NCBI RefSeq assembly: GCF_030013205.1
Contig: NZ_CP122648.1
Source of the DNA: Escherichia coli
GTDB lineage: Bacteria; Pseudomonadota; Gammaproteobacteria; Enterobacterales; Enterobacteriaceae
DNA: 64,000 nucleotides
Reading direction: 5' to 3' (one strand)
Numbering within the stretch: the first letter of the stretch is position 1; each line of letters opens with the position of its first letter. The notes below the pieces were generated by a model, which ran no database searches, was not told where the DNA came from, and saw only the letters and a program-made list of their open reading frames with translations. This document shows, piece by piece, positions 1 through 64,000 of the stretch. The position numbers and the translations under genes are program-made.

Positions 1-1
1 G

Positions 2-529
2 ATGTTCGGCCCGGACAGCGGTAGCCTGGCAAAGCAAGTTGTGGTCTGGTGTGATGGACGTAAGCCGGAAGCATACCAATGGTTTCTGGAGCAAATTCAG
101 GTCTGGGGCGCTCGGCTGCATCGTATTAGCGCCGTCGAGCACGATCAGAATATGGCGTTTATTCAGGCTCTGCGCCACTTTGCTACTTTTGCTTATGGGC
201 TGCACCTGGCAGAAGAAAATGTTCAGCTTGAGCAACTTCTGGCACTTTCTTCGCCGATTTACCGCCTTGAACTGGCGATGGTTGGGCGACTGTTTGCTCA
301 GGATCCGCAGCTTTATGCCGACATTATTATGTTGTCAGAGCGTAATCTGGCGTTAATCAAACGTTACTATAAGCGTTTCGGCGAGGCGATTGAGTTGCTG
401 GAGCAGGGCGATAAGCAGGCGTTTATTGACAGTTTCCGCAAGGTGGAGCACTGGTTCGGCGATTACGCACAGCGTTTTCAGAGTGAAAGCCGCGTGTTAT
501 TGCGTCAGGCGAATGACAACCGCCACTAA
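2..529 (+). CDS. tyrA: Chorismate mutase/prephenate dehydrogenase TyrA, C-terminal part (5' end lies outside the window)
   Basis: Translation ends ...[31 protein letters not shown], matching the TyrA C-terminus; convergent with pheA as in E. coli. Confidence 0.9.
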
Positions 530-571
530 TAATCCAGTGCCGGGTGATTCACATCATCCGGCACCTTTTCA

Positions 572-1732
572 TCAGGTTGGATCAACAGGCACTACGTTCT
601 CACTTGGGTAACAGCCCAATACCTTCATCGAACGGGTGATGTCCCCTAACTCTTTCAATGCTTTTTGCATTTCCGCTGATTCAAGATTGGCCTGAATATC
701 CAGATAAAACATCTCTTCCCATGGATTACCGTGAATCGGGCGTGACTCCAGACGGGTCATAATCAGATTGTGGTTGCGCAGTACCAGCAACGCTTCAACC
801 AGCGCACCAGCTTGTTGCCCGGTCGCCATTAACAACGTCGTTTTCGCTGGAACCTGGTCAGACACGTTAATGGCTTTACGTGCCAACACCACAAATCGGG
901 TGAAGTTTTGTCGCTGATTCGCTTCAATACGCTCCAGTACCTGCAAACCGTACAAAGTGCCGCCAGCTTCGCTTCCCAACGCAGCAACATGCGGTGATTT
1001 TGCCTGTGCAACCTTTTCCATTGCCGCAGACGTACTTTCGGTATATTCAATCTTCCAGTGCGGATAACGATTAAGGAATTTGCTGCATTGCTGGAATGGC
1101 TGCGGATGGCTGTAGACCGTATTGATGGTGGATAAATCAGTAGTGCCGGAGACCAACAAACAATGGTCGATAGTTAACGTCATCTCGCCAACAATCGACA
1201 AACTGGTATGTTGCAGCAGATCGTAAACGTCATTTATGGCACCGGAGCTGGTATTTTCAATCGGTACGACGGCATAGTCGGCCTGGCCGGTTTCCACCTG
1301 ATTAAAAATATCGGCAAATTTGGCGCAGCCACTTTCAATGAATTGCTCAAAGTGACGGGCAGCGTACTGACGAGCGGCAAGATGTGAATAGGAGCCTTTG
1401 GGGCCGAGAAAAGCAATGCGGGCAGAGTGTGGATTAATTTTATTGAGATGTTGCTGGAGCAAAGCCTGCTGAGTTAATACGGAATCTTCAATGATGAGCT
1501 GGAACAGGCGAGTAATGTAATGGGCGTCCAGATGGTGCGCTTTACCGAGCGTAATTAATCTTTCCAGCAAATCGCGTTCACGATCAATATCACGTACCGG
1601 GCGATGCGAGAGCAGTTTGGCTTTTCCCACCTCGACGGCCAGTTCGCGCCGCTCTGCCAGTAATGCTAATAATTTTTCATCCAGCGCGCTGATTTTCTCT
1701 CGCAGCGCCAGTAACGGGTTTTCCGATGTCAT
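572..1732 (-). CDS. pheA: Bifunctional chorismate mutase/prephenate dehydratase
   Basis: 386-aa [25 protein letters not shown]... is full-length PheA. Confidence 0.95.
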
Positions 1733-1756
1733 AGTGTTGCCTTTTTGTTATCAATA

Positions 1757-1784
1757 AAAAAGGCCCCCCGATTTGGGAGGCCTT
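1757..1784 (-). terminator. pheA attenuator/terminator hairpin between pheL and pheA
   Basis: GC-rich hairpin (aggcctcccaaatcggggggcct on the minus strand) followed by a T-run, directly after the pheL stop. Confidence 0.65.
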
Positions 1785-1830
1785 ATTGTTCGTCTTCGCA
1801 TTCTGTTTCACACGACGAAACGCCTCCCAT

Positions 1831-1878
1831 TCAGGGGAAGGTAAAAAAGAATGCGAAGAAAAACGGTGTGTGTTTCAT
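1831..1878 (-). CDS. pheL: pheA leader peptide
   Basis: Minus-strand mini-ORF MKHTPFFFAFFFTFP (15 aa, Phe-rich) with stop at 1831-1833, just upstream of pheA. Confidence 0.85.
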   Translation of the reverse strand: MKHTPFFFAFFFTFP

Positions 1879-1932
1879 GTTTGTTTCCTTAAGTGACTTT
1901 AGTACAGTACCCGTACTGTTTTCACGCTGTCA

Positions 1933-1959
1933 ACAAAAAACGCGCCCGAAGGTGCGTTG
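1933..1959. repeat. attL copy of 27-bp direct repeat (acaaaaaacgcgcccgaaggTgcgttg)
   Basis: Identical to 36563..36589 apart from one mismatch (T vs C); lies next to the integrase gene and abuts the pheL -35 region. Confidence 0.65.
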
Positions 1960-2045
1960 TAAAACCCACTGAATTCAATGTTTTCCCTTTGTTTTCAGTG
2001 GGTTTTGTTATTGGTGGGGGTTACTGATTACCCTATAAAACCCAC

Positions 2046-3035
2046 TTATGTGGATGAAATGTGGATGCCTCCTTTTAATGGATTAAGTGAAATTGCATCC
2101 TGGAGGAAATCAGGAGCGAGGTGCGCATAGGTCATAGTTTGCTGGATCGTGGCGTGCCCCATAATTCGCTGGAGCGTAAGTATATTTCCTCCATTAATCA
2201 TAAAGTGAGCAGCAAAGGTATGGCGTAGAACATGTACAGCCTGTCCTTTTGGTAGGTCTGGCTTAACACTGCGAAGCACCTTGCGATATTCTTCATAATT
2301 GACGTCAAACAAAAGGCCGGATTTCTTTGTTTTGATCTCACTAACAACTTCATCAGAGACAGGAATAATTCGAACTTTTCCGTTTTTAGTTTTGTTAAAC
2401 GTCACGCGATTATTGATGATGTGTTCCGCGCGCAGATTTTTCGCTTCTCCCCATCTCGCCCCAGTACTGAGACAAAGTAGCGTAATCCGCCGAGCATCAC
2501 CGCTTACTGCATCCAGCAATTTGGCGATTTCTTCCGTAGTGAGGTACGTCATTTCGGGTGATTTTCGTTTCAAAGAGGGGAGGGCGCGGAGTGGATTTTC
2601 TCCGTGAAATTCTCCGGCATTTGCCAGGAGTGTAAACATTCCTCCGAGATCCGACTCATCACGCCGAACAGTAGACTCTTTTACTCCCAAGGATAAACGG
2701 GAGCTTCGATAAGCTGCCATGAAACGAGCATTAATCTGGCTAACCCTTGGATCATTCATTTCTTTGATGATTTTTTTCAATCTGGTTAGAACGCCGTTAG
2801 CATATGGCTTATTGCGTCCACCCAATTCCCACCATAACGGAAGCAGATCTGAGAGATGACGTTGCTCTGTTGGCTTTTCAAGCCATTCCTTATCGTGCAT
2901 GTGGCTGAGAACATAGCGCTCAAAGGCCACTGCATCTGCCTTTTTCTTAAAAATCCGCTGGATCCGACGTCCACTTCGGCCACGCGGTCTAACATCCACT
3001 TTATACCGTCCACCATCGAGTGCTTTAATTGCCAT
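2046..3035 (-). CDS. int: Phage integrase (tyrosine recombinase, P2 Int family)
   Basis: MAIKALDGGRYKVDVRPRGR... and C-terminal ...VLRHTFAAHFMINGGNILTLQRIMGHATIQQTMTYAHLAPDFLQDAISLNPL closely resemble P2 Int; start chosen at the Met with a GGAGGG RBS (the ORF could extend to 3068). Confidence 0.85.
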   Translation of the reverse strand: MAIKALDGGRYKVDVRPRGRSGRRIQRIFKKKADAVAFERYVLSHMHDKEWLEKPTEQRHLSDLLPLWWELGGRNKPYANGVLTRLKKIIKEMNDPRVSQINARFMAAYRSSRLSLGVKESTVRRDESDLGGMFTLLANAGEFHGENPLRALPSLKRKSPEMTYLTTEEIAKLLDAVSGDARRITLLCLSTGARWGEAKNLRAEHIINNRVTFNKTKNGKVRIIPVSDEVVSEIKTKKSGLLFDVNYEEYRKVLRSVKPDLPKGQAVHVLRHTFAAHFMINGGNILTLQRIMGHATIQQTMTYAHLAPDFLQDAISLNPLKGGIHISST

Positions 3036-3101
3036 TGGCAAGCCCTCCGGTGAAACGAGGAAAGACATTTCCAGTTTGTAAAACGTAAGAATAATAAAGG
3101 G

Positions 3102-3404
3102 TTAACCAATTTTCCTTTCGGATGGGGGTAAATCCGTTGGTTCTTGCCCATAGTGTGCGAGAGCCGGAGCTATCTGCCCGGATTCAGGCGCAATTTTTCC
3201 AGTCATAAACCACAACGCATATTTCTCAAATCTGGGGTTGTTTAGTATTTGCTCAATTACTTCAGCATTAGGGATAGTTTTACCGCTTTCATATCTCCAC
3301 AGAGCATCACGGTTTAAACCAAGCATTTTTGCTGTATCCGGGAGGCTAGTAAGTCTCTCGCTTTCACGCATGATTTTTATGCGCTCTCCAATAGTCATAC
3401 GCAT
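3102..3404 (-). CDS. P2 C-type immunity repressor
   Basis: ...YALWFMTGKIAPESGQIAPALAHYGQE matches the recalled P2 C repressor C-terminus; divergent from a cox-like gene; start uncertain (ORF extends to 3419). Confidence 0.7.
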   Translation of the reverse strand: MRMTIGERIKIMRESERLTSLPDTAKMLGLNRDALWRYESGKTIPNAEVIEQILNNPRFEKYALWFMTGKIAPESGQIAPALAHYGQEPTDLPPSERKIG

Positions 3405-3499
3405 GTTGCAATTCTCCAACGTCTGTATTAATGTTTATACAAATGAGTTTGATTTGGGGCATCCGTCGCAAGAAATACCCCAAACAGGGAGATTATCAC

Positions 3500-3826
3500 A
3501 TGAATGAAGAACTATTGAGGGCATTGTTTAAGATCCCGGACCCCATCACCGTCGATGAGTTTTCCCGCCGCACAGGTAAGACCGAATCAGCCGTAAGAAA
3601 GTTGGTAGAGCGTCGACTCATCCCTCTAACTACTGAGCGCGAGGTTTTAGGCGAGGAAGGGAGTTCGCGCCGTCTTCTCATCCTTTGGAATGAGTGGCTC
3701 GAAATGGTCTATGACGCAACGAAACAGCTTCCTCCTGAGCGTAAAGATTGGCGCAATCACTGGCTTAAGAAAGCCAAGAAGCTGGCGGAAGATTTGGGAT
3801 TAGGCTTCCTTAATTTTGCTGCATGA
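3500..3826 (+). CDS. Cox/excisionase-like early regulatory protein (putative)
   Basis: First gene of the rightward early operon, divergent from the repressor; positional call only, with no clear similarity to P2 Cox. Confidence 0.4.
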   Translation: MNEELLRALFKIPDPITVDEFSRRTGKTESAVRKLVERRLIPLTTEREVLGEEGSSRRLLILWNEWLEMVYDATKQLPPERKDWRNHWLKKAKKLAEDLGLGFLNFAA

Positions 3827-3844
3827 GATGCAGGGAGTTTTGAT

Positions 3845-4186
3845 ATGAAACAGCAACGTAATTCACGCTTTCGTAATGGTGCTGAACGCCACGCTAACCG
3901 TTTCGCTACCAGTGCATCACGCAGCAACATCCGCTACAGCCTGAGCGAAACACACGCAACGCCGGATGGCTACCCAGTAAAACAAATCGGCGAGCACGCC
4001 TGGTTGATTGAGAAAGCTGGAATCGTGGTCCACAAATGCCCACACAATCCGTTTACCGGAAACCGCATTTTTGCACTAAGCAGCGGCGACAATCAGTTCG
4101 GACAGGATTTCACATTGTACGAAGCACTTCGTACAGTTGATCGTCTGCTTCGCGGACAAAGTTTTATTAAACAGGCTGATTTATAA
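3845..4186 (+). CDS. Hypothetical early-operon protein
   Basis: 113-aa ORF in the early operon. Confidence 0.4.
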   Translation: MKQQRNSRFRNGAERHANRFATSASRSNIRYSLSETHATPDGYPVKQIGEHAWLIEKAGIVVHKCPHNPFTGNRIFALSSGDNQFGQDFTLYEALRTVDRLLRGQSFIKQADL

Positions 4187-4196
4187 CAGGTGCTTT

Positions 4197-4475
4197 ATGA
4201 CCAAAGAGCATGCACAAGGTGTATTTATCCGTTTTATTGATTTTCGCGGTGAACTGTTATTACGCGCATCGGCTATTGATGCTGTAGTTCCGGCAGAAAA
4301 AGATGTGGCCACTTACCTTTATCTGAACGGCACGCGATTGTTTGTGGAACTTCCGTACCAGACCGTACGCGAAATCATTAACGAAGCTGAAAAGGCACGT
4401 CAGGTTAATGGCGATGAACCATATATCGAAATTATCTGCATGGATTCAGAAACTGAAATTCAGAAAGCAGATTAA
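4197..4475 (+). CDS. Hypothetical early-operon protein
   Basis: ATG at 4197 within ORF 4137..4475; 92 aa. Confidence 0.4.
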   Translation: MTKEHAQGVFIRFIDFRGELLLRASAIDAVVPAEKDVATYLYLNGTRLFVELPYQTVREIINEAEKARQVNGDEPYIEIICMDSETEIQKAD

Positions 4476-4486
4476 AGGGCGTTGCG

Positions 4487-4729
4487 ATGGGCAAAGAATA
4501 TAAAACTCTCATTAACAAAGCACTTGAGCGTTTTTATTTTCGCTTAAGTGCATCAGGCGCTCATGCTGAACGTGCAGCCCGCGACTCATTGACCAGGGCA
4601 ATTCGGAGTCTGTATGACGTGGCTTTTTACGCTGATGATCTGGATGCACTTAACGAACTTTCCGAGCTGATCTGTGCCGCAGAATGCGGGGAACATATTG
4701 AACCGTATAAGCTGGGGAATATTGCATGA
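4487..4729 (+). CDS. Hypothetical early-operon protein
   Basis: 80-aa ORF, tightly spaced in the operon. Confidence 0.4.
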   Translation: MGKEYKTLINKALERFYFRLSASGAHAERAARDSLTRAIRSLYDVAFYADDLDALNELSELICAAECGEHIEPYKLGNIA

Positions 4730-4839
4730 GTATATTTATCTCATGGCTTGTTCTGATTATTTCGGTGGCCTGCGCCATTGGGATTATGCGAATTATTAAT
4801 TCAGTAAAAAAGATTGAACGCTTTTTCACTGGTGAATAA
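4726..4839 (+). CDS. Small hydrophobic protein (37 aa, putative)
   Basis: ATGA start/stop overlap with the upstream gene; MSIFISWLVLIISVACAIGIMRIINSVKKIERFFTGE looks like a single transmembrane helix; below the ORF-track cutoff. Confidence 0.3.
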   Translation: MSIFISWLVLIISVACAIGIMRIINSVKKIERFFTGE

Positions 4840-4925
4840 CAGCGCAAATAAAACCACAGGTTAAATAAGAAAATGTAAAAACAATCCGCATTCGCGGAGG
4901 TATTCGCACACGCCAAGGAGGCGCA

Positions 4926-5129
4926 ATGGCAATTAAGCATTTTCCCGTCGTTCGTTTCACTTCCAGAGGACGTGAATACGAGGTCGACGAACGCCTGATT
5001 ACCACAATCGACAAACACCGTTCAGAACAGGATGCACATCACATCTATCTCACTGACGGCACTTACTTCTGCGCCACGAATGTGGTGCGGGTGAACCTTA
5101 TCCGACAGGTACAGGAGTCACGCAGATGA
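4926..5129 (+). CDS. Hypothetical early-operon protein
   Basis: 67-aa ORF. Confidence 0.35.
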   Translation: MAIKHFPVVRFTSRGREYEVDERLITTIDKHRSEQDAHHIYLTDGTYFCATNVVRVNLIRQVQESRR

Positions 5130-5371
5130 CCATTCTGGACTACATCGCCGCCAATCCGGGTTGTAGCGGTGGAGAAATCGCCGCAGCACTGAATACCCCA
5201 ACCACAGCCATTAATGCGGAGTTACGCCGACTCTGGCGCAGCGGTTCAGTCATAAGAAAAGAGCGCAAAACAGGCGGTCGCTTTTCTTACCAGATAAACC
5301 CGATGCCGTTCGGGTGCGGCAATCCACTTACCAACATGTTTAACCAGCTACTGAAGGAAGCCAGAGCATGA
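5126..5371 (+). CDS. Small putative DNA-binding (winged-helix-like) protein
   Basis: 81-aa ORF overlapping the stop of the previous gene; basic, HTH-like segment. Confidence 0.4.
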   Translation: MTILDYIAANPGCSGGEIAAALNTPTTAINAELRRLWRSGSVIRKERKTGGRFSYQINPMPFGCGNPLTNMFNQLLKEARA

Positions 5372-5667
5372 GCGCCATCAACCACCAGGAATTACGCGAA
5401 CTGGCGACTGACCTGCAACGAATGGCAACGCCTCAAAAATTACTGGCGTTTCGCGCAATGCTCTCGCCGTCTGCTGTGCTGGCGCTGCTGGATGAGCTGG
5501 AGCACGCCAGAACCACACCTCTCGCCATTCGCCTGACGCTCCATCATGAAATCGCTGATTTCTGCGCGACATTGGAGGCGCCAGGCGAACCGGAAACGCC
5601 GGAAGCAATACAGCAAGAGCTGCTGCAACGCATTGACAAGGTTTTTGATTTTTTTCTGAACCACTAA
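5368..5667 (+). CDS. Hypothetical early-operon protein
   Basis: 99-aa ORF with overlapping stop/start. Confidence 0.4.
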   Translation: MSAINHQELRELATDLQRMATPQKLLAFRAMLSPSAVLALLDELEHARTTPLAIRLTLHHEIADFCATLEAPGEPETPEAIQQELLQRIDKVFDFFLNH

Positions 5668-5790
5668 GAAACCAGAACATGCACACACAAAAAAACCGCT
5701 TGCCATGCCGTAATCAGTCAGGTTACATTTCCGCTGCACCTCATAAAACGGGTGCCGGGATTCTCAACCCGATACAGAGCAAAGCGCATA

Positions 5791-5810
5791 ACCGCGCCAG
5801 CGGTTTTTTT
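5791..5810 (+). terminator. Putative intrinsic terminator inside the noncoding gap
   Basis: accgc-gcca-gcggt hairpin followed by a run of seven T. Confidence 0.35.
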
Positions 5811-5989
5811 GTGCGTACTGTATTGCCACGTCTTTTTCGCGTCAGAATTATGGCGGGGCGTACGGGGCCGACTTCGGTCGGGCCGGATTCTTTGCTCTCC
5901 GGTGTTGAGAACCCTGTACGTCTCGCCACCCCGAGATTCTCAACTCTGGATGGTGAGTTATTTCTATCACCGAGCAAAGAGGCCACACC

Positions 5990-6220
5990 ATGGCAAACCG
6001 CAAACAGCACCGCGCATACGCTGCGCGTCGTCACATCCAGACTGAAATCAACCGCAGACTTTCCCGCGCATTCCGCGTCGCTAAAATCATGCACATCAAT
6101 ATGCTGCATGAGCGTAGCTGCGAACTTTCAAACCTCTATTCATCCGCTGTTTTCAGCTATCTGGCGGATGATCTGCGCGAGCTTCAGCAGCTCTTCCAGC
6201 AGCAAAACAAACCCCATTAA
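5990..6220 (+). CDS. Hypothetical protein
   Basis: 76-aa ORF preceded by an AAGAGG RBS. Confidence 0.4.
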   Translation: MANRKQHRAYAARRHIQTEINRRLSRAFRVAKIMHINMLHERSCELSNLYSSAVFSYLADDLRELQQLFQQQNKPH

Positions 6221-6292
6221 TTCCTGTTCCGGGCCTTTCCTGCACCTTGCGGCGGGAGGCCTTCGCACATCTGTAGTAAAGAGAATTGCAGC

Positions 6293-6682
6293 ATGATTGA
6301 CGCTCATGACTTCACAAGATGGGTGCGCACACAGGACACCCGTCTGGCTCCCGTTCTTCAGGGATTATTTGATCTCTACATCCGTGGTCGTGACAACAGA
6401 GCACGCACCACAAAACCGGAGAATGCAGACACCCTTTATTTCACAGTAGACGACTGCTACCGCGTGGACTTCACACCACACGGGCTGGCGTTGCACTGCC
6501 TGACACCACACGGCGAATCACTACTGGCGTATTACGACTCCCCGGCCTCCGTATTTGCGGCAATGCTGGCGCATCGCACTGCTGGCGGGTGTGCCTCGCT
6601 GAGTGAATACACCGCTGAATTTGACCGCCTTTCCGCCATCTTCTCGCAGGAGTGGCAGCGCGTGACGGGATACCAGCCATGA
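6293..6682 (+). CDS. Hypothetical protein immediately upstream of gpA
   Basis: 129-aa ORF overlapping the gpA start. Confidence 0.4.
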   Translation: MIDAHDFTRWVRTQDTRLAPVLQGLFDLYIRGRDNRARTTKPENADTLYFTVDDCYRVDFTPHGLALHCLTPHGESLLAYYDSPASVFAAMLAHRTAGGCASLSEYTAEFDRLSAIFSQEWQRVTGYQP

Positions 6683-9504
6683 GTGAGTTTGCATGGAGCT
6701 GGAATGAACCACGACCAGCCATTGATCCGGCCAGATTTACGGAGCGCAGGCAGGAAACTGAAACCGACTTGCAACGCGCCATCCGTTACTACCTTGAGGC
6801 GGACAAAAAGGCCCGGGAAGAACAGGAAGCGAAGGAGGAAGCCTTTTTCGCACAATCCGCCATGGGTAAAAAACTCATGGCATCCCTTGAGGAAGCCGGA
6901 CAGCGTGAAAAGCTGGCACAGAGCATCATCAGTAAGCGCCGGGCAACAGAACAAGACCCAGTAGCCCGTGCCTTTGCCACACTAAAGGCACTACCTGTTT
7001 ATCTGCGTGAACCACTGAGCCGCCACCTCTCTTTCCTGCGCAAAAAACAGGAAGCCGATCGCCAGAAAGGCAAAAAGAGCTGGCAGGCGGAACGCTATGC
7101 ACGCGGAACCCTGCGCAAAATATTCGAACGTCTAGATCGCACTGACGGACGCTGGCTGACACCGGGTTATCGCTCCCTTGCCGGGCGCGAACGCCTGGAC
7201 GATTTGCTTTACCTGCCGCAGCTCAACAAGCACCAGATACAGACGCTGGCCACCATGACCGCGGCGATGTTCAGCAGCACCTTCGAAACACTCTGCGATG
7301 GCTTTGGTGCCAGAGATGGCGAGCTGACCATGGATGTAATGTTGAAGGCTTACCGGATGCTGGCTCGTATCGCATTACGCCTGCACATCATGCCGCCACA
7401 TTACGAAGCCCTGAACAAGAGCGAACCGGATACGGAACTGCTGCCGGGCGCAATCCTTCGCCTGACCTGTGCGGACTGGTGGAAACGCAAACTGTGGCTG
7501 TTACGTTGCGAGTGGAGAGAAGAACAACTCCGCGCCGCCTGTCTGGTTTCCAGAAAAACATCACCCTATCTGAGCCAGGACGCGTTAAGCGAGTTTCGCG
7601 CACAGCGCGAGAAAACACGCGATTTCCTGAAAAGTTTCATGCTGGAAAATGAAGACGGGTTCACGATTGATCTCGAGACGGTGTATTACGCGGGAGTAAG
7701 TAACCCGGTTCACCGTAAGGCAGAAATGATGGCCACCATGAAGGGACTGGAACTTCTGGCCGAAGCCCGTGGCGACAGAGCGGTGTTTCTGACTGTCACC
7801 TGCCCGTCAAAATACCACGCAACAACGGAGAACGGTCATCCGAATCCCAAATGGAACGGGGCCACCATGCGCGACTCCAGCGATTACCTGGTTAACACGT
7901 TTTTTGCGGCGGTCCGCAAGAAACTGAACCGCGACGGCCTGCGCTGGTATGGCATCCGCACGGTGGAGCCTCACCATGACGGCACCGTGCACTGGCATAT
8001 GATGGTCTTTGCCCATCCGGAAGAAATCGACACCATTGTGTCCCACACCCGCGATATTGCCATTCAGGAAGATCGTCACGAGCTGGGCGATGATATTACT
8101 CCGCGCTTTAAGGCGGAGTATGTAGACGGCTCAAAAGGCACGCCAACCAGCTACATCGCCACCTACATCGGAAAGAACCTGGACAGCCGCGCCGTGGATG
8201 GCATCGACCCGAAAACAGGCAAACCACGCGTTGACCACGAAACCGGAAAATCAATGGCCGAGAGCGTGGAGCGCGCCATCGGCTGGGCGCGCCTTCACCG
8301 GGTCCGCCAGTTCCAGTTCTTTGGCATCCCATCCCGTCAGGTGTGGCGTGAACTGCGCCGCCTTGCCAGCCAGATGGCACGCAACCCGGAAGGCCCGCAA
8401 CGGCTGAAGGATGACGCAATGGACGCGGTTCTTGCTGCCGCTGATGCCGGATGTTTTGCCACCTACATTGAGAAACAGGGCGGCGTACTTGTTCCACGCA
8501 AAGACTACCTGATTCGCACCGCCTACGACCTCGCAGATGAGCTGAACGATTACGGCGAACAGAGCGTACAGATTTACGGGATCTGGTCACCACTCATCGG
8601 GGAATCCTCCCGTGTGTGCACGCACCCGGATAACTGGAAGCTGGTAAGACGTAAACCGGAAGCGGAAGACAGCACCCGCGAAAATGGTTTTGACCTTCAG
8701 GGCGGCCCTGCCGCCCCTTGGACTCGTGGCAATAACTGTCCCCGTGTACAGGAAGCAGGCAACAGCGGGACAGAACTGTCGGAAGAGCAACCAACACCGT
8801 GGCCGCAGATCCCTGACGGCGTTGATGTGGATGAATGGATGCGCTCACTGAAACGGCACGAACGCCGGGCGCTGATGCGTTCGCTGCGTGACAAACAGGC
8901 AAAAAACAGCAGTGATGAAATGCAGAGCTGGACACAGAGCCGCAAACAGCAGCGGCCTTTGCCTGATAACCACGAATTACTCGCTAAAGAATGGCGGGAG
9001 TCTGCCGAATCTCTCGGCCTGCATATCGGTGAACAGCAGATGCAGCACCTGTTACGGGGCGGCAGCCTGTACGTTGACGGCAGCATCATTGCACCGCAGG
9101 GATTTGAAATTGTACGCAAACCGGATACCCGCCCGGACAGCCGAATCACGCAGCTCTGGCAGCGCCTGAGCCGTAATCATGGCGTAAGCAGCACGGAGAT
9201 CCGCCATAACCCGGTCGCCAGCTATCTGACACAGCTGGGGGCATCAGACCCTGAAGCCGCCGCACGCCTGGCATCCACACTTCAGCAGGACCAGAACACC
9301 ATGAAAACCCCCGTTACCGTGCTTTCTGACATGCTGCGCGCCATCCGTGACGCAGAGCACGCACAGAGAATCAGTGAAACAACTGAACGCGCCCGCCGCA
9401 AAGCAGACCTGCTGCGGGGTGGCCTGATCAGTGGAAACAAAAAACAGACAGAAACGGGATTCACAAATCCCGTAAATGAGCAAAAAACGTGCCGCGATGT
9501 ATGA
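6679..9504 (+). CDS. Replication initiation protein gpA (rolling-circle HUH endonuclease, P2 A family)
   Basis: 941-aa ORF starting MSEFAWSWNEP...; contains ...DGTVHWHMMVFAHPEE (HUH-type motif); position after the early operon as in P2. Confidence 0.8.
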   Translation: MSEFAWSWNEPRPAIDPARFTERRQETETDLQRAIRYYLEADKKAREEQEAKEEAFFAQSAMGKKLMASLEEAGQREKLAQSIISKRRATEQDPVARAFATLKALPVYLREPLSRHLSFLRKKQEADRQKGKKSWQAERYARGTLRKIFERLDRTDGRWLTPGYRSLAGRERLDDLLYLPQLNKHQIQTLATMTAAMFSSTFETLCDGFGARDGELTMDVMLKAYRMLARIALRLHIMPPHYEALNKSEPDTELLPGAILRLTCADWWKRKLWLLRCEWREEQLRAACLVSRKTSPYLSQDALSEFRAQREKTRDFLKSFMLENEDGFTIDLETVYYAGVSNPVHRKAEMMATMKGLELLAEARGDRAVFLTVTCPSKYHATTENGHPNPKWNGATMRDSSDYLVNTFFAAVRKKLNRDGLRWYGIRTVEPHHDGTVHWHMMVFAHPEEIDTIVSHTRDIAIQEDRHELGDDITPRFKAEYVDGSKGTPTSYIATYIGKNLDSRAVDGIDPKTGKPRVDHETGKSMAESVERAIGWARLHRVRQFQFFGIPSRQVWRELRRLASQMARNPEGPQRLKDDAMDAVLAAADAGCFATYIEKQGGVLVPRKDYLIRTAYDLADELNDYGEQSVQIYGIWSPLIGESSRVCTHPDNWKLVRRKPEAEDSTRENGFDLQGGPAAPWTRGNNCPRVQEAGNSGTELSEEQPTPWPQIPDGVDVDEWMRSLKRHERRALMRSLRDKQAKNSSDEMQSWTQSRKQQRPLPDNHELLAKEWRESAESLGLHIGEQQMQHLLRGGSLYVDGSIIAPQGFEIVRKPDTRPDSRITQLWQRLSRNHGVSSTEIRHNPVASYLTQLGASDPEAAARLASTLQQDQNTMKTPVTVLSDMLRAIRDAEHAQRISETTERARRKADLLRGGLISGNKKQTETGFTNPVNEQKTCRDV

Positions 9505-9552
9505 AGCGCGCACAAAACAGGCAAAAGCGGGATTCCAGAATCCCGTAAACGG
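9452..9552. repeat. Two ~25-bp palindromic repeats (cgggattcNNNNaatcccgtaaa) 73 bp apart, spanning the gpA 3' end and the parM upstream region
   Basis: aaacgggattcacaaatcccgtaaa at 9452-9476 and aaagcgggattccagaatcccgtaaacgg at 9524-9552. Confidence 0.5.
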
Positions 9553-9580
9553 TTAATTAATCAACATAAGGAAAATCGAC

Positions 9581-10540
9581 ATGAAAATTTGTATCGACGA
9601 CGGCTCCACCAACATCAAGCTGGCATGGACTGAGAACGGCGAACGCCGCAACGCCATCAGCCCGAACAGCTTCAAGTCGGAATGGTCTGCGCCGTTCGGT
9701 GGCTCGCAGCCTGCGAACTACATGCTTGATGGCGTGCGCTATGGTTTTGATCCGGTCAGCGATCGCTTTGTCCAGACGACCGACACGCAATACCAGTACA
9801 GCGATGTGAATGTCATTGCCATTCATCACGCGCTGGTCAAATCAGGCATCACGCCTCAGGAGGTGGATGTGGTTGTCACCCTGCCACTGAGCGAGTATTT
9901 CGACACAAACGCACAGCCAGACATGGCCAACATCAACCGCAAAAAAGCGAACGTTATGCGCCCGGTGGAGTACCAGAACGGCGAAGCATTCACTATCCGT
10001 AACGTGCGGGTTATGCCTGAATCCATTCCGGCTGGTTTTAAGGCACTGGCTGACATGAGTCCGTTTGAATCCCTGCTGATTGTGGATTTGGGCGGAACCA
10101 CGCTGGATGTGGCAAAGGTTCAGGGGCAACTGGCAGGTATCAGCCAGGTGTTTTGCGATCCACACGTAGGCGTTTCTCTGATGGCTGATGCCGTGCTGTC
10201 GGTGATGGCCACTAACGGTATGCGTACCAGTCACCACATCGCCAATACCATTATTGAGCACCGTCACGATGAAGCCTGGCTACGCCAGCACATTCACAAT
10301 GACGCGCATTACAACAGCCTGATGGCGGTTATTCGTGAAAAGGAGGAAACACTGAAACAACGCGTGATCCGCGCGCTGGCGGGTTTTTCGGGTTACGGGC
10401 GGGTGATGGTTGTAGGTGGAGGAGCGGAGATTGTGGCACCCGCTATCCGCGAAGCCTGCGGAGTTAATGCGACTTTCATCGCGGACGGGGTGCCACAGTT
10501 TGCTCTGGTTAATGGGCTGTACGCAATGGACAAGGAGTAA
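9581..10540 (+). CDS. parM: ParM/StbA-like actin-family segregation ATPase
   Basis: MKICIDDGSTNIKLAW...ISPNSF...YSDVNVIAIHHAL...VMPESIPAG...IVDLGGTTLD...VGGGAEI...ALVNGLYAM tracks plasmid R1 ParM along its whole length (recalled alignment). Confidence 0.8.
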   Translation: MKICIDDGSTNIKLAWTENGERRNAISPNSFKSEWSAPFGGSQPANYMLDGVRYGFDPVSDRFVQTTDTQYQYSDVNVIAIHHALVKSGITPQEVDVVVTLPLSEYFDTNAQPDMANINRKKANVMRPVEYQNGEAFTIRNVRVMPESIPAGFKALADMSPFESLLIVDLGGTTLDVAKVQGQLAGISQVFCDPHVGVSLMADAVLSVMATNGMRTSHHIANTIIEHRHDEAWLRQHIHNDAHYNSLMAVIREKEETLKQRVIRALAGFSGYGRVMVVGGGAEIVAPAIREACGVNATFIADGVPQFALVNGLYAMDKE

Positions 10541-10544
10541 ATCA

Positions 10545-10859
10545 ATGACGACACCAACCAGACGGATAAGTTTCTATCTGAAGCCCGCCGTCGTCAAGAG
10601 CGAACGGGAGGCGTGCAGTTACCTCGACAGCCTGCCAGCCTCCGAACGCAGCCGCGCACAACGCGCGGCTTTTCTGGCCGGACTGGCTCTTATAAAACGC
10701 ATCCCCGCGTTGGCGTATTCGCTGGCAGAATGGTCAGAAGACGAAATAAGGATGCCACCGCTACCAGTACAGCCTGAAAAACCGGCGAAACCAGCAGCAG
10801 ACAGCGCCCCCCATATGCAGCAGGTGAAGAAGAATATTCAGGCGTTTTTTCCGAAGTGA
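10545..10859 (+). CDS. parR: ParR-like centromere-binding adaptor (putative)
   Basis: RRISFYLKPAVVKSEREACSYLDSLPASERSRAQRAAFLAGLALIKR resembles the R1 ParR N-terminal DNA-binding region; immediately downstream of parM. Confidence 0.6.
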   Translation: MTTPTRRISFYLKPAVVKSEREACSYLDSLPASERSRAQRAAFLAGLALIKRIPALAYSLAEWSEDEIRMPPLPVQPEKPAKPAADSAPHMQQVKKNIQAFFPK

Positions 10860-10873
10860 AAACAGGAGTAACT

Positions 10874-11161
10874 ATGTCCACCATTACCAAAGAATGGTTA
10901 CAACGTAAAATCACAGAGTTTAAATCGTGGCGCGAAGACATCCCGTTCGGTCTTGATGAAGACGATCACAATATGTTAATCGCACTGGAAATCGCACTTG
11001 CATCACTGGAAGCAGAGCCAGTGGCATGGATGCACGCAAATAATCCTATTGGAATACCGGCGATAACAAGAAGTAAAGATGTTGCAGACAGCTGGCGCTC
11101 TAAGGGATGGAATGTATTGCCTCTTTATTCACTGACCCGCTCCATCAATTTATGCCATTAA
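10874..11161 (+). CDS. Hypothetical protein (AT-rich moron gene)
   Basis: ATG at 10874 with an AGGAG RBS; 95 aa; lower GC than flanking phage genes. Confidence 0.4.
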   Translation: MSTITKEWLQRKITEFKSWREDIPFGLDEDDHNMLIALEIALASLEAEPVAWMHANNPIGIPAITRSKDVADSWRSKGWNVLPLYSLTRSINLCH

Positions 11162-11172
11162 TGGAAGTAATC

Positions 11173-11532
11173 ATGATGAAAGATAATTCCGGAAGCCAGC
11201 GTGCATCAGTTGCAGTTATGGTAATGATTAAATTTGTGAAACAGTACACCGGAAAGCCAATCTCGCTCCGGCAATTAAGCAAAGAAACCGTTTCACTGTC
11301 ATATCTGGAGCAAATATTCAGATATTTACGGGAAAGTAGCCTGGTAAAAGCCACACGCGGCCCGGGTGGTGGATATATCCCAACAAAAGAAAATTACAGT
11401 GTTGGTGATATTGTCCGGGCAATGAAATGTTCCGGATTATATACACAGCACGTTATTCTGGCTGCACTGGATAATATTTCTTTAACCAGCCTGCAGGAAG
11501 ACACAAATTATCAGTTGTCTGCCATTGAATAA
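11173..11532 (+). CDS. Rrf2-family (IscR/NsrR-like) transcriptional regulator
   Basis: ...SLSYLEQIFRYLRESSLVKATRGPGGGY... is the Rrf2 HTH signature; AT-rich; start uncertain (11161 or 11173). Confidence 0.6.
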   Translation: MMKDNSGSQRASVAVMVMIKFVKQYTGKPISLRQLSKETVSLSYLEQIFRYLRESSLVKATRGPGGGYIPTKENYSVGDIVRAMKCSGLYTQHVILAALDNISLTSLQEDTNYQLSAIE

Positions 11533-11535
11533 GAA

Positions 11536-11580
11536 AACCCGGAACGGGTGCGCAAATTCTTTGTGCGCCCGTTCCGGGTT
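11536..11580. terminator. Strong bidirectional hairpin terminator (21-bp stem)
   Basis: aacccggaacgggtgcgcaaa-ttc-tttgtgcgcccgttccgggtt between the convergent Rrf2 gene and the zinc-finger gene. Confidence 0.6.
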
Positions 11581-11600
11581 GGACAAGCGAAGCGCGTCAG

Positions 11601-11858
11601 CTATCCGGCCTGCAACAACTCCAGAGCCATTTGTTTTTCTTCCGGACGCATCCGCTCAATCAACAGCTTTAACACACCATTCTCCAGCCCGCTGGGCACC
11701 AGTGTGTGCGAGTAGGTCAGATTCATCACCCAGGTATGTCCGCACTCGAGACGGGTGCAACGGTAATACACATCAGCAAACTGATCGGTTTTCCAGGCTG
11801 TTTTCTCAATCACTGCATGTGCACCGCAGCAATGACATCGCGCTTTCTGTCTGCGCAT
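11601..11858 (-). CDS. Ogr/Delta-family zinc-finger late transcription activator (putative)
   Basis: C-x-CC ... C-x4-C spacing (RCHCCG...YYRCTRLECGHTW) parallels P2 Ogr; start at the Met with a GGGAGGTGG RBS. Confidence 0.5.
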   Translation of the reverse strand: MRRQKARCHCCGAHAVIEKTAWKTDQFADVYYRCTRLECGHTWVMNLTYSHTLVPSGLENGVLKLLIERMRPEEKQMALELLQAG

Positions 11859-11923
11859 TTTCCACCTCCCGGAACAGCGTTTTACTGCCACCGATTTTAC
11901 CCGCTCTTTCCCCATACCGCACA

Positions 11924-12958
11924 TCACTCCGTGGATTCGTTAAATTCAAGAATAAATTCCACCTGCCCCAGCCGTCTGATATCCGGATCGCTGTTGATCC
12001 CCTCCATAATCAGACGGCGCATCGGAATAACCTCATCTCTGTAATATGCCTCGCGGGATTTCAGTGGGTCACCAAGCCCGGCCGTATTTGCGGGAATGAT
12101 GCCGGCAAGTCCGGGTGGAAAACGGTGCGCAACGAGCTGATCCTGGGCACTGATGGTTTTTATATTCAGGAACTCATCTTTTGTGCCTGAATCCCCGATA
12201 GGGATCACCTTAACGCCTTCTTTGTCTCCGCCCGGTATATTGATAAACATGGATTTAAAATTGCCCGCCCCTTTTGACGCCTCTATCTTTTTACGGAATT
12301 CCGCCTCGAGCTCGGGATCCATGTCCGGGTCAGTGGAATACAGGATATAACCAAGATGTGCGCCGTTCTTGTAATACTTGCGGCGAAAGCGGGTGGCATC
12401 CACATTCAGCATGGCGGATTCCATCCCGTGAATATAATCCGGGACACCGTAAACCTGCTGTTGCGGGTCATAAATGGCCACGAACACCACTTCGCCTGGC
12501 GGGTAAACGAGATCTTCCAGTGCTGCCTGCACAATCACCGTGCCACCCTCGTTGTTACGCCGCAGGTACAGAGAAGGTAACGTATGCAGGCGCACCACGC
12601 GACCGAAGCCATTGCGCACTTTAAGCAACCCCATATCCCCGAATATCAGCAGATTGGTTACTGCTGCCGCCATGGCGGCGTGTGTCATACCACCACCACC
12701 CCGAAAACCCTGCATGATCATATTGACGCGCGCACGCAATACCGCGCCGTGATACGGTGCGATATTGGACAACATGGCGAGATCCATGCGCTCAATTGGC
12801 GGCGTGTACCAGCCGTTATAGCCATCCCAGAGCGAGCCGTAATAACAGCCCCATGCAGCGACCGGTTCCGGGTCACCAAATTCAATAAACGTCATTTTGC
12901 TGGCTGTTTTTTTTGCCACGCCATCGTGTAACACGGGGTATTTTTTCTTTTTACTCAT
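11924..12958 (-). CDS. Portal (capsid vertex) protein gpQ
   Basis: 344-aa ORF directly downstream of and co-oriented with the terminase ATPase, as for P2 Q. Confidence 0.8.
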   Translation of the reverse strand: MSKKKKYPVLHDGVAKKTASKMTFIEFGDPEPVAAWGCYYGSLWDGYNGWYTPPIERMDLAMLSNIAPYHGAVLRARVNMIMQGFRGGGGMTHAAMAAAVTNLLIFGDMGLLKVRNGFGRVVRLHTLPSLYLRRNNEGGTVIVQAALEDLVYPPGEVVFVAIYDPQQQVYGVPDYIHGMESAMLNVDATRFRRKYYKNGAHLGYILYSTDPDMDPELEAEFRKKIEASKGAGNFKSMFINIPGGDKEGVKVIPIGDSGTKDEFLNIKTISAQDQLVAHRFPPGLAGIIPANTAGLGDPLKSREAYYRDEVIPMRRLIMEGINSDPDIRRLGQVEFILEFNESTE

Positions 12959-14738
12959 CTGACAGGATCCATGTTGATTTGCGCTTGTGCTTATAGTTCA
13001 GGGGTTCATTACTTGCGGCATGAGCTATGGCAAAGAAGATGTCAGCGTGCCCGGTTTCTTCGCTACGTTCGGCGGTGAAAGTGACTTTATTGCCGCTGTT
13101 GGTGGATTCCTGACGAATGGCCAGGAACGATGCCGGAATATCCGTGGCTTCTTCATCCCACTCAATACGGTTGGCGTAAATCAGATCCAGCATCTTCATC
13201 ACCAGGCGGTTTTTGGATTCCACGCTGTAATGAATGGCCACTGTTTCACGGCGGGCAAATCCCTGAACCAGCTCAAAGACACCGTAGCCAAGACCGGTGA
13301 CGTCAATGCCGATAAATGTCATGTTATAGCGCGCCTTAATGCTGCGGATACGCTCTGCCATAAACTGGAATGACATGCTGCGCCAGTGGTGTTTTTCCAG
13401 CACGCGGAATCGTTCTGCCGCAACCAGCGGCGGTGCCAGCACAACAAATGTGGCGTTATCGCCGGAGCGCGCAGGGTCAAAGCCGCCCCACACTTCACGG
13501 TTACCAAATGGCATGGGCTCTTCCGGGTGAAAATCCTCCCACGTACTGACATCAACACCACAACGCACAAGATCATCGAATTTAAAGACGCTCTCTTTGT
13601 CATCCACAAACACACACATAAACAGCATATTGAACGCTGTTTCGTTGTATCGCTCGCGCAGCTCGTTGATGTCAGCAAGGTTAAAGCCGCCGGCAATGGC
13701 ATCTTCCAGCGTAACCACATAGCGCCACTGACCATCCGGACATTCACGCCCACCATCGCGCAGCTCATCAAAGGACGGAAACTCAACCCCTTTTCGTTTC
13801 GGATCGCCTTTGCGCCATTCATCGCCAGACCAGAACGGGTAACCCTGGTGTGTTTTGGATGACGGCGTGGAGAAATAGGTAATGCGCCAGTGTTTATGGG
13901 TGGCCATCCCTGATGCCACTTCATTGAGACGGCGAAAACCGGGGATCCACAGGTATTCATCAATATACAGGTGGCCGCTGTTTGACTGCGCTGTGTTACT
14001 GTTGGTCGCCAGAAAATACAGTTCAGCCAGATTACTTAACTTAACCGGATTGCCTTTAATGGGAATGCCAAACTCTGTTTGTGCAATTTTTACAATATAA
14101 GTACGGAACACTTCGGCCTGACGTTTTGATGCCGATAAAAATATCTGTGTGTCGCCGGTTAATACTGCATCTTCAAATGCCTCAAACGCGAAGTAATACG
14201 TCGCCCCAATCTGGCGGGATTTAAGCAGGTTGCGTACACGGCGGAATTTGTTTTCACGCAGATGCAACTGATAAGCAAACAACTTTTTCGTAAACGGCTC
14301 AAAACTTTCAGCAGTCAGTCCGGAAACGTCATTAGTTTTGCGGGGACGCTCTTTCTTACCTGCACCTTTTTCTCCGCGTTCTTCTTTTCCATAACGGCCA
14401 GGCTGGGGGATGTCCACTCCCATTCGCGCAATCTCAGCCATTCGTTCTGTATGCTTGTTTCTGACCGACATCAGTTTGACGTGATGACCAATCAGGCGAT
14501 CAAGCTCATCGTGTTCTTCCTGGGTCTTATGGTCACGTTCCGCCAGTACAGCGAGACGCCGGGCGATAACATCCTCCACGCCTTCCGTATTGAGCTGCGT
14601 GTACCACTCAAACTTTGTCGCCCAGTAATAAACAATTCGCGGACTGTTCAGTCCGAGTTTCTTTTGTATTTCTTTTGGTGTGTGCCTTTTCAGATAGAGT
14701 GATTTTGCTGCGGCAATCACCTCATCAGAATACGCCAT
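12951..14738 (-). CDS. Terminase large (ATPase) subunit gpP
   Basis: 595-aa ORF; size, position and divergence from the O-N-M-L operon as in P2. Confidence 0.85.
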   Translation of the reverse strand: MAYSDEVIAAAKSLYLKRHTPKEIQKKLGLNSPRIVYYWATKFEWYTQLNTEGVEDVIARRLAVLAERDHKTQEEHDELDRLIGHHVKLMSVRNKHTERMAEIARMGVDIPQPGRYGKEERGEKGAGKKERPRKTNDVSGLTAESFEPFTKKLFAYQLHLRENKFRRVRNLLKSRQIGATYYFAFEAFEDAVLTGDTQIFLSASKRQAEVFRTYIVKIAQTEFGIPIKGNPVKLSNLAELYFLATNSNTAQSNSGHLYIDEYLWIPGFRRLNEVASGMATHKHWRITYFSTPSSKTHQGYPFWSGDEWRKGDPKRKGVEFPSFDELRDGGRECPDGQWRYVVTLEDAIAGGFNLADINELRERYNETAFNMLFMCVFVDDKESVFKFDDLVRCGVDVSTWEDFHPEEPMPFGNREVWGGFDPARSGDNATFVVLAPPLVAAERFRVLEKHHWRSMSFQFMAERIRSIKARYNMTFIGIDVTGLGYGVFELVQGFARRETVAIHYSVESKNRLVMKMLDLIYANRIEWDEEATDIPASFLAIRQESTNSGNKVTFTAERSEETGHADIFFAIAHAASNEPLNYKHKRKSTWILSDE

Positions 14739-14824
14739 AAATAAACCTCACCTGCTGATGCAATTTTAATTTATGCATTTTCAGCAAAGGCTTTTTTAAA
14801 AACGAATATCGCTTTTCGGTATTT

Positions 14825-14848
14825 TTCGGATATATGCGCATATCCGAA
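14825..14848. promoter_or_regulatory. Perfect 9-bp inverted repeat (TTCGGATAT-N6-ATATCCGAA) in the divergent late promoter region between gpP and gpO
   Basis: Read directly in the 194-bp P/O intergenic region; no P2-type TGT-N12-ACA Ogr site seen there. Confidence 0.35.
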
Positions 14849-14932
14849 AGTACCGGAAATTAATCAGATGACGACGTTTTCATTTCTCCGTTAAATAACG
14901 CCAGTTTAATTTTTATCAGCGGATTAATTCAG

Positions 14933-15829
14933 ATGACGAAGCAGAAAACAGACTGGGTTGTGGTTGCCACATCAGGCCCCACCATCGACGGTCGGGAAAT
15001 TGATCCGAAGTGGCTGACGGATGCCGCCGAGGTTTACAACCCGGACGAGCGAGCCGCCATGCTCTGGCCATATCACGCCGATTCCGGATGGCGTGCCTTC
15101 ACCAATAACTACGGCATTGTTGATGCCCTGAAAGTCGAAAAATTTGGTGAAAAGGTGCAGCTTAAAGCACGCCTGATCCCAAATCGCTTCCTGATTGAAG
15201 CCAATAAGGCCGGGCAGAAACTTTTTACCTCCATTGAAGTGCGGGAAAACTATCTGGGCACGGGCAAATTCTTTGTGTCCGGTATCGCCGTGACGGATAC
15301 CCCAGCCAGCATTAACACTACACGCCTGCAGTTTTCCATGGGGGAAGCCATCCATATGGGCAACGCAGAGGCGCTGAATTTTACGCTGCAGCCTGATGAT
15401 GAGCAGGCCAAGCGCAACTTCTTCTCCCGCTTCTTCTCATCTGACAATCACCAACAGGGAATTTACCAAGCCATGAACGAAGAACAGTTCAGCCAGTTAA
15501 TGGGTGCCATTAATAAAACCAGTGAACGCCTGGACGAGCTGGAAAAAAACGTCGCGCAGTTCAGCGCGAAGGATGCCCCGAAAGATACCGGTGATAACAA
15601 GCCGGAAGGCAGCACCGGCGATCAGGGGCAGGACAACGCAGAACAGAACAACAAGGACGACAAAACCTTCACGCTGACCACCGAGCAGGGCGAAAAGCTG
15701 TTCTCCACAGTGAACGCCATCGCGGAGAAGGTTACCAGTATGGAAACCGCATTTGCTGAACTCAGCAAGGACGCCACGAAGCTGCCGGGCAACAATCCGG
15801 CCGGTGGCGAAACTTTTAACCTGGTGTAA
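14933..15829 (+). CDS. Capsid scaffolding protein gpO
   Basis: ...FFVSGIAVTDTPASINTTRLQF... resembles the P2 gpO core; first gene of the O-N-M-L operon. Confidence 0.8.
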   Translation: MTKQKTDWVVVATSGPTIDGREIDPKWLTDAAEVYNPDERAAMLWPYHADSGWRAFTNNYGIVDALKVEKFGEKVQLKARLIPNRFLIEANKAGQKLFTSIEVRENYLGTGKFFVSGIAVTDTPASINTTRLQFSMGEAIHMGNAEALNFTLQPDDEQAKRNFFSRFFSSDNHQQGIYQAMNEEQFSQLMGAINKTSERLDELEKNVAQFSAKDAPKDTGDNKPEGSTGDQGQDNAEQNNKDDKTFTLTTEQGEKLFSTVNAIAEKVTSMETAFAELSKDATKLPGNNPAGGETFNLV

Positions 15830-15843
15830 CCGGAGAGAACACA

Positions 15844-16857
15844 ATGAACATGACACCAGAAGCACAAAAGCTGGTTAATCAGTACATCAGCGAACTGCAA
15901 AAAACATTCAGCGACTGCGGAAAATCAAGCGATCGTTTCTTTTCGCTGACCGAACCACGCAGTATTGCTCTGCGTAAAGCCCTGCTGGAAAGCACGGAGT
16001 TTCTGAGTTTCATCACCTGCATGGACGTTCCGCACCCGCAGGGGCAGGTCGTCACCGTGGGCGAATCCACGCTGCGCACCGGTCGCGTGAAAAGCGGTCG
16101 TTTCGCTAAAGGTTCGGGCATCAAAGGCAACGAATTTAAACTCGTTGAAACTGATTCCTGCTGCGTGATCACCTGGGAACAACTCGCCATCTGGGCGAAT
16201 GCCGGTAGCCCGCAGGAATTTTTCAACCTGATGAACTCCGCCGCCGTCACCAACTTTGCGCTGGATATGCTGCGCATTGGCTTTAACGGTAAAACAGCAG
16301 CGGAAAACTCTGACCCGGAAAGTCACCCGAACGGCGAAGACGTCAACATCGGCTGGCATGAAATCGCCAAAAAGTGGGGAGAACAGCCCGGCAATACCTC
16401 CCGTATTCTGACGGACGCCGTTACCCTGGGCGAAGGCGGTGATTATGTCAGCCTTGATGCCATGGCCTCAGACCTGATCCGCACTTATATCCCGGCGCAA
16501 TATCACAACGATCCTCGCCTTACTGTACTGGTTGGCGCAGACCTTGTGGCTGCTGAAGAACTACGCCTCTACAACAAAGAGGACAAGCCCACCGAAAAAG
16601 TGGCCGCACAGTTGCTGACGAAGAACATCGCAGGCCGCAAGGCCATCATTCCGCCGTTTATGCCGGGTAAGCGTATGGTGGTGACCATGCTGCCAAACCT
16701 GCAGATCCTGACGCTGAAGGGTTCCCGCCGTCGTAAAGCGGAAGATGTGGGCGATCGCAAACAGTTCGAAAACTCATACTGGCGTTACGAGGGGTACGCC
16801 CTGGGCGATCCGGATTTATATGCTGCCGTGGATGAGTCTGCGGTCACCATCGCCTGA
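15844..16857 (+). CDS. Major capsid protein gpN
   Basis: ...LGEGGDYVSLDAMASD... matches the P2 gpN GKGGDYASLDAL region; 337 aa. Confidence 0.85.
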   Translation: MNMTPEAQKLVNQYISELQKTFSDCGKSSDRFFSLTEPRSIALRKALLESTEFLSFITCMDVPHPQGQVVTVGESTLRTGRVKSGRFAKGSGIKGNEFKLVETDSCCVITWEQLAIWANAGSPQEFFNLMNSAAVTNFALDMLRIGFNGKTAAENSDPESHPNGEDVNIGWHEIAKKWGEQPGNTSRILTDAVTLGEGGDYVSLDAMASDLIRTYIPAQYHNDPRLTVLVGADLVAAEELRLYNKEDKPTEKVAAQLLTKNIAGRKAIIPPFMPGKRMVVTMLPNLQILTLKGSRRRKAEDVGDRKQFENSYWRYEGYALGDPDLYAAVDESAVTIA

Positions 16858-16874
16858 TAAACGGAGCGCACGGT

Positions 16875-17585
16875 ATGCCAACGCCAATGCAGCGACAACG
16901 TGCCCGACAGATGGATGAGCGCCGTGCGGCGCTCATGACCAGAACGGACGGGCGCGCCGTCAGCACAGAGAGTCAGCACATTAAGCTGCTGGCACTGGAT
17001 AACGATGTCAGACAACTGCACAACATGGAGCTGCTGTCTGACAAGCTGGAATTCAAACGGAACACGCTGCTGCCCCGCTGGCTGCCACACGCACAGGCTT
17101 ATCTGGAGGGGGAACGCGTCTATCAGAATCCCATTCTGGTGTACTGCATCATCTGGCTGTTCGATACCGGGCAGTTTGAGATGGCGCTGCGGTGGGCTGA
17201 CATTGCCATTGAGCAGGGACAAAAGACGCCGGAGAACTTCAAAAGCGAGCTGCCAACGTTTGTGGCCCATTTCATTCTTGAATGGGCAGAAACCGAAGCT
17301 GAACGCGGGAACAGTATCGCGCCATATTTTCAGCAGGTGTTTGAAAAAATCCGCGACAAATGGCGCGTGAATGAACGCCTTGCTGCCCGCTACTGGCGCT
17401 TTGCAGGCATCCTGCTGCTGCGCGGCGATGACGGCAAGCCACAGGCCAGCGCAATTAACGATCCGGAGAGACTGCAACAGGCCGACCAGTGCCTGGAACG
17501 GGCTGCCTGGCTGCATCCCAAAATTCAGGTGAAAACCCTGCGCCAGCGCATTGCCGCAAGACTGCGCGCGTTGCAGGGCACGTAA
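16875..17585 (+). CDS. Terminase small (endonuclease) subunit gpM
   Basis: Position and recalled similarity to P2 gpM. Confidence 0.75.
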   Translation: MPTPMQRQRARQMDERRAALMTRTDGRAVSTESQHIKLLALDNDVRQLHNMELLSDKLEFKRNTLLPRWLPHAQAYLEGERVYQNPILVYCIIWLFDTGQFEMALRWADIAIEQGQKTPENFKSELPTFVAHFILEWAETEAERGNSIAPYFQQVFEKIRDKWRVNERLAARYWRFAGILLLRGDDGKPQASAINDPERLQQADQCLERAAWLHPKIQVKTLRQRIAARLRALQGT

Positions 17586-17683
17586 ACGACTCCCAACAAC
17601 CGGGCGGGCGCGGTGGAGGTGTGCCGGCAAAAGCCATCAGCACACTGCGGAAACCGGTCAGCCCGCCTTTCCCCGGAGTGAGC

Positions 17684-18178
17684 ATGTTTGACGGGAAAAG
17701 CATTCACTATCAGCAGGCCATTATTCAGAACGATGGATTCTGGCCGGATATTGATGCCGGCGATTTTGAAAAGAGCCGCAGTATCCCCGCCGTCACGTCA
17801 CACGAAACGGTGCTGACGGCTCTGCTTTGCGCAGTAACAGAGATTAACACTGAACTGGCTGCACGCCGTGAATACTGGCAGGAACAGGGCCACACCCGAG
17901 CCGCAGATATTCCGGGTTACACCGTGTTGCAACCAGAGCCACGCAATACGGATGCACAACCTGAACGGATGCAGAACCACATTACAGCACTGTACACCAA
18001 GGCTGTGTATGCACGCGCAAAGGCCGATCTTTTGCCGGAATCTGCCAGCGTGGGGCGGCGCGAGGCGCAGCCATCATCAGAAGCCAGCGAGAGCCGCCGG
18101 TCGTTGCTGGCTGAAGCGGCCATGGCGGTGCGGGCGCTGCTGGGCCGACCGCGTGCATCCATCGCACTGATTGATTAA
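17684..18178 (+). CDS. Head completion/stabilisation protein gpL
   Basis: MFDGKSIHYQQAIIQNDGFWPDIDAGDFEK... resembles P2 gpL (FFFPDIDPKRV...); internal ATG chosen within ORF 17489..18178. Confidence 0.7.
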   Translation: MFDGKSIHYQQAIIQNDGFWPDIDAGDFEKSRSIPAVTSHETVLTALLCAVTEINTELAARREYWQEQGHTRAADIPGYTVLQPEPRNTDAQPERMQNHITALYTKAVYARAKADLLPESASVGRREAQPSSEASESRRSLLAEAAMAVRALLGRPRASIALID

Positions 18179-18187
18179 GGAAATGGT

Positions 18188-18661
18188 ATGACGCAACTCG
18201 CCAGCCTGACGGCATTCATTGAAAACAATCTGCCGGCACGCGCACGCATTCCGTTCACCAGTGACATGGATGACATCACACTCGTTCCGTTTACGAAGTC
18301 GCTGGGGCACGGGCAGTTATGCACGCAGGTCCGAAAATATACGGCTTTTCTGCGATGGGACGCATGGCCCTATCGTCAGCTCAATCCGGATTTGGTGTTT
18401 TCTCTGGTTGAGGCCTGGCTGGCAGACAACGGCGGCGACCTGCGCCAGCGCCTGGCACCGGATGCGCCAGCCGTTGACGTCGAAGTGGATGATGAAAATG
18501 AAGTGGCATGGCTGGAAATCAGTCTGCCGCTGGTTGATCCCATCACCCTGGTTGAGGACGAAAACGGCCCCATCCCCAGAGGCGGGAAACGTTACCAGCT
18601 GGAAAAGCCTGAAATCTGGGTGGCCCAGACGCATCAGCTCCATTGCCAGGTAACGTCATGA
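18188..18661 (+). CDS. Tail completion protein (gpR-like, putative)
   Basis: 157 aa, position between head completion and tail genes. Confidence 0.4.
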   Translation: MTQLASLTAFIENNLPARARIPFTSDMDDITLVPFTKSLGHGQLCTQVRKYTAFLRWDAWPYRQLNPDLVFSLVEAWLADNGGDLRQRLAPDAPAVDVEVDDENEVAWLEISLPLVDPITLVEDENGPIPRGGKRYQLEKPEIWVAQTHQLHCQVTS

Positions 18662-19380
18662 TTCATTTTAACCTTAATCAGCCACATCTCAGGGATGTGC
18701 TGCGTGCCATTAACGAGGCGGAGTTATCACCGGCAAAGGCCAGGAAACTACTGGTTCGTATTGCGAAATACGGTTTGATCCCCGCAGCAAAGCGTAATGT
18801 GAAGAACCAGCGGACACCGGAGGGCGTCGCCTGGGCACCACGAAAAAGGCCGGATAAAGCCAGCGGCAAATATAAAAACAAAATGCTGCTGGGACTGCCG
18901 AAATTGATGGCCATCAGGGCTGACAATGACGGAAAAACGGTTCGCATCTATTTCAAAAAAGGGGATTACGCAACCCGCGTGCACGCAGGGGCAATTGCTC
19001 AGATACAGCAGAACGGAACCCGTATCACCCACAGAGGAAGCAGAAAGTGGAGTGCCGGCGTAATGGAAACCATGCGCGAACAACCGGCCACACGACGGCA
19101 GGCTCACCGCTTACTCTCGCTGGGATTTCTCGCCCCAACAGGAGCGGTCAACAAAAAAACCGGCCGCAGAAATTCTCGGAAACCATCCCTGAAATGGATT
19201 ATGGAAAACATGAGCAGACTACAGGCAGGTACGGTGATCAACATTCTTAAAGCTGAAGAAGCAAGGAATACCTGGGAAATCACCATTCCGGCCAGGACAT
19301 TCCTCGGAGCCAGCGGCGAAGAGTTTACCCGCATGCTGGAGGCGCAGCTGCGCAGCCTGCATCACGGCGGCACGAGATAA
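18658..19380 (+). CDS. Virion morphogenesis/tail completion protein (gpS-like, putative)
   Basis: ATGA overlap with the upstream gene; position. Confidence 0.45.
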   Translation: MIHFNLNQPHLRDVLRAINEAELSPAKARKLLVRIAKYGLIPAAKRNVKNQRTPEGVAWAPRKRPDKASGKYKNKMLLGLPKLMAIRADNDGKTVRIYFKKGDYATRVHAGAIAQIQQNGTRITHRGSRKWSAGVMETMREQPATRRQAHRLLSLGFLAPTGAVNKKTGRRNSRKPSLKWIMENMSRLQAGTVINILKAEEARNTWEITIPARTFLGASGEEFTRMLEAQLRSLHHGGTR

Positions 19381-19398
19381 CAAAATCAGGAGACAACC

Positions 19399-20547
19399 AT
19401 GACTTGGCCATCTGTCACGATTGAACAGTACAACACATTCAGCAGTTCACCGGACGGCGTGGAAAATACACTGCTGTTTGTGGGCAACGCACAAAACAAC
19501 AAAGGTAAGGTTCTGCCGGTTAACGCTAACAGCGATCTGGATGAACTGCTGGGAACAAACGCCAGCCCACTGAAGAATTTCCTTCAGTCCGCACTGACCA
19601 ATGCCGGACAAAATGCCTTTTTCTATGTTGCCATTCTGCCGGAAGCAGGCAAAGGCAAAGAAGCGACGCCAGCCTGCCAGGCATGGCAGAACGCCATACT
19701 GGCCGCTCAGGAAACTGTTTCAGTGGAAGGCGTGGTGATCACCGAACCGGTCAGCACGAAGGATGACATCAACGCCATACAGGCGTTACGTCAGACCATC
19801 ATCAATAAATATCAGCGCCGCATCTGGTTCATCCTGACCATCGCCGCCAACGACGGCAGTAAAACCTGGGCGGACTACGTTGCCGAACTGACCACGCTAC
19901 AGAAAGGTATTGCAGCCCCGCAAATCATGCTGGTTCCGGAAATTTTTGGCTTTGAACCGGGCGTTCTCGCCGGCCGTCTGTGTAACAGCGCCGTCACCAT
20001 TGCTGACAGTCCGGCGCGTGTGGCAACCGGGGCGCTGTCCGCACTGAAAACCACAGAGCGCCCGAAGGACAGCGCAGGGCAGGCAATTGATCTCGCCACC
20101 CTGCAGGCGCTGGCAACCGCCCGCTACAGCGTGCCCATGTGGTATGCCGACTATGACGGCCTTTACTGGGCCGATGGTGTGACACTTGAGGTGGAAGGCG
20201 GGGACTACAACGTCATTGAGCATGTCCGCATTGCTGACAAGGTGGCACGCCGCGTGCGGCTGATGGCCATCCCCAAAATTGCCGACCGCTCGCTGAACAG
20301 CACGCCGGGTAGCATTGCCGCACATGAAACGCTGTTTGCCCGCCCACTGCGTGCCATGGCGAAATCCACGCAAATTAACGGCATCACGTTTCCGGGCGAA
20401 GTGAAATCCCCCCAGAAAGGCGACGTGGTTATCACCTGGCAGGACGAAAAGACGGTCAGCATCAGCATTGTCGTCCGCCCTTACGCCTGCCCCAAAACCA
20501 TTAAGGTGGGCATTCAGCTGGATAAATCTCTGGAGGAGAACGCATGA
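19399..20547 (+). CDS. Tail sheath protein (putative)
   Basis: 382 aa, immediately upstream of a small tube-like protein, chaperone and tape measure. Confidence 0.5.
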   Translation: MTWPSVTIEQYNTFSSSPDGVENTLLFVGNAQNNKGKVLPVNANSDLDELLGTNASPLKNFLQSALTNAGQNAFFYVAILPEAGKGKEATPACQAWQNAILAAQETVSVEGVVITEPVSTKDDINAIQALRQTIINKYQRRIWFILTIAANDGSKTWADYVAELTTLQKGIAAPQIMLVPEIFGFEPGVLAGRLCNSAVTIADSPARVATGALSALKTTERPKDSAGQAIDLATLQALATARYSVPMWYADYDGLYWADGVTLEVEGGDYNVIEHVRIADKVARRVRLMAIPKIADRSLNSTPGSIAAHETLFARPLRAMAKSTQINGITFPGEVKSPQKGDVVITWQDEKTVSISIVVRPYACPKTIKVGIQLDKSLEENA

Positions 20548-20999
20548 CGACCCGCATTAACGGCATGGCCTTTGACGTTTATATCGGCGGAACGGATATC
20601 CACGTGAAAAACATTTCACTGGACATCAGCGATGAAAGCGCCGTTGCCAAAACCCGTGGCATCCCTGACGGCAAACTGCGCGGCCCTGTCAGTGCCGAAG
20701 GTGAAATTGAAATGAGTACCCGCAGCTTTAACCAACTCGGGGAAGTGGCTGCTCAGGCGGGATCGTGGCGCGATCTGCCGCCCATGGATTTTGTGTTTTA
20801 CGCCAATACGGGCACCGAAGAAATCCGCGTTGAAGCCTTCGGTTGCGAGCTGATGCTTTCCGGCCTGTTAAGCATTGACACCGAGAGCACAGATCTGACC
20901 ACGCACAAAATCAAGTACGTGGTGGCAAGCCCTGACTTTGTGCGTATCAACGGCGTGCCCGTTCTCTCAGAGAACGACGTGCGCGGACTGATGGGGTGA
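20544..20999 (+). CDS. Tail tube protein (putative)
   Basis: 151 aa, overlapping the sheath stop. Confidence 0.5.
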   Translation: MTTRINGMAFDVYIGGTDIHVKNISLDISDESAVAKTRGIPDGKLRGPVSAEGEIEMSTRSFNQLGEVAAQAGSWRDLPPMDFVFYANTGTEEIRVEAFGCELMLSGLLSIDTESTDLTTHKIKYVVASPDFVRINGVPVLSENDVRGLMG

Positions 21000-21002
21000 A
21001 CC

Positions 21003-21299
21003 ATGCAGGAGCATGAGCGCACCATTATCACCCTGGGCATTCTGGGCGGAATCGCTGCCGCAAGTCGGGTGCTGGCTGGCGCAGAGCCGATTACGTTGCG
21101 GTTGTTTGTGGGGCGAACCCTGCTGGGGAGCGCGCTGGGTGTTTCTGCCGCTGCCCTGCTGGTTCGTTACCCGAACCTTGACCCACTGGCCATTGCCGGC
21201 GCAGGCACTGCAATGGGCGTTGCCGGTTACCAGATTGTTGAAATCTTCCTGCGTCATATGCGCCGGAAGCTGAGCGAGAAAGAGAACAAAGAGGAGTAA
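21003..21299 (+). CDS. Holin-like membrane protein (putative)
   Basis: 98 aa with Gly/Ala-rich hydrophobic helices and a charged C-terminus; directly upstream of the endolysin. Confidence 0.5.
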   Translation: MQEHERTIITLGILGGIAAASRVLAGAEPITLRLFVGRTLLGSALGVSAAALLVRYPNLDPLAIAGAGTAMGVAGYQIVEIFLRHMRRKLSEKENKEE

Positions 21300-21304
21300 C
21301 AGCA

Positions 21305-21412
21305 ATGCTGTCCCGCAGGGAACAAAAAGCTGCTGCCATTGCCTGGAAAATTATCCGGGCACTGTGGTACTGGCTGCGCAAACCTCAGCAACCTCATAAG
21401 GAGCAAAAATGA
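21305..21412 (+). CDS. Small lysis-associated protein (35 aa, putative)
   Basis: MLSRREQKAAAIAWKIIRALWYWLRKPQQPHKEQK; ATGA overlap with the endolysin start; below the ORF-track cutoff. Confidence 0.3.
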   Translation: MLSRREQKAAAIAWKIIRALWYWLRKPQQPHKEQK

Positions 21413-21750
21413 AACTCTCCGATAAGCAACAACAATTTACCGTCATGATCGGAAAACTCATCCAGTTTGCCCATCAGCGCGGTTATGGCCTGACGTTCGG
21501 TGAGGCGTACCGCACGCCAGAACAGGCAAAACTCAACGCACAAAAGGGATCCGGCATTGCCAACAGCCTGCACTGCCAGCGGCTGGCCGTGGATTTTAAT
21601 CTGTTTATTAACGGTGAATATCAGACCCGCACAGAGGCCTACCGCGAGCTGGGCGAGTACTGGGAATCCCTTGGTGGCGCATGGGGCGGTCGTTTTAAAA
21701 ACCGCCCGGATGGCAATCATTTCAGCCTTGAGCACGACGGCGTGCGCTGA
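21409..21750 (+). CDS. Endolysin, peptidase M15 family (L-alanyl-D-glutamate peptidase type)
   Basis: SLHCQRLAVDFNLF ... GGRFKNRPDGNHFSLEH zinc-ligand motifs typical of M15 phage endolysins. Confidence 0.7.
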   Translation: MKLSDKQQQFTVMIGKLIQFAHQRGYGLTFGEAYRTPEQAKLNAQKGSGIANSLHCQRLAVDFNLFINGEYQTRTEAYRELGEYWESLGGAWGGRFKNRPDGNHFSLEHDGVR

Positions 21751-21814
21751 TTTTACGCTTAATAAGCCTTCCTGCAGGCTTATTAAGCCCTCTTATTCTT
21801 GACTTTAAAAGGAA

Positions 21815-22108
21815 ATGATGATGAACGATAAAAACACCCAGACTACCGCAGAGAACACCATCACTTTACAGGTCGGCGAGCATGAACTGACGTTTATCCC
21901 GACCGTAAAAGCCTACAACGACCTGCAGAACGACTTCATGCCGGATAACAAAATCGCGCCGCTGAAAAACTACCTGCGCCGTATCGTGATTAAAGAGCAC
22001 CGCGATCTGCTTAACCAGTTGCTGGAAAAACCAGGAATGCCGGCCAGCCTGGCAACAGCCGTGAATAACGAGTTTGTGCCGGAAGTGGAAATCACCGTAA
22101 AAAAATAA
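21815..22108 (+). CDS. Tail assembly chaperone (short product; a -1 frameshift would extend it to 22296)
   Basis: Immediately upstream of the tape measure gene; ends in the slippery A_AAA_AAA plus stop. Confidence 0.5.
   Translation: MMMNDKNTQTTAENTITLQVGEHELTFIPTVKAYNDLQNDFMPDNKIAPLKNYLRRIVIKEHRDLLNQLLEKPGMPASLATAVNNEFVPEVEITVKK
22099..22105 (+). other. A_AAA_AAA slippery heptamer for programmed -1 ribosomal frameshift
   Basis: Seven A in X_XXY_YYZ register followed by the 0-frame stop; the -1 frame stays open to the TAA at 22294-22296, abutting the tape measure ATG. Confidence 0.5.
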
Positions 22109-22295
22109 AAAGCCATCTGGGGGCCATTGATCGCAATGACCTTACCCGGATGCTGATTCTGCGCCGCCACTGGCTGCCCGGCGAGGATGACTCGCCGCAG
22201 TCACTGGCTGCCGCCGTCTGGCTGGATAACCACTACTGGGAAAATATGAGCATCGCCGTCAATAACGGCATTATCCGTGCTTTTAAGGGATCGTA

Positions 22296-24470
22296 ATGTC
22301 ACAACAGCGCCTTGAATTACTTCTTGAACTGACAGACCGCCTGACAAGGCCGTTGCGTGCAGCCGGGCGACAGGTTCAGGGATTTGCTGCAACAAGTCGG
22401 GGAGCCTTTCGGGACATTGCTACCGGAGGCGCTGCACTCTGGGGAGTGGGTGCAGCCATTCAGGGTGCACTGATGCCAGCCATTGAAATGGACAGGGCGC
22501 TCGGTGAGGTAAAATCACTGGGCGTCGCAGAGTCCGGACTGCGAAAACTCAGCCGCGCCGCCGTTGATTTCACTATGGAATACGGCGGGGCTGCGCAGGA
22601 TTTTGTGCGTGCTTCTTACGACATCCAGTCAGCCATTGCCGGCTTAACTGACGATGAGCTGTCCCGCTTCACCACCGCATCAGCAACGGTGGCAGCAGCA
22701 ACCAAATCCAGCAGCCAGACCATTACCGCCTACATGGGCACCATGTACGGCATCTTTAAAGACCAGGCTGATGCCATGGGAAAAAGCAAATGGGTGGAGC
22801 AGGTCGCCGGGCAAACCGCCACCGCCGTGCAAATGTTTAAAACCACCGGCGATAACATGTCAGCAGCGTTCACCACGCTGGGTGCCAGCGCAAAAGCGGC
22901 AGGTATTGATGCGGCTGAACAGTTCGCCGTGCTGGGACAACTGCAGGCCACCATGAGTGGCAGCGAGGCCGGGACAAAGTACAAGGCATTTCTTGCCGCA
23001 GTAGGCAGCGCCCAGAAAAAGCTGGGGCTTAATTTCGTGAATAAAGACGGCACCATGAAAAGTGTTGTCGAGATCATGAAACTTATCAGGGGCAAATTTG
23101 GTGATCTGTCAAAAGTAGCTGATTCCGATTTGTTGAAAAGCGCCTTTGGCTCCGATGAAGCTGTGGCCATGATTAAATTACTCAATGCGAATATTGACGG
23201 ACTTGAAAAGAACATCAACACGCTGGGCAATATCAAAGGTATGGATAAGGCTGTCGAAATGGCGCAGGCCATGGCTGATCCATGGGAACAGGCCGCCGCA
23301 ATTATTAACGGCATTCGCATTGAAATTGGCACACAGTTGTTGCCCGTTCTGTACCCGTTCATCCAGAAAAGCAACGAAGGCGGCAAATCCTTTGTTGCCT
23401 GGTTACGTCTGTATCCAAACATCACGCGCGCAATTGGTTTACTGGCGGGGACTTTTCTTAGCCTCGCAACCGTTGGCGCTCTCAGCAATATCATCATGGG
23501 ACTGTTCAGCTTTGTAACAAAAGGGCTGATTGCCCCCGTAACAGGCTTAATAAAGCTTCTCAGGTTAAGCGCATTGCGAAATACACTGGCCGCTGCTGCA
23601 ACAGGGGCTTATGCCGCTGCACAACAATATCTGAACAGGGTCATGCTGGTTTCAATGCTGACAGGACGCGGCTTTCTTACCACCATGCTGATGATGAGCG
23701 GGCCCATTCTGCTTATTGGTGCAGCCATTGCAGCAGTTGTTGCTCTTGTCTGGAAATTCTGGGAACCCATCAAAGCGTTTTTCAGCGGATTCATTCAGGG
23801 GTTCAGCGATGCATGGAAGACTATTTCACTTGGCTCTCCCATTCTGGCCGATATCGGCGCTGTTTTTGGTTTTGTATGGGATGCCATCAAAACAGCATTT
23901 AACTGGCTGATGAATTTACTCACACCGGTAGAACTGACGGGCGAAGCGTTCGGACGCGCCAGCGATGCCGGTGCGTCTTTTGGCCGTATCGTTGCCACAG
24001 CAATCAACTGGATCCTGACGCCAACTGAAATCATGCTCGGACTGTTATCAAAAGTGTGGCAGGCCCTGCTCATTATTCTGCAGGGGTATAAGGATATCTG
24101 GAACAGCCTGGATATTACTCACCCTCTGGATTCACTGAAAAATCTGGCTTCCGGGATCCTGGCTATTTTCAGCAACCTCTGGGAACTGGTGAAACAGTCC
24201 TTCAGTGATTCATGGGGCTGGATTGTGGACAAACTCAACATGATCCCCGGCGTTAACATCGGCACATCAGAAAGCACAGGAAGTGGCGAAGGTTCCGTAT
24301 TAACCGGCGGTAAAGCTATCAGCGCAGGGCCGGGTGGCATTGCGGCAGAGATGCAGAGCAACAGCGAAAACCAGACCACAATCGACAACTCCCGTCGTGT
24401 GGTCAACGTTAACGTACAGGATCCCTCCCCAGCCCGTCTTAACGAGTGGATGGAGCTACATGCATACTGA
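22296..24470 (+). CDS. Tail tape measure protein
   Basis: 724 aa, Ala/Gly-rich with hydrophobic central segments, directly after the frameshifted chaperone. Confidence 0.8.
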   Translation: MSQQRLELLLELTDRLTRPLRAAGRQVQGFAATSRGAFRDIATGGAALWGVGAAIQGALMPAIEMDRALGEVKSLGVAESGLRKLSRAAVDFTMEYGGAAQDFVRASYDIQSAIAGLTDDELSRFTTASATVAAATKSSSQTITAYMGTMYGIFKDQADAMGKSKWVEQVAGQTATAVQMFKTTGDNMSAAFTTLGASAKAAGIDAAEQFAVLGQLQATMSGSEAGTKYKAFLAAVGSAQKKLGLNFVNKDGTMKSVVEIMKLIRGKFGDLSKVADSDLLKSAFGSDEAVAMIKLLNANIDGLEKNINTLGNIKGMDKAVEMAQAMADPWEQAAAIINGIRIEIGTQLLPVLYPFIQKSNEGGKSFVAWLRLYPNITRAIGLLAGTFLSLATVGALSNIIMGLFSFVTKGLIAPVTGLIKLLRLSALRNTLAAAATGAYAAAQQYLNRVMLVSMLTGRGFLTTMLMMSGPILLIGAAIAAVVALVWKFWEPIKAFFSGFIQGFSDAWKTISLGSPILADIGAVFGFVWDAIKTAFNWLMNLLTPVELTGEAFGRASDAGASFGRIVATAINWILTPTEIMLGLLSKVWQALLIILQGYKDIWNSLDITHPLDSLKNLASGILAIFSNLWELVKQSFSDSWGWIVDKLNMIPGVNIGTSESTGSGEGSVLTGGKAISAGPGGIAAEMQSNSENQTTIDNSRRVVNVNVQDPSPARLNEWMELHAY

Positions 24471-24810
24471 TAAACCGCTTTACATTGATTTGCTCATCAC
24501 CGGTCGCAATCTCACGCTGAACAGCGCCAGTGAGCCGGTGTTATGCAACAACAGAGAAAGTATTGCCCAGGACTGCCAGCACGCCATCATTGAGAGCGGA
24601 CTGGCAACGCGCCTGCTGGCTGAAAAAAGTCCGACGCTTCGTGCCGACATCATGATGCAGATGACGCTGCTGATTGAAGATGATGAGCGCATCACACCCG
24701 GCACGGTCAGTGTGACAGAAGAAACCCCGCTTTCTGGTCGCCTGCTGATTAGCGCCCACACCGAAGATTTTTTTGATCCCCTGACTTTTACGGTATCTCT
24801 TGATGATTAA
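24460..24810 (+). CDS. Baseplate protein (gpW-like position, putative)
   Basis: 116 aa, upstream of the baseplate J-like gene. Confidence 0.4.
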   Translation: MHTDKPLYIDLLITGRNLTLNSASEPVLCNNRESIAQDCQHAIIESGLATRLLAEKSPTLRADIMMQMTLLIEDDERITPGTVSVTEETPLSGRLLISAHTEDFFDPLTFTVSLDD

Positions 24811-25987
24811 CGGCAAACCCACCGCAGATTACGAGCGCATTCTGGCTGATAACGGCATGCCGGTAACAGAAGAACAGGCGCGCGCTGAATTTGAAGCCAT
24901 TGTCAAAGACGAAGGGCTTATCACCAACACATCCCACATGTCGCCGTTCTGGCGACTGATTACAGCTATCGCCACAAAACCCGTGATGTGGCTGAAAGAT
25001 GCGCTGGTTAATGTGGTGATGAAAAACCTGTTTCTGGCCGATGCCAGCGGTGTATTCGTTGATGTTTTTGCCTGGGCGGTAAACCTGCAACGCAAGGCCG
25101 CCACGCACGCAGCCGGCGTGATTCGTTTCACCAAGAACGACATTGATCGCGCAGTTACCGTGCCGGCCGGTACGCAGATTCAGACAGAACGCATTAACGG
25201 CGTGATTTATACGCTGACCGTTGTCAGGGATACCGTTATTCCGGCAGGAACACTCAGCATGAACATCGATGTTTCTGCGGAACAGGCCGGAGCCGGCTTT
25301 AACCTTGCGCCGGGATATTACCGCATCCTTCCGGTGGCGATTGATGGTATTGCCGGTGTTGAGAACGATGAAAACTGGCTGACCACACCGGGTGCCAACG
25401 AAGAAAGCGATGACGAGCTGCGTGATCGTGTTCGCAATCAGTTTAATCTTGCCGGCGCTTATCACACCGATGCAGTTTACCGGGGGTTAATTGCCGGCGT
25501 TGCCGGCATCAGTGCCGACCGCATCTATTTTCTGCATGACGCACCACGCGGCCCCGGCACAGCAAATGCTTACATTCTGCTGGATACCGGCATCGCATCC
25601 GAACCGTTCGTTGATGCAGTAAACGCATTCATTAACGATGAAGGTCATCACGGGCACGGTGATGATCTGCGCTGTTTTTCCATGCCTGAAACGCGCCACA
25701 CCCTGACCGTGACTCTCTGGCTGTATGCAACACTGAACCTCAGCGATGAGGAAATTCAGATGTTATTGCGCAATGTGGAAAACCTGGTTCGCTGCGCATT
25801 TCGCGAAAACAGCGATTATGACGTTCAGAAAACATGGCCGTACAGCCGTTTCAGCATGTCCAGACTGGGCGAAGAGATCCACCAGGTATTTCCACAGGTG
25901 GAGTCGGTTACGTTTTCTCTTCCGGATATTCTCAGTGATCTGGCCGTTCCTCGTCTGGAATCCCTTACTGTGGAGGTGAGCGCGTGA
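24800..25987 (+). CDS. Baseplate J-like protein (putative)
   Basis: 395 aa; position upstream of a tail-protein-I-like gene and the fibre genes. Confidence 0.55.
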   Translation: MMINGKPTADYERILADNGMPVTEEQARAEFEAIVKDEGLITNTSHMSPFWRLITAIATKPVMWLKDALVNVVMKNLFLADASGVFVDVFAWAVNLQRKAATHAAGVIRFTKNDIDRAVTVPAGTQIQTERINGVIYTLTVVRDTVIPAGTLSMNIDVSAEQAGAGFNLAPGYYRILPVAIDGIAGVENDENWLTTPGANEESDDELRDRVRNQFNLAGAYHTDAVYRGLIAGVAGISADRIYFLHDAPRGPGTANAYILLDTGIASEPFVDAVNAFINDEGHHGHGDDLRCFSMPETRHTLTVTLWLYATLNLSDEEIQMLLRNVENLVRCAFRENSDYDVQKTWPYSRFSMSRLGEEIHQVFPQVESVTFSLPDILSDLAVPRLESLTVEVSA

Positions 25988-26619
25988 AACTTCCGGAGAT
26001 CCCTGAATTTCCGCTCCCCACCTGGATGAATAAAGGCGAGCCGTTAACGCTGGCACATTCATCGCATCGCTACTGGGAAAAGGTATACAGCTGGCTGACG
26101 TGGCCACTACAGCAGATTGATGTCGACACCTGCGCAGAGCCTTTACTTAACCTGCTGGCTTATCAGCGCAATATCACCCGATTTAAAGGTGAGCCGGTTT
26201 CGTTATTTCGCTTAAGAGTGAAACACGCGTTTATTAACGCTCAGGACTCTGGCGAACGCGCCGGCTTCGAACGCATCTTTAAGCGTCTTGGCGTGGGAGA
26301 CGTTAAAACACTGGAACGGCAACTGCAGCATGACTGGGACGTTATTTTACTGCGCATTAATGACACCCAGTTAAGTGAAAACAACGCGCTGATGATGCAG
26401 CTCGTGCGCCAGTATGGTCGTACCTGCAGGCGCTATTTCTTTCAGGTAATCAATACAACCACTGCCCGGCTGACAGCCGGCACATTTGATGGCCATTACA
26501 GGTATCACACAGCAGAAGCAACGGTGAGAAAGGACACCATCTGGTTAACCGCTTCGCTACAGGCAGGACATTACGGCCTGTCCGTGGAACATTACACATT
26601 ACAGGCAGATGAAGCATGA
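25984..26619 (+). CDS. Tail protein I-like (putative)
   Basis: 211 aa; position between the J-like gene and the fibre. Confidence 0.45.
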   Translation: MKLPEIPEFPLPTWMNKGEPLTLAHSSHRYWEKVYSWLTWPLQQIDVDTCAEPLLNLLAYQRNITRFKGEPVSLFRLRVKHAFINAQDSGERAGFERIFKRLGVGDVKTLERQLQHDWDVILLRINDTQLSENNALMMQLVRQYGRTCRRYFFQVINTTTARLTAGTFDGHYRYHTAEATVRKDTIWLTASLQAGHYGLSVEHYTLQADEA

Positions 26620-28544
26620 GCACGATTATTACTGAACAGTACGAACACTGGTGCGCAAATCAAATCATCAGTGGAAAACCTGCGCGCCCGGATACATTTG
26701 TTTTTGCATATATTCCGGGACAGGATGAATCCGCAGAGATCCCCTGCGATGAGATACTCCCTGATGAATCCATGATTCAGTATCGTGCGCCGGTCACCCA
26801 GTACGGCCTCCTGTCGCCGAACGCGACCGCGTTTTCCATCATTCTGGACACGACAGTCGGCGACTTCGAATACAACTGGATCGGTCTGCTGAACGAAGAA
26901 AGTGGCGTGCTCTGCATGATTGCACACACACCTCGTCAGCAAAAAATTAAAACAGCGAACGGCGTGCAGGGAAACAACCTGATCCGCACATTTTCCATGG
27001 AGTTTGACGGCGCAGCCGCAGCAATGCATATCGATGTCAGCGCCGATGTCTGGCAGATTGATTTCACTGCACGCCTGGCCGGAATGGATGAAGCCCGCCG
27101 ACTGCTGGCATTTGATCACTATGGTGAAGCCGCTTTTCTGGGGGATGGTTTTCAGGTCAGCTATCAGGATGGTACCGCCACTGTTGCCGCCGGCATCGGG
27201 TATGTGGGAGGTCTGCGCGTCAGCCTGCGCGAACCTTACAGCCTGCCGGCTGCTGTCGGGGATACCCTCTGGATTGATGCAAGCTGGCAGGGATTTGTTA
27301 CCGGCGAATGGAGCACCGTTTTTACGTTCTGCGCTCGCAAGGAACACGCGCCCTATACAGACGGGAACGGTTTCCAACACTTTGTCGCGCCACTTGCAAA
27401 ACTGACAGCAGGTGGCCCACAGGATTTACGCCCACAGACGCCCGACGAAGAGCAAAGCAACGCGCTGGCAGAACACGAAAAATCCCGCAGACACCCGGAT
27501 GCCACGCTGACCGAAAAAGGCTTTGCGCAGTACAGCAACGCCACCGACAGCGATGCAGAAGACCGCGCCGCCACGTCAAAAGCGGTAAAAATCGCAATGG
27601 ATAACGCCAACGCACGTCTTGCGAAAAATCGCAACGGCAGCGACATTCCCAATAAACCGCTGTTTATTGAAAACGTCGGACTGAAACCCACCGTTGATAA
27701 AGCTGAAAGCGCCGTTCAACGCGCTGGCGACACCATGACCGGGGAACTGAAAATCCGTGGTGTTAATGCACTGAGGATTTTCAACGAAGCCTTTGGTCTG
27801 ATTTTTCGTCGCTCGGAAGAGTGCCTGCACCTTATCCCTACCAGTGAAGGTCAGGGCGAGAATGGCGATATTGGCCCACTGCGGCCCATTTCCATTAACC
27901 TGCGCCAGGGCGATGTGGTTATTGGTGACAGGATTGGCATCGGTAATGAGAACAATCTGGGTGAAAAATCACTCACGCTCTGTGATAGCAATACCGGTTT
28001 TAAGTGGGGCGGACGCGGTGTTATTAATGTGTTTGCAGAGGGACACAACGCCTTTCGTTTTACAAAAAACGGTGTGCTGGCATTAGAAAATCTCTCGACC
28101 GGCAATTTAAGAAAGTTCACGCTGTCGTGTGACAGTTCTTCCACGAAGAGTGCAAGATTTAATCTATGGGGAAATTCCTCAAGGCCTGTTGTTGCAGAGC
28201 TTGGTGATGATTCTGGCTGGCATTTTTACAGTCAGAGGAATACGGATAACAGCATAACGTTTGCCGTAAACGGGCAGATGGTTCCATCAAACTACGGAAA
28301 CTTTGATGCCCGCTATCAGCAGCGAAATGGCGGCGTGCAGGATGTGCGTTATGGTTCCGAAATGTATTACAACCCGGGAGGTAACCAGGTATCCTGGACA
28401 TTTCGCTCACCTTCAGGCCACGGGTTATCCGGTATTAATGTGCAGGAAACCGGAAGTAATTCGGCAGATAACATCGGCGGCGTGTATTACCGTCCGCTTC
28501 AGAAACTGATTAACGGCACCTGGTATAACGTGGCGAGTGTTTAA
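26616..28544 (+). CDS. Tail fibre protein 1 (P2 gpH-like C-terminal region)
   Basis: ...AEHEKSRRHPDATLTEKGF... and ...FNLWGNSSRPVVAELGDDSGWHFYSQRNTDNSITFAVNGQMVPSNYGNFDARY... match the recalled P2 H. Confidence 0.8.
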   Translation: MSTIITEQYEHWCANQIISGKPARPDTFVFAYIPGQDESAEIPCDEILPDESMIQYRAPVTQYGLLSPNATAFSIILDTTVGDFEYNWIGLLNEESGVLCMIAHTPRQQKIKTANGVQGNNLIRTFSMEFDGAAAAMHIDVSADVWQIDFTARLAGMDEARRLLAFDHYGEAAFLGDGFQVSYQDGTATVAAGIGYVGGLRVSLREPYSLPAAVGDTLWIDASWQGFVTGEWSTVFTFCARKEHAPYTDGNGFQHFVAPLAKLTAGGPQDLRPQTPDEEQSNALAEHEKSRRHPDATLTEKGFAQYSNATDSDAEDRAATSKAVKIAMDNANARLAKNRNGSDIPNKPLFIENVGLKPTVDKAESAVQRAGDTMTGELKIRGVNALRIFNEAFGLIFRRSEECLHLIPTSEGQGENGDIGPLRPISINLRQGDVVIGDRIGIGNENNLGEKSLTLCDSNTGFKWGGRGVINVFAEGHNAFRFTKNGVLALENLSTGNLRKFTLSCDSSSTKSARFNLWGNSSRPVVAELGDDSGWHFYSQRNTDNSITFAVNGQMVPSNYGNFDARYQQRNGGVQDVRYGSEMYYNPGGNQVSWTFRSPSGHGLSGINVQETGSNSADNIGGVYYRPLQKLINGTWYNVASV

Positions 28545-28546
28545 CA

Positions 28547-29098
28547 ATGTTGCATTTAAAAAATATTACTGCAGGCCATCCGAAAACCGCAGAACAATAT
28601 CAGATGACAAAACAACATGGTATCACCTGGCTTTTTTCGGAAGATGACAAAAACTGGTATGAAGAGCTGAAAAATTTTGCCAGTGACACCATAAAAATGG
28701 TTTACACCGGAGACGGGCGCGTGGTGTGGGTCGGTAAGGATGTGACAGGCATTGAACCCCGTAACGCCAGTGTTATTGAAGTTCCTGATATTACCGCTAA
28801 CCGCCGTATTACCGTGCCTGGTTACTGGTTTTACCGCGACGATAAATTTGTCTTCGACTACAAACTTAAAGCGGAAGATGAGCGTGATGCCCTGTTACAA
28901 CAGGCCAGCATCATGACCAGCGAATGGGAAAAAGACCTGCTGCTGGGATTAATCAGTGACGAAGACAGGGAAAAACTGAAAGCATGCCGTATTTATGCAA
29001 AAGCACTACAGCAGATGACTTTCAGCCAGGTTACAGATAAAGCATCGTATGCCGCGATTGTATGGCCAGAATTACCGCAGAACATTAGCGAGAATTAA
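28547..29098 (+). CDS. Tail fibre assembly chaperone (P2 gpG-like)
   Basis: MLHLKNITAGHPKTAEQYQMTK...WYEELKNFASDTIKMVY... parallels the recalled P2 G N-terminus. Confidence 0.75.
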   Translation: MLHLKNITAGHPKTAEQYQMTKQHGITWLFSEDDKNWYEELKNFASDTIKMVYTGDGRVVWVGKDVTGIEPRNASVIEVPDITANRRITVPGYWFYRDDKFVFDYKLKAEDERDALLQQASIMTSEWEKDLLLGLISDEDREKLKACRIYAKALQQMTFSQVTDKASYAAIVWPELPQNISEN

Positions 29099-29104
29099 GA
29101 AGTA

Positions 29105-30397
29105 ATGAGCGCACTGTTGACGAAAGCATTTGAAAAGTGGGTTGCTGAATGCGCAGCCAGTAATTTACCTGCACGCCCTGACGCTATTATTTTTGCTCTG
29201 ATGGAGCGGGAACCAACGCGCGAAGATAATACCGTTCCGGAAGAAAAAATCACATATGCTGTGAATGAACTGACCTATGGCCAGTTAAACCCGAACAATA
29301 TTGTGTGTAGCGCGGTTGTTCCTGATGACTGTGCATTCAGCTATGACTGGATTTGCCTCATCCATCAGGCCAGTGGAACACTATGCGGCGTAATAAAAAC
29401 GTCTGTTCAACAAAAAGTAACAGGCGAGTCACTTATTCGTAATTTCACGATTATATACAGCGGCATTGCTCAGGCTGCGCAAATTACCGTTCCTCCACAG
29501 AGCTGGCAGGTGGATATTACCCCCGAGCTGAAATCAATGCTGAAAGCTCCTAACCGACTGTCAGAAATTGCAGCAGAGGGGGAAGAGGCGCAACAGGAAT
29601 CCCGAGACAATCTGGGGTTGAAAGGTGCTGCTTTGCTTGATGTTCAGAGCGATATCTACGACCGCACCGCAGGCCGTCTGGCGTTACCCGGTGCATTCGG
29701 ATACGGGCATTTATTCTCTTCGTCGGAAGTCGTGTATTTCAGCGCGCAAAATGGCCCCGCCGAATTTCTTAAATGGGTATTTGAGGTCACACCAGGGCGT
29801 TATGCGGTAACGCAGTACGGTGGTTCTGGTAATTGGTATAACCCCATCATTGCTTATGATGGGGGGAATGTATATTTCAGGGGGCTTGTAGATATAGAAA
29901 TACGAAGTGGAATGGCCACTAATGGCACCGAAAGCAATGGTCGGTGGGTAACCTTTCATGGCGATGCCGAATACACTGGCCAGTATGGTGAGGGGCCGGC
30001 TAAGTATCAGGTATTGGTTACAAAATCAATGTCTTCGGCGACACTTCCCGGGGCATGGTCGCGGCTATTCTGGTCACGCGACCGACTGAGACAACTGTTA
30101 TGTGCAGGAGATACTACATCACAGCGTGCTCCGCAACCGGGTAGCCTGGTTCTTGCCGCATACCTGCCAGATAGCGGCAGCAGTGATGTTGCGTTACTTC
30201 GTGTACAAGCTGTGCCGGGCTCAAGGCTCCGGCAGGTGGTCTTCGAAGCGGAGTACCGCAGCTCGGGATTTAGTGCCGCTGCCAGGTCGTTTGTCTATGG
30301 GAGTACCCTGCCTGGCACATACTTCGCTTTATCAGGAGGCCCGGATGTCACGTTTTATAATCGGGGACTGGTTTCTTTGTTTGTGAGGGCTACATGA
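29105..30397 (+). CDS. Tail fibre protein 2 (paralogous N-terminal domain, different C-terminus)
   Basis: N-terminal ~150 aa align with fibre 1 (PARPDAIIFAL vs PARPDTFVFAY; SLIRNFTIIY vs NLIRTFSMEF; WQVDITPEL vs WQIDFTARL). Confidence 0.6.
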   Translation: MSALLTKAFEKWVAECAASNLPARPDAIIFALMEREPTREDNTVPEEKITYAVNELTYGQLNPNNIVCSAVVPDDCAFSYDWICLIHQASGTLCGVIKTSVQQKVTGESLIRNFTIIYSGIAQAAQITVPPQSWQVDITPELKSMLKAPNRLSEIAAEGEEAQQESRDNLGLKGAALLDVQSDIYDRTAGRLALPGAFGYGHLFSSSEVVYFSAQNGPAEFLKWVFEVTPGRYAVTQYGGSGNWYNPIIAYDGGNVYFRGLVDIEIRSGMATNGTESNGRWVTFHGDAEYTGQYGEGPAKYQVLVTKSMSSATLPGAWSRLFWSRDRLRQLLCAGDTTSQRAPQPGSLVLAAYLPDSGSSDVALLRVQAVPGSRLRQVVFEAEYRSSGFSAAARSFVYGSTLPGTYFALSGGPDVTFYNRGLVSLFVRAT

Positions 30398-30969
30398 TGC
30401 AGATTAAAGATATTAAAAACCCTCGTTACCTGGAATCTGGCGCGATTGACTGCGAGGTGCTTTTGGAAGGGATGGATGAAGCCGTTCCCTACACAGCCAC
30501 GCCAGAAGACACAGCAACAACAGGCCAGAAAATTTGGCAGGAGCTGCAAAGCGGCAAATGGGGCGAAATCGCCCCGTTCACCGTCACGCCGGAACTTATC
30601 GCTGCGGCAAAAGATGCCAAAAAGCGGGAAATCGAGGCGTGGCGTACAGAACAGGAAGCACTGCCGTTCACGTTCGAATGGAACGGTCGCACCTGGAACG
30701 CTGGCCCCGACTCAATGGCCCGTCTTTATCCGGTAGTAATGGCGGCGAAATCTGACACGGCGCGGGACGTTATGGCGTGGGGTGACGTCGATAATCAACA
30801 GGTGAGACTGTCAATGCCGGAACTGGAAGAACTGGCGACAGCAATGGCGCAGGCACAGGTCGATCGCAATGACGAGATTTATCGCCGTCAGCGACAGATG
30901 AAGGACGTGCTGGATAGCCTTAATAATCTTGCCGACATCCGCGCTTTTCAGGCTGGAGAGTCAGAATGA
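30394..30969 (+). CDS. Second tail fibre assembly chaperone (putative)
   Basis: 191 aa directly downstream of fibre 2, overlapping its stop. Confidence 0.45.
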   Translation: MMQIKDIKNPRYLESGAIDCEVLLEGMDEAVPYTATPEDTATTGQKIWQELQSGKWGEIAPFTVTPELIAAAKDAKKREIEAWRTEQEALPFTFEWNGRTWNAGPDSMARLYPVVMAAKSDTARDVMAWGDVDNQQVRLSMPELEELATAMAQAQVDRNDEIYRRQRQMKDVLDSLNNLADIRAFQAGESE

Positions 30970-31679
30970 AATGGGAAAAGGCAATTCTGCGCCCGTCAGC
31001 CATGAACATTAAATGCTCTGTGGTTTGCCTTCATCCATGGTCAGAAAATACCGGAAACATCAAACCATCGGGGCGTTATCTCAGCCCCGAAAATGCTGTA
31101 TCTGCACTTTTACCCTATCTGAAAGAAAGCACAGAAAAAGACATTGTGGCGCTGTTGTTTTGCGCTCCTTCTGCTGGCGAGTTTTTATCACTCACCAGAC
31201 AATTTTCATGTGCATTTCCGTTGCCAGAGGTGGGACGAATGTCCCGCATGATATCCAGTCAGCTTTCGCTGGCCATCAGCAAAATGCAAATCCCCGCCAG
31301 ACCGGTAACAGCACTTCCGGAACCAATAACGCTGTCGACACAGACCACTCGCAGCATGTCACTGGCGGCAACCATTGCGCAGGCAGCCACTCCTGCCGCC
31401 ATATCACCGGAAACACTGTCATCATCACTGCGCCAGTTCATGAATGCGAGAGATAAAGCACTACAGGAAATCGCCGATCAGCAGGCCGCGCTCCGGCAGA
31501 AATTTTGCCCGGTGTGGCGTTTTTGCTGCAAAGGAGCCCTGAGCCAGGCCGCCGCGCTGATACAAAAAAACATTCCACACCCGGAGTGGGTTTTTACAGC
31601 TGTGATGCTGTTCGTCGGCGATGATCTCTCATCACTAAGGGAAGCACTACATGACCCAGATGATTGTCCTTGCGCTTGA
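30966..31679 (+). CDS. Hypothetical cysteine-rich protein
   Basis: 237-aa ORF with no recognisable structural-protein motif. Confidence 0.4.
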   Translation: MKWEKAILRPSAMNIKCSVVCLHPWSENTGNIKPSGRYLSPENAVSALLPYLKESTEKDIVALLFCAPSAGEFLSLTRQFSCAFPLPEVGRMSRMISSQLSLAISKMQIPARPVTALPEPITLSTQTTRSMSLAATIAQAATPAAISPETLSSSLRQFMNARDKALQEIADQQAALRQKFCPVWRFCCKGALSQAAALIQKNIPHPEWVFTAVMLFVGDDLSSLREALHDPDDCPCA

Positions 31680-32226
31680 CGGGGAAGCCATTCTGCTGCG
31701 CAACATCACCGTCAGCGCCACCATGCAACTACCGGACAAAGATATGTCCGGACAGTCAACCAGCACCACGAGCGCCCAGCAGGGAAACAAGGCTAAAGAG
31801 CTGCGCGTTTCGGGGGTTATTGATTTTAACGATGAAGCCATTCTGACCCGTATTTTTCAGCTTGCGGAAGCAACAGAAAGCAACGGCGCTAAAAAAACAT
31901 ATCGCATTGCTAACGCTACCGCGAAGGCAATCAATATGCGACAGGGGATATTTTCTGGTGGCATTGATGCCACGGAACAACAGGGAAAAATGCACTGGCA
32001 GGTCACCTTTACTCTCAGGGAAAAATTAAGCGTGCCAGAGAAAGCATCAGCACGTAGCGGTTCACAAAAAACCATCGCCAGACAGCAGACCCAGAATGGC
32101 AGCGAACAGGCACCAGACAAAGGCATGAATACGCAAAGTTCGTTCTGGAAAAAAATCAATGATGCCGTTGGCTCTGGTCTGGATGCTGTTGGCATCGGGA
32201 GCGTGAAAGAGGAAGGGAAAACATGA
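31651..32226 (+). CDS. Hypothetical protein
   Basis: 191-aa ORF between the fibre module and the spike gene. Confidence 0.4.
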   Translation: MTQMIVLALDGEAILLRNITVSATMQLPDKDMSGQSTSTTSAQQGNKAKELRVSGVIDFNDEAILTRIFQLAEATESNGAKKTYRIANATAKAINMRQGIFSGGIDATEQQGKMHWQVTFTLREKLSVPEKASARSGSQKTIARQQTQNGSEQAPDKGMNTQSSFWKKINDAVGSGLDAVGIGSVKEEGKT

Positions 32227-33920
32227 AATTGATACAACGCTGCATGATTAATGGCGAACGGGTGGAAATTGCCGATATAAGCCTTGTTCTTACCCTGAAT
32301 GCTGCCGGTCGTGGCTTCATTTCTGTTAACAATCTGTCATCCGAACACAGCCTTGCCGGCGCAATGGTACAAATTGATCTCGGTCGTGACGGTGAAGCAT
32401 GGCGCTATTTCTCCGGCTATATTGAGCGCGATCAACCTGCTGAAAATGGCTCACGTCGCCTTTTTATTCGTGAAGCGGCTGCTGTGCTGGATTTTGATTT
32501 CCCCTGCTCCATGCAACACCCGACGTTGCGGGAGGTACTCGATAATCTGGGGCGACAAAGCGGTATCGTTTTTATCACTCCGGATGCGGATTATGCCAGT
32601 ATACCAACTCCCTACATCACCCACAGCGGCAGCGGAGCACAACTGCTCAGCCAGCTGGGGCGAGCATTCAGTATCAACGATTACGTCTGGCACCCTATGC
32701 CGGACGGTTCTGTATTTGTGGGAAGTGCAGCTGATTCACGATTTGCCAGCATTACAATGCCGGATATTCCGCAACAGTACACACTCGGGCAAAGCGGCGG
32801 AAACAGCATCGACATCATGTTTATGGAAACTGTGCGACCGGGCGTGAACCTTCCGGCCGGGCGCATTACCCGTGTAGCCCTCAACAACGAGAAAATGACC
32901 CTGACATGGGAGCGCCTTACCGCCACGGGCAGCCCTGTCTCCAAATCACCATTACGCAGACAGATGGAAACACAGTTCCCGGAACTGGCCAGCGGCACAC
33001 TACACACCAGGCTGGCGCGCGTCATTGCACCAACGGAATCCGCCACCCTGGGCGATGTGGCCGACAGCTTCCGTCCACGCTACGCCGTGGACGTGCAACT
33101 GCTCGATGAGGACGGCAACGATAAAAGCGATACGCCTGTTTACCCGGCAGTCCCACTCCCCGTCCCGATGGCTGGTAGCGAGGCGGGATGTTTTGCCTAC
33201 CCGCCGGCAGGCACCATCGTGGAAATATCTAACATTGAAGGGCGCCCGGATAAACCTGTTATCAGGCAAATCTTACCTGCTGGCCATAACCTGCCTGATG
33301 TAAAGCCCGGCGAACAACTGCAGCAACAGCGCGCAGAAGTGTTTCAGCGCGTCACGACTGACGGAAGCTGGCACAGAGAAACAGACCAGCAAATCAGGGA
33401 GCAGTCAGCCACCCGCACAATTAACAGTGATGCAGAAGAGCGCACCACAACAACCAGAACAACCACAGTACGGGCAAACGACATAACCAGTGTTCTGGGA
33501 ACCAGCAAGCTGGCGGCAGGACAAATAGAGCACCTTACTACCGGCCATTACGCGATCGCAGCCAGCGAGCATATCCAGATGGTAGCGCAGGATTTGCTGA
33601 CTAAACTCAAAGGGGCAATATCCACAATTGAGCAGGACCTGACTGAAAACGTGGGAGGCCGCAGAACATGCCGGGCGGACGGCGGTCTGAAGTTTACAGC
33701 CCCGACAGTATTTATTGGTCGCGGTGGCTCACGGGAAAAATCCGAACTTAATCTGCTGACGTTGTTGATTGATATTCTGGATCTGATTCAATTGCTGGCC
33801 ACGCACACAGCAAACCACACCCACAGCAACACTGGCGCACCAATGAACAGCGGCGAACTTGCCGCAGATGCCCTGCAGGCTACGAGCCTGCGCGAAAAAT
33901 ACGGCGACCTTATCGCCTGA
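32223..33920 (+). CDS. Baseplate hub/central spike protein (putative)
   Basis: 565 aa; C-terminal ...LIDILDLIQLLATHTANHTHSNTG... carries HxH repeats like the metal-binding apex of phage central spikes. Confidence 0.45.
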   Translation: MKLIQRCMINGERVEIADISLVLTLNAAGRGFISVNNLSSEHSLAGAMVQIDLGRDGEAWRYFSGYIERDQPAENGSRRLFIREAAAVLDFDFPCSMQHPTLREVLDNLGRQSGIVFITPDADYASIPTPYITHSGSGAQLLSQLGRAFSINDYVWHPMPDGSVFVGSAADSRFASITMPDIPQQYTLGQSGGNSIDIMFMETVRPGVNLPAGRITRVALNNEKMTLTWERLTATGSPVSKSPLRRQMETQFPELASGTLHTRLARVIAPTESATLGDVADSFRPRYAVDVQLLDEDGNDKSDTPVYPAVPLPVPMAGSEAGCFAYPPAGTIVEISNIEGRPDKPVIRQILPAGHNLPDVKPGEQLQQQRAEVFQRVTTDGSWHRETDQQIREQSATRTINSDAEERTTTTRTTTVRANDITSVLGTSKLAAGQIEHLTTGHYAIAASEHIQMVAQDLLTKLKGAISTIEQDLTENVGGRRTCRADGGLKFTAPTVFIGRGGSREKSELNLLTLLIDILDLIQLLATHTANHTHSNTGAPMNSGELAADALQATSLREKYGDLIA

Positions 33921-33958
33921 GCTCCCGACATAAAACCCACATAAACGCCCCATCAAAC

Positions 33959-33985
33959 AACGCACGGTTCCGACCGTGCGTTTTT
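33959..33985 (+). terminator. Intrinsic terminator after the tail operon
   Basis: aacgcacggttccgaccgtgcgtttttc hairpin plus T-run. Confidence 0.6.
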
Positions 33986-34749
33986 CATATCCACCACCTG
34001 ATTAATGCGTTCTGCGTGCCATTCCGGCGCTGTATGCACACACCGCGTAAACGGTGTGACGTAAAGTGTGAGGTGACGTAAACCGCGCTACCCCCTCCAA
34101 CCCGCGGGTTTTGTGTCGAAACAGTTTTTCAGTTTTCTGCCGTGCAAAACTGACCGCCAGCCCGCGCAGCAACTGAGGAAAAAGCGAAGATCTGAAATTT
34201 CACGCTTTGAAATTTTTTGCAGTTTTCAGAGGGATTTTTACGATCTCATGAATGGCAGGAGAAAGAAAACAGGCTGATATTAAAAGAGTTTTCATACTTT
34301 ACGTGGGACAAGACGCGATCGCGAAAGGATCGCATCAAAAAATCTTCAAACAACGAAGCCAGACGCGGCGCGGCCTGCGTAAGATTGAGAGTCAAAATTA
34401 AACTGAAAAAAGGATCAATACCGCGCCTCGATCGCACATGACGATCTACGCAGCAACAGGACAAAAAAACCGGCGCGAACGCCGGCGGAAGCATGTATCA
34501 AATGCGTGACTGAATAATGTCTACGGTCGGGAATTTTATATCAAAAGGCTGACAGGCCTCAACGGATTGAAACAAGGGAAAAAACCAGGCTAGAATTCGC
34601 GCGGGTGCCTTTCGGCTGATGGTCGGAGGGAATACCCGAAGGCCGGATGTGGAAAGGCCCCGGAAAACATTTCTGTTTAACCGAGGCCCTAACATATCTA
34701 CCTTAAGCAAGTGATAGGTTAGCGCCTCTCCAACAAAGGAGCAAGCGCT

Positions 34750-34890
34750 ATGTCGCAAAAATCGCTTACGGCCATCACGTTCTGCGTGACGGTAATCCTC
34801 ATCATCTGGATGCTGCACGGCTCGCTGTGTGAAATACGGATGAGCTTCTGGGGAGCGGAGTTTGCGGCGTTCTTACAGTGTAAACAGTAA
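34750..34890 (+). CDS. Hok/Gef-family type I toxin (46 aa)
   Basis: MSQKSLTAITFCVTVILIIWMLHGSLCEIRMSFWGAEFAAFLQCKQ carries the Hok/Gef SLCEIR...AAF signature; long structured leader upstream; below the ORF-track cutoff. Confidence 0.65.
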   Translation: MSQKSLTAITFCVTVILIIWMLHGSLCEIRMSFWGAEFAAFLQCKQ

Positions 34891-35025
34891 GGAAACCGCG
34901 ACGGGGGAGCAATCCCCCGTCAATCGGTTGCCAGGGTATGGTCGAAGTGGCACCCAAATTTAAATTGAGGCCCACCAGTAAGAGTGGTGGGCTTAACGCT
35001 TATTTAAATTTGAAAGGAACTCTTT

Positions 35026-35322
35026 ATGAGTGAAATGGTATTTTGTCGCGGATGCGGCAAGGAAATACATAAAGATGCCACATCCTGCCCCAATTGTGGA
35101 GCACCTCAAAGAACAGCAAGTTCAAAAAGCAGAATGACAGCCGCACTACTGGCTTTCTTTTTAGGTGGTCTTGGAGCACACAAATTTTATTTAGGTAAAG
35201 TGGGGCAAGGATTCCTTTACCTTATTTTTTGCTGGACATTCATTCCGGCAATCGTGGCATTTATTGAGTTTTTTATCTATCTATGCACCTCTGATGAAGA
35301 CTTTGCCCGCAAATATGGCTAA
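35026..35322 (+). CDS. Zinc-ribbon plus TM2-domain membrane protein
   Basis: CRGCGKEIHKDATSCPNCGAP zinc ribbon followed by LLAFFLGGLGAHKFYLGKVGQGFLYL; AT-rich. Confidence 0.6.
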   Translation: MSEMVFCRGCGKEIHKDATSCPNCGAPQRTASSKSRMTAALLAFFLGGLGAHKFYLGKVGQGFLYLIFCWTFIPAIVAFIEFFIYLCTSDEDFARKYG

Positions 35323-35347
35323 TGCCTAGTGGGCGAATCAGAATGAC

Positions 35348-35382
35348 AAACCCGCAGCGTAAAAACTGCGGGTTTTCTTTTT
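35348..35382 (+). terminator. Intrinsic terminator after the TM2-domain gene
   Basis: aaacccgcagcgtaaaaactgcgggttttcttttt. Confidence 0.6.
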
Positions 35383-35429
35383 GCTACCCTCACAAATGAG
35401 GACACCATACATAAGCAATAGGCATAACA

Positions 35430-35464
35430 GATCGATGCAATAAATCCGATCGATAAAAACGATC
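35430..35464. promoter_or_regulatory. Cluster of three GATCGAT (Dam GATC) sites upstream of the com-like gene
   Basis: GATC at 35430-35433, 35448-35451 and 35461-35464, about 50-80 bp upstream of the com-like start. Confidence 0.4.
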
Positions 35465-35511
35465 GATTTGTTATCATATCGGCAGCAGTAACCACACAAG
35501 AGGTGCCGCAA

Positions 35512-35709
35512 ATGACGCAAAATGTACGATGCAAAAATTGCAACAAACTACTTGCCCGCGCCTCATTTCACTACATTGAAATAAAATGTCCGCGCTGCAA
35601 AACACTTAACCAGATAACGAGAGCCATCGAGCACCCCACACACATGAGGAGTTATGACCGTGGGGATCGCAATCCAGCACCAACCAGCACATATACCGGA
35701 ACACACTAA
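35512..35709 (+). CDS. com: Com-like zinc-finger translational regulator (phage Mu Com family, putative)
   Basis: MTQNVRCKNCNKLLARASFHYIEIKCPRCKTLNQITRAIEHPT vs recalled Mu Com MKSIRCKNCNKLLFKADSFDHIEIRCPRCK...CEHPT; AAGAGGTG RBS; overlaps the 5' end of the methyltransferase ORF. Confidence 0.6.
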   Translation: MTQNVRCKNCNKLLARASFHYIEIKCPRCKTLNQITRAIEHPTHMRSYDRGDRNPAPTSTYTGTH

Positions 35710-36460
35710 GGTTTATCAGACTGACAATGCCACGCTCTGTCGTGGGAATGCGCTGGAAATATTGCCGCTGATTGAGCCAGAAAGCATTGATGCCTTAATC
35801 ACTGACCCGCCTTACAGTTCGGGTGCGACACACAAGGCCGGACGCACCAACCAGGGCAGCCATGCAAAATATCTGAACGGCGAGAACCTTCACCGCTTTG
35901 ATGGGTTCGCTGGTGAAAACATGGACGCCCGTTCGTGGGCTTACTGGACACAATTATGGATGGCACAGGCACACCGTGCAGTCAGGCCGGGCGGTTATGC
36001 CCTGGTATTTACTGACTGGCGACAACTACCAGCTTTAACCGATGCGTTTCAGGCCAGTGGCTTTACATGGCGCGGCATCATTGCGTGGAACAAGGGGAGG
36101 GGGTCACGAACACCCCATACGGGGTATTTCAGGCATCAGTGCGAATACATCGTCTGGGGCAGCAAAGGCCATTTAGATAAATCGCCTTCGGGGCCGTTCG
36201 ACGGTTGCATGACGTACCCGGTTATCCCGTCAAAGAAAATGCACCCGACCGGAAAACCAGAAGAACTAATGGCGGAACTGGTCAGGACTGTGAATAGTGG
36301 CGGAACAGTCCTTGATCCTTTTATGGGGTCAGGGACAACGGGTGTGGCTGCACTGAAAGCAGGGCGAAAATTTATTGGTATAGAAACCAGTGATCATTAT
36401 TTTGAGGTAGCAGCGCAGCGGCTTCGAGAGACTATTACCACAACCATTTCGGCTACATAA
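35654..36460 (+). CDS. DNA amino-methyltransferase (N6-adenine or N4-cytosine; DPPY motif before the AdoMet motif)
   Basis: ...IDALITDPPYSSG... and ...VLDPFMGSGTTGVAALKAGRKFIGIE...; start lies inside the com-like ORF (ATG 35654, or GTG 35660). Confidence 0.8.
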   Translation: MTVGIAIQHQPAHIPEHTKVYQTDNATLCRGNALEILPLIEPESIDALITDPPYSSGATHKAGRTNQGSHAKYLNGENLHRFDGFAGENMDARSWAYWTQLWMAQAHRAVRPGGYALVFTDWRQLPALTDAFQASGFTWRGIIAWNKGRGSRTPHTGYFRHQCEYIVWGSKGHLDKSPSGPFDGCMTYPVIPSKKMHPTGKPEELMAELVRTVNSGGTVLDPFMGSGTTGVAALKAGRKFIGIETSDHYFEVAAQRLRETITTTISAT

Positions 36461-36562
36461 GACAAAGCCCACATTTTTTTGCGGGCTTGTATATCATTAC
36501 TGATGTGGACAGTTTGTGGATGTTTATAAGAAATAAGCTAATAGAAACAATTCGTTAGCTTT

Positions 36563-36589
36563 ACAAAAAACGCGCCCGAAGGCGCGTTG
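36563..36589. repeat. attR copy of the 27-bp direct repeat; doubles as the raiA intrinsic terminator
   Basis: acaaaaaacgcgcccgaaggcgcgttg; hairpin aacgcgcc-cgaa-ggcgcgtt plus T-run on the raiA strand. Confidence 0.65.
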
Positions 36590-36611
36590 GCGATACACTC
36601 AATATAAAGGA

Positions 36612-37007
<396 letters not shown>

Positions 37008-37223
37008 TCAAAATGTGTGATGGAAATCTCATAATTTTGTCACTTTTTGTCAACGAATCTTTTTTGTGAGAAATCGCAGGAAGAGGTGTTTTTTTACTTG
37101 AGGAATATCTCAAAGCGAGCCATATTTGATGAGATCGATAGTGACTAAATCGCTTCAGTTTCACAACTGACAGAATAAAAAAACGGCAGCTCAAGGGCTG
37201 CCGTTTTGTGTTTCAGGTTTCTG

Positions 37224-51535: not shown

Positions 51536-54196
51536 TCATGATTCCTCGCGCTGGGCAAGATTTAGCGTAAGCCCAACGATCCCCTCTTCGAGCTGGATAT
51601 CAACGTTAAACCCGAGCTTGCGGGCCAGCGCCACCATGCCACGATTGTTTGGCATCGTAATACCATTCAGACGTTGCAGTCCGTGATCTCGCGTATAGGT
51701 AATCAACTTTTCCATTAAGCGTCGACCTAAGCCTAACCCTTTGAGATCCGAGCGAACCAGCACGGCAAATTCGGCATCGATGTTATCAGGGTCGGAGATC
51801 GCACGCGTGACGCCGAGGATCTCTTCCGTTTGTTCAATACGTCGTACTGCTACAAACGCCATTTCCCGATCGTAGTCGATCTGCGTCATGTTGGCTAAAT
51901 CTTCATGGGTAAATTCGTTGATCTCGCTAAAGTAGCGGTAATAAAGATCTTCTTTGGTGACTCGCGAAATGAACTGCTGAAGTTGTGGCTCATCTTCTGG
52001 CAAAATCGGGCGGAACAAGCAGCGTTCACCGTTTTTCAATTCTACCCATTCTTCCAGCTGATGCGGATAAGGGCGCACTGCCAGCCGGCTCTCGTTATCG
52101 CCTTCAAACGGCGCGATATCCAGCGTGACATCCAGCGCGGTAAATTCACTGCCAGAAGCCAGCAAAGGATGAATGTCCAGACGTTGAATTTCCGGGCAAT
52201 CGACAATCAAGTTGGAAACCTGCACCAGAAGCTGGCTCAAGCCTGCAACATCCAATGGGCGTAGCGCACTGCGCGCACGAATCTTTTTACTTTTGATCCC
52301 CTGAATAACCAGATAGCGGGCCAGGTTCATGTTTAGCGGCGGTAGTGCGACGACGGCTTGATCTTCAGGACGCCACTCCACACCGCCTTCGCCCAGCATG
52401 ATCAACGGCCCGAAAACCGGATCGTGCTCAACCACAACCCGCAACTCCTGAGCGCCAGCACGGTTAGCCATACTTTGCACCAACAGGCCGTGGATCCGCG
52501 CCTGCGGCCAGGCCATTTTTACGCGATCGAAAATAGCGTTTGCCGCTTGCTGGACTTCATTAGCTGTACGCAGGTAGAGCATTACGCCCTGAACTTCCGA
52601 TTTATGTGGAATATCCGGCGAACGCAATTTCAGCGCCACCGGATAACCAATCTGTTCGGCAATATGCACCGCTTCGGTGCTATCGCTGGCAATCCAGGTG
52701 GGGAGCGTGTTCATGCCATACGCTTGCAGGATGGGCTGAACTTCATGGGTATCGAGCGACGTAGCCCCTTCGGCAATCGCCTGTTGCAACAGAAGATGTG
52801 CTTCTGCGGTATTGGAGGTCAGATTGCTGGGCAACGCCGGCGTTTCGCGTAGTTGCTTCTGATTACGTCGGTACTCCACCATATGCATAAAAGCAGTGAT
52901 GGTTCCTTCCGGCGTGCGATAGGTCGGCAGCCCGGCTTCACTGAATAATCGTCGTGCCTCTTGAGAGGAGTGCTCGCCGCACCAGTTCGTCAGCAGAGAA
53001 ACATACTTGCTGCGGGGATGATGCTTTACCGCTTCAATTAATACTTGCGCGCTTTCTGTTGCGGGAGCAGCGGCGCTGGGCGAATGAATAACCATCAGCG
53101 CATCAAAATCCTGGCTGTGGAGCAGAATGTCCAGCGTTTTGACATAATGCTCGCTGCTGGCGTCATCGCGTAGATCGAGCGGGTTAGAGATTGCCACATG
53201 TCCTGGCAGTGCATCGCGCAGTTTCTGGCAGGTTTCTTCGCTTAGCGTTGCCAGCTTGCCATTGCGTGACCATAAGGCATCCAGCGCCAGCGCGGCAGGC
53301 GCAGCACCGTTGCTGATAATCATCAACCGGTCGCCACGCAGCGGGCGCATATGGCTAAGGGTTTCCACCGCCGAAAACAGCTCGTGGGTGTCCTGTACCC
53401 GCAACAAACCGGCACGCTGAATAGCCGCATCCCACGCCGGATCCATTCCTGCCGTGGTGTTCAACAGACGTTGAGCCGCCGGGCTACGTCCGCTTTTAAT
53501 CACCAGAATCGGTTTATTGCGCGAGGCACTACGGGCCGCCGAAACAAAGCGTCGCGCGTCGCTTAACTGTTCGAGATAGAGCAGGATGGCGCTGGTTTTA
53601 CTGTCGCGCGCCAGATAGTCGAGCAATTCATCAACGTCGATATCCAGGCTGTCGCCGAGCGCAATAAAGTAGGAAAAGCCCATCTCACGCTGTTGCGCCC
53701 AGTCGAGGATGGTGTTGGAGACAGCAGCCGATTGCGAAATAAACGCCAGCTTGCCGCGTTTAATCGGCACAGGCGAAAAGCTGGCATTCAGACCTTGCCA
53801 GGGAGCCAGTAAGCCCAGACTGTTTGGTCCTAGCAGGCGCATGTTATGGCGCAGGGCGCAGGCGCGGAGATCTTCGTGTTGCGATGCCGGGGCGGAAAGA
53901 ATAATGCAGGTTTTACAGCCTTTCTCGCCGAGCTCTTCCAGAAGAGCAAGATTACGGCTGGCATTGGTACATAAAACCGCAAGGTCGGGTGTAAAGGGCA
54001 AGCTGGCAATATCCGGCCAGGCCAACACACCCAACACCGCTTTCCAGGCTGGCGTCACCGGGAGTACCGGTCCGTTAAAGCCTCCCGCCAGCAGGTTACG
54101 CATCATCAGGTAACCTGCTCGATTGGGTTTCATCGATGCGCCAATTACCGCAATCGATTTTGGTCGCAATAGTGCTTCCAGTCCTCGCTGACTCAT
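51536..54196 (-). CDS. patZ: Protein lysine acetyltransferase PatZ/Pka (YfiQ; acyl-CoA synthetase-like plus GNAT domains)
   Basis: 886-aa ORF MSQRGLEALLRPKSIAVIGASMKPNRAGYLMMRNLLAGGF... with C-terminal GNAT region. Confidence 0.95.
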   Translation of the reverse strand: MSQRGLEALLRPKSIAVIGASMKPNRAGYLMMRNLLAGGFNGPVLPVTPAWKAVLGVLAWPDIASLPFTPDLAVLCTNASRNLALLEELGEKGCKTCIILSAPASQHEDLRACALRHNMRLLGPNSLGLLAPWQGLNASFSPVPIKRGKLAFISQSAAVSNTILDWAQQREMGFSYFIALGDSLDIDVDELLDYLARDSKTSAILLYLEQLSDARRFVSAARSASRNKPILVIKSGRSPAAQRLLNTTAGMDPAWDAAIQRAGLLRVQDTHELFSAVETLSHMRPLRGDRLMIISNGAAPAALALDALWSRNGKLATLSEETCQKLRDALPGHVAISNPLDLRDDASSEHYVKTLDILLHSQDFDALMVIHSPSAAAPATESAQVLIEAVKHHPRSKYVSLLTNWCGEHSSQEARRLFSEAGLPTYRTPEGTITAFMHMVEYRRNQKQLRETPALPSNLTSNTAEAHLLLQQAIAEGATSLDTHEVQPILQAYGMNTLPTWIASDSTEAVHIAEQIGYPVALKLRSPDIPHKSEVQGVMLYLRTANEVQQAANAIFDRVKMAWPQARIHGLLVQSMANRAGAQELRVVVEHDPVFGPLIMLGEGGVEWRPEDQAVVALPPLNMNLARYLVIQGIKSKKIRARSALRPLDVAGLSQLLVQVSNLIVDCPEIQRLDIHPLLASGSEFTALDVTLDIAPFEGDNESRLAVRPYPHQLEEWVELKNGERCLFRPILPEDEPQLQQFISRVTKEDLYYRYFSEINEFTHEDLANMTQIDYDREMAFVAVRRIEQTEEILGVTRAISDPDNIDAEFAVLVRSDLKGLGLGRRLMEKLITYTRDHGLQRLNGITMPNNRGMVALARKLGFNVDIQLEEGIVGLTLNLAQREES

Positions 54197-54227
54197 ACCG
54201 GTCTCCCGCAGAAGTGACCGAATGATT

Positions 54228-54926
54228 TTAAACGCTTTCTAACTGTTCTGCTGTGATGCTACCCAGATGTTGCGTTTTTCCTGCCAGATAGCGTGTTTTA
54301 AAGCGGGTAAAATGCTCGCCTAACCCTGCCGCCGCCCCGGTATCGCCGGCCATATCTAACAGTGCGATGGCTACCTCGGCAGTACAATATTGACCTTCAG
54401 CCTGGGCTTCACGCAGGCGATAGGCAGAAAGCCGGGAAAGATCGACGGAAATGACGGGAAGATTATCCAGATACGGACTTTTACGAAACATCTTGCGAGC
54501 TTCAGGCCAGGTACCATCGAGCATGATAAATAGCGGAGGCTTACCGGCAGGTGGTGTGAAGATCACTTCCCGTTGCTCATCAGCATACGAGGCGGGAAAG
54601 ACCACCATTGGCTGATAGTCCGGGCTTTGTACCAGATCCAGCAAATCTAGCGAGGGTTCGGTACGCGACCATTGAAACGCAACGGTATCAGGCAAAATAT
54701 CAGCAATCAGACGCCCGGTATTACTGGGCTTCATTGGCTCGGTGTCGAACATCAGCAAACAGAAGCGACTTTTTGCTTGCGCTGGGGTAATTGTCGAACA
54801 GAGACATAATTTCTCTGGCAAAAGACAGCGTTGGCAGCGACGAACGCGATTTCCGCGGGCAAGAAAAGGACGTGTTGCGCGCGCAATACGCTCGGCGCGT
54901 AACTGGAGAACAGCGTTTTCGGTCAT
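54228..54926 (-). CDS. yfiP: tRNA-uridine aminocarboxypropyltransferase YfiP (TapT)
   Basis: MTENAVLQLRAERIARATRPFLARGNRVRRCQRCLLPEKLCLC...; start at internal Met of ORF 54228..54977. Confidence 0.85.
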   Translation of the reverse strand: MTENAVLQLRAERIARATRPFLARGNRVRRCQRCLLPEKLCLCSTITPAQAKSRFCLLMFDTEPMKPSNTGRLIADILPDTVAFQWSRTEPSLDLLDLVQSPDYQPMVVFPASYADEQREVIFTPPAGKPPLFIMLDGTWPEARKMFRKSPYLDNLPVISVDLSRLSAYRLREAQAEGQYCTAEVAIALLDMAGDTGAAAGLGEHFTRFKTRYLAGKTQHLGSITAEQLESV

Positions 54927-54994
54927 AAGAGAGCGTCGAAAAAACGCCATTGTCGCAGAGGAGAAAACGGGGCACAAGATGCGCCCCGGTAAGA

Positions 54995-55414
54995 TTAAAG
55001 AGATTCGTTCAGCCAGCTATCAAACGGCGCTTTCGGTACTGCGCCATTAAGCATGTCGACAACCTGACCGTTTTTGAAAATCATGATCGTCGGTATACTA
55101 CGAATTCCAAAGCGACTGCTCAATTCACGTTCAGCTTCGGTATTCACTTTCACAAAGCGCACTTTACCGCTACGCTCTTGCGCGACATCTTCAAAAATTG
55201 GTGCGAAATTACGGCAGGGGCCGCACCACGGTGCCCAGAAGTCGATCACCACAGGTAGATCATCTTTCAGCAATTTGTCGAGCGTTTCACCGGTCGCATT
55301 AATCACCTCTCCGTCAAACAAGTCGTGACCGCAGCGTCCGCATTTTGCCGCATCTTCGATCCGATCGTCGGGAATGCGATTGATGGCCTGACAATGGGTA
55401 CAAACGGTATTCAT
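54995..55414 (-). CDS. trxC: Thioredoxin 2
   Basis: N-terminal zinc-finger (CTHCQ...CGRCG) plus WAPWCGPC active site. Confidence 0.95.
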
Positions 55415-55620
55415 AACTAACCTCGGGATGAGTAAGGAGACTTATCGGCAACGACGCCGGTATGTTTCTAATATGTTACATATTATCGGGGACATTGTTC
55501 CAGACAACAATCTGTTTTATTCAATAGGTATGATAGTCGCAGGCTTTGGTACGAAATCATGGCGAACCGCGCGGACTTCGGGTAATCTGCGCGCTTCGCG
55601 CAGCGCTGGTGGAGAAAAGC

Positions 55621-56658
55621 ATGAACGATGAAATGAAAGGTAAAAGCGGCAAGGTCAAAGTGATGTATGTCCGCAGTGATGATGATTCTGATAAACGTAC
55701 CCACAACCCGCGTACCGGGAAAGGGGGCGGGCGTCCAGGAAAATCTCGTGCTGACGGTGGCCGTCGCCCCGCCCGCGATGACAAACAGAGTCAGCCCCGT
55801 GACCGCAAGTGGGAAGAGTCGCCGTGGCGCACAGTTTCCCGCGCGCCGGGTGATGAGACGCCGGAAAAGGCCGATCACGGTGGCATCAGTGGTAAAAGTT
55901 TTATTGATCCGGAAGTTTTGCGTCGTCAGCGTGCGGAAGAAACCCGCGTCTACGGCGAAAATGCCTGTCAGGCACTGTTCCAGAGCCGTCCTGAAGCGAT
56001 TGTTCGCGCCTGGTTTATCCAGAGTGTAACGCCGCGTTTTAAAGAAGCCTTGCGCTGGATGGCAGCAAACCGCAAAGCGTACCATGTTGTGGATGAAGCG
56101 GAACTGACAAAAGCGTCAGGCACGGAACATCACGGCGGCGTTTGCTTCCTGATCAAAAAGCGTAATGGTACAACCGTGCAGCAGTGGGTAAGCCAGGCAG
56201 GCGCGCAGGATTGTGTACTGGCGCTGGAAAACGAATCTAACCCGCATAACCTGGGCGGCATGATGCGTAGCTGTGCGCACTTCGGCGTGAAAGGTGTTGT
56301 GGTGCAGGATGCAGCACTGCTGGAGTCTGGGGCGGCTATCCGTACCGCAGAAGGCGGCGCAGAGCACGTTCAGCCGATTACTGGCGACAACATTGTTAAC
56401 GTGCTGGATGATTTCCGTCAGGCGGGTTACACCGTAGTGACAATTTCCAGCGAGCAGGGTAAACCGCTGTTCAAAACCAGTCTGCCAGCGAAAATGGTGC
56501 TGGTGTTGGGTCAGGAATATGAAGGGTTACCGGATGCCGCACGCGATCCGAACGATTTGCGCGTGAAGATTGACGGTACTGGCAACGTTGCCGGGCTAAA
56601 TATCTCTGTCGCAACCGGCGTTTTACTTGGTGAATGGTGGCGTCAGAATAAAGCCTGA
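55621..56658 (+). CDS. yfiF: SpoU-family RNA 2'-O-methyltransferase YfiF
   Basis: [37 protein letters not shown]... with C-terminal SpoU/TrmH domain; start at internal Met of ORF 55546..56658. Confidence 0.85.
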
Positions 56659-56705
56659 TAAATCAGCCGGGTGGCAACGCTGCCATCCGGCGTTTTCCCG
56701 CAAAT

Positions 56706-57395
56706 TTACTCACTCTCTGCCGGTAATACTGGCATCCAGTCAATCGGCGTCTCGCCATGTTGTTCCAGCCACTGATTTGCCAGCACAAAATGGTTACAGC
56801 CAAAGAATCCACGATGCGCCGAAAGCGGTGACGGATGCGGTGCTTTCAGTACATGATGGCGTTGCTTATCTATAATCGCCCCTTTCTTTTGCGCATGTGA
56901 TCCCCACAACAAAAACACCACGCCTTCGCGGTGCTGGTTAATCAGGCTGATGACTTTATCAGTAAACGTCTCCCAACCGAGGCTGGCATGGGAATGCGCC
57001 TGACCTGCGCGAACCGTCAACACAGTATTGAGTAGCAGAACGCCCTGACGCGCCCAGCTTTCAAGATAACCATGATTAGGGCGGGTGAAACCGGGAATAG
57101 TATTTTCCAGCTCTTTATACATATTCAGCAGTGACGGCGGTGTCGCAATGCCGGGGCGAACGGAAAATGCCAGACCATGCGCCTGTCCCGGTCCGTGATA
57201 AGGATCCTGGCCGAGAATCACCACTTTAACGTCACCCAACTCGGTAAAGCGGAACGCGTTAAAGACATCTTTTTGTGGTGGATAGATAGTGACGCCGGAC
57301 TGCCGCTCGCTGGCGACGGTCTGTAGGGTATTAAGAAAATAGGGTTGTTGCTTCTCTTCAGCCAGCACGTCATGCCAGGTTAATTCGTTTGCCAT
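56706..57395 (-). CDS. ung: Uracil-DNA glycosylase
   Basis: [79 protein letters not shown]... Confidence 0.95.
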
Positions 57396-57699
57396 CTCGC
57401 TCTCCCGCGAATCTTCAATCCGCCTAGCTTAACTGCTTCTTTCTACAGAACAAAATCATGCTCATTTTTTAGACTTAAACGAGTGCAAAAAAATGTAAAT
57501 TGGTAAAATTTCACACCTGCATAAGTTGATGTAAAACAATAAAATCCATTTGCGACCATACTTGATGTGTGGTTTTTATTGATTTAAATCAAAGATTCAA
57601 GGGTGTTTGAGGAGTATATATACACTCAAGCAACAATGGTTTTACCAATTGGCCGCGACAGGCTGAACAAATCAAATAATTTTGCCGGGGAGGCATCAC

Positions 57700-58083
57700 A
57701 TGATTACAGGTATCCAGATTACTAAAGCCGCTAACGACGATCTGCTGAACTCTTTCTGGCTGCTGGACAGCGAAAAAGGCGAAGCGCGTTGCATCGTTGC
57801 GAAAGCAGGTTTTGCAGAAGACGAAGTGGTTGCAGTAAGCAAACTGGGTGACATTGAGTACCGTGAAGTTCCAGTAGAAGTGAAACCAGAAGTTCGCGTT
57901 GAAGGTGGTCAACACCTGAACGTAAACGTTCTGCGTCGTGAAACTCTGGAAGATGCAGTTAAGCATCCGGAAAAATATCCGCAGCTGACCATCCGTGTAT
58001 CCGGTTATGCAGTTCGCTTTAACTCTCTGACTCCGGAACAGCAGCGCGACGTTATCGCTCGTACCTTTACTGAAAGCCTGTAA
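57700..58083 (+). CDS. grcA: Autonomous glycyl radical cofactor GrcA (YfiD)
   Basis: [38 protein letters not shown]...[29 protein letters not shown]. Confidence 0.95.
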
Positions 58084-58137
58084 GGCTTAAGTAGCAAGTT
58101 ACTAAGCGGAAGAGGGCGACCTCTTCCGCTTTTTTCA

Positions 58138-58725
58138 TTAATAGAAAATGCGTACCGCGCAATAGACCAGCAGCAGCGCGAGCACTATATTTAACTGGCG
58201 ACCATACTGGCGAAACAATCGCTGAAACAGGTGCCCCGCCAGCGCCCAGCACACATTGCCAAACGTCCCAATCATCGCCAGCAAAACGCTGACGCCAATT
58301 ATCCAGCTTAGCGCCTGCGTTTGCGGCAGGACAAACGTCGACAGTGCTGTAATGCCATACAAAATGATTTTGACGTTCACAAACTGCAAAGCAAAGCTGG
58401 CCCAAAAACTGATTGGTTTTGTCTGAAGCCCATCTTCCTTTGTTGGACTGGTAGCGATTTTCCACGCCAGCCAGACAATATATGCCGCCCCCGCCCAACT
58501 CAACAGATGCACTGCTGCCGGGTCGATAACAGCCAGTGAAAACGAAATTCCCGCGCATAGCAACATGACGATTAAAAATCCCAGACTCATCCCTGCCAGC
58601 ACGCGAGTACTCTGACGAAATCCGTGCGTTGTAGCTGAGCTAAGGGCGAGAATATTGTTCGGTCCTGGCGTCATGGCGGTAATCAGGGTGTAAGTCCAAA
58701 AAGCACTTAAAAGGGTCGGTGTCAC
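58138..58725 (-). CDS. eamB: Cysteine/O-acetylserine exporter EamB (YfiK; RhtB/LysE family)
   Basis: 195-aa polytopic membrane protein MTPTLLSAFWTYTLITAMTPGPNNILALSSATTHGF... Confidence 0.9.
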   Translation of the reverse strand: MTPTLLSAFWTYTLITAMTPGPNNILALSSATTHGFRQSTRVLAGMSLGFLIVMLLCAGISFSLAVIDPAAVHLLSWAGAAYIVWLAWKIATSPTKEDGLQTKPISFWASFALQFVNVKIILYGITALSTFVLPQTQALSWIIGVSVLLAMIGTFGNVCWALAGHLFQRLFRQYGRQLNIVLALLLVYCAVRIFY

Positions 58726-58827
58726 TTGTTATCTCCTCTGTTTTGGTAGACAGTACCCGACACGGAACATTTAAAAAAATGAATGTTTTTACATTCTAAA
58801 TTCGATATTTTCGATAGGTTTGGGGTT

Positions 58828-59709
58828 ATGGATCTGCGCCGTTTTATTACGCTTAAAACCGTGGTGGAAGAGGGTTCCTTTTTGCGAGCTTCGCAAAAAT
58901 TGTGCTGCACACAATCGACGGTGACTTTTCATATTCAGCAGCTTGAGCAGGAGTTCTCAGTCCAGTTATTTGAGAAAATTGGTCGACGAATGTGCCTTAC
59001 CCGCGAAGGAAAAAAGCTGCTGCCGCACATTTATGAACTCACCAGAGTGATGGATACCCTTCGTGAGGCTGCCAAAAAAGAGTCGGATCCGGACGGGGAA
59101 CTACGCGTTGTTTCAGGCGAAACGTTGCTTTCTTACCGAATGCCGCAGGTGTTGCAGCGTTTTCGGCAACGCGCACCAAAAGTGCGTTTATCGTTGCAGT
59201 CTCTGAACTGTTACGTGATCCGTGATGCGCTACTGAATGATGAGGCTGATGTCGGCGTCTTTTACCGCGTAGGGAATGATGATGCTCTAAACCGACGAGA
59301 ATTGGGTGAGCAATCGCTGGTGCTGGTAGCTTCACCGCAAATTGCAGATGTCGATTTTACTGAGCCGGGAAGACATAACGCCTGTAGCTTTATTATCAAC
59401 GAACCGCAATGTGTATTCCGGCAGATATTTGAGAGCACGCTGCGCCAGCGGCGGATCACGGTGGAAAACACCATTGAGCTGTTAAGCATTGAAAGTATCA
59501 AACGTTGTGTCGCGGCGAATATCGGGGTCAGCTACCTGCCGCGCTTTGCGGTAGCAAAAGAATTGGCGAGCGGCGAGTTAATCGAATTGCCTTTTGGCGA
59601 ACAGTCGCAGACGATTACAGCAATGTGCGCACACCATGCTGGAAAAGCGGTTAGCCCGGCGATGCACACTTTTATTCAGTGTGTTGAAGAGTGTTTTTTG
59701 CCGGGATAA
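58828..59709 (+). CDS. yfiE: LysR-family transcriptional regulator YfiE
   Basis: MDLRRFITLKTVVEEGSFLRASQKLCCTQSTVTFHIQQLEQEF... HTH; start at internal Met of ORF 58783..59709. Confidence 0.85.
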   Translation: MDLRRFITLKTVVEEGSFLRASQKLCCTQSTVTFHIQQLEQEFSVQLFEKIGRRMCLTREGKKLLPHIYELTRVMDTLREAAKKESDPDGELRVVSGETLLSYRMPQVLQRFRQRAPKVRLSLQSLNCYVIRDALLNDEADVGVFYRVGNDDALNRRELGEQSLVLVASPQIADVDFTEPGRHNACSFIINEPQCVFRQIFESTLRQRRITVENTIELLSIESIKRCVAANIGVSYLPRFAVAKELASGELIELPFGEQSQTITAMCAHHAGKAVSPAMHTFIQCVEECFLPG

Positions 59710-59741
59710 AAATAATGCCGGGCTTAAACCCGGCATTGAAA

Positions 59742-61076
59742 TTACTCTTCTGTCGTTTGCGGAGGCACGCCCGTTCCGCTTGGTTTACGGCGCTTACCAA
59801 TATTTTTGGTGTCGCGATGGCGTTTTTTCACCCGCGGCTTCTCTTTCTCTTTAGCTTTTTTCTTCTCGGCACGTTTAGCCAGTACTTTCTTCGATGGCTT
59901 GCCGGTCTGCTTCTCGCTTGGTGCACGCGTTTTCGGGCGTAACTCATCAATTACGCGAGCTTTAATTGGCTCTTCAATATAACGGCCAACTTTGCCCAGC
60001 AGCAGATGGTCATGGGCTTCCACCAGCGAAATTGCGGTGCCTTTACGACCGGCGCGCGCGGTACGTCCGATACGGTGCAAATAAGTATCACCACTGCGCG
60101 GCATATCGAAGTTAAAGACGTGGCTGACATCAGGAATGTCGATACCGCGTGCAGCAACATCGGTGGCAACCAGTACGTTTACGCGGCCTTCGGTCAAACG
60201 CTTGATCGCTTCGTTACGCTTGCCTTGTACCATCTCACCTTCGAGATAGCAGTTGTTGATGCCCGCTTCGCGCAGCCAGTTTGCCAGCTCATGCACACGC
60301 TCACGCTTACGCACAAACACAATTGAGCGGGTCGCTTCCGGCTGTTTTAACAGATGCACCAGCAATGCGGTTTTATGTTCCAGGTCATCGGCGCGGTAAT
60401 ACCACTGATGAATTTTTTTGCGCTCACGGGTGGACGGATTGGCAGAAACCTCCACCGGATCTTCCAGCAGACGCTCGGCAAAGTCCTGAATCGCATCGCC
60501 TTCCAGAGTTGCCGAAAAGAGCAGGGTCTGTTTACGCCAGCGCGTTTCGCCAGCAATATGTTCGATATCCTGAGCGAAGCCCATATCCAGCATACGGTCT
60601 GCTTCGTCGAGGATCAGCGTTTCAACCGCGCGGCAATCGAAGTTCTCTTCTTTTATGTATTGCAGCAGACGTCCGGTCGTGGCGACCACGATGTCCTGAT
60701 TTTCGCTGAACACTTCTGCGTGGTTCATATAGGCTACGCCGCCGGTGATGGTGGCAATATCCAGATGCGTATGTTTCGCCAGTTCGCGGGCATGATCGGC
60801 TACCTGCATCGCCAGCTCGCGAGTTGGGGTGAGGATCAAAATACGCGGCGGACCGGATTTCTTACGTGGGAAATCGAGCAGGTGCTGCAACGCTGGCAGC
60901 AGATACGCCGCCGTTTTACCGGTGCCTGTCGGCGCAGAACCGAGTACATCACGGCCATCGAGCGCAGGCGGAATGGCGGCAGCCTGAATGGCGGTCGGGC
61001 GAGTGAAACCTTTATCCTGGAGGGCTTCCAGCAGGCTTTCGTCGAGTTCAAGTTCGGAAAAAGTCGTTACAGTCAT
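59742..61076 (-). CDS. srmB: ATP-dependent DEAD-box RNA helicase SrmB
   Basis: 444 aa with [14 protein letters not shown] and SAT motifs. Confidence 0.95.
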
Positions 61077-61207
61077 GTTCTACCTCTGTGTGGGGCGCTG
61101 ATTATAGACGTTACGGCTGCAATCTTCATCTGTTTGTATGGATATCGCTTCTCGGGTATTGTTCTCACCCGGTGCTATCGCCGTTTTTCCTGCAAGGTTT
61201 TATTTTC

Positions 61208-63561
<2,354 letters not shown>

Positions 63562-63959
63562 TTAATTTACTAAACACGGTTTGGTCAGCATAGCATCATG
63601 TTGTGCGATTAAACACCTGCTATTTTAATATTTGTTACAGTGGCTAAACACGCTGACGCAGGGCGGCGAGAAAAAGAGAAGTTACTGGCTGGTGGAGGAT
63701 TAGGTGGTGAAATAAAAAGGCCGTTGGGTTACTCTTCAGGCAGTTAAATGGGCATTTCTACACAGATAATGCGATGTTCAGATTCTGTAGACTTATAATG
63801 ATAGATAATGATCCGTCTACAGCATGACAAACAAAAACAGATGCGTTACGGAACTTTACAAAAACGAGACACTCTAACCCTTTGCTTGCTCAAATTGCAG
63901 CTAATGGAGTGGCGTTTCGATAGCGCGTGGAAATTTGGTTTGGGGAGACTTTACCTCGG

Positions 63960-64000
63960 ATGAGCGAGCAGTTAACGGACCAGGTCCTGGTTGAACGGGT
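63960..64000 (+). CDS. rpoE: RNA polymerase sigma-E factor, first 13 codons only (runs off the window)
   Basis: atgagcgagcagttaacggaccaggtcctggttgaacgg encodes MSEQLTDQVLVER, the RpoE N-terminus; conserved divergent position next to nadB. Confidence 0.6.
   Translation, partial: MSEQLTDQVLVER

What the first reader, a model, noticed from the sequence alone, without database searches (positions are those of the whole stretch)
14739..14932. Divergent late promoter region with a perfect 9-bp inverted repeat and a duplicated start-site motif
The P/O intergenic region contains TTCGGATAT-N6-ATATCCGAA (14825..14848) preceded by a direct repeat of TTTTCGG. The sequence around the gpO start (taattcagATGacga) is duplicated about 55 bp upstream (taatcagATGacgacg), creating an 8-codon mini-ORF. 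No P2-type TGT-N12-ACA Ogr site is visible, so late activation may use a different site even though an Ogr-like protein is encoded.
Basis: seen in the sequence. Interest (0 to 1): 0.4.

Follow-up and report, generated by a model that had tools for sequence, protein, structure and literature searches.

The report
Shared late-promoter control site, HP1/K139 type
The palindrome between the terminase and scaffold genes of this E. coli prophage is a deeply conserved control site, most likely where the phage's Ogr-like zinc-finger activator binds to switch on both divergent late operons; it corresponds to the known shared site of phages P2 and 186 but has a different sequence and spacing.

Summary
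TTTCGGATAT-N6-ATATCCGAAA (14824-14849) sits at the centre of the 194-bp P/O gap and is unique in the window.

It is the core of a symmetric four-box element, TTCGG-N5-TTCGG-N14-CCGAA-N5-CGGAA.

The window is an E. coli chromosome carrying a prophage with a P2-type immunity region and HP1/K139-type late genes.

Vibrio phage K139 has identical arms in its own P/O gap, although its scaffold protein is only 38% identical. HP1 has a multi-box variant.
- Of 34 viral contigs with the exact dyad, 32 have it between divergent terminase and scaffold genes.
- Of 80 relatives found by protein alone, 50 have exact TTCGG-N13/14-CCGAA there.
- The arms are conserved and the spacer is free.
- -10-like hexamers lie 43-48 bp from each edge of the dyad, on both sides.

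An Ogr/Delta gene sits downstream of the portal gene. RefSeq annotates one shared activator site between the divergent P/O promoters of P2 and 186.

Best reading: this is the HP1-clade version of that site. It has a different motif, its centre is predicted at about -66.5 rather than -55, and it occurs once per genome.

The 11-nt "duplicated start site" overlaps the -35-like box of PO, and the mini-ORF is not conserved. Binding was not tested.

The parts
14815..14819 (.). Outer-left box TTCGG (within TTTTCGGTA, 14813-14821)
   Evidence: Read. Outer boxes are conserved 6-10 bp from each inner arm in 41 dereplicated relatives, with up to 1.83 bits of information per position. It is part of the 44-nt best matrix hit at 14815.
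14824..14833 (.). Inner-left arm TTTCGGATAT of the perfect dyad
   Evidence: Identical 9-nt arm in K139 and in 32 viral contigs at the same P/O position.
14834..14839 (.). 6-bp spacer ATGCGC, sequence not conserved
   Evidence: Spacers differ between relatives: ATACAC, ATGCGT, CCACAA, AACCCC, AGCCCT, CGAGTT, TCGCGA.
14840..14849 (.). Inner-right arm ATATCCGAAA of the perfect dyad
   Evidence: (A/T)TA(T/A)CCGAA is the best conserved word in P/O gaps of the 80 relatives.
14853..14859 (.). Outer-right box CCGGAAA, an imperfect copy of CCGAA
   Evidence: The O-side consensus is C.GAA at offsets 6-10.
14868..14873 (+). Predicted PO -35-like hexamer ATGACG. It lies inside the upstream copy of the 11-nt repeat and is the start of the mini-ORF.
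   Evidence: Offsets 20-25 from the dyad edge. Relatives have ATGCGG, GTGCGG or ATGACG at the same offset. T21 and G22 carry more than 1.1 bits each.
14891..14896 (+). Predicted PO -10 hexamer TTAAAT. The inferred transcription start is near 14903.
   Evidence: Offsets 43-48. The mean -10 matrix score over 41 dereplicated relatives peaks sharply at offset 43 (+2.38; next best -0.48). AATAAT is the commonest word there. Inference only; no transcript data.
14777..14782 (-). Predicted PP -10 hexamer GAAAAT (ATTTTC on the + strand). The inferred start is near 14770.
   Evidence: Offsets 43-48 on the P side. The -10 score also peaks at offset 43 there, and CATAAT occurs in 19 of 41 relatives. ATTTTCAG is conserved in E7-1N7. 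The Z1324-type relative, whose P-side flank carries an insertion and differs in sequence, has AATAAT at the same offset.
14746..14753 (-). Shine-Dalgarno AGGTGAGG for gene P
   Evidence: Read; it lies 7 nt before the ATG at 14738.
14868..14894 (+). 8-codon mini-ORF MTTFSFLR*, judged not functional
   Evidence: It is not conserved in length, start codon or peptide. It lies upstream of the predicted PO start.
12951..14738 (-). Gene P, terminase large subunit, first gene of the leftward late operon
11924..12958 (-). Gene Q, portal protein
11601..11858 (-). Ogr/Delta-like zinc-finger gene, the candidate activator, 65 bp downstream of Q on the same strand
   Evidence: Pfam PF04606, 48.3 bits. RefSeq WP_001254198.1. 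40-42% identical to K139 orf13 and 20-21% to P2 Ogr. K139 orf13 is in the same place.
14933..15829 (+). Gene O, capsid scaffold, first gene of the rightward late operon. That operon appears to run to about 33920.
   Evidence: Only three gaps of 70 bp or more lie downstream in the cluster, and none has the motif.

Best explanation
The dyad is the core of a symmetric four-box DNA element: TTCGG-N5-TTCGG-N14-CCGAA-N5-C(C)GGAA, 14815-14858. It is the single late-gene control site of this HP1/K139-type prophage.

Proposed mechanism (all inferred):
- The phage's own Ogr/Delta-family zinc-finger protein (11601-11858, minus strand) binds the element as a symmetric oligomer.
- From this one position it activates two weak sigma-70 promoters that fire in opposite directions.
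- PP drives P, Q and probably ogr itself, which would give positive feedback.
- PO drives O, N, M, L and the tail and lysis genes.
- Each promoter has its -10 hexamer 43-48 bp from the edge of the dyad. That puts the dyad centre near -66.5 and the outer boxes near -47 for both promoters.

Shown here: the existence, uniqueness, position and deep conservation of the element; the symmetric -10 positions; and the synteny with an Ogr-like gene.

Inferred: that the Ogr-like protein is the binder, the transcription start sites, and the feedback loop.
For: 1. The element is unique in the window and statistically extreme.

2. Position and centring: the dyad centre (14836.5) is within 1 bp of the centre of the 194-bp P/O gap.

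3. Deep conservation without DNA homology.
- K139 has TTCGGATAT-aacccc-ATATCCGAA in its P/O gap. Its gpO is 38% identical, and a DNA search of the phage collection found no match to this region.
- HP1 has a multi-box version.
- The exact dyad lies between divergent terL and scaffold genes in 32 of 34 viral contigs, at 42-100% terL identity.
- In 80 loci chosen by the terL protein only, 50 have exact TTCGG-N13/14-CCGAA in the P/O gap. Only 2 loose matches (N11 spacing) occur elsewhere in the roughly 11.7-kb loci.
- 74 of 78 distinct gaps match with 2 or fewer mismatches.

4. Arms are conserved and the spacer is free, which is the signature of a two-half-site protein site.

5. The -10 score peaks at the same offset (43) on both sides. 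A -35-like TG sits at offsets 21-22 on the O side. No consensus sigma-70 promoter exists in 11400-15000, as expected for activator-dependent promoters.

6. An Ogr/Delta gene is present here and lies downstream of Q in K139 and in the relatives examined. 79 of 80 relatives have a tblastn match to it.

7. The dyad is not an immunity operator. The window's repressor is P2 C-type (52% identical to P2 C, E 4e-34) and unrelated to K139 cI, yet the dyad arms are identical in the two phages.

8. Precedent. RefSeq records annotate one shared activator site between the divergent promoters in both phages:
- P2: site 3057-3087, transcription starts at 3016 and 3127.
- 186: B protein site 3798-3817.
- Smp131 is described the same way (PMC3931495).
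Against: - No binding or transcript data exist here. The transcription starts are inferred from hexamer positions only.
- The motif does not resemble the published Ogr consensus TGT-N12-ACA (PMC3931495).
- The predicted centre (-66.5) is about 11 bp further upstream than in P2 (-55).
- The TTCGG core is invariant across the clade, so no protein/site covariation could be used to tie it to the Ogr-like protein. The link rests on synteny and on exclusion of the immunity repressor.
- One relative with the dyad (L114) showed no Ogr-like gene within the 11.8 kb held.
- The genome papers on HP1 and K139 could not be read, so prior description cannot be excluded.
Confidence: 0.72

Rival explanations
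1. The element is a real, conserved protein-binding site, but for a factor other than the Ogr-like protein. Candidates are a host protein conserved across gamma-proteobacteria, or another phage late-module protein acting as repressor or co-activator of the divergent promoters.
For: The binder was not tested. The motif is unlike TGT-N12-ACA. The same core occurs in phages of Haemophilus, Vibrio, Aeromonas and E. coli, as a conserved host factor would allow. Four boxes at 10-bp spacing resemble arrays bound by several families of regulators (own knowledge).
Against: I know of no host regulator with a TTCGG-N14-CCGAA site (own knowledge, not tested). The only regulator gene kept together with the late module across these phages is the Ogr-like gene. 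Early-region regulators differ between window and K139. P2 and 186 use exactly this position for Ogr and B.
Confidence: 0.17
2. The dyad acts as a nucleic-acid structure (cruciform, RNA hairpin or terminator) rather than as a protein recognition site.
For: 10-bp perfect arms with a 6-nt loop could form a hairpin. In an unrelated AT-rich phage the same 24-mer is followed by a T run and looks like a terminator.
Against: The flanking genes diverge from it, so there is nothing to terminate. No T run follows it here. By the conserved -10 positions it lies upstream of both starts and would not be transcribed. The arms are conserved as sequence, TTCGG/CCGAA, not merely as complementarity. Additional unpaired outer boxes are also conserved.
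Confidence: 0.03
3. The duplicated start-site motif creates a functional upstream mini-ORF (leader peptide) that controls gpO translation.
For: An exact 11-nt repeat within 261 bp is unlikely by chance, roughly 1 in 100 by simple counting. The ATG is conserved in most E. coli-lineage relatives.
Against: ORF length is 8 codons here and 22 in E7-1N7. The start is GTG in L077. The peptides differ (MTTFSFLR, MTTFLFLR, MTTYLFRF). The gpO second codon varies (ACG, TCG, CCG), so the repeat decays in close relatives. The upstream copy coincides with the clade-wide -35-like box, and the ORF lies upstream of the predicted start.
Confidence: 0.05
4. Chance palindrome of no function.
For: None beyond the fact that short palindromes occur.
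Against: Zero expected in shuffles. It recurs at the same position in dozens of distant relatives.
Confidence: 0.01

Closest known systems
Shared Ogr-dependent PP/PO control region of coliphage P2, and the B-dependent p12/pV region of phage 186
   Same: - One activator site lies midway between the divergent terminase (P) and scaffold (O) late promoters.
- The activator is a small C4 zinc-finger protein of the Ogr/Delta family encoded by the phage.
- The core promoters are weak.
- P2: site 3057-3087 between starts 3016 and 3127. 186: B site 3798-3817.
   Different: - Sequence: TTCGG-N14-CCGAA with flanking repeat boxes, instead of the TGT-N12-ACA consensus (PMC3931495).
- Predicted centre about -66.5 instead of about -55.
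- One site per genome instead of four late promoters.
- The activator gene lies downstream of Q, not at the far end of the late region.
- The activator is only about 20% identical to P2 Ogr. It carries a clade-specific CGH(T/S/R)(F/W)V.N motif after the second cysteine pair.
P/O intergenic regions of Vibrio phage K139 and Haemophilus phage HP1 (Peduoviridae: Longwoodvirus, Hpunavirus)
   Same: K139 has identical 9-nt arms and the same N6 spacing. HP1 has TTCGGATAT-N6-TTATCCG plus extra GGATAT/ATATCC boxes. Position between P and O is the same. An Ogr-like gene lies downstream of Q.
   Different: The K139 record annotates only putative sigma-70 hexamers (P16, P17) over this stretch, with no activator site. 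The HP1 record annotates nothing there, and its Ogr-like gene is unannotated and split by a frameshift. The window prophage combines this late module with a P2-type C/Cox immunity region, as reported for some E. coli prophages (PMC3448106).

Membership tests
Ogr/B/Delta-dependent late promoters of P2-like phages | An Ogr/Delta-family C4 zinc-finger activator is encoded by the same phage | tested here: met
   PF04606, 48.3 bits against a cut-off of 26.3, for 11601-11858 on the minus strand. RefSeq names it an ogr/Delta-like zinc finger protein.
Ogr/B/Delta-dependent late promoters of P2-like phages | An upstream element matching TGT-N12-ACA | tested here: not met
   No TGT-N12-ACA in 14739-14932. 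The consensus is as quoted in PMC3931495.
Ogr/B/Delta-dependent late promoters of P2-like phages | Activator site centred near -55 of the late promoter | tested here: inconclusive
   The conserved -10 positions predict the centre at about -66.5. The proximal inner and outer boxes together centre near -52. No transcript mapping is available.
Ogr/B/Delta-dependent late promoters of P2-like phages | One site shared by the divergent P (terminase) and O (scaffold) promoters | tested here: met
   The dyad centre is within 1 bp of the gap centre, with symmetric -10 hexamers. P2 and 186 are annotated in the same way.
Ogr/B/Delta-dependent late promoters of P2-like phages | Several late operons (four in P2), each preceded by the site | tested here: not met
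   There is a single site in the window, in two related E. coli prophages, and in K139 and HP1. The other gaps in the late cluster lack it.
Ogr/B/Delta-dependent late promoters of P2-like phages | The activator binds the site, and activation depends on the RNA polymerase alpha subunit | not testable with these tools
   Needs EMSA or footprinting, and rpoA mutant hosts.
HP1/K139-type P/O control element (defined here by comparison) | TTCGG-N13/14-CCGAA between divergent terminase-large and scaffold genes, flanked by repeat boxes one helical turn out | tested here: met
Intrinsic terminator or structural hairpin | A G+C-rich stem followed by a T run, downstream of a gene | tested here: not met
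   It is not listed by the terminator scan. No T run follows it, and the genes diverge from it.
Regulatory upstream ORF (leader peptide) | Start codon, length or peptide conserved in relatives | tested here: not met

The most novel reading that the evidence does not exclude
The HP1/K139 branch of the Ogr/Delta zinc-finger family recognises a DNA word (TTCGG) unrelated to the P2-type site. It binds as a higher-order symmetric complex to four boxes. From a single site about one helical turn further upstream than in P2, it drives the entire late regulon (two divergent operons, about 22 kb) in phages of Haemophilus, Vibrio, Aeromonas and E. coli. This would be an uncharacterised recognition code and geometry for this family of prokaryotic zinc-finger activators.
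Probability: 0.55. Interest if true: 0.55.

Novelty: new variant of a known kind. Interest (0 to 1): 0.45.

Why it matters
The Ogr/B/Delta proteins are the classic prokaryotic zinc-finger transcription activators, but how they read DNA is still poorly defined.

A second, sharply defined and highly symmetric target is present once per genome in many phages. In E. coli and Vibrio phages the arms are identical. This gives three things:
- a clean substrate for binding and structural work;
- an easy cross-activation test, K139 orf13 against the E. coli prophage protein;
- a simple marker for annotating the late control region of HP1-like prophages.

It also shows that this phage type probably runs all morphogenesis and lysis genes from one bidirectional switch. 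That is relevant to satellite or helper exploitation and to engineering.

Tried and rejected
- DNA search of the phage collection with the region found no match. The relatives are too diverged at the DNA level.
- The scan of genome contigs with gpO alone returned one locus, E. albertii.
- Searching for the dyad at the other suggested late promoters found nothing.
- TGT-N12-ACA: 19 matches in the window against 14.4 expected, none in the P/O gap. The one at 11428 is inside a coding region.
- The consensus sigma-70 scan found none in 11400-15000.
- Covariation between Ogr-like protein variants and half-site variants was not informative, because the TTCGG core is invariant.
- Literature: the exact words TTCGGATAT and ATATCCGAA gave only unrelated papers among those listed. 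Searches on Ogr, HP1, K139 and late promoters gave no description of this site. The K139 and HP1 genome papers are not held.
- Two viral contigs carry the exact dyad without P/O genes. The one examined (L025) looks like a terminator hairpin in an unrelated AT-rich phage.
- The immunity-operator idea was rejected.
- The DnaA box in the E7-1N7 spacer was judged coincidental, because it is absent elsewhere.

Full report
**What the window is.** The region matches E. coli chromosomes RM10740 and ETEC4079 at 100%. 41 of 5426 complete E. coli genomes carry a relative covering at least 80% of the query. It is a prophage next to pheA. On the minus strand it carries the ogr-like gene, Q (portal) and P (terminase large subunit). 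On the plus strand it carries O (scaffold), N, M, L and then the tail and lysis genes. The scaffold protein is only 38% identical to that of Vibrio phage K139 and about 35% to that of Haemophilus phage HP1, which are the closest sequenced phages. The immunity repressor is P2 C-type, 52% identical. Such chimeras, with a P2-type switch and HP1-like late genes, have been noted in E. coli (PMC3448106).

**The observation.** TTCGGATAT-N6-ATATCCGAA is at 14825-14848, and the perfect arms are 10 nt long (14824-14833 and 14840-14849). It is the only match in 64 kb even with three mismatches, with none in 100 shuffles. TTTTCGG is repeated at 14813 and 14823. The mirror image, CCGAAA and CCGGAAA, lies on the right at 14844 and 14853. 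The element is therefore four boxes: TTCGG-N5-TTCGG-N14-CCGAA-N5-CGGAA. Its centre (14836.5) is within 1 bp of the centre of the 194-bp gap. The 11-nt repeat TCAGATGACGA is real but spaced by 65 bp. The mini-ORF is MTTFSFLR*. No TGT-N12-ACA lies in the gap.

**Comparative evidence.**
- K139 has TTCGGATAT-aacccc-ATATCCGAA in its own P/O gap.
- HP1 has TTTGGATATcTTCGGATAT-agcacg-TTATCCGcctATATCCtacgATATCCAAA.
- A 72%-identical E. coli relative (E7-1N7) keeps the arms (TTCGGTTAT and ATATCCGAA) but has a different spacer.
- A scan of 2.9 million viral contigs for the exact dyad gave 34 contigs. In 32 of them it lies between divergent terL and scaffold homologues, with terL identity from 42% to 100% and at least ten different spacers.
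- The two exceptions have no P/O genes. The one examined (L025) looks like a terminator hairpin in an unrelated AT-rich phage.
- An unbiased set of 80 loci was collected with a terL protein alignment. Exact TTCGG-N13/14-CCGAA occurs in 50 of the P/O gaps. Only two loose matches, with N11 spacing, occur elsewhere in the roughly 11.7-kb loci.
- 74 of 78 distinct gaps match with at most two mismatches.
- A weight matrix made only from sites outside the E. coli lineage scores the window site at 36.9 bits. The next place outside this element scores 2.8 bits, and the best of 20 shuffles is 7.8.
- In K139, HP1, the window and two further E. coli prophages, the dyad occurs once per genome.

**Architecture.** The gaps were anchored on the dyad and dereplicated at 80% identity, leaving 41 sequences. 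A -10 matrix then peaks sharply at offset 43 from the dyad edge on both sides. On the O side the score is +2.38 against a next-best of -0.48, with the words AATAAT, GATACT and TTAAAT. On the P side it is +0.38 against -2.26, with CATAAT and GAAAAT. The outer boxes C(C/A)GAA sit at offsets 6-10 on both sides. A -35-like word, (A/G)TG(C/A)CG, sits at offsets 20-25 on the O side.

In the window this gives:
- PO: -35 ATGACG (14868-73), -10 TTAAAT (14891-96), start near 14903.
- PP: -10 GAAAAT (reverse complement of 14777-82), start near 14770.

The dyad centre is then about -66.5 for both promoters. The consensus sigma-70 scan finds no promoter in 11400-15000, as expected for activator-dependent promoters. 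The start sites are inferences.

**Who binds.**
- The window encodes an Ogr/Delta zinc-finger protein just downstream of Q.
- K139 orf13 is in the same place.
- HP1 has an unannotated, frameshifted copy there, and an HP1-like prophage (L120) has it intact.
- 79 of 80 relatives have a tblastn match.
- These proteins share a motif after the second cysteine pair, CGH(T/S/R)(F/W)V.N..(F/Y).HT, which P2 Ogr lacks.
- The immunity repressors of the window and K139 are unrelated although the dyad arms are identical, so the dyad is not an immunity operator.

**Comparison with known systems.** RefSeq records for P2 and 186 each annotate one activator site shared by the divergent P/O promoters. In P2 it is at 3057-3087, between starts at 3016 and 3127, so its centre is at -55. 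In 186 the B protein site is at 3798-3817. Smp131 is described likewise (PMC3931495). The logic of the region is therefore known. What differs here:
- the recognition sequence;
- the four-box symmetry;
- the predicted extra helical turn of distance;
- the single site per genome, against four late promoters in P2;
- the location of the activator gene inside the leftward late transcription unit, which suggests positive feedback. This last point is an inference, though the gene location was also noted for K139 and Smhb1 in PMC8537503.

**The duplicated start motif.** The upstream copy overlaps the conserved -35-like box. The mini-ORF varies in length (8 or 22 codons), start codon (ATG or GTG) and peptide. 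The gpO second codon varies, so the repeat decays even in close relatives. I regard it as a lineage-specific coincidence between the -35 box (ATGACG) and the first codons of gpO.

**Verdict.** This is a real, strongly conserved cis-regulatory element, most likely the HP1/K139-clade counterpart of the shared Ogr/B site of P2 and 186. I found no description of it in the searchable literature, but the original HP1 and K139 papers could not be read. Binding and transcription starts remain untested.

Noticed in passing
window 35503-35709 (+) and 35654-36460 (+): A Mu Com-like zinc-ribbon ORF (PF10122, 44.6 bits) overlaps the start of an N6/N4 DNA methyltransferase gene. This suggests Com-type translational control of a methylase. 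It lies outside the late region of the prophage.
   Followed up: partly
L005 1583-1875 (-), which is about NC_001697 10417-10709 (HP1c1): The HP1 RefSeq record has an unannotated Ogr-like gene split between two reading frames, either a frameshift or a sequencing error. An HP1-like prophage (L120) has the intact 90-aa protein.
   Followed up: partly
window 11533-11600: A long near-perfect hairpin (AAAACCCGGAACGGGTGCGCA...TGCGCCCGTTCCGGGTT) lies between the convergent Rrf2-like gene and ogr. It is probably a two-way terminator.
   Followed up: no
L048-L116 (many loci), P side of the gap: In most distant relatives the P start codon lies only about 9 nt after the conserved -10 (CATAAT), 57-58 nt from the dyad. 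This predicts a leaderless or nearly leaderless terminase mRNA. The window instead has a leader of about 32 nt with a Shine-Dalgarno sequence.
   Followed up: partly
window 11859-11923 (minus strand), upstream of ogr: The Q-ogr gap reads GTGCGG-N17-TAAAAT. GTGCGG is the same unusual -35-position word found at PO in relatives. It may be a separate promoter for the activator gene.
   Followed up: no
L002 20313-20336 (E. coli E7-1N7): In this relative the dyad spacer together with the left arm forms a perfect DnaA box, TTATCCACA. It is absent in other relatives, so it is probably a coincidence.
   Followed up: no
L003 20240-20300 (E. coli Z1324SEC0014) and L045: A 36-bp insertion on the P side of the gap carries direct repeats (GTTCCGTAAC twice). 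The -10-like AATAAT is still at offsets 43-48 from the dyad.
   Followed up: partly
window 9581-10855 and 34750-34890: The prophage carries ParM and partition-protein genes and ends near a Hok/Gef toxin gene. These are plasmid-like maintenance functions in an integrated P2-like prophage.
   Followed up: no
window 21751-21820: The gap between the endolysin and the tail chaperone holds a perfect hairpin (CTTAATAAGCC...GGCTTATTAAG) followed by TTGACT. It may be an internal terminator or promoter inside the long rightward late operon.
   Followed up: no

What the first reader, a model, noticed from the sequence alone, without database searches (positions are those of the whole stretch)
21003..21750. 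Lysis cassette embedded between tail tube and tail chaperone genes
A holin-like membrane protein, a 35-aa overlapping ORF and an M15-family endolysin sit inside the tail operon rather than in a separate lysis block. No spanin pair is evident nearby; the 35-aa ORF or unannotated embedded ORFs could supply that function.
Basis: partly seen in the sequence, partly recalled or inferred. Interest (0 to 1): 0.35.

Follow-up and report, generated by a model that had tools for sequence, protein, structure and literature searches.

The report
Spanin-less lysis cassette with cationic peptide
An E. coli prophage keeps its cell-bursting genes inside its tail-gene operon, which is normal for its phage family. 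It has lost the usual gene pair that breaks the outer membrane and instead carries a conserved 35-residue positively charged helical peptide, unannotated in RefSeq, that may do that job.

Summary
The three ORFs exist exactly as described. They are a P2-gpY/HP1-type holin (21003-21299), a 35-aa ORF (21305-21412) and a 113-aa M15 endolysin (21409-21750), between the tail tube and tail chaperone genes of an intact P2/HP1-like prophage of E. coli.

The position is not unusual. HP1 and the closest described phages (Yersinia vB_YenM_324, Escherichia ESSI2_ev015) have the same order.

What is unusual is the content. In 81 related loci across Enterobacterales, the holin gene abuts or overlaps the endolysin gene and an overlapped i-/o-spanin pair follows. 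In one monophyletic Escherichia clade (24 loci, four diverged subtypes) the spanin pair is gone. A small ORF sits between holin and endolysin instead.

That ORF keeps its frame, and its stop abuts or overlaps the endolysin start. It also keeps a net charge of +7 to +9 and an amphipathic helix, despite 18-34% identity between subtypes. It has no family assignment.

No spanin, nested lipoprotein ORF or second lysis cluster exists in the prophage or elsewhere in the window.

My best reading is a disruptin-like peptide, analogous but not homologous to phiKT gp28, that disrupts the outer membrane. This function is inferred, not shown. A second spanin-less lineage without the ORF weakens the inference.

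The parts
20544..20999 (+). Tail tube gene. It forms the upstream boundary of the cassette, and its stop lies 3 nt before the holin start.
   Evidence: PF10772 Phage_HP1_Orf24 at E 1.1e-51 and phrog_1182 at E 3.9e-66.
21003..21299 (+). Holin of 98 aa, of the P2 gpY / 'phage holin family 2' type.
   Evidence: PF04550 at E 5.5e-28 and phrog_175 at E 1.2e-32. It is 49% identical to P2 Y over aa 22-84. Hydrophobic segments lie at 7-27 and 36-54, with a weaker one at 60-83, followed by a charged C-tail. It is homologous to phiKT holin gp29 (29% over 75 aa, E 3e-12).
21305..21412 (+). orf35: MLSRREQKAAAIAWKIIRALWYWLRKPQQPHKEQK. A cationic (+7), Trp-rich amphipathic-helix peptide gene. It is a candidate disruptin-like outer-membrane disruptor and is not annotated in RefSeq.
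   Evidence: - Translation signals: ATG with AGGAG 8 nt upstream, and a stop overlapping the endolysin ATG.
- Four diverged subtypes occupy the same slot.
- One variant has an in-frame single-codon deletion.
- Of 26 variable sites, 12 are synonymous and 14 nonsynonymous against 24% expected synonymous (p = 0.011). The other two frames are not significant.
- Nucleotide diversity at codon positions 1/2/3 is .056/.059/.107.
- Maximum hydrophobic moment is 0.61-0.78 and net charge +7 to +9 in all subtypes.
- AlphaFold2 predicts a helix at residues 4-25.
- Composition-matched shuffles reproduce an ORF with this charge and moment in 0.05-0.17% of trials.
- No match in Pfam, PHROGs or NCBIfam.
21409..21750 (+). 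Soluble M15-family endolysin of 113 aa, probably an L-alanyl-D-glutamate endopeptidase.
   Evidence: PF13539 at E 3.2e-11 and endolysin PHROGs. It is 75-77% identical to the endolysins of vB_YenM_324 and ESSI2_ev015. A weak PDB match to the 8q2g L-Ala-D-Glu endopeptidase aligns SxHxxxxAVD (H55, D62) and DGxHF (D101, H104). It has no transmembrane or signal segment.
21757..21788 (+). A 13-bp perfect hairpin with a T-rich tail, followed by the conserved sequence GCCCTCTTATTCTTGAC up to the chaperone start. This short spacer occupies the slot where relatives carry the spanin genes.
   Evidence: Terminator-like hit. Centroid free energy is -18.6 kcal/mol and z is -4.2. It is conserved in 7 state-B variants, with compensatory changes at 4 pairs.
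21815..22108 (+). Tail assembly chaperone gene, the downstream boundary of the cassette.
   Evidence: PF10963 at E 1.6e-26. RefSeq starts it at window position 21821.

Best explanation
This is the lysis cassette of an intact P2/HP1-like (Peduoviridae) prophage of E. coli, integrated between pheA/pheL and raiA. It is transcribed as part of the late sheath-tube operon.

Shown:
- The gpY-type holin and the soluble M15 peptidase are members of their families by HMM score.
- The cassette sits where HP1 and the closest phages keep theirs.
- The two-component spanin genes that follow the endolysin in the great majority of related cassettes surveyed are absent here.
- A small ORF, conserved in four diverged subtypes, is wedged between holin and endolysin. 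Its stop overlaps or abuts the endolysin start.

Inferred mechanism:
1. The holin accumulates in the inner membrane and triggers to form large holes.
2. The endolysin and the 35-aa cationic amphipathic peptide leave the cytoplasm through those holes.
3. The endolysin cuts the peptide stems of the murein.
4. The peptide binds and destabilises the outer membrane from the periplasmic side. This replaces spanin-mediated membrane fusion, as the unrelated phiKT gp28 'disruptin' does.

My estimates:
- orf35 encodes a real peptide: about 0.8.
- The peptide does the outer-membrane step: about 0.45.
For: Cassette identity and layout.

The layout is the family norm: HP1 (PMC7312051), vB_YenM_324 and ESSI2_ev015.

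Comparative survey of 111 loci:
- 81 loci from many Enterobacterales genera have the holin stop abutting or overlapping the endolysin start (one has a truncated holin), and 475-940 nt of i-/o-spanin genes before the chaperone.
- 24 loci (E. coli, E. albertii and viral or metagenome contigs) have a 106-118-nt ORF-bearing gap instead, or in L115 an ORF overlapping both neighbours. In these, only 64-86 nt separate the endolysin from the chaperone.
- No locus has both the ORF and spanins.

No spanin exists anywhere in the window. No other lysis gene exists in the prophage or the window.

orf35 is coding:
- The frame is preserved, with the stop abutting or overlapping the endolysin start, in subtypes sharing only 18-34% aa identity.
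- One variant has an in-frame codon deletion.
- There is a synonymous excess in this frame only (p = 0.011).
- Diversity at codon positions 1 and 2 is half that at position 3.
- The only nonsense variants truncate the disordered tail, after residue 27 or 33.
- The spacer has no conserved RNA structure and no Rfam hit.

The physico-chemistry matches the disruptin and cationic antimicrobial peptide (CAMP) profile:
- net charge +7 to +9
- hydrophobic moment 0.61-0.78, against 0.675 for gp28, 0.51 for magainin and 0.55 for melittin
- a single helix at residues 4-25
- a chance probability of 0.05-0.17% in shuffles

Precedent: phiKT gp28 is 56 aa with net charge +7. It lies next to a holin homologous to this one and complements lambda Rz/Rz1 (bioRxiv 10.1101/515445).
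Against: - The function is not demonstrated. There is no sequence similarity to gp28.
- The ORF-present, spanin-absent loci form one clade. The complementary distribution therefore reflects essentially one evolutionary history, not 24 independent trials.
- A second lineage (L007 type) lost the spanins without gaining the ORF. Spanin loss alone can therefore persist, at least briefly. That lineage occurs in only 7 of 5426 genomes, all at least 99% identical.
- Purifying selection on orf35 is weak. The ratio of diversity at positions 1/2 to position 3 is about 0.5, against 0.05-0.2 in neighbouring genes.
- No isolated phage in the phage collection has this variant. Productive lysis by this clade is therefore unverified.
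- The ORF lies upstream of the endolysin and not in the spanin slot. Gain and loss were therefore separate events.
Confidence: 0.5

Rival explanations
1. orf35 encodes a real peptide, but it acts at the inner membrane or holin level. It could be a lysis-timing modulator or antiholin, or a holin cofactor like LambdaSo Lcc6. On this reading the clade simply does without an outer-membrane disruptor and relies on turgor and shear once the murein is gone.
For: - The gene lies directly after the holin and is translationally linked to it and to the endolysin.
- An amphipathic cationic helix would also bind the anionic cytoplasmic face of the inner membrane.
- Small lysis-cassette proteins acting at the holin level exist (Lcc6, bioRxiv 10.1101/2024.01.23.576932).
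- The L007 lineage shows that a spanin-less cassette without the ORF can exist.
Against: - Lcc6 and the membrane-embedded antiholins (own knowledge) have a transmembrane domain. orf35 has none.
- The ORF is found only where spanins are missing, and never among 81 spanin-bearing relatives that use holins of the same family.
- Spanins are essential for lambda lysis under non-shearing conditions (Berry et al. 2012, as cited in PMC12819732).
- The spanin-less clade has diversified to about 71% nt identity with all genes intact, which argues that lysis still works.
Confidence: 0.2
2. orf35 has no function as a peptide. The roughly 110-nt insert is a spacer whose open frame merely preserves ribosome hand-over from holin to endolysin, or it is a recent pseudo-ORF. 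The clade is spanin-deficient and possibly impaired in release.
For: - RefSeq (PGAP) does not call it.
- Selection is weak, with diversity at positions 1/2 about half that at position 3.
- Two variants carry premature stops, Q28* and Q34*.
- 10-18% of shuffled spacers contain a gap-spanning ORF.
- No isolated phage carries this layout.
Against: - Charge, amphipathicity, helix and an invariant Trp and Leu are retained across four subtypes with 18-34% identity.
- The joint features arise in only 0.05-0.17% of shuffles.
- The synonymous excess is specific to this frame.
- There is an in-frame indel.
- The stops remove only the disordered tail.
- In subtype 4 the ORF overlaps both neighbours in normal gene-overlap style.
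- Relatives achieve holin-to-endolysin coupling with no spacer at all, so a spacer is not needed for that.
Confidence: 0.15
3. A spanin or another dedicated outer-membrane disruptor is present but hidden. It could be nested in another frame, lie elsewhere in the prophage, or have a non-canonical anchor.
For: - Nested spanins have been overlooked before (LambdaSo).
- o-spanin annotation problems are common in phage genomes: 196 not identified and 64 with a wrong start among 677 genomes (Kongari 2018).
- A +1-frame ORF with a lipobox-like 'STTAC' lies at 21671-21802.
Against: - All-frame scans, including relaxed thresholds and near-cognate starts, find no lipobox ORF with a conserved mature part. 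They also find no ORF with an N-terminal transmembrane domain other than the holin.
- The same scan recovers 72 of 82 relatives' o-spanins.
- The 21671 ORF is a frame artefact.
- Relatives' spanins have no match in the window.
- Ten hypothetical prophage proteins hit no lysis PHROG.
Confidence: 0.05

Closest known systems
Lysis cassettes of Yersinia phage vB_YenM_324 (OM095401) and Escherichia phage ESSI2_ev015 / Cronobacter ESSI-2 (NC_049395), Peduoviridae
   Same: The gene order sheath-tube-holin-M15 endolysin-...-tail chaperone-tape measure is the same. The endolysin is 113 aa and 75-77% identical, the holin 48-60%, and the tube 48-54%.
   Different: In those phages the holin overlaps the endolysin, and an overlapped i-spanin/o-spanin pair (about 113 aa and 96-99 aa with a lipobox) fills the 480-490 nt before the chaperone. 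Here that pair is replaced by a 64-nt hairpin spacer, and a 35-aa ORF is inserted between holin and endolysin.
Haemophilus phage HP1 hol-lys module
   Same: The lysis genes lie directly downstream of the tail tube gene (ORF24, the Pfam PF10772 namesake) inside the late tail operon (PMC7312051). HP1 and HP2 have two-component spanins (Kongari 2018).
   Different: HP1 uses a pinholin and a SAR muraminidase. This cassette has a gpY-type holin and a soluble M15 peptidase, and no spanin.
phiKT gp28, the archetype 'disruptin' (Holt et al.; bioRxiv 10.1101/515445)
   Same: Both are small peptides (56 aa against 35 aa) with net charge +7 and a predicted amphipathic helix (hydrophobic moment 0.675 against 0.62). 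Neither has a transmembrane domain or signal. Both genes sit between endolysin and holin in a spanin-less E. coli phage. The neighbouring holins are homologous.
   Different: There is no detectable sequence similarity. gp28 belongs to phrog_35982, whereas orf35 belongs to no family. gp28 is from a virulent podophage and its function was shown by complementation. orf35 is from a temperate P2/HP1-like myophage and is untested.
Phage P2 lysis region (Y holin, K endolysin, lysA, lysB/lysC spanin)
   Same: The holin family is the same (49% identity to Y). In both, lysis genes are embedded in a morphogenetic late operon (own knowledge of the P2 map). A P2-type cassette carrying this M15 endolysin with LysB/LysC-like spanins exists (L028).
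   Different: P2 places the cassette between the head-completion and tail-completion genes, uses a lysozyme-type endolysin, and has spanins.
LambdaSo Lcc6 (65-aa lysis cofactor)
   Same: It is a small, previously unrecognised protein required for lysis besides holin and endolysin.
   Different: Lcc6 is a transmembrane protein acting at the holin level, and LambdaSo still has nested spanins. orf35 has no transmembrane domain, and this phage has no spanins.

Membership tests
Phage holin family 2 (Pfam PF04550; P2 gpY type, class I holin) | Profile HMM score above the curated threshold | tested here: met
   97.6 bits against a cutoff of 25, E 5.5e-28, covering 85 of 86 profile positions. phrog_175 holin at E 1.2e-32. 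49% identity to P2 Y.
Phage holin family 2 (Pfam PF04550; P2 gpY type, class I holin) | Small membrane protein with at least two transmembrane segments and a charged C-terminal tail, encoded next to the endolysin | tested here: met
   Kyte-Doolittle segments at 7-27 and 36-54, with a weaker one at 60-83. The C-tail is RHMRRKLSEKENKEE. The gene is adjacent to the cassette partners.
Phage holin family 2 (Pfam PF04550; P2 gpY type, class I holin) | Timed lethal hole formation that releases a soluble endolysin | not testable with these tools
   This needs expression and lysis assays.
Peptidase M15 endolysin (PF13539 Peptidase_M15_4; L-Ala-D-Glu endopeptidase type) | Profile HMM score above the curated threshold | tested here: met
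   44.1 bits against a cutoff of 25, E 3.2e-11. Endolysin PHROGs 1768, 465 and 2649.
Peptidase M15 endolysin (PF13539 Peptidase_M15_4; L-Ala-D-Glu endopeptidase type) | Zn-binding H-x6-D ... H triad with a D-x-x-H catalytic motif | tested here: met
   H55-x6-D62 and D101-G-N-H104 align with the corresponding motifs of PDB 8q2g. The overall match is weak (E 0.07). The motifs are invariant in relatives.
Two-component spanin (Rz/Rz1 type) | An o-spanin: a small ORF with a signal peptide and lipobox Cys | tested here: not met
   All-frame scans find none with a conserved mature part. The scan recovers the o-spanin in 72 of 82 related loci.
Two-component spanin (Rz/Rz1 type) | An i-spanin: an ORF with an N-terminal transmembrane domain and a periplasmic coiled-coil domain, adjacent to or overlapping the o-spanin | tested here: not met
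   In 20900-22200 only the holin has an N-terminal transmembrane domain. Relatives' i-spanins have no match in the window (best E 1.9).
Unimolecular spanin (T1 gp11 type) | An N-terminal lipobox plus a C-terminal transmembrane domain in one polypeptide | tested here: not met
   No credible lipobox ORF in the prophage.
Disruptin (functional class founded by phiKT gp28) | A small (<80 aa), strongly cationic (at least +4) peptide with a predicted amphipathic helix and no transmembrane domain or signal | tested here: met
   35 aa with net charge +7. Hydrophobic moment 0.62, and 0.61-0.78 across subtypes. AlphaFold2 helix at residues 4-25. No transmembrane domain.
Disruptin (functional class founded by phiKT gp28) | Encoded in the lysis cassette of a phage that lacks spanins | tested here: met
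   The gene lies between holin and endolysin. Spanins are absent from the prophage.
Disruptin (functional class founded by phiKT gp28) | Sequence homology to gp28 | tested here: not met
   No blastp similarity, and the two fall in different PHROGs or none. The class is defined by function, so this excludes common ancestry, not an analogous mechanism.
Disruptin (functional class founded by phiKT gp28) | Complements a spanin-null phage, and the synthetic peptide permeabilises the outer membrane | not testable with these tools
   This needs the lambda Rz-am Rz1-am complementation assay used in 10.1101/515445.
HP1-like late-operon lysis module | Holin and endolysin genes immediately downstream of the tail tube gene | tested here: met
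   The tube gene (PF10772) ends at 20999 and the holin starts at 21003. The HP1 layout is described in PMC7312051.

The most novel reading that the evidence does not exclude
orf35 and its three sister subtypes would be a second, evolutionarily independent family of phage disruptins. The family arose in a P2/HP1-like temperate phage lineage of Escherichia and took over from a two-component spanin within an otherwise colinear cassette. This would be a natural swap experiment, showing that a 27-35-residue Trp/Arg/Lys-rich amphipathic helix suffices for the outer-membrane step of lysis.
Probability: 0.4. Interest if true: 0.6.

Novelty: new variant of a known kind. Interest (0 to 1): 0.45.

Why it matters
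About 13% of phages of Gram-negative hosts have no recognisable spanin (91 of 677; Kongari 2018). A January 2026 paper still names only the phiKT peptide as a disruptin example. It calls it an open question whether spanin-less phages generally encode disruptins (PMC12819732).

Here the comparison is unusually clean. The cassette, holin family and endolysin are the same across relatives. Dozens of relatives have spanins, and one clade lacks them and has an extra cationic peptide gene.

This gives a specific candidate that can be tested cheaply with the established lambda complementation assay. If confirmed, it would provide a second sequence family from which to learn what defines a disruptin. 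It would also supply a short natural outer-membrane-active peptide.

The case also shows that genome annotation misses a conserved lysis-cassette gene present on more than 1000 public contigs.

If the peptide is not the disruptor, the finding reduces to an ordinary HP1-type lysis cassette in a spanin-deficient prophage.

Tried and rejected
1. Embedded lipoprotein ORF at 21671/21674/21710-21802 ('MAIISALSTTAC...'): rejected.
   - It is the +1 frame of the conserved endolysin C-terminus and appears equally in spanin-bearing phages.
   - The part after the Cys is unconserved and is 5-18 aa long.
   - The Met is lost in L026 and L027.

2. Spanin elsewhere in the window: rejected.
   - tblastn of relatives' i-/o-spanins and a Burkholderia Rz found nothing.
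   - A lipobox scan of the whole prophage found nothing credible.
   - PHROGs on 10 hypothetical proteins gave no lysis category.
   - The rest of the window is host chromosome.

3. The spacer as a structured RNA: rejected.
   - No Rfam hit.
   - The fold z-score is only -2.0.
   - The alifold covariation term is unfavourable, and pairs break in the diverged subtypes.

4. Homology of orf35 to known families or to gp28: none found in Pfam, PHROGs or NCBIfam, by blastp, or by tblastn against phage records.
   - A profile search of 1.84 billion representative proteins found only the four subtypes plus spurious repeat proteins.

5. Origin of orf35 from an i-spanin transmembrane segment: only a 13-aa match at E 5.5, so not supported.

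6. The 24-to-0 complementary distribution as statistical proof: rejected. The ORF-bearing loci are monophyletic.

Full report
**Observation.**
- 21003-21299, 98 aa
- 21305-21412, 35 aa
- 21409-21750, 113 aa

The 98-aa protein is a member of Pfam PF04550 'phage holin family 2' (E 5.5e-28, 97.6 bits against a cutoff of 25) and of phrog_175 holin. It is 49% identical to P2 gpY over residues 22-84. It has two strong hydrophobic segments, one weaker segment and a charged C-terminal tail.

The 113-aa protein is a PF13539 M15 peptidase (E 3.2e-11) that matches endolysin PHROGs. It has no hydrophobic N-terminus. Its H55-x6-D62 and D101-x-x-H104 motifs align with a solved L-Ala-D-Glu endopeptidase, 8q2g, although the overall match is weak.

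The flanking genes are sheath, tube (PF10772 'HP1 Orf24'), tail assembly chaperone, DUF6890 and tape measure.

**Context.** The window is E. coli chromosome, 100% identical over the tested stretch to strain ETEC4079.
- The cassette belongs to an intact P2/HP1-like prophage of about 34 kb between pheA/pheL and raiA.
- The rest of the window is host DNA: clpB, an rRNA operon, and genes through rpoE.
- RefSeq annotates the holin and the M15 peptidase. It annotates neither the 35-aa ORF nor any spanin.
- The same prophage region occurs in 41 of 5426 complete E. coli genomes.
- No isolated phage record contains it. Megablast found nothing, and every holin match in phage records is below 60% identity.

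**Is the position unusual? No.**
- In HP1, hol and lys lie between the tail tube gene ORF24 and ORF25 (PMC7312051).
- The closest described phages are Yersinia phage vB_YenM_324 and Escherichia phage ESSI2_ev015. Their order is sheath-tube-holin-M15 endolysin-i-spanin-o-spanin-chaperone-tape measure.
- Their endolysin is also 113 aa and is 75-77% identical to this one.
- The headline of the finding therefore describes the family norm.

**What is unusual.** I collected 111 loci encoding this endolysin:
- 80 IMG/VR contigs
- 24 GTDB species genomes
- 2 phages
- 3 E. coli prophages
- 1 metagenome contig
- the window itself

I measured the two intergenic distances in each.

In 81 loci the holin stop abuts or overlaps the endolysin start, apart from one locus with a truncated holin. 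In these loci 475-502 nt, or about 940 nt in two cases, separate the endolysin from the chaperone.
- These loci come from Enterobacter, Hafnia, Kluyvera, Yersinia, Serratia, Photorhabdus, Xenorhabdus, Providencia, Erwinia and other genera.
- The interval holds an i-spanin with an N-terminal transmembrane domain.
- It also holds an overlapped o-spanin of 96-99 aa with canonical lipoboxes such as LLMNMSGC and LMSLSAC.

In 24 loci the spanin interval is reduced to 64-86 nt, and a small ORF lies between holin and endolysin.
- These are the window, 19 near-identical viral contigs, E. albertii, and the diverged loci L005, L027 and L115.
- No locus has both spanins and the ORF.
- These 24 loci form one clade in both the endolysin tree and the holin tree. 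The pattern therefore reflects one history, not many independent events.
- One further lineage (L007, E. coli LZSFT34) lost the spanins independently and has no small ORF. It occurs in only 7 of 5426 genomes, all at least 99% identical.

**No hidden spanin.**
- An all-frame lipobox scan of the prophage found only one candidate, a +1-frame ORF at 21671-21802.
- The same scan detects host BamD in the window and recovers the o-spanin in 72 of 82 related loci.
- The 21671 ORF is an artefact. Its 'MAIISALSTTAC' is the out-of-frame reading of the conserved endolysin C-terminus DGNHFSLEH[DN]GVR.
- The same string occurs in spanin-bearing phages. The sequence after the Cys is 5-18 aa long and unconserved. 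The Met is lost in two relatives.
- A relaxed scan with near-cognate starts added nothing. The holin is the only ORF in the cassette with an N-terminal transmembrane domain.
- Relatives' spanins have no tblastn match in the window; the best E is 0.65.
- Ten hypothetical prophage proteins hit no lysis PHROG.

**Is the 35-aa ORF a gene? Probably yes.**
- It has an ATG with AGGAG 8 nt upstream, and its stop overlaps the endolysin ATG.
- Four subtypes exist in the same slot:

| Locus | Length | Sequence |
|---|---|---|
| Window | 35 aa | MLSRREQKAAAIAWKIIRALWYWLRKPQQPHKEQK |
| L005 | 35 aa | MNTTDRQWRVIATLWRYGQALWRLWKKLRNSNRRE |
| L027 | 41 aa from GTG | MTGKKASPGILSGMRQFAVKVWQLLRSLQKLRNSMNGKTRP |
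| L115 | 39 aa | MKLTDRQQKRAAIAWKILRTLWRWLCKPQKTSKDKNETL |

- The L115 ORF overlaps the holin stop with ATGA and overlaps the endolysin start by 14 nt.
- The subtypes share 18-34% identity, with an invariant Trp and Leu.
- All have net charge +7 to +9 and a maximum 18-residue hydrophobic moment of 0.61-0.78. This lies in the top 0.5-6% of their own shuffles, comparable to or above magainin 2 and melittin.
- Among 11 close nucleotide variants there are 26 variable sites. Twelve are synonymous against 24% expected (p = 0.011), and the other two frames show no excess.
- One variant has an in-frame single-codon deletion. The two nonsense variants remove only residues 28-35 or 34-35.
- AlphaFold2 predicts one helix at residues 4-25 and a disordered tail.
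- Nucleotide diversity at codon positions 1 and 2 is half that at position 3. Constraint is therefore real but weak compared with neighbouring genes.
- Composition-matched random spacers give a gap-spanning ORF in 10-18% of trials. They give one with this charge and moment in only 0.05-0.17%.
- The spacer is not a conserved RNA.
- Some gene callers have deposited the peptide as 'hypothetical protein'. Examples are EHO01281.1, UniRef A0A2X6GE95 and WP_305855007.1. There are 69 sequence variants on more than 1000 contigs.
- It belongs to no Pfam, PHROG or NCBIfam family.
- A profile search of 1.84 billion representative proteins found only the four subtypes.

**Mechanism.**

Shown: the family membership of holin and endolysin, the operon position, the absence of spanins, and the conservation and physico-chemistry of orf35.

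Inferred:
1. The gpY-type holin forms large holes.
2. The soluble M15 peptidase and the cytoplasmic peptide pass through them.
3. The peptidase degrades murein.
4. The peptide destabilises the outer membrane.

The precedent is phiKT gp28. It is a 56-aa, +7, amphipathic peptide encoded between endolysin and holin of a spanin-less coliphage, and it complements lambda Rz/Rz1 (bioRxiv 10.1101/515445). I found that phiKT's holin gp29 is a homologue of this holin (29% over 75 aa, E 3e-12). gp28 and orf35 are unrelated in sequence. The resemblance is therefore an analogy, not family membership.

**Caveats and rivals.**
- The peptide might act on the inner membrane or the holin. Small cofactors such as LambdaSo Lcc6 exist, though Lcc6 is a transmembrane protein.
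- The ORF might be only a translated spacer.
- The clade might simply tolerate the lack of an outer-membrane disruptor, as the L007 lineage suggests.
- Against mere tolerance: the ORF-bearing clade has diverged to about 71% nucleotide identity with all genes intact, whereas the ORF-less spanin-less lineage is rare and nearly clonal.

My estimates:
- orf35 is a real gene: about 0.8.
- It is the outer-membrane disruptor: about 0.45.
- It has an inner-membrane or holin-level role: about 0.2.
- It has no peptide function: about 0.15.
- A hidden spanin exists: about 0.05.

**Verdict.**
- The stated oddity, a cassette inside the tail operon, is ordinary for HP1-like Peduoviridae.
- The side remark about missing spanins is the substantive point.
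- The embedded-lipoprotein idea is rejected.
- The 35-aa ORF is a credible and testable candidate for a second disruptin family.
- Novelty: a new variant of a known kind.
- Interest is moderate. Specialists predicted such peptides, and a January 2026 paper names only the phiKT archetype. This clade offers a natural spanin-to-peptide swap that the standard lambda assay can test directly.

Noticed in passing
window 21757-21814: A 13-bp perfect hairpin lies right after the endolysin stop (centroid free energy -18.6 kcal/mol, z -4.2). It is followed by a T-rich stretch and the conserved sequence GCCCTCTTATTCTTGAC up to the chaperone start. It is conserved in 7 diverged relatives, with compensatory changes at 4 pairs. 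It fills the slot where relatives carry spanin genes. It could be a partial terminator or an mRNA stabiliser separating sheath/tube/lysis expression from chaperone/tape-measure expression.
   Followed up: partly
L007 / L112 (E. coli LZSFT34, NZ_CP132728.1 558117-559117): A related prophage lineage has holin-M15-chaperone with neither spanins nor the small ORF, and no lipobox ORF anywhere in the prophage. It is present in only 7 of 5426 genomes, all at least 99% identical. This is an independent spanin loss.
   Followed up: partly
L007:2508-3048 against E. coli CRISPR arrays: Many E. coli genomes carry CRISPR-array sequences that match the holin-endolysin junction, the endolysin gene and the tail-chaperone gene of the L007-type prophage (query positions 309-341, 614-654 and 797-849). 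This implies past exposure of E. coli to this phage group.
   Followed up: no
L002:4828-5118 and L003:4830-5129: The o-spanin CDSs of Yersinia phage vB_YenM_324 and Escherichia phage ESSI2_ev015 are annotated from a downstream start, as 62 aa without a signal peptide. In ESSI2_ev015 the CDS is named only 'hypothetical protein'. The full ORFs of 96-99 aa begin inside the i-spanin gene and carry the lipoboxes LLMNMSGC and LMSLSAC.
   Followed up: partly
L114:4283-4666 (phiKT gp29) against window 21003-21299: The holin of the disruptin-bearing phage phiKT is a homologue of this prophage's holin (29% identity over 75 aa, E 3e-12). Both spanin-less cassettes therefore pair a family-2 holin with a small cationic peptide gene.
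   Followed up: partly
window 21368-21370 (codon 22 of orf35): Residue 22 of the peptide is hypervariable (Y, H or R) among otherwise nearly identical variants. The flanking Trp21 and Trp23 are fixed within this subtype.
   Followed up: no
window about 9580-10860 and 34750-36460 (L001 10183-11461 and 35352-37062): The prophage carries ParM plus a plasmid-partition protein. At its right end it carries a Hok/Gef toxin gene, a TM2-domain protein, and a Com-like regulator with a DNA methyltransferase. This is accessory cargo unrelated to the lysis cassette.
   Followed up: no
L028:2000-3900: The same M15 endolysin (79% identity) also occurs in a classical P2-type lysis region: LysM-like protein, two membrane proteins, M15, then a LysB-like i-spanin with an embedded LysC-like o-spanin (lipobox IAAAC). 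The endolysin module therefore moves between cassette types, and this other context also has spanins.
   Followed up: partly
window about 48400-49700 (L116 9131-10427): The host gene kgtP is annotated as frameshifted in the matching RefSeq genome.
   Followed up: no

What the first reader, a model, noticed from the sequence alone, without database searches (positions are those of the whole stretch)
22096..22296. Programmed -1 frameshift site (A_AAA_AAA) in the tail assembly chaperone
The chaperone ORF ends ...GTA AAA AAA TAA. The seven-A run is in X_XXY_YYZ register, and the -1 frame is open for a further 62 codons to the TAA at 22294-22296 that overlaps the tape measure ATG. This reproduces the conserved G/GT (lambda) and E/E' (P2) expression strategy.
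Basis: seen in the sequence. Interest (0 to 1): 0.4.

Follow-up and report, generated by a model that had tools for sequence, protein, structure and literature searches.

The report
Tail-chaperone -1 ribosomal frameshift site
A run of seven A's at the end of a prophage tail-assembly chaperone gene very probably lets some ribosomes slip back one base and add a 63-residue tail, now annotated as a separate 'DUF6890' gene; this is the two-proteins-from-one-gene trick known from phages lambda and P2, so it is an ordinary case that databases have not annotated.

Summary
The Phage_TAC_10 chaperone ORF (21821/21815-22108) ends GTA AAA AAA TAA. A7 (22099-22105) is in X_XXY_YYZ register. The -1 frame is open for 63 codons to TAA 22294-22296, which overlaps the tape-measure ATG.

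- In 89 of 91 related loci (HP1, K139, phiO18P, ESSI-2 and others; 27 clusters at 90% nt identity) the extension lies in the -1 frame.
- All 89 keep an in-register A_AAA_AAN heptamer: AAC in 19 clusters, AAA in 6, AAG in 2.
- T-AAAAAA is the only long invariant run in the nucleotide alignment.
- Protein-coding constraint in the -1 frame begins at the first codon after the heptamer.
- 10 of 27 lineages have no start codon for the extension.
- The window's ATG 22150 has no Shine-Dalgarno sequence and sits inside a hairpin.

All 12 annotated public records I opened (one RefSeq E. coli genome, 11 phages) either split the region into two genes or leave a gap. Pfam calls the extension DUF6890 and PHROGs calls it 'unknown function'.

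One feature specific to this clade: in 25 of 27 clusters the 0-frame stop directly abuts the heptamer, held there by rare CTA/ATA codons. This suggests a 'shifty stop' stimulator. A hairpin (22111-22154, -19.5 kcal/mol) may also help in this lineage.

Verdict: a real feature, a new member of a known kind, of modest interest.

The parts
21821..22108 (+). Tail assembly chaperone ORF in the 0 frame. It is 95 aa from ATG 21821, with alternative ATGs at 21815 and 21818.
   Evidence: Pfam Phage_TAC_10 E 1.6e-26, full-length match. RefSeq annotates it as 'putative phage tail assembly chaperone'. The AlphaFold model of residues 16-87 matches PDB 3fgx and BFVD proteins named tail assembly chaperone.
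22099..22105 (+). Slippery heptamer A_AAA_AAA. The P-site codon is AAA 22100-02 and the A-site codon is AAA 22103-05.
   Evidence: A_AAA_AAN sits at the homologous position in 89 of 89 loci whose extension is in the -1 frame, and in 27 of 27 clusters. Positions -1 to +5 are the only run of 7 invariant columns in 216 aligned columns.
22106..22108 (+). 0-frame stop TAA directly abutting the heptamer. It is a candidate 'shifty stop' stimulator.
   Evidence: The stop is adjacent in 25 of 27 clusters. It is maintained by rare first codons in the -1 frame: CTA in 12 of 19 Leu cases (4.9% elsewhere) and ATA in 6 of 6 Ile cases (4.4% elsewhere).
22105..22296 (+). -1 frame extension of 63 codons plus TAA. 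Residues 19-62 are Pfam DUF6890. The fusion product would be 158 aa (160 aa from ATG 21815).
   Evidence: DUF6890 E 8e-24. The 27 representatives align without gaps from the first codon. Codon-position entropy is 0.94/0.91/1.49 in the 15-codon linker. The model shows three helices with pLDDT 95-97.
22111..22154 (+). Irregular hairpin of 17 base pairs, starting 5 nt 3' of the heptamer. It is a possible lineage-specific stimulator.
   Evidence: dG -19.5 kcal/mol, z -2.86, and 2 of 200 shuffles fold as well. The family-wide trend is mean z -1.18 against -0.03 for controls, but there is no consensus structure and the hairpin is weakened in some close relatives.
22150..22152 (+). ATG used by RefSeq as the start of a separate 'DUF6890 family protein' (22150-22296). 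It is probably not a genuine start.
   Evidence: There is no SD-like motif in the 15 nt upstream, and the ATG is not conserved: relatives have Y/F/A/V/L at this position, and 10 of 27 have no start codon at all. It lies in the 3' arm of the hairpin. The conserved residues I105, N108 and Q112 lie upstream of it.
22296..24470 (+). Tail tape measure protein gene. Its ATG overlaps the stop of the extension (TAATG).
   Evidence: Pfam PhageMin_Tail E 8e-29. In all 27 representatives the tape-measure ATG lies -4 to +14 nt from the end of the extension ORF.
19399..20999 (+). Context: tail sheath gene (DUF2586, 19399-20547) and tail tube gene (Phage_HP1_Orf24, 20544-20999), followed by holin and M15 endolysin genes before the chaperone. 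This is the HP1-type gene order.

Best explanation
This is a programmed -1 ribosomal frameshift in the tail assembly chaperone gene of an HP1-like (Peduoviridae, ESSI-2/Evevirus-related) prophage of E. coli. Most ribosomes terminate at TAA 22106 and make the 95-aa chaperone. A minority slip back one base on A_AAA_AAA (22099-22105), read ATA at 22105, and continue for 63 codons to TAA 22294. That gives a 158-aa fusion of chaperone and DUF6890 (...EITVKK-IKSHLGAIDRNDLTRMLILRRHWLP...). The following is inferred by analogy with lambda G/GT and P2 E/E+E', not shown here. The shared N-terminal domain coats the tape-measure protein. The rarer -1-encoded domain recruits the tail tube protein. The fixed ratio of the two products is set by slip efficiency. 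Likely stimulators, also inferred, are the 0-frame stop codon immediately 3' of the heptamer and, in this lineage, the hairpin at 22111-22154.
For: Anatomy:
- Searches give the sequence and frames.
- The chaperone matches Phage_TAC_10 (1.6e-26), the extension matches DUF6890 (8e-24), and the next gene is PhageMin_Tail.

Comparative evidence:
- 76 phage records hold both halves as two tblastn pieces.
- In 12 loci read by eye, (G/C)TA AAA AAN is conserved and the -1 frame stays open to the tape-measure start.
- Across 91 loci the extension is in the -1 frame in 89, all with an in-register A_AAA_AAN. The two exceptions are single-base indels.
- The 27 clusters split as AAAAAAC 19, AAAAAAA 6, AAAAAAG 2. 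The preceding codon is NTA although its amino acid varies (V, L or I).
- T-AAAAAA is the only run of 7 invariant columns. GTA makes up only 15% of Val codons elsewhere, and AAA 67% of Lys codons.
- In the two Pseudomonas lineages the 0-frame stop lies 21 nt further on, yet the heptamer is kept at the same place.

Coding in the -1 frame starts at the heptamer:
- The alignment is gapless and third-position entropy is highest from codon 1.
- Near-invariant residues lie upstream of ATG 22150.
- 10 of 27 lineages have no ATG, GTG or TTG for the extension, and the window's ATG has no SD.
- In a library of 1.84 billion representatives, DUF6890 homologues are 25-81-aa fragments whose called N-termini fall at scattered profile positions (1-38). 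That is expected of an ORF with no start of its own.

Precedent and plausibility:
- The P2 record annotates exactly this architecture as a -1 frameshift.
- A_AAA_AAA gives 0.4% frameshifting in E. coli reporters without a stimulator and up to 25% with a strong one (Sharma et al. 2014, PMC4066793, Table S3).
- The roles of G and GT are taken from Atkins et al. 2016 (PMC5009743).
Against: - There is no experimental evidence for the fusion protein in this phage or in any member of the clade. Literature searches found none.
- A_AAA_AAC, the family's commonest heptamer, is a poor shifter in E. coli reporters at 0.16-0.74%.
- There is no family-wide conserved downstream structure (RNAalifold empty), no conserved upstream SD-like element and no Rfam match.
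- The window's hairpin is weakened by substitutions in some close relatives.
- The window does contain an in-frame ATG at 22150, so some independent initiation cannot be excluded.
- An A7 run could also support RNA polymerase slippage, which would give the same protein.
- The 27 clusters are not phylogenetically independent, so the quoted P values are indicative only.
Confidence: 0.9

Rival explanations
1. The downstream ORF is an independent small gene, the 'DUF6890 family protein' of 48 aa from ATG 22150, as RefSeq, Pfam and PHROGs treat it. It would be translated by its own initiation, or by reinitiation after termination at TAA 22106.
For: PGAP annotates it this way in E. coli genomes, and several phage records do likewise. 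The window has an ATG at codon 16 of the -1 ORF.
Against: The ATG has no SD and lies inside the hairpin. It is not conserved. 10 of 27 lineages have no start codon up to extension codon 22, and where starts exist they fall at different positions. Called N-termini are scattered over profile positions 1-38. Protein-level conservation and -1 frame codon periodicity begin 15 codons upstream of the ATG, directly at the heptamer. This reading does not explain the invariant in-register heptamer.
Confidence: 0.04
2. The fusion is made mainly by transcriptional slippage. RNA polymerase adds one extra A at the A7 run, and ordinary translation of the A8 mRNA then gives the identical fusion protein.
For: AAAAAAA is strongly under-represented in all three frames of E. 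coli genes, which Sharma et al. attribute partly to transcriptional slippage or indels. The product sequence would be the same (V-K-K-I-K...), so the genomic evidence for a fusion does not discriminate between the two routes.
Against: 21 of 27 clusters have only six A's (A6C or A6G), and none has more than seven. From my own knowledge, efficient bacterial RNAP slippage generally needs runs of about 8-9 or more. The run is held in strict X_XXY_YYZ register, with the X supplied by a constrained synonymous third base. Selection for a stop codon right after the run makes sense for ribosomal slippage but not for transcriptional slippage.
Confidence: 0.05
3. The arrangement is a coincidence. An A-rich Lys-Lys C-terminus happens to precede a non-functional open -1 frame.
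For: In-register heptamers and long open alternative frames do occur by chance in this window, for example T_TTT_TTG at 59694 at the end of a chromosomal LysR-type gene.
Against: The extension matches a Pfam family at 8e-24. It is conserved with coding periodicity across hosts from Haemophilus to Pseudomonas. Heptamer, frame relation and end-point at the tape-measure start are all kept.
Confidence: 0.01

Closest known systems
Phage P2 E / E+E' (-1 frameshift in the FETUD tail operon; Christie et al. 2002, cited from memory and via PMC5009743)
   Same: Both belong to the virus family Peduoviridae. Both have a chaperone ORF of about 90 aa directly upstream of the tape-measure gene, a -1 ORF of about 50-60 codons with no start of its own, and an extension that ends overlapping the tape-measure start. 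The sizes are comparable: 91/142 aa in P2, 95/158 aa here.
   Different: The slip site is T_TTT_TTG in P2 and A_AAA_AAA here. In P2 the 0-frame stop is 18 nt after the heptamer, and here it abuts it. There is no detectable sequence similarity (hhalign probability 0.07%). The Pfam families also differ: Phage_TAC_10 plus DUF6890 here, and no P2 family appears even at E<=10. A lysis cassette separates tube and chaperone here but not in P2. P2 is experimentally verified and this site is not.
Phage lambda G / GT
   Same: The expression logic is the same, and so presumably is the function. The chaperone binds the tape measure, the frameshift-encoded domain binds the tube protein, neither product is in the virion, and their ratio is fixed (about 30:1 in lambda; PMC5009743).
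   Different: Lambda has a non-contractile (siphovirus) tail, the heptamer G_GGA_AAG, and unrelated sequences.
IS1 insA-insB' frameshift on A_AAA_AAC
   Same: It uses the same heptamer as most of this clade (19 of 27 clusters). That heptamer is a proven bacterial frameshift site despite low intrinsic efficiency, and it has no established stimulator (PMC4066793).
   Different: It is a transposase rather than a phage tail gene, and no adjacent stop has been reported as part of the signal.
'Shifty stop' frameshifting (Weiss et al. 1987; Horsfield et al. 1995; both from memory, the first listed in PMC5009743)
   Same: A stop codon sits immediately 3' of a slippery run, so slow termination could favour a slip of the P-site tRNA.
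   Different: This has been shown only in synthetic or heterologous constructs and in +1 cases such as prfB. To my knowledge it is not an established part of any phage tail chaperone signal.

Membership tests
Tail assembly chaperone -1 programmed frameshift (lambda G/GT, P2 E/E+E' type) | The two ORFs lie between the tail tube gene and the tape-measure gene, with the second ending at the tape-measure start. | tested here: met
   The order is tube 20544-20999, holin, endolysin, chaperone, extension, tape measure 22296. The extension ends -4 to +14 nt from the tape-measure ATG in 27 of 27 clusters. The lysis genes inserted after the tube gene are the normal HP1-type order.
Tail assembly chaperone -1 programmed frameshift (lambda G/GT, P2 E/E+E' type) | The upstream ORF is a tail assembly chaperone. 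| tested here: met
   Pfam Phage_TAC_10 at 1.6e-26, and all 26 aligned members match it. Foldseek matches the model to 3fgx_A (probability 1.00, TM 0.67) and to BFVD entries named 'tail assembly chaperone'. E-values are weak (0.008-0.02).
Tail assembly chaperone -1 programmed frameshift (lambda G/GT, P2 E/E+E' type) | The second ORF is in the -1 frame, overlaps the end of the first, and lacks its own translation start. | tested here: met
   The extension is in the -1 frame in 89 of 91 loci. No start codon is present in 10 of 27 clusters, and ATG 22150 has no SD.
Tail assembly chaperone -1 programmed frameshift (lambda G/GT, P2 E/E+E' type) | An in-register X_XXY_YYZ slippery heptamer lies in the overlap and is conserved among relatives beyond what the protein sequence requires. 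| tested here: met
   A_AAA_AAN is present in 89 of 89 loci. The synonymous third positions are invariant.
Tail assembly chaperone -1 programmed frameshift (lambda G/GT, P2 E/E+E' type) | A frameshift fusion protein is produced at a defined low ratio and is required for tail assembly. | not testable with these tools
   This needs protein or genetic experiments. No published data were found.
Tail assembly chaperone -1 programmed frameshift (lambda G/GT, P2 E/E+E' type) | A stimulatory element (downstream structure or upstream SD-like sequence). This is not obligatory for the family. | tested here: inconclusive
   The window's hairpin has z -2.86 and the family mean z is -1.18. There is no consensus fold and no conserved SD. 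An adjacent stop is conserved in 25 of 27 clusters.
P2 gpE / gpE' protein families (sequence homologues of P2 E and E+E') | Detectable sequence similarity to P2 E+E'. | tested here: not met
   hhalign of the 12-sequence profile against P2 E+E' gives probability 0.07%. No P2-type Pfam family was hit by any of the 26 members at E<=10. So this site works like E/E+E' but is not a member of those protein families.
Pfam DUF6890 (PF21830) | A match above the gathering score. | tested here: met
   83.6 bits against a cut-off of 23.6. The model covers only extension residues 19-62, meaning it was built from ORFs called at internal start codons.

The most novel reading that the evidence does not exclude
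In HP1-like phages the conserved stimulator of the chaperone frameshift is the 0-frame stop codon placed immediately after a weak heptamer (A_AAA_AAC or A_AAA_AAA). On this reading the slip is termination-coupled, a P-site 'shifty stop' event, and does not depend on RNA structure. Lineages that lost the adjacent stop (the Pseudomonas phages) compensated by adopting the strongest bacterial heptamer, A_AAA_AAG. This would be a distinct mechanistic variant of the tail-chaperone frameshift signal. Support: the stop is adjacent in 25 of 27 clusters, held by otherwise rare CTA/ATA codons. A_AAA_AAC reaches only 0.16-0.74% in E. coli reporters even with strong structures. The only two clusters without an adjacent stop carry A_AAA_AAG, but they form a single clade.
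Probability: 0.35. Interest if true: 0.5.

Novelty: new member of a known kind. Interest (0 to 1): 0.3.

Why it matters
The main value is in annotation and interpretation. 'DUF6890' and phrog_7050 are very probably not standalone genes. They are the frameshift-encoded C-terminal domain of Phage_TAC_10 chaperones, the functional counterpart of lambda T and P2 E'. All 12 annotated records I opened, one RefSeq E. coli genome and 11 phages including the classical HP1 and K139, either split the region or leave an unannotated gap of about 190 nt. The region occurs in 41 of 5,426 complete E. coli genomes, and the feature names under the 20 hits that were listed show the same split there. Correct annotation matters for engineering P2/HP1-type tails and tailocins, and for benchmarking frameshift predictors. 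The strictly adjacent stop codon on a weak heptamer offers a natural, well-sampled test case for termination-coupled -1 frameshifting.

Tried and rejected
- **Literature.** I searched for an HP1-like chaperone frameshift, DUF6890 and Phage_TAC_10 and found nothing. Xu et al. 2004 and Christie et al. 2002 are not held, so I cannot check whether HP1 was already listed among their predicted sites. It may have been.
- **P2 E' profile.** I tried to build one to test remote homology with DUF6890. The locus scan returned only relatives 99-100% identical to P2, so only a single-sequence hhalign was possible, and it was negative. A motif resemblance (RRHWLPGED against IFHWPPSEL) remains unproven.
- **Family-wide RNA structure.** RNAalifold gave no consensus. 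Close relatives show no compensatory changes, and some weaken the hairpin.
- **Upstream SD-like stimulator.** It is present in only 4 of 27 clusters. Rfam gave no match.
- **Natural in-frame fusions of the two domains.** None was found among 91 loci or among 99 representative DUF6890 clusters. The apparent exceptions are not fusions: P0005 is a deletion, P0086 a chimera, and L175 a prophage remnant with a truncated chaperone and a degenerate GTA AAG GCA site.
- **Other in-register heptamers in the window.** T_TTT_TTG at 59694 and 61259 lie in chromosomal genes (yfiE/srmB region) and were dismissed as chance.
- **PDB sequence search.** It found nothing significant.
Full report
**1. The observation**

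I read the sequence directly. An ORF running from three consecutive ATGs (21815, 21818, 21821) to 22108 ends GTA AAA AAA TAA. ATG 21821 sits 7 nt after AGGA 21810-13 and is the start RefSeq uses. The A run occupies 22099-22105, so it is A_AAA_AAA in X_XXY_YYZ register. The -1 frame is free of stops from 22069 to 22293, and its stop, TAA 22294-22296, overlaps the ATG (22296) of a 724-aa ORF.

A -1 slip gives 63 further sense codons. The product is a 158-aa protein (160 aa from ATG 21815). The two frames are both open only over 22069-22105, and the A7 is the only in-register heptamer there.

Within the window's long ORFs, in-register heptamers occur about 62 times per 22,206 codons. Only about 9% of positions have a -1 frame open for 62 or more codons. 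The arrangement is therefore already unlikely by chance.

**2. What the genes are**

- The 0-frame ORF is a full-length match to Pfam Phage_TAC_10 (E 1.6e-26).
- The -1 extension matches DUF6890 (8e-24).
- The next gene is a tape-measure protein (PhageMin_Tail).
- Upstream lie sheath (DUF2586), tube (Phage_HP1_Orf24), holin and M15 endolysin genes.

The window is E. coli chromosome carrying a prophage of about 34 kb between pheA/pheL and raiA. Its relatives are the HP1-like Peduoviridae, including Cronobacter phage ESSI-2 and the Escherichia 'Evevirus' phages. The 701-bp region occurs in 41 of 5,426 complete E. coli genomes. In the genome record I opened it is annotated as two genes, 'putative phage tail assembly chaperone' and 'DUF6890 family protein' (22150-22296), with no slippage. 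The feature names under the other listed hits read the same. PHROGs lists both halves as 'unknown function'.

**3. Comparative test**

A tblastn search with the conceptual fusion found 76 phage records holding both halves as two pieces. They include Haemophilus HP1 and HP2, Vibrio K139 and Kappa, Aeromonas phiO18P, Pasteurella F108, Pseudomonas phi3, and Yersinia, Salmonella and Pseudoalteromonas phages. None of the 11 records I opened annotates a join. They either call a small second ORF or leave a gap of about 190 nt.

In all 11, (G/C)TA AAA AA[C/A/G] sits at the homologous place, the -1 frame is open from there to the tape-measure start, and the -1 peptide is conserved. The conceptual fusions align without a gap across the junction.

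Adding 80 IMG/VR loci gave the following.
- In 89 of 91 loci the extension is in the -1 frame, and every one of those has an in-register A_AAA_AAN.
- The two exceptions are single-base indels: one extra base after the stop, and A5 in place of A6.
- After clustering at 90% nt identity there are 27 clusters: AAAAAAC 19, AAAAAAA 6, AAAAAAG 2.
- The preceding codon is GTA (23), CTA (2) or ATA (2). Its amino acid varies but its third base does not.
- Over 216 gapless aligned columns, T-AAAAAA is the only run of seven invariant columns.
- Other third-codon positions carry 0.7-2.0 bits of entropy.
- Elsewhere in these genes GTA is only 15% of Val codons and AAA 67% of Lys codons.

In the two Pseudomonas clusters the 0-frame continues for seven more codons, yet the heptamer stays at the same site. 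What is conserved is therefore the slip site, not merely the C-terminus of the chaperone.

**4. Frameshift or separate gene?**

Codon-position entropy in the -1 frame is 0.94/0.91/1.49 for the 15 codons between the heptamer and the window's ATG 22150. This is the same pattern as further downstream (0.93/0.62/1.49), so coding starts at the heptamer. The near-invariant residues I105, N108 and Q112 lie upstream of that ATG.

Ten of 27 clusters have no ATG, GTG or TTG in the -1 frame up to extension codon 22. Where starts exist, they fall at different positions and mostly lack an SD. The window's ATG has none and lies in the 3' arm of a hairpin.

A profile search of 1.84 billion representative proteins found 99 DUF6890 clusters. 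Almost all are 25-81 aa, with called N-termini scattered over profile positions 1-38. This is the signature of an ORF without its own start. No natural in-frame fusion of chaperone and DUF6890 was found. Independent initiation is therefore not the conserved mode of expression.

**5. Mechanism**

The shown facts are the heptamer, the frame relation, the coding constraint and the synteny. I infer tandem or P-site -1 slippage of tRNA-Lys on A_AAA_AAA.

In E. coli reporters A_AAA_AAA gives 0.41% frameshifting without a stimulator, 0.82% with the IS911 elements and 24.8% with the IS3 pseudoknot. A_AAA_AAC gives only 0.16, 0.19 and 0.74%. A_AAA_AAG gives 0.29, 4.3 and 39% (PMC4066793, Table S3).

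There are two candidate stimulators.

(a) The 0-frame stop abuts the heptamer in 25 of 27 clusters. It is maintained by otherwise rare first codons in the new frame: CTA in 12 of 19 Leu cases against 4.9% elsewhere, and ATA in 6 of 6 Ile cases against 4.4% elsewhere. The binomial P values are 7e-12 and 7e-9, not corrected for phylogeny. All three stop codons are used. The two clusters without an adjacent stop carry A_AAA_AAG, the strongest heptamer. This fits 'shifty stop' slippage, which I cite from memory (Weiss 1987, Horsfield 1995). It rests on one clade of exceptions and is untested.

(b) A 17-bp irregular hairpin lies at 22111-22154, 5 nt after the heptamer. It has dG -19.5 kcal/mol and z -2.86. 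Across the family, the 50 nt downstream of the heptamer fold better than shuffles. Mean z is -1.18 against -0.03 for control windows (Mann-Whitney P 4.5e-4). However, there is no common structure, and some close relatives carry weakening substitutions.

No conserved upstream SD-like element exists, and no Rfam family matches.

Transcriptional slippage would yield the same protein. It is disfavoured as the main route because most lineages have only six A's, none has more than seven, the register is fixed, and the adjacent stop is selected. It may still contribute in this A7 lineage.

**6. Function (inferred)**

By analogy with lambda, G and the G part of GT bind the tape measure, and the T part binds the tube protein, at about 30:1. 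In P2, E+E' is made at a 2-3-fold higher rate than in lambda (PMC5009743). On that model the chaperone domain coats the tape-measure protein (22296-24470) and the DUF6890 domain recruits the tube protein (20544-20999).

An AlphaFold model of the fusion has mean pLDDT 84.5. It shows a beta-hairpin plus four-helix N-domain, a low-confidence linker at the slip site, and a confident three-helix C-domain with pLDDT 95-97. The N-domain matches PDB 3fgx_A (probability 1.00, TM 0.67) and BFVD proteins named tail assembly chaperone.

**7. Comparison with known systems**

The closest system is P2 E/E+E'. The P2 record annotates the join. Its heptamer is T_TTT_TTG, its 0-frame stop lies 18 nt downstream, and its extension ends overlapping gene T.

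The strategy and geometry are the same. The proteins are not detectably homologous (hhalign probability 0.07%, and no shared Pfam family). The slip site and the placement of the stop also differ. The site thus works like E/E+E' and G/GT, and it meets every sequence-level criterion of that recoding class. It is not a member of the P2 gpE protein families.

I could not read Xu et al. 2004 or Christie et al. 2002. HP1-type sites may already be listed there as predictions.

**8. Verdict**

This is a new, unannotated member of a well-known kind, so a specialist would not be surprised. Its value is as an annotation correction: DUF6890 and phrog_7050 are the frameshift domain of Phage_TAC_10 chaperones. 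It is also a clean natural case for testing stop-codon-assisted -1 frameshifting on weak heptamers.

Noticed in passing
window 21757-21788 (plus T-rich tail to about 21800): A perfect 13-bp hairpin followed by CCTCTTATTCTT, which looks like a terminator (dG -20.7, z -4.2). It lies in the 70-nt gap between the M15 endolysin stop (21750) and the chaperone start. Relatives (ESSI2_ev239, YenM_324, SI7) carry Rz/Rz1 spanin genes at this position, and this prophage has none annotated there. A terminator-like element in the middle of a tail operon is odd. It may be an attenuator, an RNA-stability element or a deletion scar.
   Followed up: partly
protein P0005 (Salmonella enterica serovar Montevideo, 96 aa): An in-frame deletion variant joins chaperone residues 1-54 (...NYLRR) directly to the extension (...RRHWLPGEDD...). 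It apparently arose by recombination between the YLRR and ILRR microhomologies of the two frames. It is probably a defective prophage.
   Followed up: partly
L032 about 1746-1760 and L054 about 1735-1745 (IMG/VR loci): These are the only two of 91 related loci that break the -1 relation. One has an extra base 8 nt after the stop, and the other has A5 instead of A6 in the slip site. They are either assembly errors or decaying prophages. Homopolymer indels at the slip site are exactly the expected failure mode.
   Followed up: partly
L175 1454-1746 (GCA_019740315.1 contig JAHXZR010000010.1): A prophage remnant in which a Com/D12-methyltransferase module abuts a chaperone truncated to its last ~35 codons. 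The slip site has degenerated to GTA AAG GCA TAA, while the DUF6890 ORF and the tape-measure gene are intact. An 81-85-aa -1 ORF with its own TTG or ATG is called there.
   Followed up: partly
window 22159-22185 (extension residues RRHWLPGED) against P2 E' residues 107-118: The only stretch that hhalign aligned between this fusion and P2 E+E' is LILRRHWLPGED against VAVIFHWPPSEL, at equivalent positions in the -1-encoded domains. It is not significant (probability 0.07%), but it may hint at very remote homology between DUF6890 and gpE'.
   Followed up: partly
window about 2046-36460: Prophage extent and cargo. The integrase lies next to pheL/pheA on the left and a Com-family regulator plus DNA methyltransferase lie next to raiA on the right. 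The prophage also carries ParM-like and partition genes (9581-10859) and a Hok/Gef toxin gene (34750-34890). A partition module is unusual for an integrated P2/HP1-like prophage.
   Followed up: no
window 59694-59700 and 61259-61265: In-register T_TTT_TTG heptamers (the P2 E/E' motif) with long open -1 frames occur in chromosomal genes of the yfiE/srmB region. I judged them chance occurrences. They show that a heptamer plus an open frame is not sufficient evidence on its own.
   Followed up: partly

What the first reader, a model, noticed from the sequence alone, without database searches (positions are those of the whole stretch)
26616..30969. Two tandem tail-fibre genes with homologous N-terminal domains, each followed by its own assembly chaperone
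Fibre 1 (642 aa) and fibre 2 (430 aa) share a recognisably homologous N-terminal ~150 aa but diverge completely afterwards. Fibre 1 ends in a P2 gpH-type region, fibre 2 in an unrelated C-terminus, and each is followed by a different chaperone. The second pair is more AT-rich. Both are co-oriented, so this is not a Mu G-type invertible segment; it implies two receptor specificities encoded at once or a recent cassette insertion.
Basis: partly seen in the sequence, partly recalled or inferred. Interest (0 to 1): 0.45.

Follow-up and report, generated by a model that had tools for sequence, protein, structure and literature searches.

The report
Prophage with two tail fibres
An E. coli prophage encodes two complete tail fibres in a row, each with its own helper protein. 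The second fibre is a long-kept feature of this phage lineage, with its own version of the attachment domain, so the virus probably recognises two different surface receptors.

Summary
Four co-oriented, tightly packed genes encode fibre 1 (642 aa), a P2 gpG-type chaperone (183 aa), fibre 2 (430 aa) and a DUF4376 protein (191 aa). The two fibres share only their N-terminal PF12571 domain: 36% identity, E 3e-25. One sub-claim is wrong. The AT-rich stretch covers the tip of fibre 1, chaperone 1 and the anchor of fibre 2, not the second pair.

The window is E. coli ETEC4079. The locus lies in a roughly 34-kb Peduoviridae prophage with an HP1/ESSI-2-type tail. Sequenced phage relatives (SI7, ESSI2_ev040) have one fibre and one chaperone at this position.

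The second fibre is not a recent insertion:
- Its anchor forms a distinct clade (59% identity or more inside it, 43% or less to anything else).
- In all eight loci examined, that anchor sits second, behind a fibre 1 and a Caudo_TAP chaperone. The hosts are Escherichia, Yersinia and Plesiomonas.
- It evolves under purifying selection (dN/dS 0.11-0.28).

Only the distal modules are mobile. Tip 1 plus chaperone 1 is 96% identical to phage pPE4. Tip 2 plus chaperone 2 is 80-82% identical to phiP27, pPE4 and Rac-SA53, where the same tip sits on a lambda-Stf-type PF08400 anchor.

Most likely both fibres are mounted on one baseplate and give two receptor specificities. Co-incorporation and the docking site are inferred, not shown. 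This is a modest new variant of a known theme.

The parts
24800..25987 (+). Baseplate J/gp47-family wedge protein (395 aa). Lineage backbone.
   Evidence: phrog_6 baseplate wedge, E 3e-62. RefSeq names it baseplate J/gp47. 94-96% nt identity to other E. coli prophages of the lineage.
25984..26619 (+). gpI-like baseplate protein (211 aa). Its stop overlaps the fibre 1 start. The last 16 aa or so (26569-26616, ...SVEHYTLQ...) are a C-terminal extension seen only in the dual-fibre clade.
   Evidence: phrog_1228 tail protein, E 9e-82. The extension is present in 4 of 4 dual-fibre loci and absent from 3 single-fibre relatives. It is conserved across Escherichia, Yersinia and Plesiomonas.
26616..28544 (+). 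Fibre 1 (642 aa). It has a PF12571 anchor (aa 3-157), a lineage-conserved shaft with a Phage_fiber_2 repeat (aa 297-338), then a P2 gpH-type distal module from about aa 351 (nt about 27666).
   Evidence: It is orthologous over aa 4-358 to the only fibre of Salmonella phage SI7 (46% identity). The backbone homology ends at 27610-27659. The exchanged tip starts at 27667-27735.
28547..29098 (+). Chaperone 1 (183 aa). A tail fibre assembly protein of the P2 gpG / Caudo_TAP type.
   Evidence: 40% identity to P2 gpG, E 1e-47. phrog_136, E 2e-58. With tip 1 it is 96.4% nt identical to phage pPE4 over 27735-29067.
29105..29524 (+). Anchor of fibre 2 (aa 1-140). A PF12571 paralogue specific to the second position.
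   Evidence: Pfam E 1e-12. It forms a tight clade separated by an identity gap, 59% or more inside against 43% or less outside. It is sister to all sampled HP1-type primary anchors and carries two clade-specific deletions. dN/dS is 0.11-0.28. The module boundary lies after ...PPQSWQVD.
29537..30397 (+). Distal module of fibre 2, 'tip 2' (aa 145-430). A mobile receptor-binding module.
   Evidence: 76% aa identity to the C-terminus of phiP27 L56. 80-82% nt identity to phiP27, pPE4 and Rac-SA53. The same tip is found on PF12571 anchors (430-431 aa) and on PF08400 anchors (489-491 aa). dN/dS is 0.18-0.25. No solved homologue.
30394..30969 (+). Chaperone 2 (191 aa; RefSeq starts it at 30397). A DUF4376 protein, the putative assembly chaperone of fibre 2.
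   Evidence: PF14301, E 1e-14. phrog_1141, E 5e-87. It travels with tip 2. dN/dS is 0.13-0.27. The model is confident (pLDDT 90.9) but has no PDB match. Family members act as fibre chaperones in Alteromonas phage V22 and in Campylobacter CJIE1 (PMC7289586, PMC7882524).
30966..31679 (+). Conserved 237-aa tail-module protein. The lineage backbone resumes here.
   Evidence: phrog_1677 and phrog_31292. Homology to L005-L007 resumes at 30970-31008. The same gene follows the single chaperone in SI7 and ESSI2_ev040.
31651..32226 (+). HP1_ORF34-like baseplate protein (191 aa). It carries a C-terminal extension of 13 aa specific to the dual-fibre clade (GLDAVGIGSVKEE).
   Evidence: PF25759 on the orthologues. 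The extension is and its conservation.
32223..33920 (+). Baseplate hub/spike protein (565 aa), the last gene of the tail operon. A terminator-like hairpin follows at 33959-33982.
   Evidence: phrog_2258 baseplate protein, E 2e-232. Weak VgrG match. Terminator-like site.

Best explanation
The locus is the receptor-recognition part of the late tail operon of a P2-family (Peduoviridae) prophage with an HP1/ESSI-2-type tail. It encodes two complete, separately anchored fibres.

Fibre 1 is the canonical fibre. It has a PF12571 anchor, a conserved shaft and a P2 gpH-type tip, and is folded by a gpG-type chaperone.

Fibre 2 is a short accessory fibre. It has a dedicated paralogous PF12571 anchor of about 140 aa, fused directly to a tip of about 285 aa that also occurs on lambda-Stf-type (PF08400) side fibres of phiP27-like phages. 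The adjacent DUF4376 protein folds it.

Both fibres are made from the same transcript and mounted on the same baseplate, so the virion carries two receptor-binding specificities. Host range evolves by swapping each tip-plus-chaperone module at conserved junctions, while the anchors stay matched to the tail.

Shown: the gene structure, the homologies, the mosaic junctions, conservation across the clade, position specificity and purifying selection.
Inferred: co-expression, chaperone function of the DUF4376 protein, co-incorporation into the virion, a separate docking site, and distinct receptors.
For: - Gene structure and domains.
- The genes from 24800 to 33920 abut or overlap, and no promoter-like or terminator-like site lies on the coding strand between the fibre genes. 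The first strong terminator-like hairpin on that strand follows the hub gene at 33959.
- Single-fibre relatives have the same gene order minus one fibre-chaperone pair: SI7, ESSI2_ev040, E. coli NT1W22 and CM2010-0578/1, and a Sodalis prophage.
- The fibre-2-type anchor is a distinct clade. 19 representatives score E 1e-30 or better at 59% identity or more, followed by a gap to 43% or less.
- That anchor was in second position in every locus examined: the window, L005, L006, L007, L012 (Yersinia), L015 (E. albertii), L016 and L017 (Plesiomonas).
- In E. coli the two features are about equally common: 45 genomes have this lineage's gpI at 95% or more, and 47-48 have the fibre-2 anchor.
- dN/dS is 0.11-0.28 for anchor 2, tip 2 and chaperone 2.
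- At least 15 different full-length distal parts (283-775 aa) sit on this anchor at the 50% clustering level. That is the pattern expected of a working receptor-binding protein.
- Tip 2 is carried by PF12571 anchors here and by PF08400 anchors in phiP27-type phages. Each phage type therefore keeps an anchor suited to its own tail.
- DUF4376 proteins are needed for fibre maturation or function in Alteromonas V22 and Campylobacter CJIE1 (PMC7289586, PMC7882524).
Against: - There are no expression, proteomic or structural data for this prophage or any relative.
- No extra baseplate gene accompanies the second fibre. The only clade-specific differences are short C-terminal extensions of the gpI-like and ORF34-like proteins, and these are confounded with phylogeny.
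- In about 8 E. coli genomes the second fibre gene is broken and tip 2 is replaced by a pseudogene fragment. It is therefore dispensable, at least for keeping the prophage.
- Among E. coli prophages with near-identical backbones, anchor 2 differs by 26-30% in amino acids. That is unexpected if it must fit one fixed docking site.
- The tip-2 model was too poor to read (pLDDT 52), so nothing is known about its receptor.
Confidence: 0.6

Rival explanations
1. Both fibres are functional but compete for the same six docking sites through their homologous PF12571 anchors. Each virion then carries a random mixture, or mostly one kind. The result is a mixed virion population (bet-hedging), not a 6+6 arrangement.
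For: The anchors belong to the same Pfam family and align end to end. Single-fibre relatives have the same set of baseplate genes, so no dedicated adaptor gene is visible.
Against: Anchor 2 is a separate clade with two specific deletions and is only 31-43% identical to any primary anchor. It has stayed distinct across several genera, always in second position. It has not been homogenised with anchor 1, which suggests a different binding environment. The dual-fibre clade also has its own extensions on two baseplate proteins.
Confidence: 0.2
2. Fibre 2 does not bind the baseplate. It docks on the conserved shaft of fibre 1 and forms a branched fibre, as in T5-like phages DT57C and DT571/2.
For: The shaft of fibre 1 (aa 150-345) is part of the conserved backbone. 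Branched fibres are known elsewhere (PMC4728585).
Against: The N-terminus of fibre 2 is a full PF12571 domain. In P2 gpH and R-pyocin fibres this domain is the baseplate anchor (PMC7882524, citing Williams 2008). The fibre 1 shaft is equally conserved in the single-fibre phage SI7, so it shows no feature specific to carrying a branch.
Confidence: 0.08
3. The second pair is a recently inserted or decaying passenger cassette with no role in the virion.
For: The tips are mobile and shared with unrelated phages at 80-96% nt identity. In some relatives the second fibre is a pseudogene. GC content varies along the region.
Against: The feature is clade-wide and spans several genera. The anchor is an old paralogue. 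dN/dS is 0.11-0.28. No repeats flank the region. The exchange junctions lie inside the fibre genes, not around the pair.
Confidence: 0.05
4. Only one fibre is expressed at a time, through a switch analogous to Mu G or P1 C inversion.
For: None beyond the presence of two alternative fibre-chaperone sets.
Against: All four genes are co-oriented, and each fibre has its own start codon and anchor. There is no invertase gene in the prophage annotation and no inverted repeat above chance. No promoter-like or terminator-like site on the coding strand separates the two pairs.
Confidence: 0.02

Closest known systems
P2 gpH tail fibre with gpG assembly chaperone (Peduovirus P2)
   Same: Fibre 1 has the PF12571 anchor, the Phage_fiber_2 repeat and a gpH-type C-terminal 290 aa (41% identity). 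Chaperone 1 is 40% identical to gpG. The order J-I-H-G is the same.
   Different: P2 has one fibre and one chaperone. The tail module here is HP1/ESSI-2-type (DUF2586 sheath, DUF2590, HP1_ORF34, hub gene after the fibres), not P2-type. The N-terminal anchor is barely alignable with that of P2 gpH.
Tandem fibre loci of phiP27, Rac-SA53 and 'Actinobacillus' phage pPE4 (fibre, Tfa, second fibre, DUF4376)
   Same: Same four-gene order. The tips and chaperones are homologous at 72-96% nt identity for pair 1 and 80-82% for pair 2.
   Different: In those phages the second fibre has a lambda-Stf-type PF08400 N-terminus (E 1e-62) that is unrelated to the anchor of their first fibre. Here the second fibre has a PF12571 paralogue of the first fibre's anchor. 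The tail backbones are unrelated. No functional study of those loci turned up in the literature searches.
Single-fibre HP1/ESSI-2-type Peduoviridae (Salmonella phage SI7, Escherichia phage ESSI2_ev040, Haemophilus HP1)
   Same: Same tail module and gene order. J is 59-62% identical. Fibre 1 is orthologous to their only fibre.
   Different: They have one fibre and one chaperone. Their gpI-like and ORF34-like proteins lack the C-terminal extensions. None of the 50,697 phage records has two places matched by the anchor-2 query.
Mu G segment and P1 C segment (invertible host-range cassettes)
   Same: Two alternative tip-plus-chaperone sets next to each other. Part of the fibre 1 shaft matches Mu S.
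   Different: Those sets face each other, share one constant N-terminus, are flanked by inverted repeats and need Gin or Cin. None of this is present here.
DUF4376 fibre chaperones (Alteromonas V22 gp27, the CJIE1 H-fibre partner)
   Same: PF14301 domain in the C-terminal half. The gene lies directly downstream of the fibre it serves (PMC7289586, PMC10579305, PMC7882524).
   Different: Only the domain is shared. The function of this member is untested. Its confident model has no solved structural relative.
Phages that carry two receptor-binding proteins at once (Sf14, Wifcevirus, Gordonclarkvirinae, T4 long and short fibres)
   Same: The functional idea is the same: two different fibres on one contractile-tail baseplate (PMC11821841, PMC11990801).
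   Different: These are unrelated lineages and fibre proteins. Here the two fibres use paralogous copies of one anchor domain in a small, P2-like baseplate.

Membership tests
P2 gpH-type tail fibre (fibre 1) | N-terminal PF12571 (DUF3751) anchor domain | tested here: met
   Residues 3-157, E 3e-28.
P2 gpH-type tail fibre (fibre 1) | C-terminal receptor-binding region homologous to P2 gpH | tested here: met
   41% identity over 311 aa, E 2e-61, same C-terminal motif.
P2 gpH-type tail fibre (fibre 1) | A gpG/Caudo_TAP chaperone gene immediately downstream | tested here: met
   40% identity to P2 gpG, E 1e-47. PF02413 on the orthologues.
PF12571-anchored tail fibre (fibre 2) | N-terminal PF12571 domain | tested here: met
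   Residues 3-142, E 1e-12. 36% identity to the fibre 1 anchor, E 3e-25.
PF12571-anchored tail fibre (fibre 2) | Physically attached to the baseplate and present in the virion | not testable with these tools
   Needs virion proteomics or cryo-EM. Only indirect support is available: purifying selection and conservation across the clade.
phiP27 L56 / lambda Stf-type side tail fibre | PF08400 'prophage tail fibre N-terminal' domain | tested here: not met
   Fibre 2 has PF12571 instead. phiP27 L56 has PF08400, E 1e-62. Only the distal 285 aa is shared, at 76% identity.
DUF4376 tail fibre chaperone (chaperone 2) | PF14301 domain | tested here: met
   Residues 71-175, E 1e-14.
DUF4376 tail fibre chaperone (chaperone 2) | Encoded directly downstream of, and inherited together with, the fibre tip it serves | tested here: met
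   Its start overlaps the fibre 2 stop. Tip 2 and this gene form one homology block in phiP27, pPE4 and Rac-SA53.
DUF4376 tail fibre chaperone (chaperone 2) | Required for folding or trimerisation of the fibre | not testable with these tools
   Shown only for distant family members (PMC7289586, PMC7882524).
Mu G / P1 C invertible host-range segment | Site-specific invertase (Gin/Cin/Pin/Hin) next to the segment | tested here: not met
   No such gene in the annotated prophage.
Mu G / P1 C invertible host-range segment | Inverted repeats flanking two oppositely oriented tip-chaperone sets that share one constant N-terminus | tested here: not met
   All genes are co-oriented, each fibre has its own N-terminus, and the inverted repeats found have arms of 28 nt or less at 70-93% complementarity, which is chance level.
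HP1/ESSI-2-type Peduoviridae tail module | Gene order: DUF2586 sheath, HP1_Orf24 tube, TMP, DUF2590, J, I, fibre, chaperone, about 240-aa protein, HP1_ORF34, hub | tested here: met
   The one difference is the extra fibre-chaperone pair.

The most novel reading that the evidence does not exclude
A clade of small P2-family phages has evolved a second, dedicated fibre-docking site on an otherwise minimal baseplate. Candidate site: the clade-specific C-terminal extensions of the gpI-like and HP1_ORF34-like proteins. A specialised paralogue of the PF12571 anchor occupies it, so each virion carries 6+6 fibres with two specificities. The second position would act as a plug-in socket that accepts tips normally carried by lambda-Stf-type side fibres.
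Probability: 0.3. Interest if true: 0.5.

Novelty: new variant of a known kind. Interest (0 to 1): 0.35.

Why it matters
Tail fibres set phage host range, and P2-type and R-pyocin-type fibres are the standard chassis for retargeting phages and tailocins. A natural P2-family tail that carries two differently targeted fibres through two paralogous anchors would be useful in two ways. It would give a ready template for engineering dual-specificity particles. It would also provide a defined junction (after ...PPQSWQVD, about aa 140) at which many different tips are already grafted in nature.

The result also shows that one receptor-binding tip can move between PF12571-anchored and PF08400-anchored fibres, that is, between unrelated tail types. 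The carriers include pig ETEC and STEC strains, so the two tips may reflect receptors common on livestock E. coli.

Still, dual receptor-binding proteins and modular fibre exchange are well-known themes. A specialist would find this tidy rather than surprising.

Tried and rejected
- **Flanking repeats.** The search for direct or inverted repeats around 28547-30969 and the whole locus found only chance-level matches: 28 nt or less, 68-94%.
- **Internal signals.** No promoter-like or terminator-like site on the coding strand lies between the two pairs.
- **NCBIfam.** No hits for any of the four proteins.
- **PDB by sequence.** Nothing for fibre 2 or chaperone 2.
- **Tip 2 structure.** The AlphaFold model from a 16-sequence alignment reached only pLDDT 52. 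I did not use it or submit it to a fold search.
- **Chaperone 1 versus chaperone 2.** Profile-profile comparison showed no relationship.
- **Word-index protein search with anchor 2.** It returned mostly fragments.
- **Scan of GTDB species representatives.** It returned one locus, in E. albertii, because the derived patterns were strict.
- **Literature.** Searches for phiP27 fibres, DUF4376, DUF3751, 'two tail fiber' with P2-like, ESSI-2, pPE4, and 'second tail fiber' found no description of this arrangement.
- **Rejected readings.** A recent insertion, a Mu-like inversion switch, and the claim that the second pair is AT-rich.

Full report
**What is there**

The region holds four co-oriented ORFs on the + strand:
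- fibre 1, 26616-28544, 642 aa
- chaperone 1, 28547-29098, 183 aa
- fibre 2, 29105-30397, 430 aa
- chaperone 2, 30394-30969, 191 aa

They abut or overlap. The fibre 1 start overlaps the stop of the upstream gpI-like gene. The chaperone 2 start overlaps the fibre 2 stop. The next gene overlaps the chaperone 2 stop. No promoter-like or terminator-like site on the coding strand separates the two pairs. The first strong terminator-like hairpin on that strand comes after the hub gene, at 33959-33982.

**Check of the observation**

- The two fibres align only at their N-termini: 64/177 identical, 36%, E 3e-25. Both N-termini match Pfam PF12571, 'phage tail-collar fibre protein, N-terminal': fibre 1 at E 3e-28, fibre 2 at E 1e-12.
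- Fibre 1 also has a Phage_fiber_2 repeat. Its last 290 aa or so are 41% identical to the C-terminus of P2 gpH (E 2e-61).
- Chaperone 1 is 40% identical to P2 gpG (E 1e-47).
- Chaperone 2 is a DUF4376 protein (PF14301, E 1e-14). It shows no similarity to chaperone 1 by BLASTP or by profile-profile comparison.
- The claim that the second pair is more AT-rich is wrong. GC is 0.507 and 0.542 for fibre 2 and chaperone 2, against 0.520 and 0.446 for fibre 1 and chaperone 1. The low-GC stretch covers the tip of fibre 1, chaperone 1 and the anchor of fibre 2.
- No repeats above chance flank the region, and no invertase is present.

**Context**

The window is 100% identical to the chromosome of E. coli ETEC4079 from pig faeces. 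The locus lies in a prophage of about 34 kb between pheA and raiA, at window positions of about 2046-36460.
- Its early and replication region is 94% identical to P88-type (Xuanwuvirus) phages.
- Its tail module is of the HP1/ESSI-2 type: DUF2586 sheath, HP1_Orf24 tube, tape measure, DUF2590, J, gpI-like, fibres, a protein of about 240 aa, HP1_ORF34-like, hub.
- The sequenced relatives Salmonella phage SI7 and Escherichia phage ESSI2_ev040 have exactly this order with one fibre and one chaperone. So do E. coli prophages in NT1W22 and CM2010-0578/1, and a Sodalis prophage.
- Fibre 1 is the orthologue of that single fibre: 46% identity over aa 4-358 with SI7.

**The second fibre is a lineage feature, not a recent insertion**

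- In complete E. coli genomes, 45 carry this lineage's gpI gene at 95% identity or more. 47-48 carry a fibre-2-type anchor.
- An exhaustive HMMER search of 1.84 billion representatives with the anchor (aa 1-142) gave a bimodal result. 19 representatives scored E 1e-30 or better at 59-96% identity. Then came a gap to 43% identity or less.
- I inspected seven further loci carrying clade members. All seven have the anchor in second position, after a fibre 1 and a Caudo_TAP chaperone, in the same tail module. They are E. coli L005, L006, L007 and L016, E. albertii L015, Yersinia kristensenii L012 and Plesiomonas shigelloides L017. The anchor type is also found in Citrobacter and Salmonella proteins, whose loci I did not inspect.
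- The nearest protein outside the clade (43%) is the only fibre of a single-fibre Sodalis prophage.
- In a neighbour-joining tree rooted on P2 gpH, the fibre-2 anchors form one clade. It is sister to all sampled HP1-type primary anchors and is marked by two deletions of 5 and 6 aa. This tree is indicative only.
- dN/dS is 0.11-0.28 for anchor 2, 0.18-0.25 for tip 2 and 0.13-0.27 for chaperone 2.

**Mosaic structure**

Pairwise BLASTN splits the locus into five blocks:
- 24123 to 27610-27659: lineage backbone, 94-96% identical to other E. coli prophages. It reaches aa 330-350 of fibre 1.
- 27735-29067: tip 1 plus chaperone 1, 96.4% identical to phage pPE4.
- 29105 to about 29520: anchor 2, found only within the lineage, at 75-87%.
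- 29535/29644 to about 30916: tip 2 plus chaperone 2, 80-82% identical to phiP27, pPE4 and Rac-SA53.
- 30970 onward: backbone again, 91-93%.

An alignment of seven anchors places the module boundary just after ...PPQSWQVD, at about aa 137-140.

At the 50% clustering level, at least 15 different full-length distal parts (283-775 aa) are attached to this anchor. Some come without a DUF4376 gene. Others are followed by a different 352-aa protein.

**The same tip on two kinds of anchor**

phiP27, pPE4 and Rac-SA53 have the same four-gene order. Their second fibre starts with a PF08400 'prophage tail fibre N-terminal' domain (E 1e-62). That domain is unrelated to the anchor of their own first fibre.

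A search with tip 2 alone found 430-431-aa proteins with PF12571 and 489-491-aa proteins with PF08400, at 73-100% tip identity. The tip and its chaperone therefore move between phages, while each tail type keeps its own anchor. That pattern is what one expects if the second fibre has to be mounted on the particle.

**How it probably works**

- Shown: two intact fibre genes with separate anchors and separate chaperone-type genes in one operon. They are conserved and under selection.
- Known from other family members: PF12571 is the baseplate anchor of P2 gpH and R-pyocin fibres (PMC7882524, citing Williams 2008; PMC4684702). DUF4376 proteins are needed for fibre maturation in Alteromonas V22 and Campylobacter CJIE1 (PMC7289586, PMC10579305, PMC7882524).
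- Inferred: both fibres are made late in infection, each is folded by its neighbouring chaperone, and both are mounted on the baseplate. This gives two receptor specificities.

Where fibre 2 docks is open. No extra baseplate gene accompanies it. The only differences specific to the dual-fibre clade are two C-terminal extensions, and both are confounded with phylogeny:
- 16 aa on the gpI-like protein (...SVEHYTLQ...)
- 13 aa on the ORF34-like protein (GLDAVGIGSVKEE)

Competition of the two anchors for one site, or docking of fibre 2 on fibre 1, cannot be excluded.

**Points against, and limits**

- In about 8 E. coli genomes the second fibre gene is broken. A fragment annotated as a shikimate transporter pseudogene sits where the tip should be. 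In at least one (L021) an orphan DUF4376 gene remains.
- Within E. coli, anchor 1 is 98-99% identical between prophages whose anchor 2 is only 70-74% identical, with dS 1.4-1.6. Anchor 2 therefore travels with the variable cassette, not with the backbone.
- The tip-2 model was unusable. The chaperone-2 model is confident but has no solved relative.
- No experimental data exist for this prophage.

**Comparison with what is known, and novelty**

Phages with two receptor-binding proteins are well known (PMC11821841, PMC11990801). Tandem fibre-chaperone pairs are annotated in phiP27 and Rac-SA53. The literature searches found no description of a P2-family tail with two PF12571-anchored fibres. None of the 50,697 phage records has two matches to the anchor-2 query.

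I rate this a new variant of a known kind, of moderate interest.

Noticed in passing
window 5736-5933 (+): Rfam gathering-level matches to isrK (5736-5810) and to C4 antisense RNA (5846-5933). They lie side by side in the early region of the prophage, next to the 'ash family' gene.
   Followed up: no
window 9581-10859 (+): The integrated prophage carries a ParM segregation ATPase and a partition/stability protein. They belong to an early region that is 94% identical to P88-type (Xuanwuvirus) phages. The structural module has no close relative among isolated phages.
   Followed up: partly
window 34750-36460 (+): The right end of the prophage carries a Hok/Gef toxin gene, a TM2-domain gene and a Com-family regulator overlapping a DNA methyltransferase gene, just before raiA.
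   Followed up: no
L021 5578-8198; L007 6001-7035: In about 8 E. coli relatives the second fibre is a pseudogene. An anchor fragment is followed by a fragment annotated as 'shikimate transporter' in place of the tip. In L021 an intact orphan DUF4376 gene remains.
   Followed up: partly
L012 8001-10288 (Yersinia kristensenii): Here the second fibre is split into a 200-aa PF12571-only protein and a separate 340-aa tip-2-like protein (39% identity to the window tip), followed by DUF4376. A fused 566-aa version exists in other Yersinia. The split resembles the short 'a-type' DUF3751 proteins of tailocins, or it may be a disrupted gene (PMC4684702).
   Followed up: partly
L008 (PP818812.1, 'Actinobacillus phage vB_Apl-pPE4') 5001-8904: A phage recorded as infecting Actinobacillus pleuropneumoniae shares 96.4% nt identity with this E. 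coli prophage over tip 1 plus chaperone 1. It has the tail-end gene order of E. coli phage Rac-SA53. Either the host assignment is doubtful or the exchange was very recent; both organisms are pig-associated.
   Followed up: no
window 26569-26616 and about 32180-32220: The gpI-like and HP1_ORF34-like baseplate proteins carry C-terminal extensions (16 and 13 aa). These are conserved in all dual-fibre loci and absent from the single-fibre relatives examined.
   Followed up: partly
window 28547-29098 and 30394-30969 (PHROG hits): phrog_11571 (223 aa) matches the N-terminal half of chaperone 1 (aa 23-112) and the C-terminal DUF4376 half of chaperone 2 (aa 53-188). Natural chimeras of the two chaperone types therefore seem to exist.
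   Followed up: no
L006 6883-7941; L015 8883-9941: In some E. coli and E. albertii relatives a short 285-aa second fibre is followed by a 352-aa protein of unknown function (phrog_8291, E 7e-221) instead of a DUF4376 gene.
   Followed up: no
window 48405-49701 (+): kgtP (alpha-ketoglutarate permease), downstream of the rrn operon, is annotated as a frameshifted pseudogene in the matching RefSeq record.
   Followed up: no

What the first reader, a model, noticed from the sequence alone, without database searches (positions are those of the whole stretch)
34560..34925. Hok/Gef-type type I toxin locus inside the prophage
A 46-aa ORF (MSQKSLTAITFCVTVILIIWMLHGSLCEIRMSFWGAEFAAFLQCKQ) has the Hok/Gef SLCEIR...AAF signature and a single transmembrane helix. 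It is preceded by a long GC-rich structured leader and followed by a hairpin terminator, the usual hok/sok mRNA layout. It may stabilise the prophage or act in abortive infection. It falls below the 60-aa cutoff of the supplied ORF track.
Basis: partly seen in the sequence, partly recalled or inferred. Interest (0 to 1): 0.5.

Follow-up and report, generated by a model that had tools for sequence, protein, structure and literature searches.

The report
Prophage hok/sok toxin locus without mok
This is a real but already catalogued Hok-type membrane-toxin gene with its antisense-RNA control region, carried as cargo near the end of a P2-family prophage in E. coli; its one unusual feature is that the small leader reading frame (mok), which the textbook hok system needs, cannot exist here.

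Summary
The 46-aa ORF is at 34750..34890 (+) exactly as described. It is a Hok-family toxin (Pfam PF01848 E=4e-7; PHROG 251 E=2.5e-23). RefSeq already annotates it as WP_000078920.1, 'Hok/Gef family protein'. It belongs to 'cluster 72' of a 2026 Hok catalogue, where a variant differing by one residue was reported toxic on induction.

The surrounding RNA anatomy is hok-like:
- a strong promoter (34567..34596) with a predicted start near 34603;
- a 5' element that can pair either with the 3' end (34940..34955) or with an internal box (34653..34662);
- a predicted ~64-nt antisense Sok RNA (34708→34645, minus strand) behind a conserved promoter.

The locus lies 1.6 kb inside the right end of a 34.6-kb prophage bounded by 27-nt repeats.

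- the hairpin after the stop codon is a conserved internal stem-loop, not a terminator;
- the leader is not GC-rich;
- the unit runs to about 34995, not 34925.

It is not the characterised hokW-sokW. No mok frame is possible: all three frames are closed upstream of the hok ribosome-binding site, here and in most relatives, yet the toxin gene is under purifying selection.

Verdict: ordinary, already known, low interest. The mok-less design is a modest open question.

The parts
34567..34596 (+). hok mRNA promoter, TTGAAA-18 nt-TAGAAT
   Evidence: Consensus scan gives 10 of 12 matches. The -10 box TAGAAT/TAGATT/TAAATT is kept in all relatives, while the sequence upstream of it diverges.
34603..34995 (+). 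Predicted full-length hok mRNA, about 390 nt (5' end inferred, 3' end inferred)
   Evidence: The Rfam sok-model match starts at 34603. Homology with P88 and Stx-phage copies runs from the -10 box to 34955. A hairpin at 34968-34992 follows. The ends have not been mapped experimentally.
34603..34617 (+). tac-like 5' element, GGGUGCCUUUCGGCU
   Evidence: It pairs with 34940-34955 (15 bp with one bulge) in the MFE and consensus folds. It can also pair with 34653-34662. Pairing holds in 95-99% of cells across 55 variants, against 35-62% when slid.
34653..34662 (+). ucb-like box, AAAGGCCCCG: alternative partner of the 5' element and partner of the GAGG box
   Evidence: The matching length change in Salmonella copies (UUCG:CGAA instead of UUU:AAA) is visible.
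34619..34714 (+). Upstream ORF (ATG 34619 or GTG 34649 to UGA 34712-14). It is not a mok equivalent and stops 35 nt before the hok ATG.
   Evidence: Its start codons are not conserved in Salmonella or Klebsiella copies, and its end point varies widely among close variants.
34683..34687 (+). GAGGC box, at the position of the R1 mok Shine-Dalgarno, with no start codon after it
   Evidence: The Rfam alignment to the sok model. It is conserved in all copies. It can pair with the ucb box (34656-63) or with the dcb-like GCCUC at 34724-28.
34645..34708 (-). Predicted Sok antisense RNA, about 64 nt: 10-nt free 5' tail, long hairpin, UUUCC tail
   Evidence: The fold is -25.2 kcal/mol, z=-3.64. The position matches annotated sokC of K-12 when mapped through the Rfam model. 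The region facing its 5' tail (34691-34715) is the most variable part of the module. No expression data.
34716..34744 (-). Predicted Sok promoter: -35 TTGCTC (34744→34739), 17 nt, -10 TAACCT (34721→34716)
   Evidence: The -10 is kept in 55 of 56 variants and the -35 in 48 of 56, with a variable spacer. Two Salmonella copies have TATCCT. The match to R1's TTGCGC-17-TATCCT rests on my recollection of the R1 sequence. It falls below the simple scan's threshold.
34736..34741 (+). hok Shine-Dalgarno, AAGGAG, 8 nt before the ATG
   Evidence: Read directly from the sequence. Conserved as AAGGAG or AGGAGG in all variants. In the single-sequence fold it pairs with CUCC at 34728-31.
34750..34890 (+). 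hok ORF, 46 aa, single-pass membrane toxin (Hok cluster 72)
   Evidence: Toxicity of the V15A variant 72_1621 is reported in bioRxiv 10.1101/2025.08.07.668861.
34900..34921 (+).
   Evidence: Two pairs show compensatory changes in 25 cells, and 99.6% of cells are paired. There is no U-run on the + strand.
34940..34955 (+). fbi-like 3' element, GGUCGAAGUGGCACCC, complementary to the 5' end
   Evidence: Homology between unrelated phage contexts ends exactly here. The pair 34615:34942 is G.U here, G-C in Stx-phage copies and A-U in Salmonella copies.
34968..34992 (+). Probable transcription terminator hairpin, specific to this context
   Evidence: A 10-bp stem at -18.1 kcal/mol, followed by UUAACGCUUAUUU. 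The P88 copy has a different, canonical terminator at the same place. The scan did not call it.

Best explanation
This is a hok/sok-family type I toxin-antitoxin module of Hok 'cluster 72'. It is carried as cargo 1.6 kb inside the right end of a 34.6-kb P2-family prophage inserted between pheL and raiA of E. coli.

Shown here:
- The ORF encodes a Hok-family peptide under purifying selection.
- The conserved unit runs from a strong promoter to a 3' box complementary to the 5' end.
- The 5' end has two mutually exclusive partners: the 3' fbi-like box and an internal ucb-like box.
- A minus-strand hairpin RNA with a free 5' tail sits where K-12 sokC maps, behind conserved promoter hexamers.
- No mok frame can exist.

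Inferred mechanism, by homology with R1 hok/sok:
1. The ~390-nt mRNA is made constantly but stays inert. The 5'-3' fold-back locks a structure in which the ucb box covers the GAGG box, and the hok start region is paired with codons 36-39.
2. Slow 3' trimming removes the fbi box. The 5' end switches to the ucb box and the Sok target is exposed.
3. Short-lived Sok RNA binds and the duplex is destroyed.
4. If Sok supply stops (loss of the prophage, or transcription shut-off on induction or infection), the stable trimmed mRNA is translated and the 46-aa peptide damages the inner membrane.

Because mok is absent, translation must start directly at hok's own strong Shine-Dalgarno sequence, presumably after structural opening, rather than by coupling to a leader ORF.
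For: Protein:
- Pfam HOK_GEF and PHROG 251.
- RefSeq 'Hok/Gef family protein' in seven genomes with >=99% identical matches.
- 68 homologous clusters, almost all 46 aa.
- pN/pS 0.36 overall, and 0.40 among copies in which mok is impossible.
- Cluster-72 peptides 72_1621 (one residue different) and 72_1589 were cloned. The paper names only three other sequences as non-toxic.

RNA:
- Rfam sok model E=1e-8 on the hok-sense strand.
- Promoter.
- tac/fbi and tac/ucb pairings compatible in 95-99% of cells, against 35-62% when slid.
- Covariation in the 3' hairpin and in the Sok hairpin.
- Three pair types at 34615:34942.
- Sok fold z=-3.6.
- Sok promoter hexamers conserved around a variable spacer.

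Context:
- att repeats, integrase and gpA-like protein.
- Relatives sit at the ends of P2-like prophages, next to lom in Stx phages, on plasmids and in tandem arrays.
Against: - The Rfam sok hit is below the gathering score (44.8 against 59). The NCBIfam Hok models are far below their cut-offs (35.8 against 89; 23.6 against 73).
- No transcript data exist for either RNA. The Sok promoter fails the simple consensus scan.
- The tac/fbi and tac/ucb stems are nearly invariant in the close set, so most of their support is compatibility rather than covariation.
- In R1, stop codons in mok upstream of hok abolish Hok translation (PMC9841398). By that precedent a mok-less copy might be silent.
- The toxicity data come from a preprint, used a synthetic ribosome-binding site, and tested a one-residue variant rather than this exact peptide.
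Confidence: 0.8

Rival explanations
1. Silent relic. The locus is a hok/sok homologue whose toxin is no longer translated because the mok leader frame needed for translational coupling has been lost. The RNAs may still be made, but the module has no killing activity in its native form.
For: - All three frames carry stops between the GAGG box and the hok SD in the window and in 35 of 55 close variants.
- From general knowledge, several K-12 chromosomal hok loci are inactive.
Against: - Copies that cannot have mok still keep intact 46-aa ORFs, with pN/pS 0.40 at pS 0.53. That is not expected for an untranslated ORF.
- The hok SD AAGGAG and the ATG are invariant.
- The whole set of RNA elements is conserved across E. 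coli, Salmonella and Klebsiella and across phage, plasmid and chromosomal contexts.
- Part of the ORF conservation could reflect RNA-structure constraints. However, that applies mainly to codons 34-46, and the test used codons 1-33.
Confidence: 0.15
2. Same molecular module, different biological role. Instead of stabilising the prophage or aborting infections, it helps the phage's own lytic cycle by permeabilising the membrane after induction, as reported for hokW-sokW of Sp5.
For: - hokW-sokW roughly doubled Sp5 progeny release, and sokW disappeared after mitomycin C (PMC8621323).
- Cluster-72 copies sit in late or cargo regions of temperate phages: next to tail and baseplate genes, lom, or gpD-ogr.
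Against: - hokW is a different locus, only 34% identical over 35 residues, and it has mok.
- Cluster-72 copies also occur on plasmids and as chromosomal tandem arrays with no phage around them, which fits a generic addiction or selfish module.
- No experiment addresses this locus.
Confidence: 0.3
3. Chance ORF with a fortuitous motif, not a gene.
For: It is short (46 aa), and the curated NCBIfam and Rfam thresholds are not reached.
Against: - Pfam and PHROG hits.
- Dozens of 46-aa homologues.
- Purifying selection.
- RefSeq annotation.
- Toxicity reported for near-identical peptides.
Confidence: 0.01

Closest known systems
Hok 'cluster 72' of Escalera-Maurer et al. (bioRxiv 10.1101/2025.08.07.668861)
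   Same: The window's peptide differs from tested member 72_1621 by one residue (V15A). The Stx-phage lom-adjacent copy equals 72_1589. The cluster is listed as a high-abundance cluster, and the text names only three other sequences as non-toxic. The paper also reports hok enrichment in prophages.
   Different: That study analysed only the coding sequence and explicitly left mok, Sok and the mRNA structure unexamined. The exact V15 peptide was not found among the tested sequences. Table S1 was cut when stored, so its membership list could not be checked in full.
hok/mok/sok of plasmid R1
   Same: Hok-family peptide (12 of 31 identical). Leader homologous by the Rfam sok model. 5' tac with fbi and ucb alternative partners, a GAGG box with a dcb-like partner, and antisense Sok with a free 5' tail plus hairpin behind a promoter overlapping the hok SD region. 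The element definitions come from PMC9841398.
   Different: There is no mok: the position of the R1 mok AUG reads AUA here, and every frame is closed before the hok SD. The peptide is 46 aa rather than 52 and lacks the C-terminal YES motif. It is prophage-borne rather than plasmid-borne.
hokW/mokW/sokW of phage 933W and Sakai prophage 5
   Same: A prophage-borne hok-family module with demonstrated type I toxin-antitoxin activity (PMC8621323). Both are given the PHROG label 'MokW-like host killing'.
   Different: It is a separate locus at a different place in the same Stx phages (933W 58460-58734, against the lom-adjacent copy). It is 51 aa, 34% identical over 35 residues, and has an in-frame mokW extension overlapped by sokW. 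The Sp5 experiments therefore do not apply directly to this locus.
hokC (gef)/mokC/sokC of E. coli K-12
   Same: The same Rfam model matches both leaders in the hok-sense orientation. The annotated sokC position maps onto the predicted Sok here.
   Different: K-12 scores 118 bits and this locus 44.8. mokC is an in-frame extension of hokC, whereas the equivalent extension here is blocked by TAG at -30. Peptide identity is 24%.

Membership tests
Hok/Gef toxin family (Pfam PF01848) | Small peptide matching the HOK_GEF profile, with the conserved Cys/Thr in the helix and the L-C-E core | tested here: met
   Pfam E=4.3e-7, residues 7-44 on model positions 5-42 of 42. L26, C27, E28, E37, A39 and F41 are invariant in the alignment with R1 Hok, HokW and HokC. 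PHROG 251 E=2.5e-23.
Hok/Gef toxin family (NCBIfam curated models) | Score above the curated cut-off of NF007290 (HokA) or NF007279 (Hok family) | tested here: not met
   35.8 bits against cut-off 89, and 23.6 against 73. RefSeq nevertheless names the protein 'Hok/Gef family protein'.
Hok/Gef toxin family | Toxic to the cell when expressed | not testable with these tools
   Literature only. Cluster-72 peptides 72_1621 (V15A variant) and 72_1589 were cloned and are not among the three non-toxic sequences named. This is a preprint and used a synthetic SD.
[quoted passage not shown] | Leader matching the Rfam sok family RF01794 at its gathering score | tested here: not met
   44.8 bits against 59, E=1.1e-8, full model length, hok-sense strand.
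[quoted passage not shown] | 5' tac element complementary to a 3' fbi element (fold-back closure of the full-length mRNA) | tested here: met
   A 15-bp pairing of 34603-17 with 34940-55 in the MFE and consensus folds. 94.9% of cells are paired across 55 variants. Three pair types at one position once divergent copies are included. Module homology ends at the fbi box.
[quoted passage not shown] | Alternative tac/ucb stem, and ucb or dcb pairing with the leader SD box (conformational switch) | tested here: met
   A 10-bp tac/ucb stem, 98.9% paired. GAGGC can pair with the ucb box or with the dcb-like GCCUC. The columns are nearly invariant, so the support is compatibility plus a matching length change in Salmonella copies. 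The switch itself was not observed.
[quoted passage not shown] | Antisense Sok RNA gene inside the leader with its own promoter | tested here: inconclusive
   Conserved -10 TAACCT (55 of 56) and -35 TTGCTC (48 of 56) around a variable spacer. Stable hairpin RNA with a free 5' tail. Position equivalent to the annotated sokC. No transcript evidence, and the hexamers overlap other constrained elements.
[quoted passage not shown] | mok leader ORF overlapping hok and translated at least up to the hok SD | tested here: not met
   Stops at -60/-30, -38/-35 and -46 close all three frames before the SD at -14. The same is true in 35 of 55 close variants. The upstream ATG/GTG is not conserved in divergent copies.
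[quoted passage not shown] | 3' processing to a translatable truncated mRNA; RNase III cleavage of the Sok duplex | not testable with these tools
   Needs Northern blots or RACE in a lysogen.
hokW-sokW of Sp5/933W | Orthology with the characterised hokW locus | tested here: not met
   Different position in the same phages, 51 aa, 34% identity over 35 residues, and mokW present.

The most novel reading that the evidence does not exclude
Cluster-72 hok loci form a mechanistically distinct, mok-independent branch of hok/sok. The conserved GAGG box and the variable loop facing the Sok 5' tail would no longer start a leader peptide. Instead they would act as a ribosome loading (standby) site, or purely as a structural switch. 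Sok would then block toxin synthesis directly or through decay, as in tisB/istR-1, rather than through translational coupling.
Probability: 0.35. Interest if true: 0.45.

Novelty: already known. Interest (0 to 1): 0.2.

Why it matters
As a finding it mostly confirms routine annotation. Hok genes are known to be enriched in prophages, this peptide family is catalogued, and a near-identical peptide has been reported toxic.

Two things have modest value:
- It shows that the label 'MokW-like host killing' wrongly suggests identity with the characterised hokW-sokW. 933W-type Stx phages in fact carry two unrelated hok loci, one of them missing from the original GenBank records.
- It documents that a large, widely mobile Hok cluster keeps every hok mRNA element except mok, while remaining under purifying selection. 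In R1, mok translation is mandatory, so this cluster is a natural test of whether coupling to a leader ORF is really essential in the family.

Tried and rejected
1. I first equated the locus with hokW-sokW of Sp5 because phage records call it 'MokW-like'. A tblastn with R1 Hok rejected this: the real hokW lies elsewhere in those phages.
2. I considered the upstream ORF (ATG 34619 or GTG 34649) as a shifted mok, since about 20 of 56 close variants have a 60-87-codon frame from there into hok. I rejected this because the start codons are missing in Salmonella and Klebsiella copies. That fraction is also about what chance frame phasing across the indel-rich segment would give (my rough estimate, not a computed test).
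3. I considered AUA 34694, at the position of the R1 mok AUG, as a non-canonical start. That frame closes after six codons.
4. I assumed the prophage was P88-like because the module is 96% identical to P88. Only the ~375-bp module is shared, and the prophage body matches known phages only in tail-fibre segments.
5. I tested the post-stop hairpin as a terminator. It has no U-run on the + strand.
That scan forces 34852-34871 to be invariant in the close set, so conservation there was judged only from the independently fetched divergent copies.
7. A degenerate pattern search for further copies in the window was mis-specified and found nothing, not even the known site. It is uninformative.

Full report

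It is not a chance ORF:
- Pfam HOK_GEF matches residues 7-44 (E=4.3e-7).
- PHROG 251 matches end to end (E=2.5e-23).
- A search of 5.8 billion proteins returns 68 clusters, nearly all 46 aa, from E. coli, Shigella, Salmonella and Klebsiella. Where a source names them, the name is 'Hok/Gef family protein' in all but one case.

The window is E. coli. The 601-bp query around the ORF has >=99% identical matches in seven complete genomes, the ones listed coming mostly from pigs. RefSeq annotates the ORF there as WP_000078920.1, 'Hok/Gef family protein'. The curated NCBIfam Hok models are missed by a wide margin.

**Prophage context.** pheL lies at 1754-1879 and raiA at 36612-36953. Between them is a 34.6-kb insertion bounded by a 27-nt direct repeat (1933-1959 and 36563-36589, 96% identical). 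It contains:
- an integrase next to the left repeat, and a P2 gpA-type replication protein;
- baseplate and tail genes up to 33920;
- a cargo block: hok, a TM2-domain protein, and a Com regulator with a DNA methyltransferase.

The locus is therefore inside the prophage, about 1.6 kb from its right end. The prophage body is not closely related to any deposited phage. Only the ~375-bp hok module (about 34579-34955) is shared. It is 96% identical to phage P88, about 80% identical to Stx phages, and 88-96% identical to several plasmids.

**It is not hokW.** Phage pipelines label this ORF 'MokW-like host killing', and hokW-sokW of Sakai prophage 5 is an experimentally proven type I toxin-antitoxin system (PMC8621323). 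A tblastn with R1 Hok shows that the real hokW/mokW/sokW lies elsewhere in 933W-type phages (933W 58460-58734). It encodes 51 aa and has an in-frame mokW extension. The window's relative in those phages is a second locus next to lom, unannotated in the original records. The two peptides share 12 of 35 residues.

**What is known about this peptide.** A 2026 preprint cataloguing 1,264 Hok peptides in 61 clusters lists two tested members of 'cluster 72':
- 72_1621 is the window's peptide with V15A.
- 72_1589 is the Stx-phage lom-adjacent peptide.

Both were cloned behind an inducible promoter. The text states that 42 of 45 tested homologues were toxic and names the three exceptions, none from cluster 72. 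The same study reports a four-fold enrichment of hok in prophages. It explicitly did not analyse mok, Sok or the mRNA structure.

**RNA anatomy: promoter and leader.** A strong sigma-70-type promoter (TTGAAA-18-TAGAAT, 34567-34596) would start transcription near 34603. That is where a full-length but sub-threshold match to Rfam's sok model begins (RF01794, 44.8 bits against gathering score 59, E=1e-8). On the curated K-12 hokC/sokC locus the same model scores 118 bits on the hok-sense strand. So the window's + strand match is the hok mRNA leader.

**RNA anatomy: the 5' switch.** I aligned the window with 54 other distinct versions of the module from viral contigs, 55 sequences in all. I also aligned it with 12 further copies: 11 from Salmonella and Klebsiella, fetched through their proteins, and one Stx-phage copy. 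Homology begins at the -10 box and ends exactly at GGCACCC (34949-34955), the reverse complement of the 5' end GGGUGCC.

The 5' element can pair with two mutually exclusive partners, which is the defining design of the hok mRNA switch as described for R1 (PMC9841398):
- The 3' end: 34603-17 with 34940-55, 15 bp. This appears in the MFE fold and in the consensus fold.
- An internal box: AAAGGCCCCG at 34653-62, 10 bp.

Both pairings are compatible in 95-99% of cells, against 35-62% when the partner is slid. Real two-sided covariation is limited to the stem-loop after the stop codon (two pairs, 25 cells) and to the upper part of the Sok hairpin. One tac/fbi position is G.U here, G-C in Stx copies and A-U in Salmonella copies.

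**RNA anatomy: 3' end.** A context-specific hairpin at 34968-34992 is the likelier terminator.

**Sok.**
- On the minus strand, TTGCTC-17-TAACCT (34744→34716) is almost invariant while its spacer varies. Two Salmonella copies have TATCCT, which from my memory of R1 is the R1 Sok -10 box.
- Transcription from about 34708 to 34645 would give a 64-nt RNA with a 10-nt free 5' tail and a long hairpin (-25.2 kcal/mol, z=-3.6).
- Mapping the annotated K-12 sokC through the Rfam model gives the same interval.
- The mRNA segment facing the Sok tail (34691-34715) is the most variable part of the module, with indels. This is consistent with diversification of antisense specificity among paralogues (my inference).
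- There are no expression data.

**mok is absent.**
- In the window every frame is closed by stop codons between the conserved GAGG box (34683) and the hok Shine-Dalgarno at 34736. The stops lie at -60/-30, -38/-35 and -46 relative to the ATG.
- The same holds in 35 of 55 close variants and in several divergent copies.
- Where R1 has the mok AUG, this locus has AUA, and that frame closes six codons later.
- About 20 close variants do have a long frame from an upstream ATG/GTG into hok. Those start codons are not conserved in the Salmonella and Klebsiella copies, and the fraction is roughly what frame phasing across an indel-rich segment would give (my estimate).

In R1, stop codons in mok upstream of hok abolish Hok synthesis. 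By that precedent this copy could be silent. Against that:
- Copies in which mok is impossible keep intact 46-aa ORFs, with pN/pS 0.40 at pS 0.53 in codons 1-33.
- The SD and ATG are invariant.
- All the other RNA elements persist across genera and replicon types.

Codons 34-46 show reduced synonymous change (pS 0.23 against 0.51). In the consensus fold they pair with the hok start region, which indicates an RNA-level constraint.

**Verdict.** [quoted passage not shown] The mechanism I commit to is the R1-type fold-back, 3'-trimming and Sok-decay scheme, with direct rather than mok-coupled initiation at hok. My confidence is about 0.8 for the identity and overall scheme. I put the 'silent relic' rival at about 0.15. 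The biological role (addiction, lysis helper or defence) is open. Overall interest is low. The mok-less architecture of a whole Hok cluster is a modest, testable curiosity.

Noticed in passing
window 34460-34562, minus strand: A promoter-like site (TTGAGG-18-TAAAAT, 34562→34533) is followed by a canonical intrinsic terminator (GCCGGCG-TTCG-CGCCGGT plus U7, 34486→34462). Together they would give a transcript of about 60 nt just left of the hok module. Fold z=-2.0. No Rfam match.
   Followed up: partly
window 35026-35322 (+): A 98-aa protein with an N-terminal CxxC...CxxC zinc ribbon and a TM2 membrane domain lies immediately downstream of hok. It matches phrog_10292, of unknown function.
   Followed up: partly
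window 35512-36460 (+): A Com-family regulator overlaps the start of a DNA methyltransferase, an arrangement like com/mom of phage Mu. It is the last cargo before the right attachment repeat.
   Followed up: no
window 5736-5933 (+): Rfam isrK and C4 antisense RNA hits lie side by side at the start of a transcriptional-regulator ORF (5679-6296). These are P1/P7-type immunity RNAs inside a P2-family prophage.
   Followed up: no
window 1933-1959 and 36563-36589: A 27-nt direct repeat (96% identical, 34,630 bp apart) marks the prophage ends. From the sequence, the right copy looks like the raiA terminator hairpin, so integration would duplicate that terminator.
   Followed up: partly
L005 601-980 and AP004402 28548-28700; L138: 933W/Sp5-type Stx phages carry two unrelated hok loci. 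One is hokW/mokW/sokW. The other is a cluster-72 copy next to lom that the original GenBank records do not annotate; an antisense 'ORF-15c' is annotated instead.
   Followed up: yes
L137 205-1341; L134 1201-1831; L136 1201-1640: In Salmonella the cluster-72 hok module occurs as tandem arrays: three copies 498 bp apart in L137 and two copies in L134. In L136 it sits next to an Ibs type I toxin gene.
   Followed up: partly
window 34849-34890 with 34750-34759: The last 13 codons of hok are almost invariant at synonymous sites, even in the divergent copies that were fetched through their proteins rather than by the DNA pattern. UUUGCGGCGU (34866-75) pairs with the start region AUGUCGCAAA in the consensus fold. 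The UC→CU change in some Salmonella copies keeps the pairing through wobble.
   Followed up: partly
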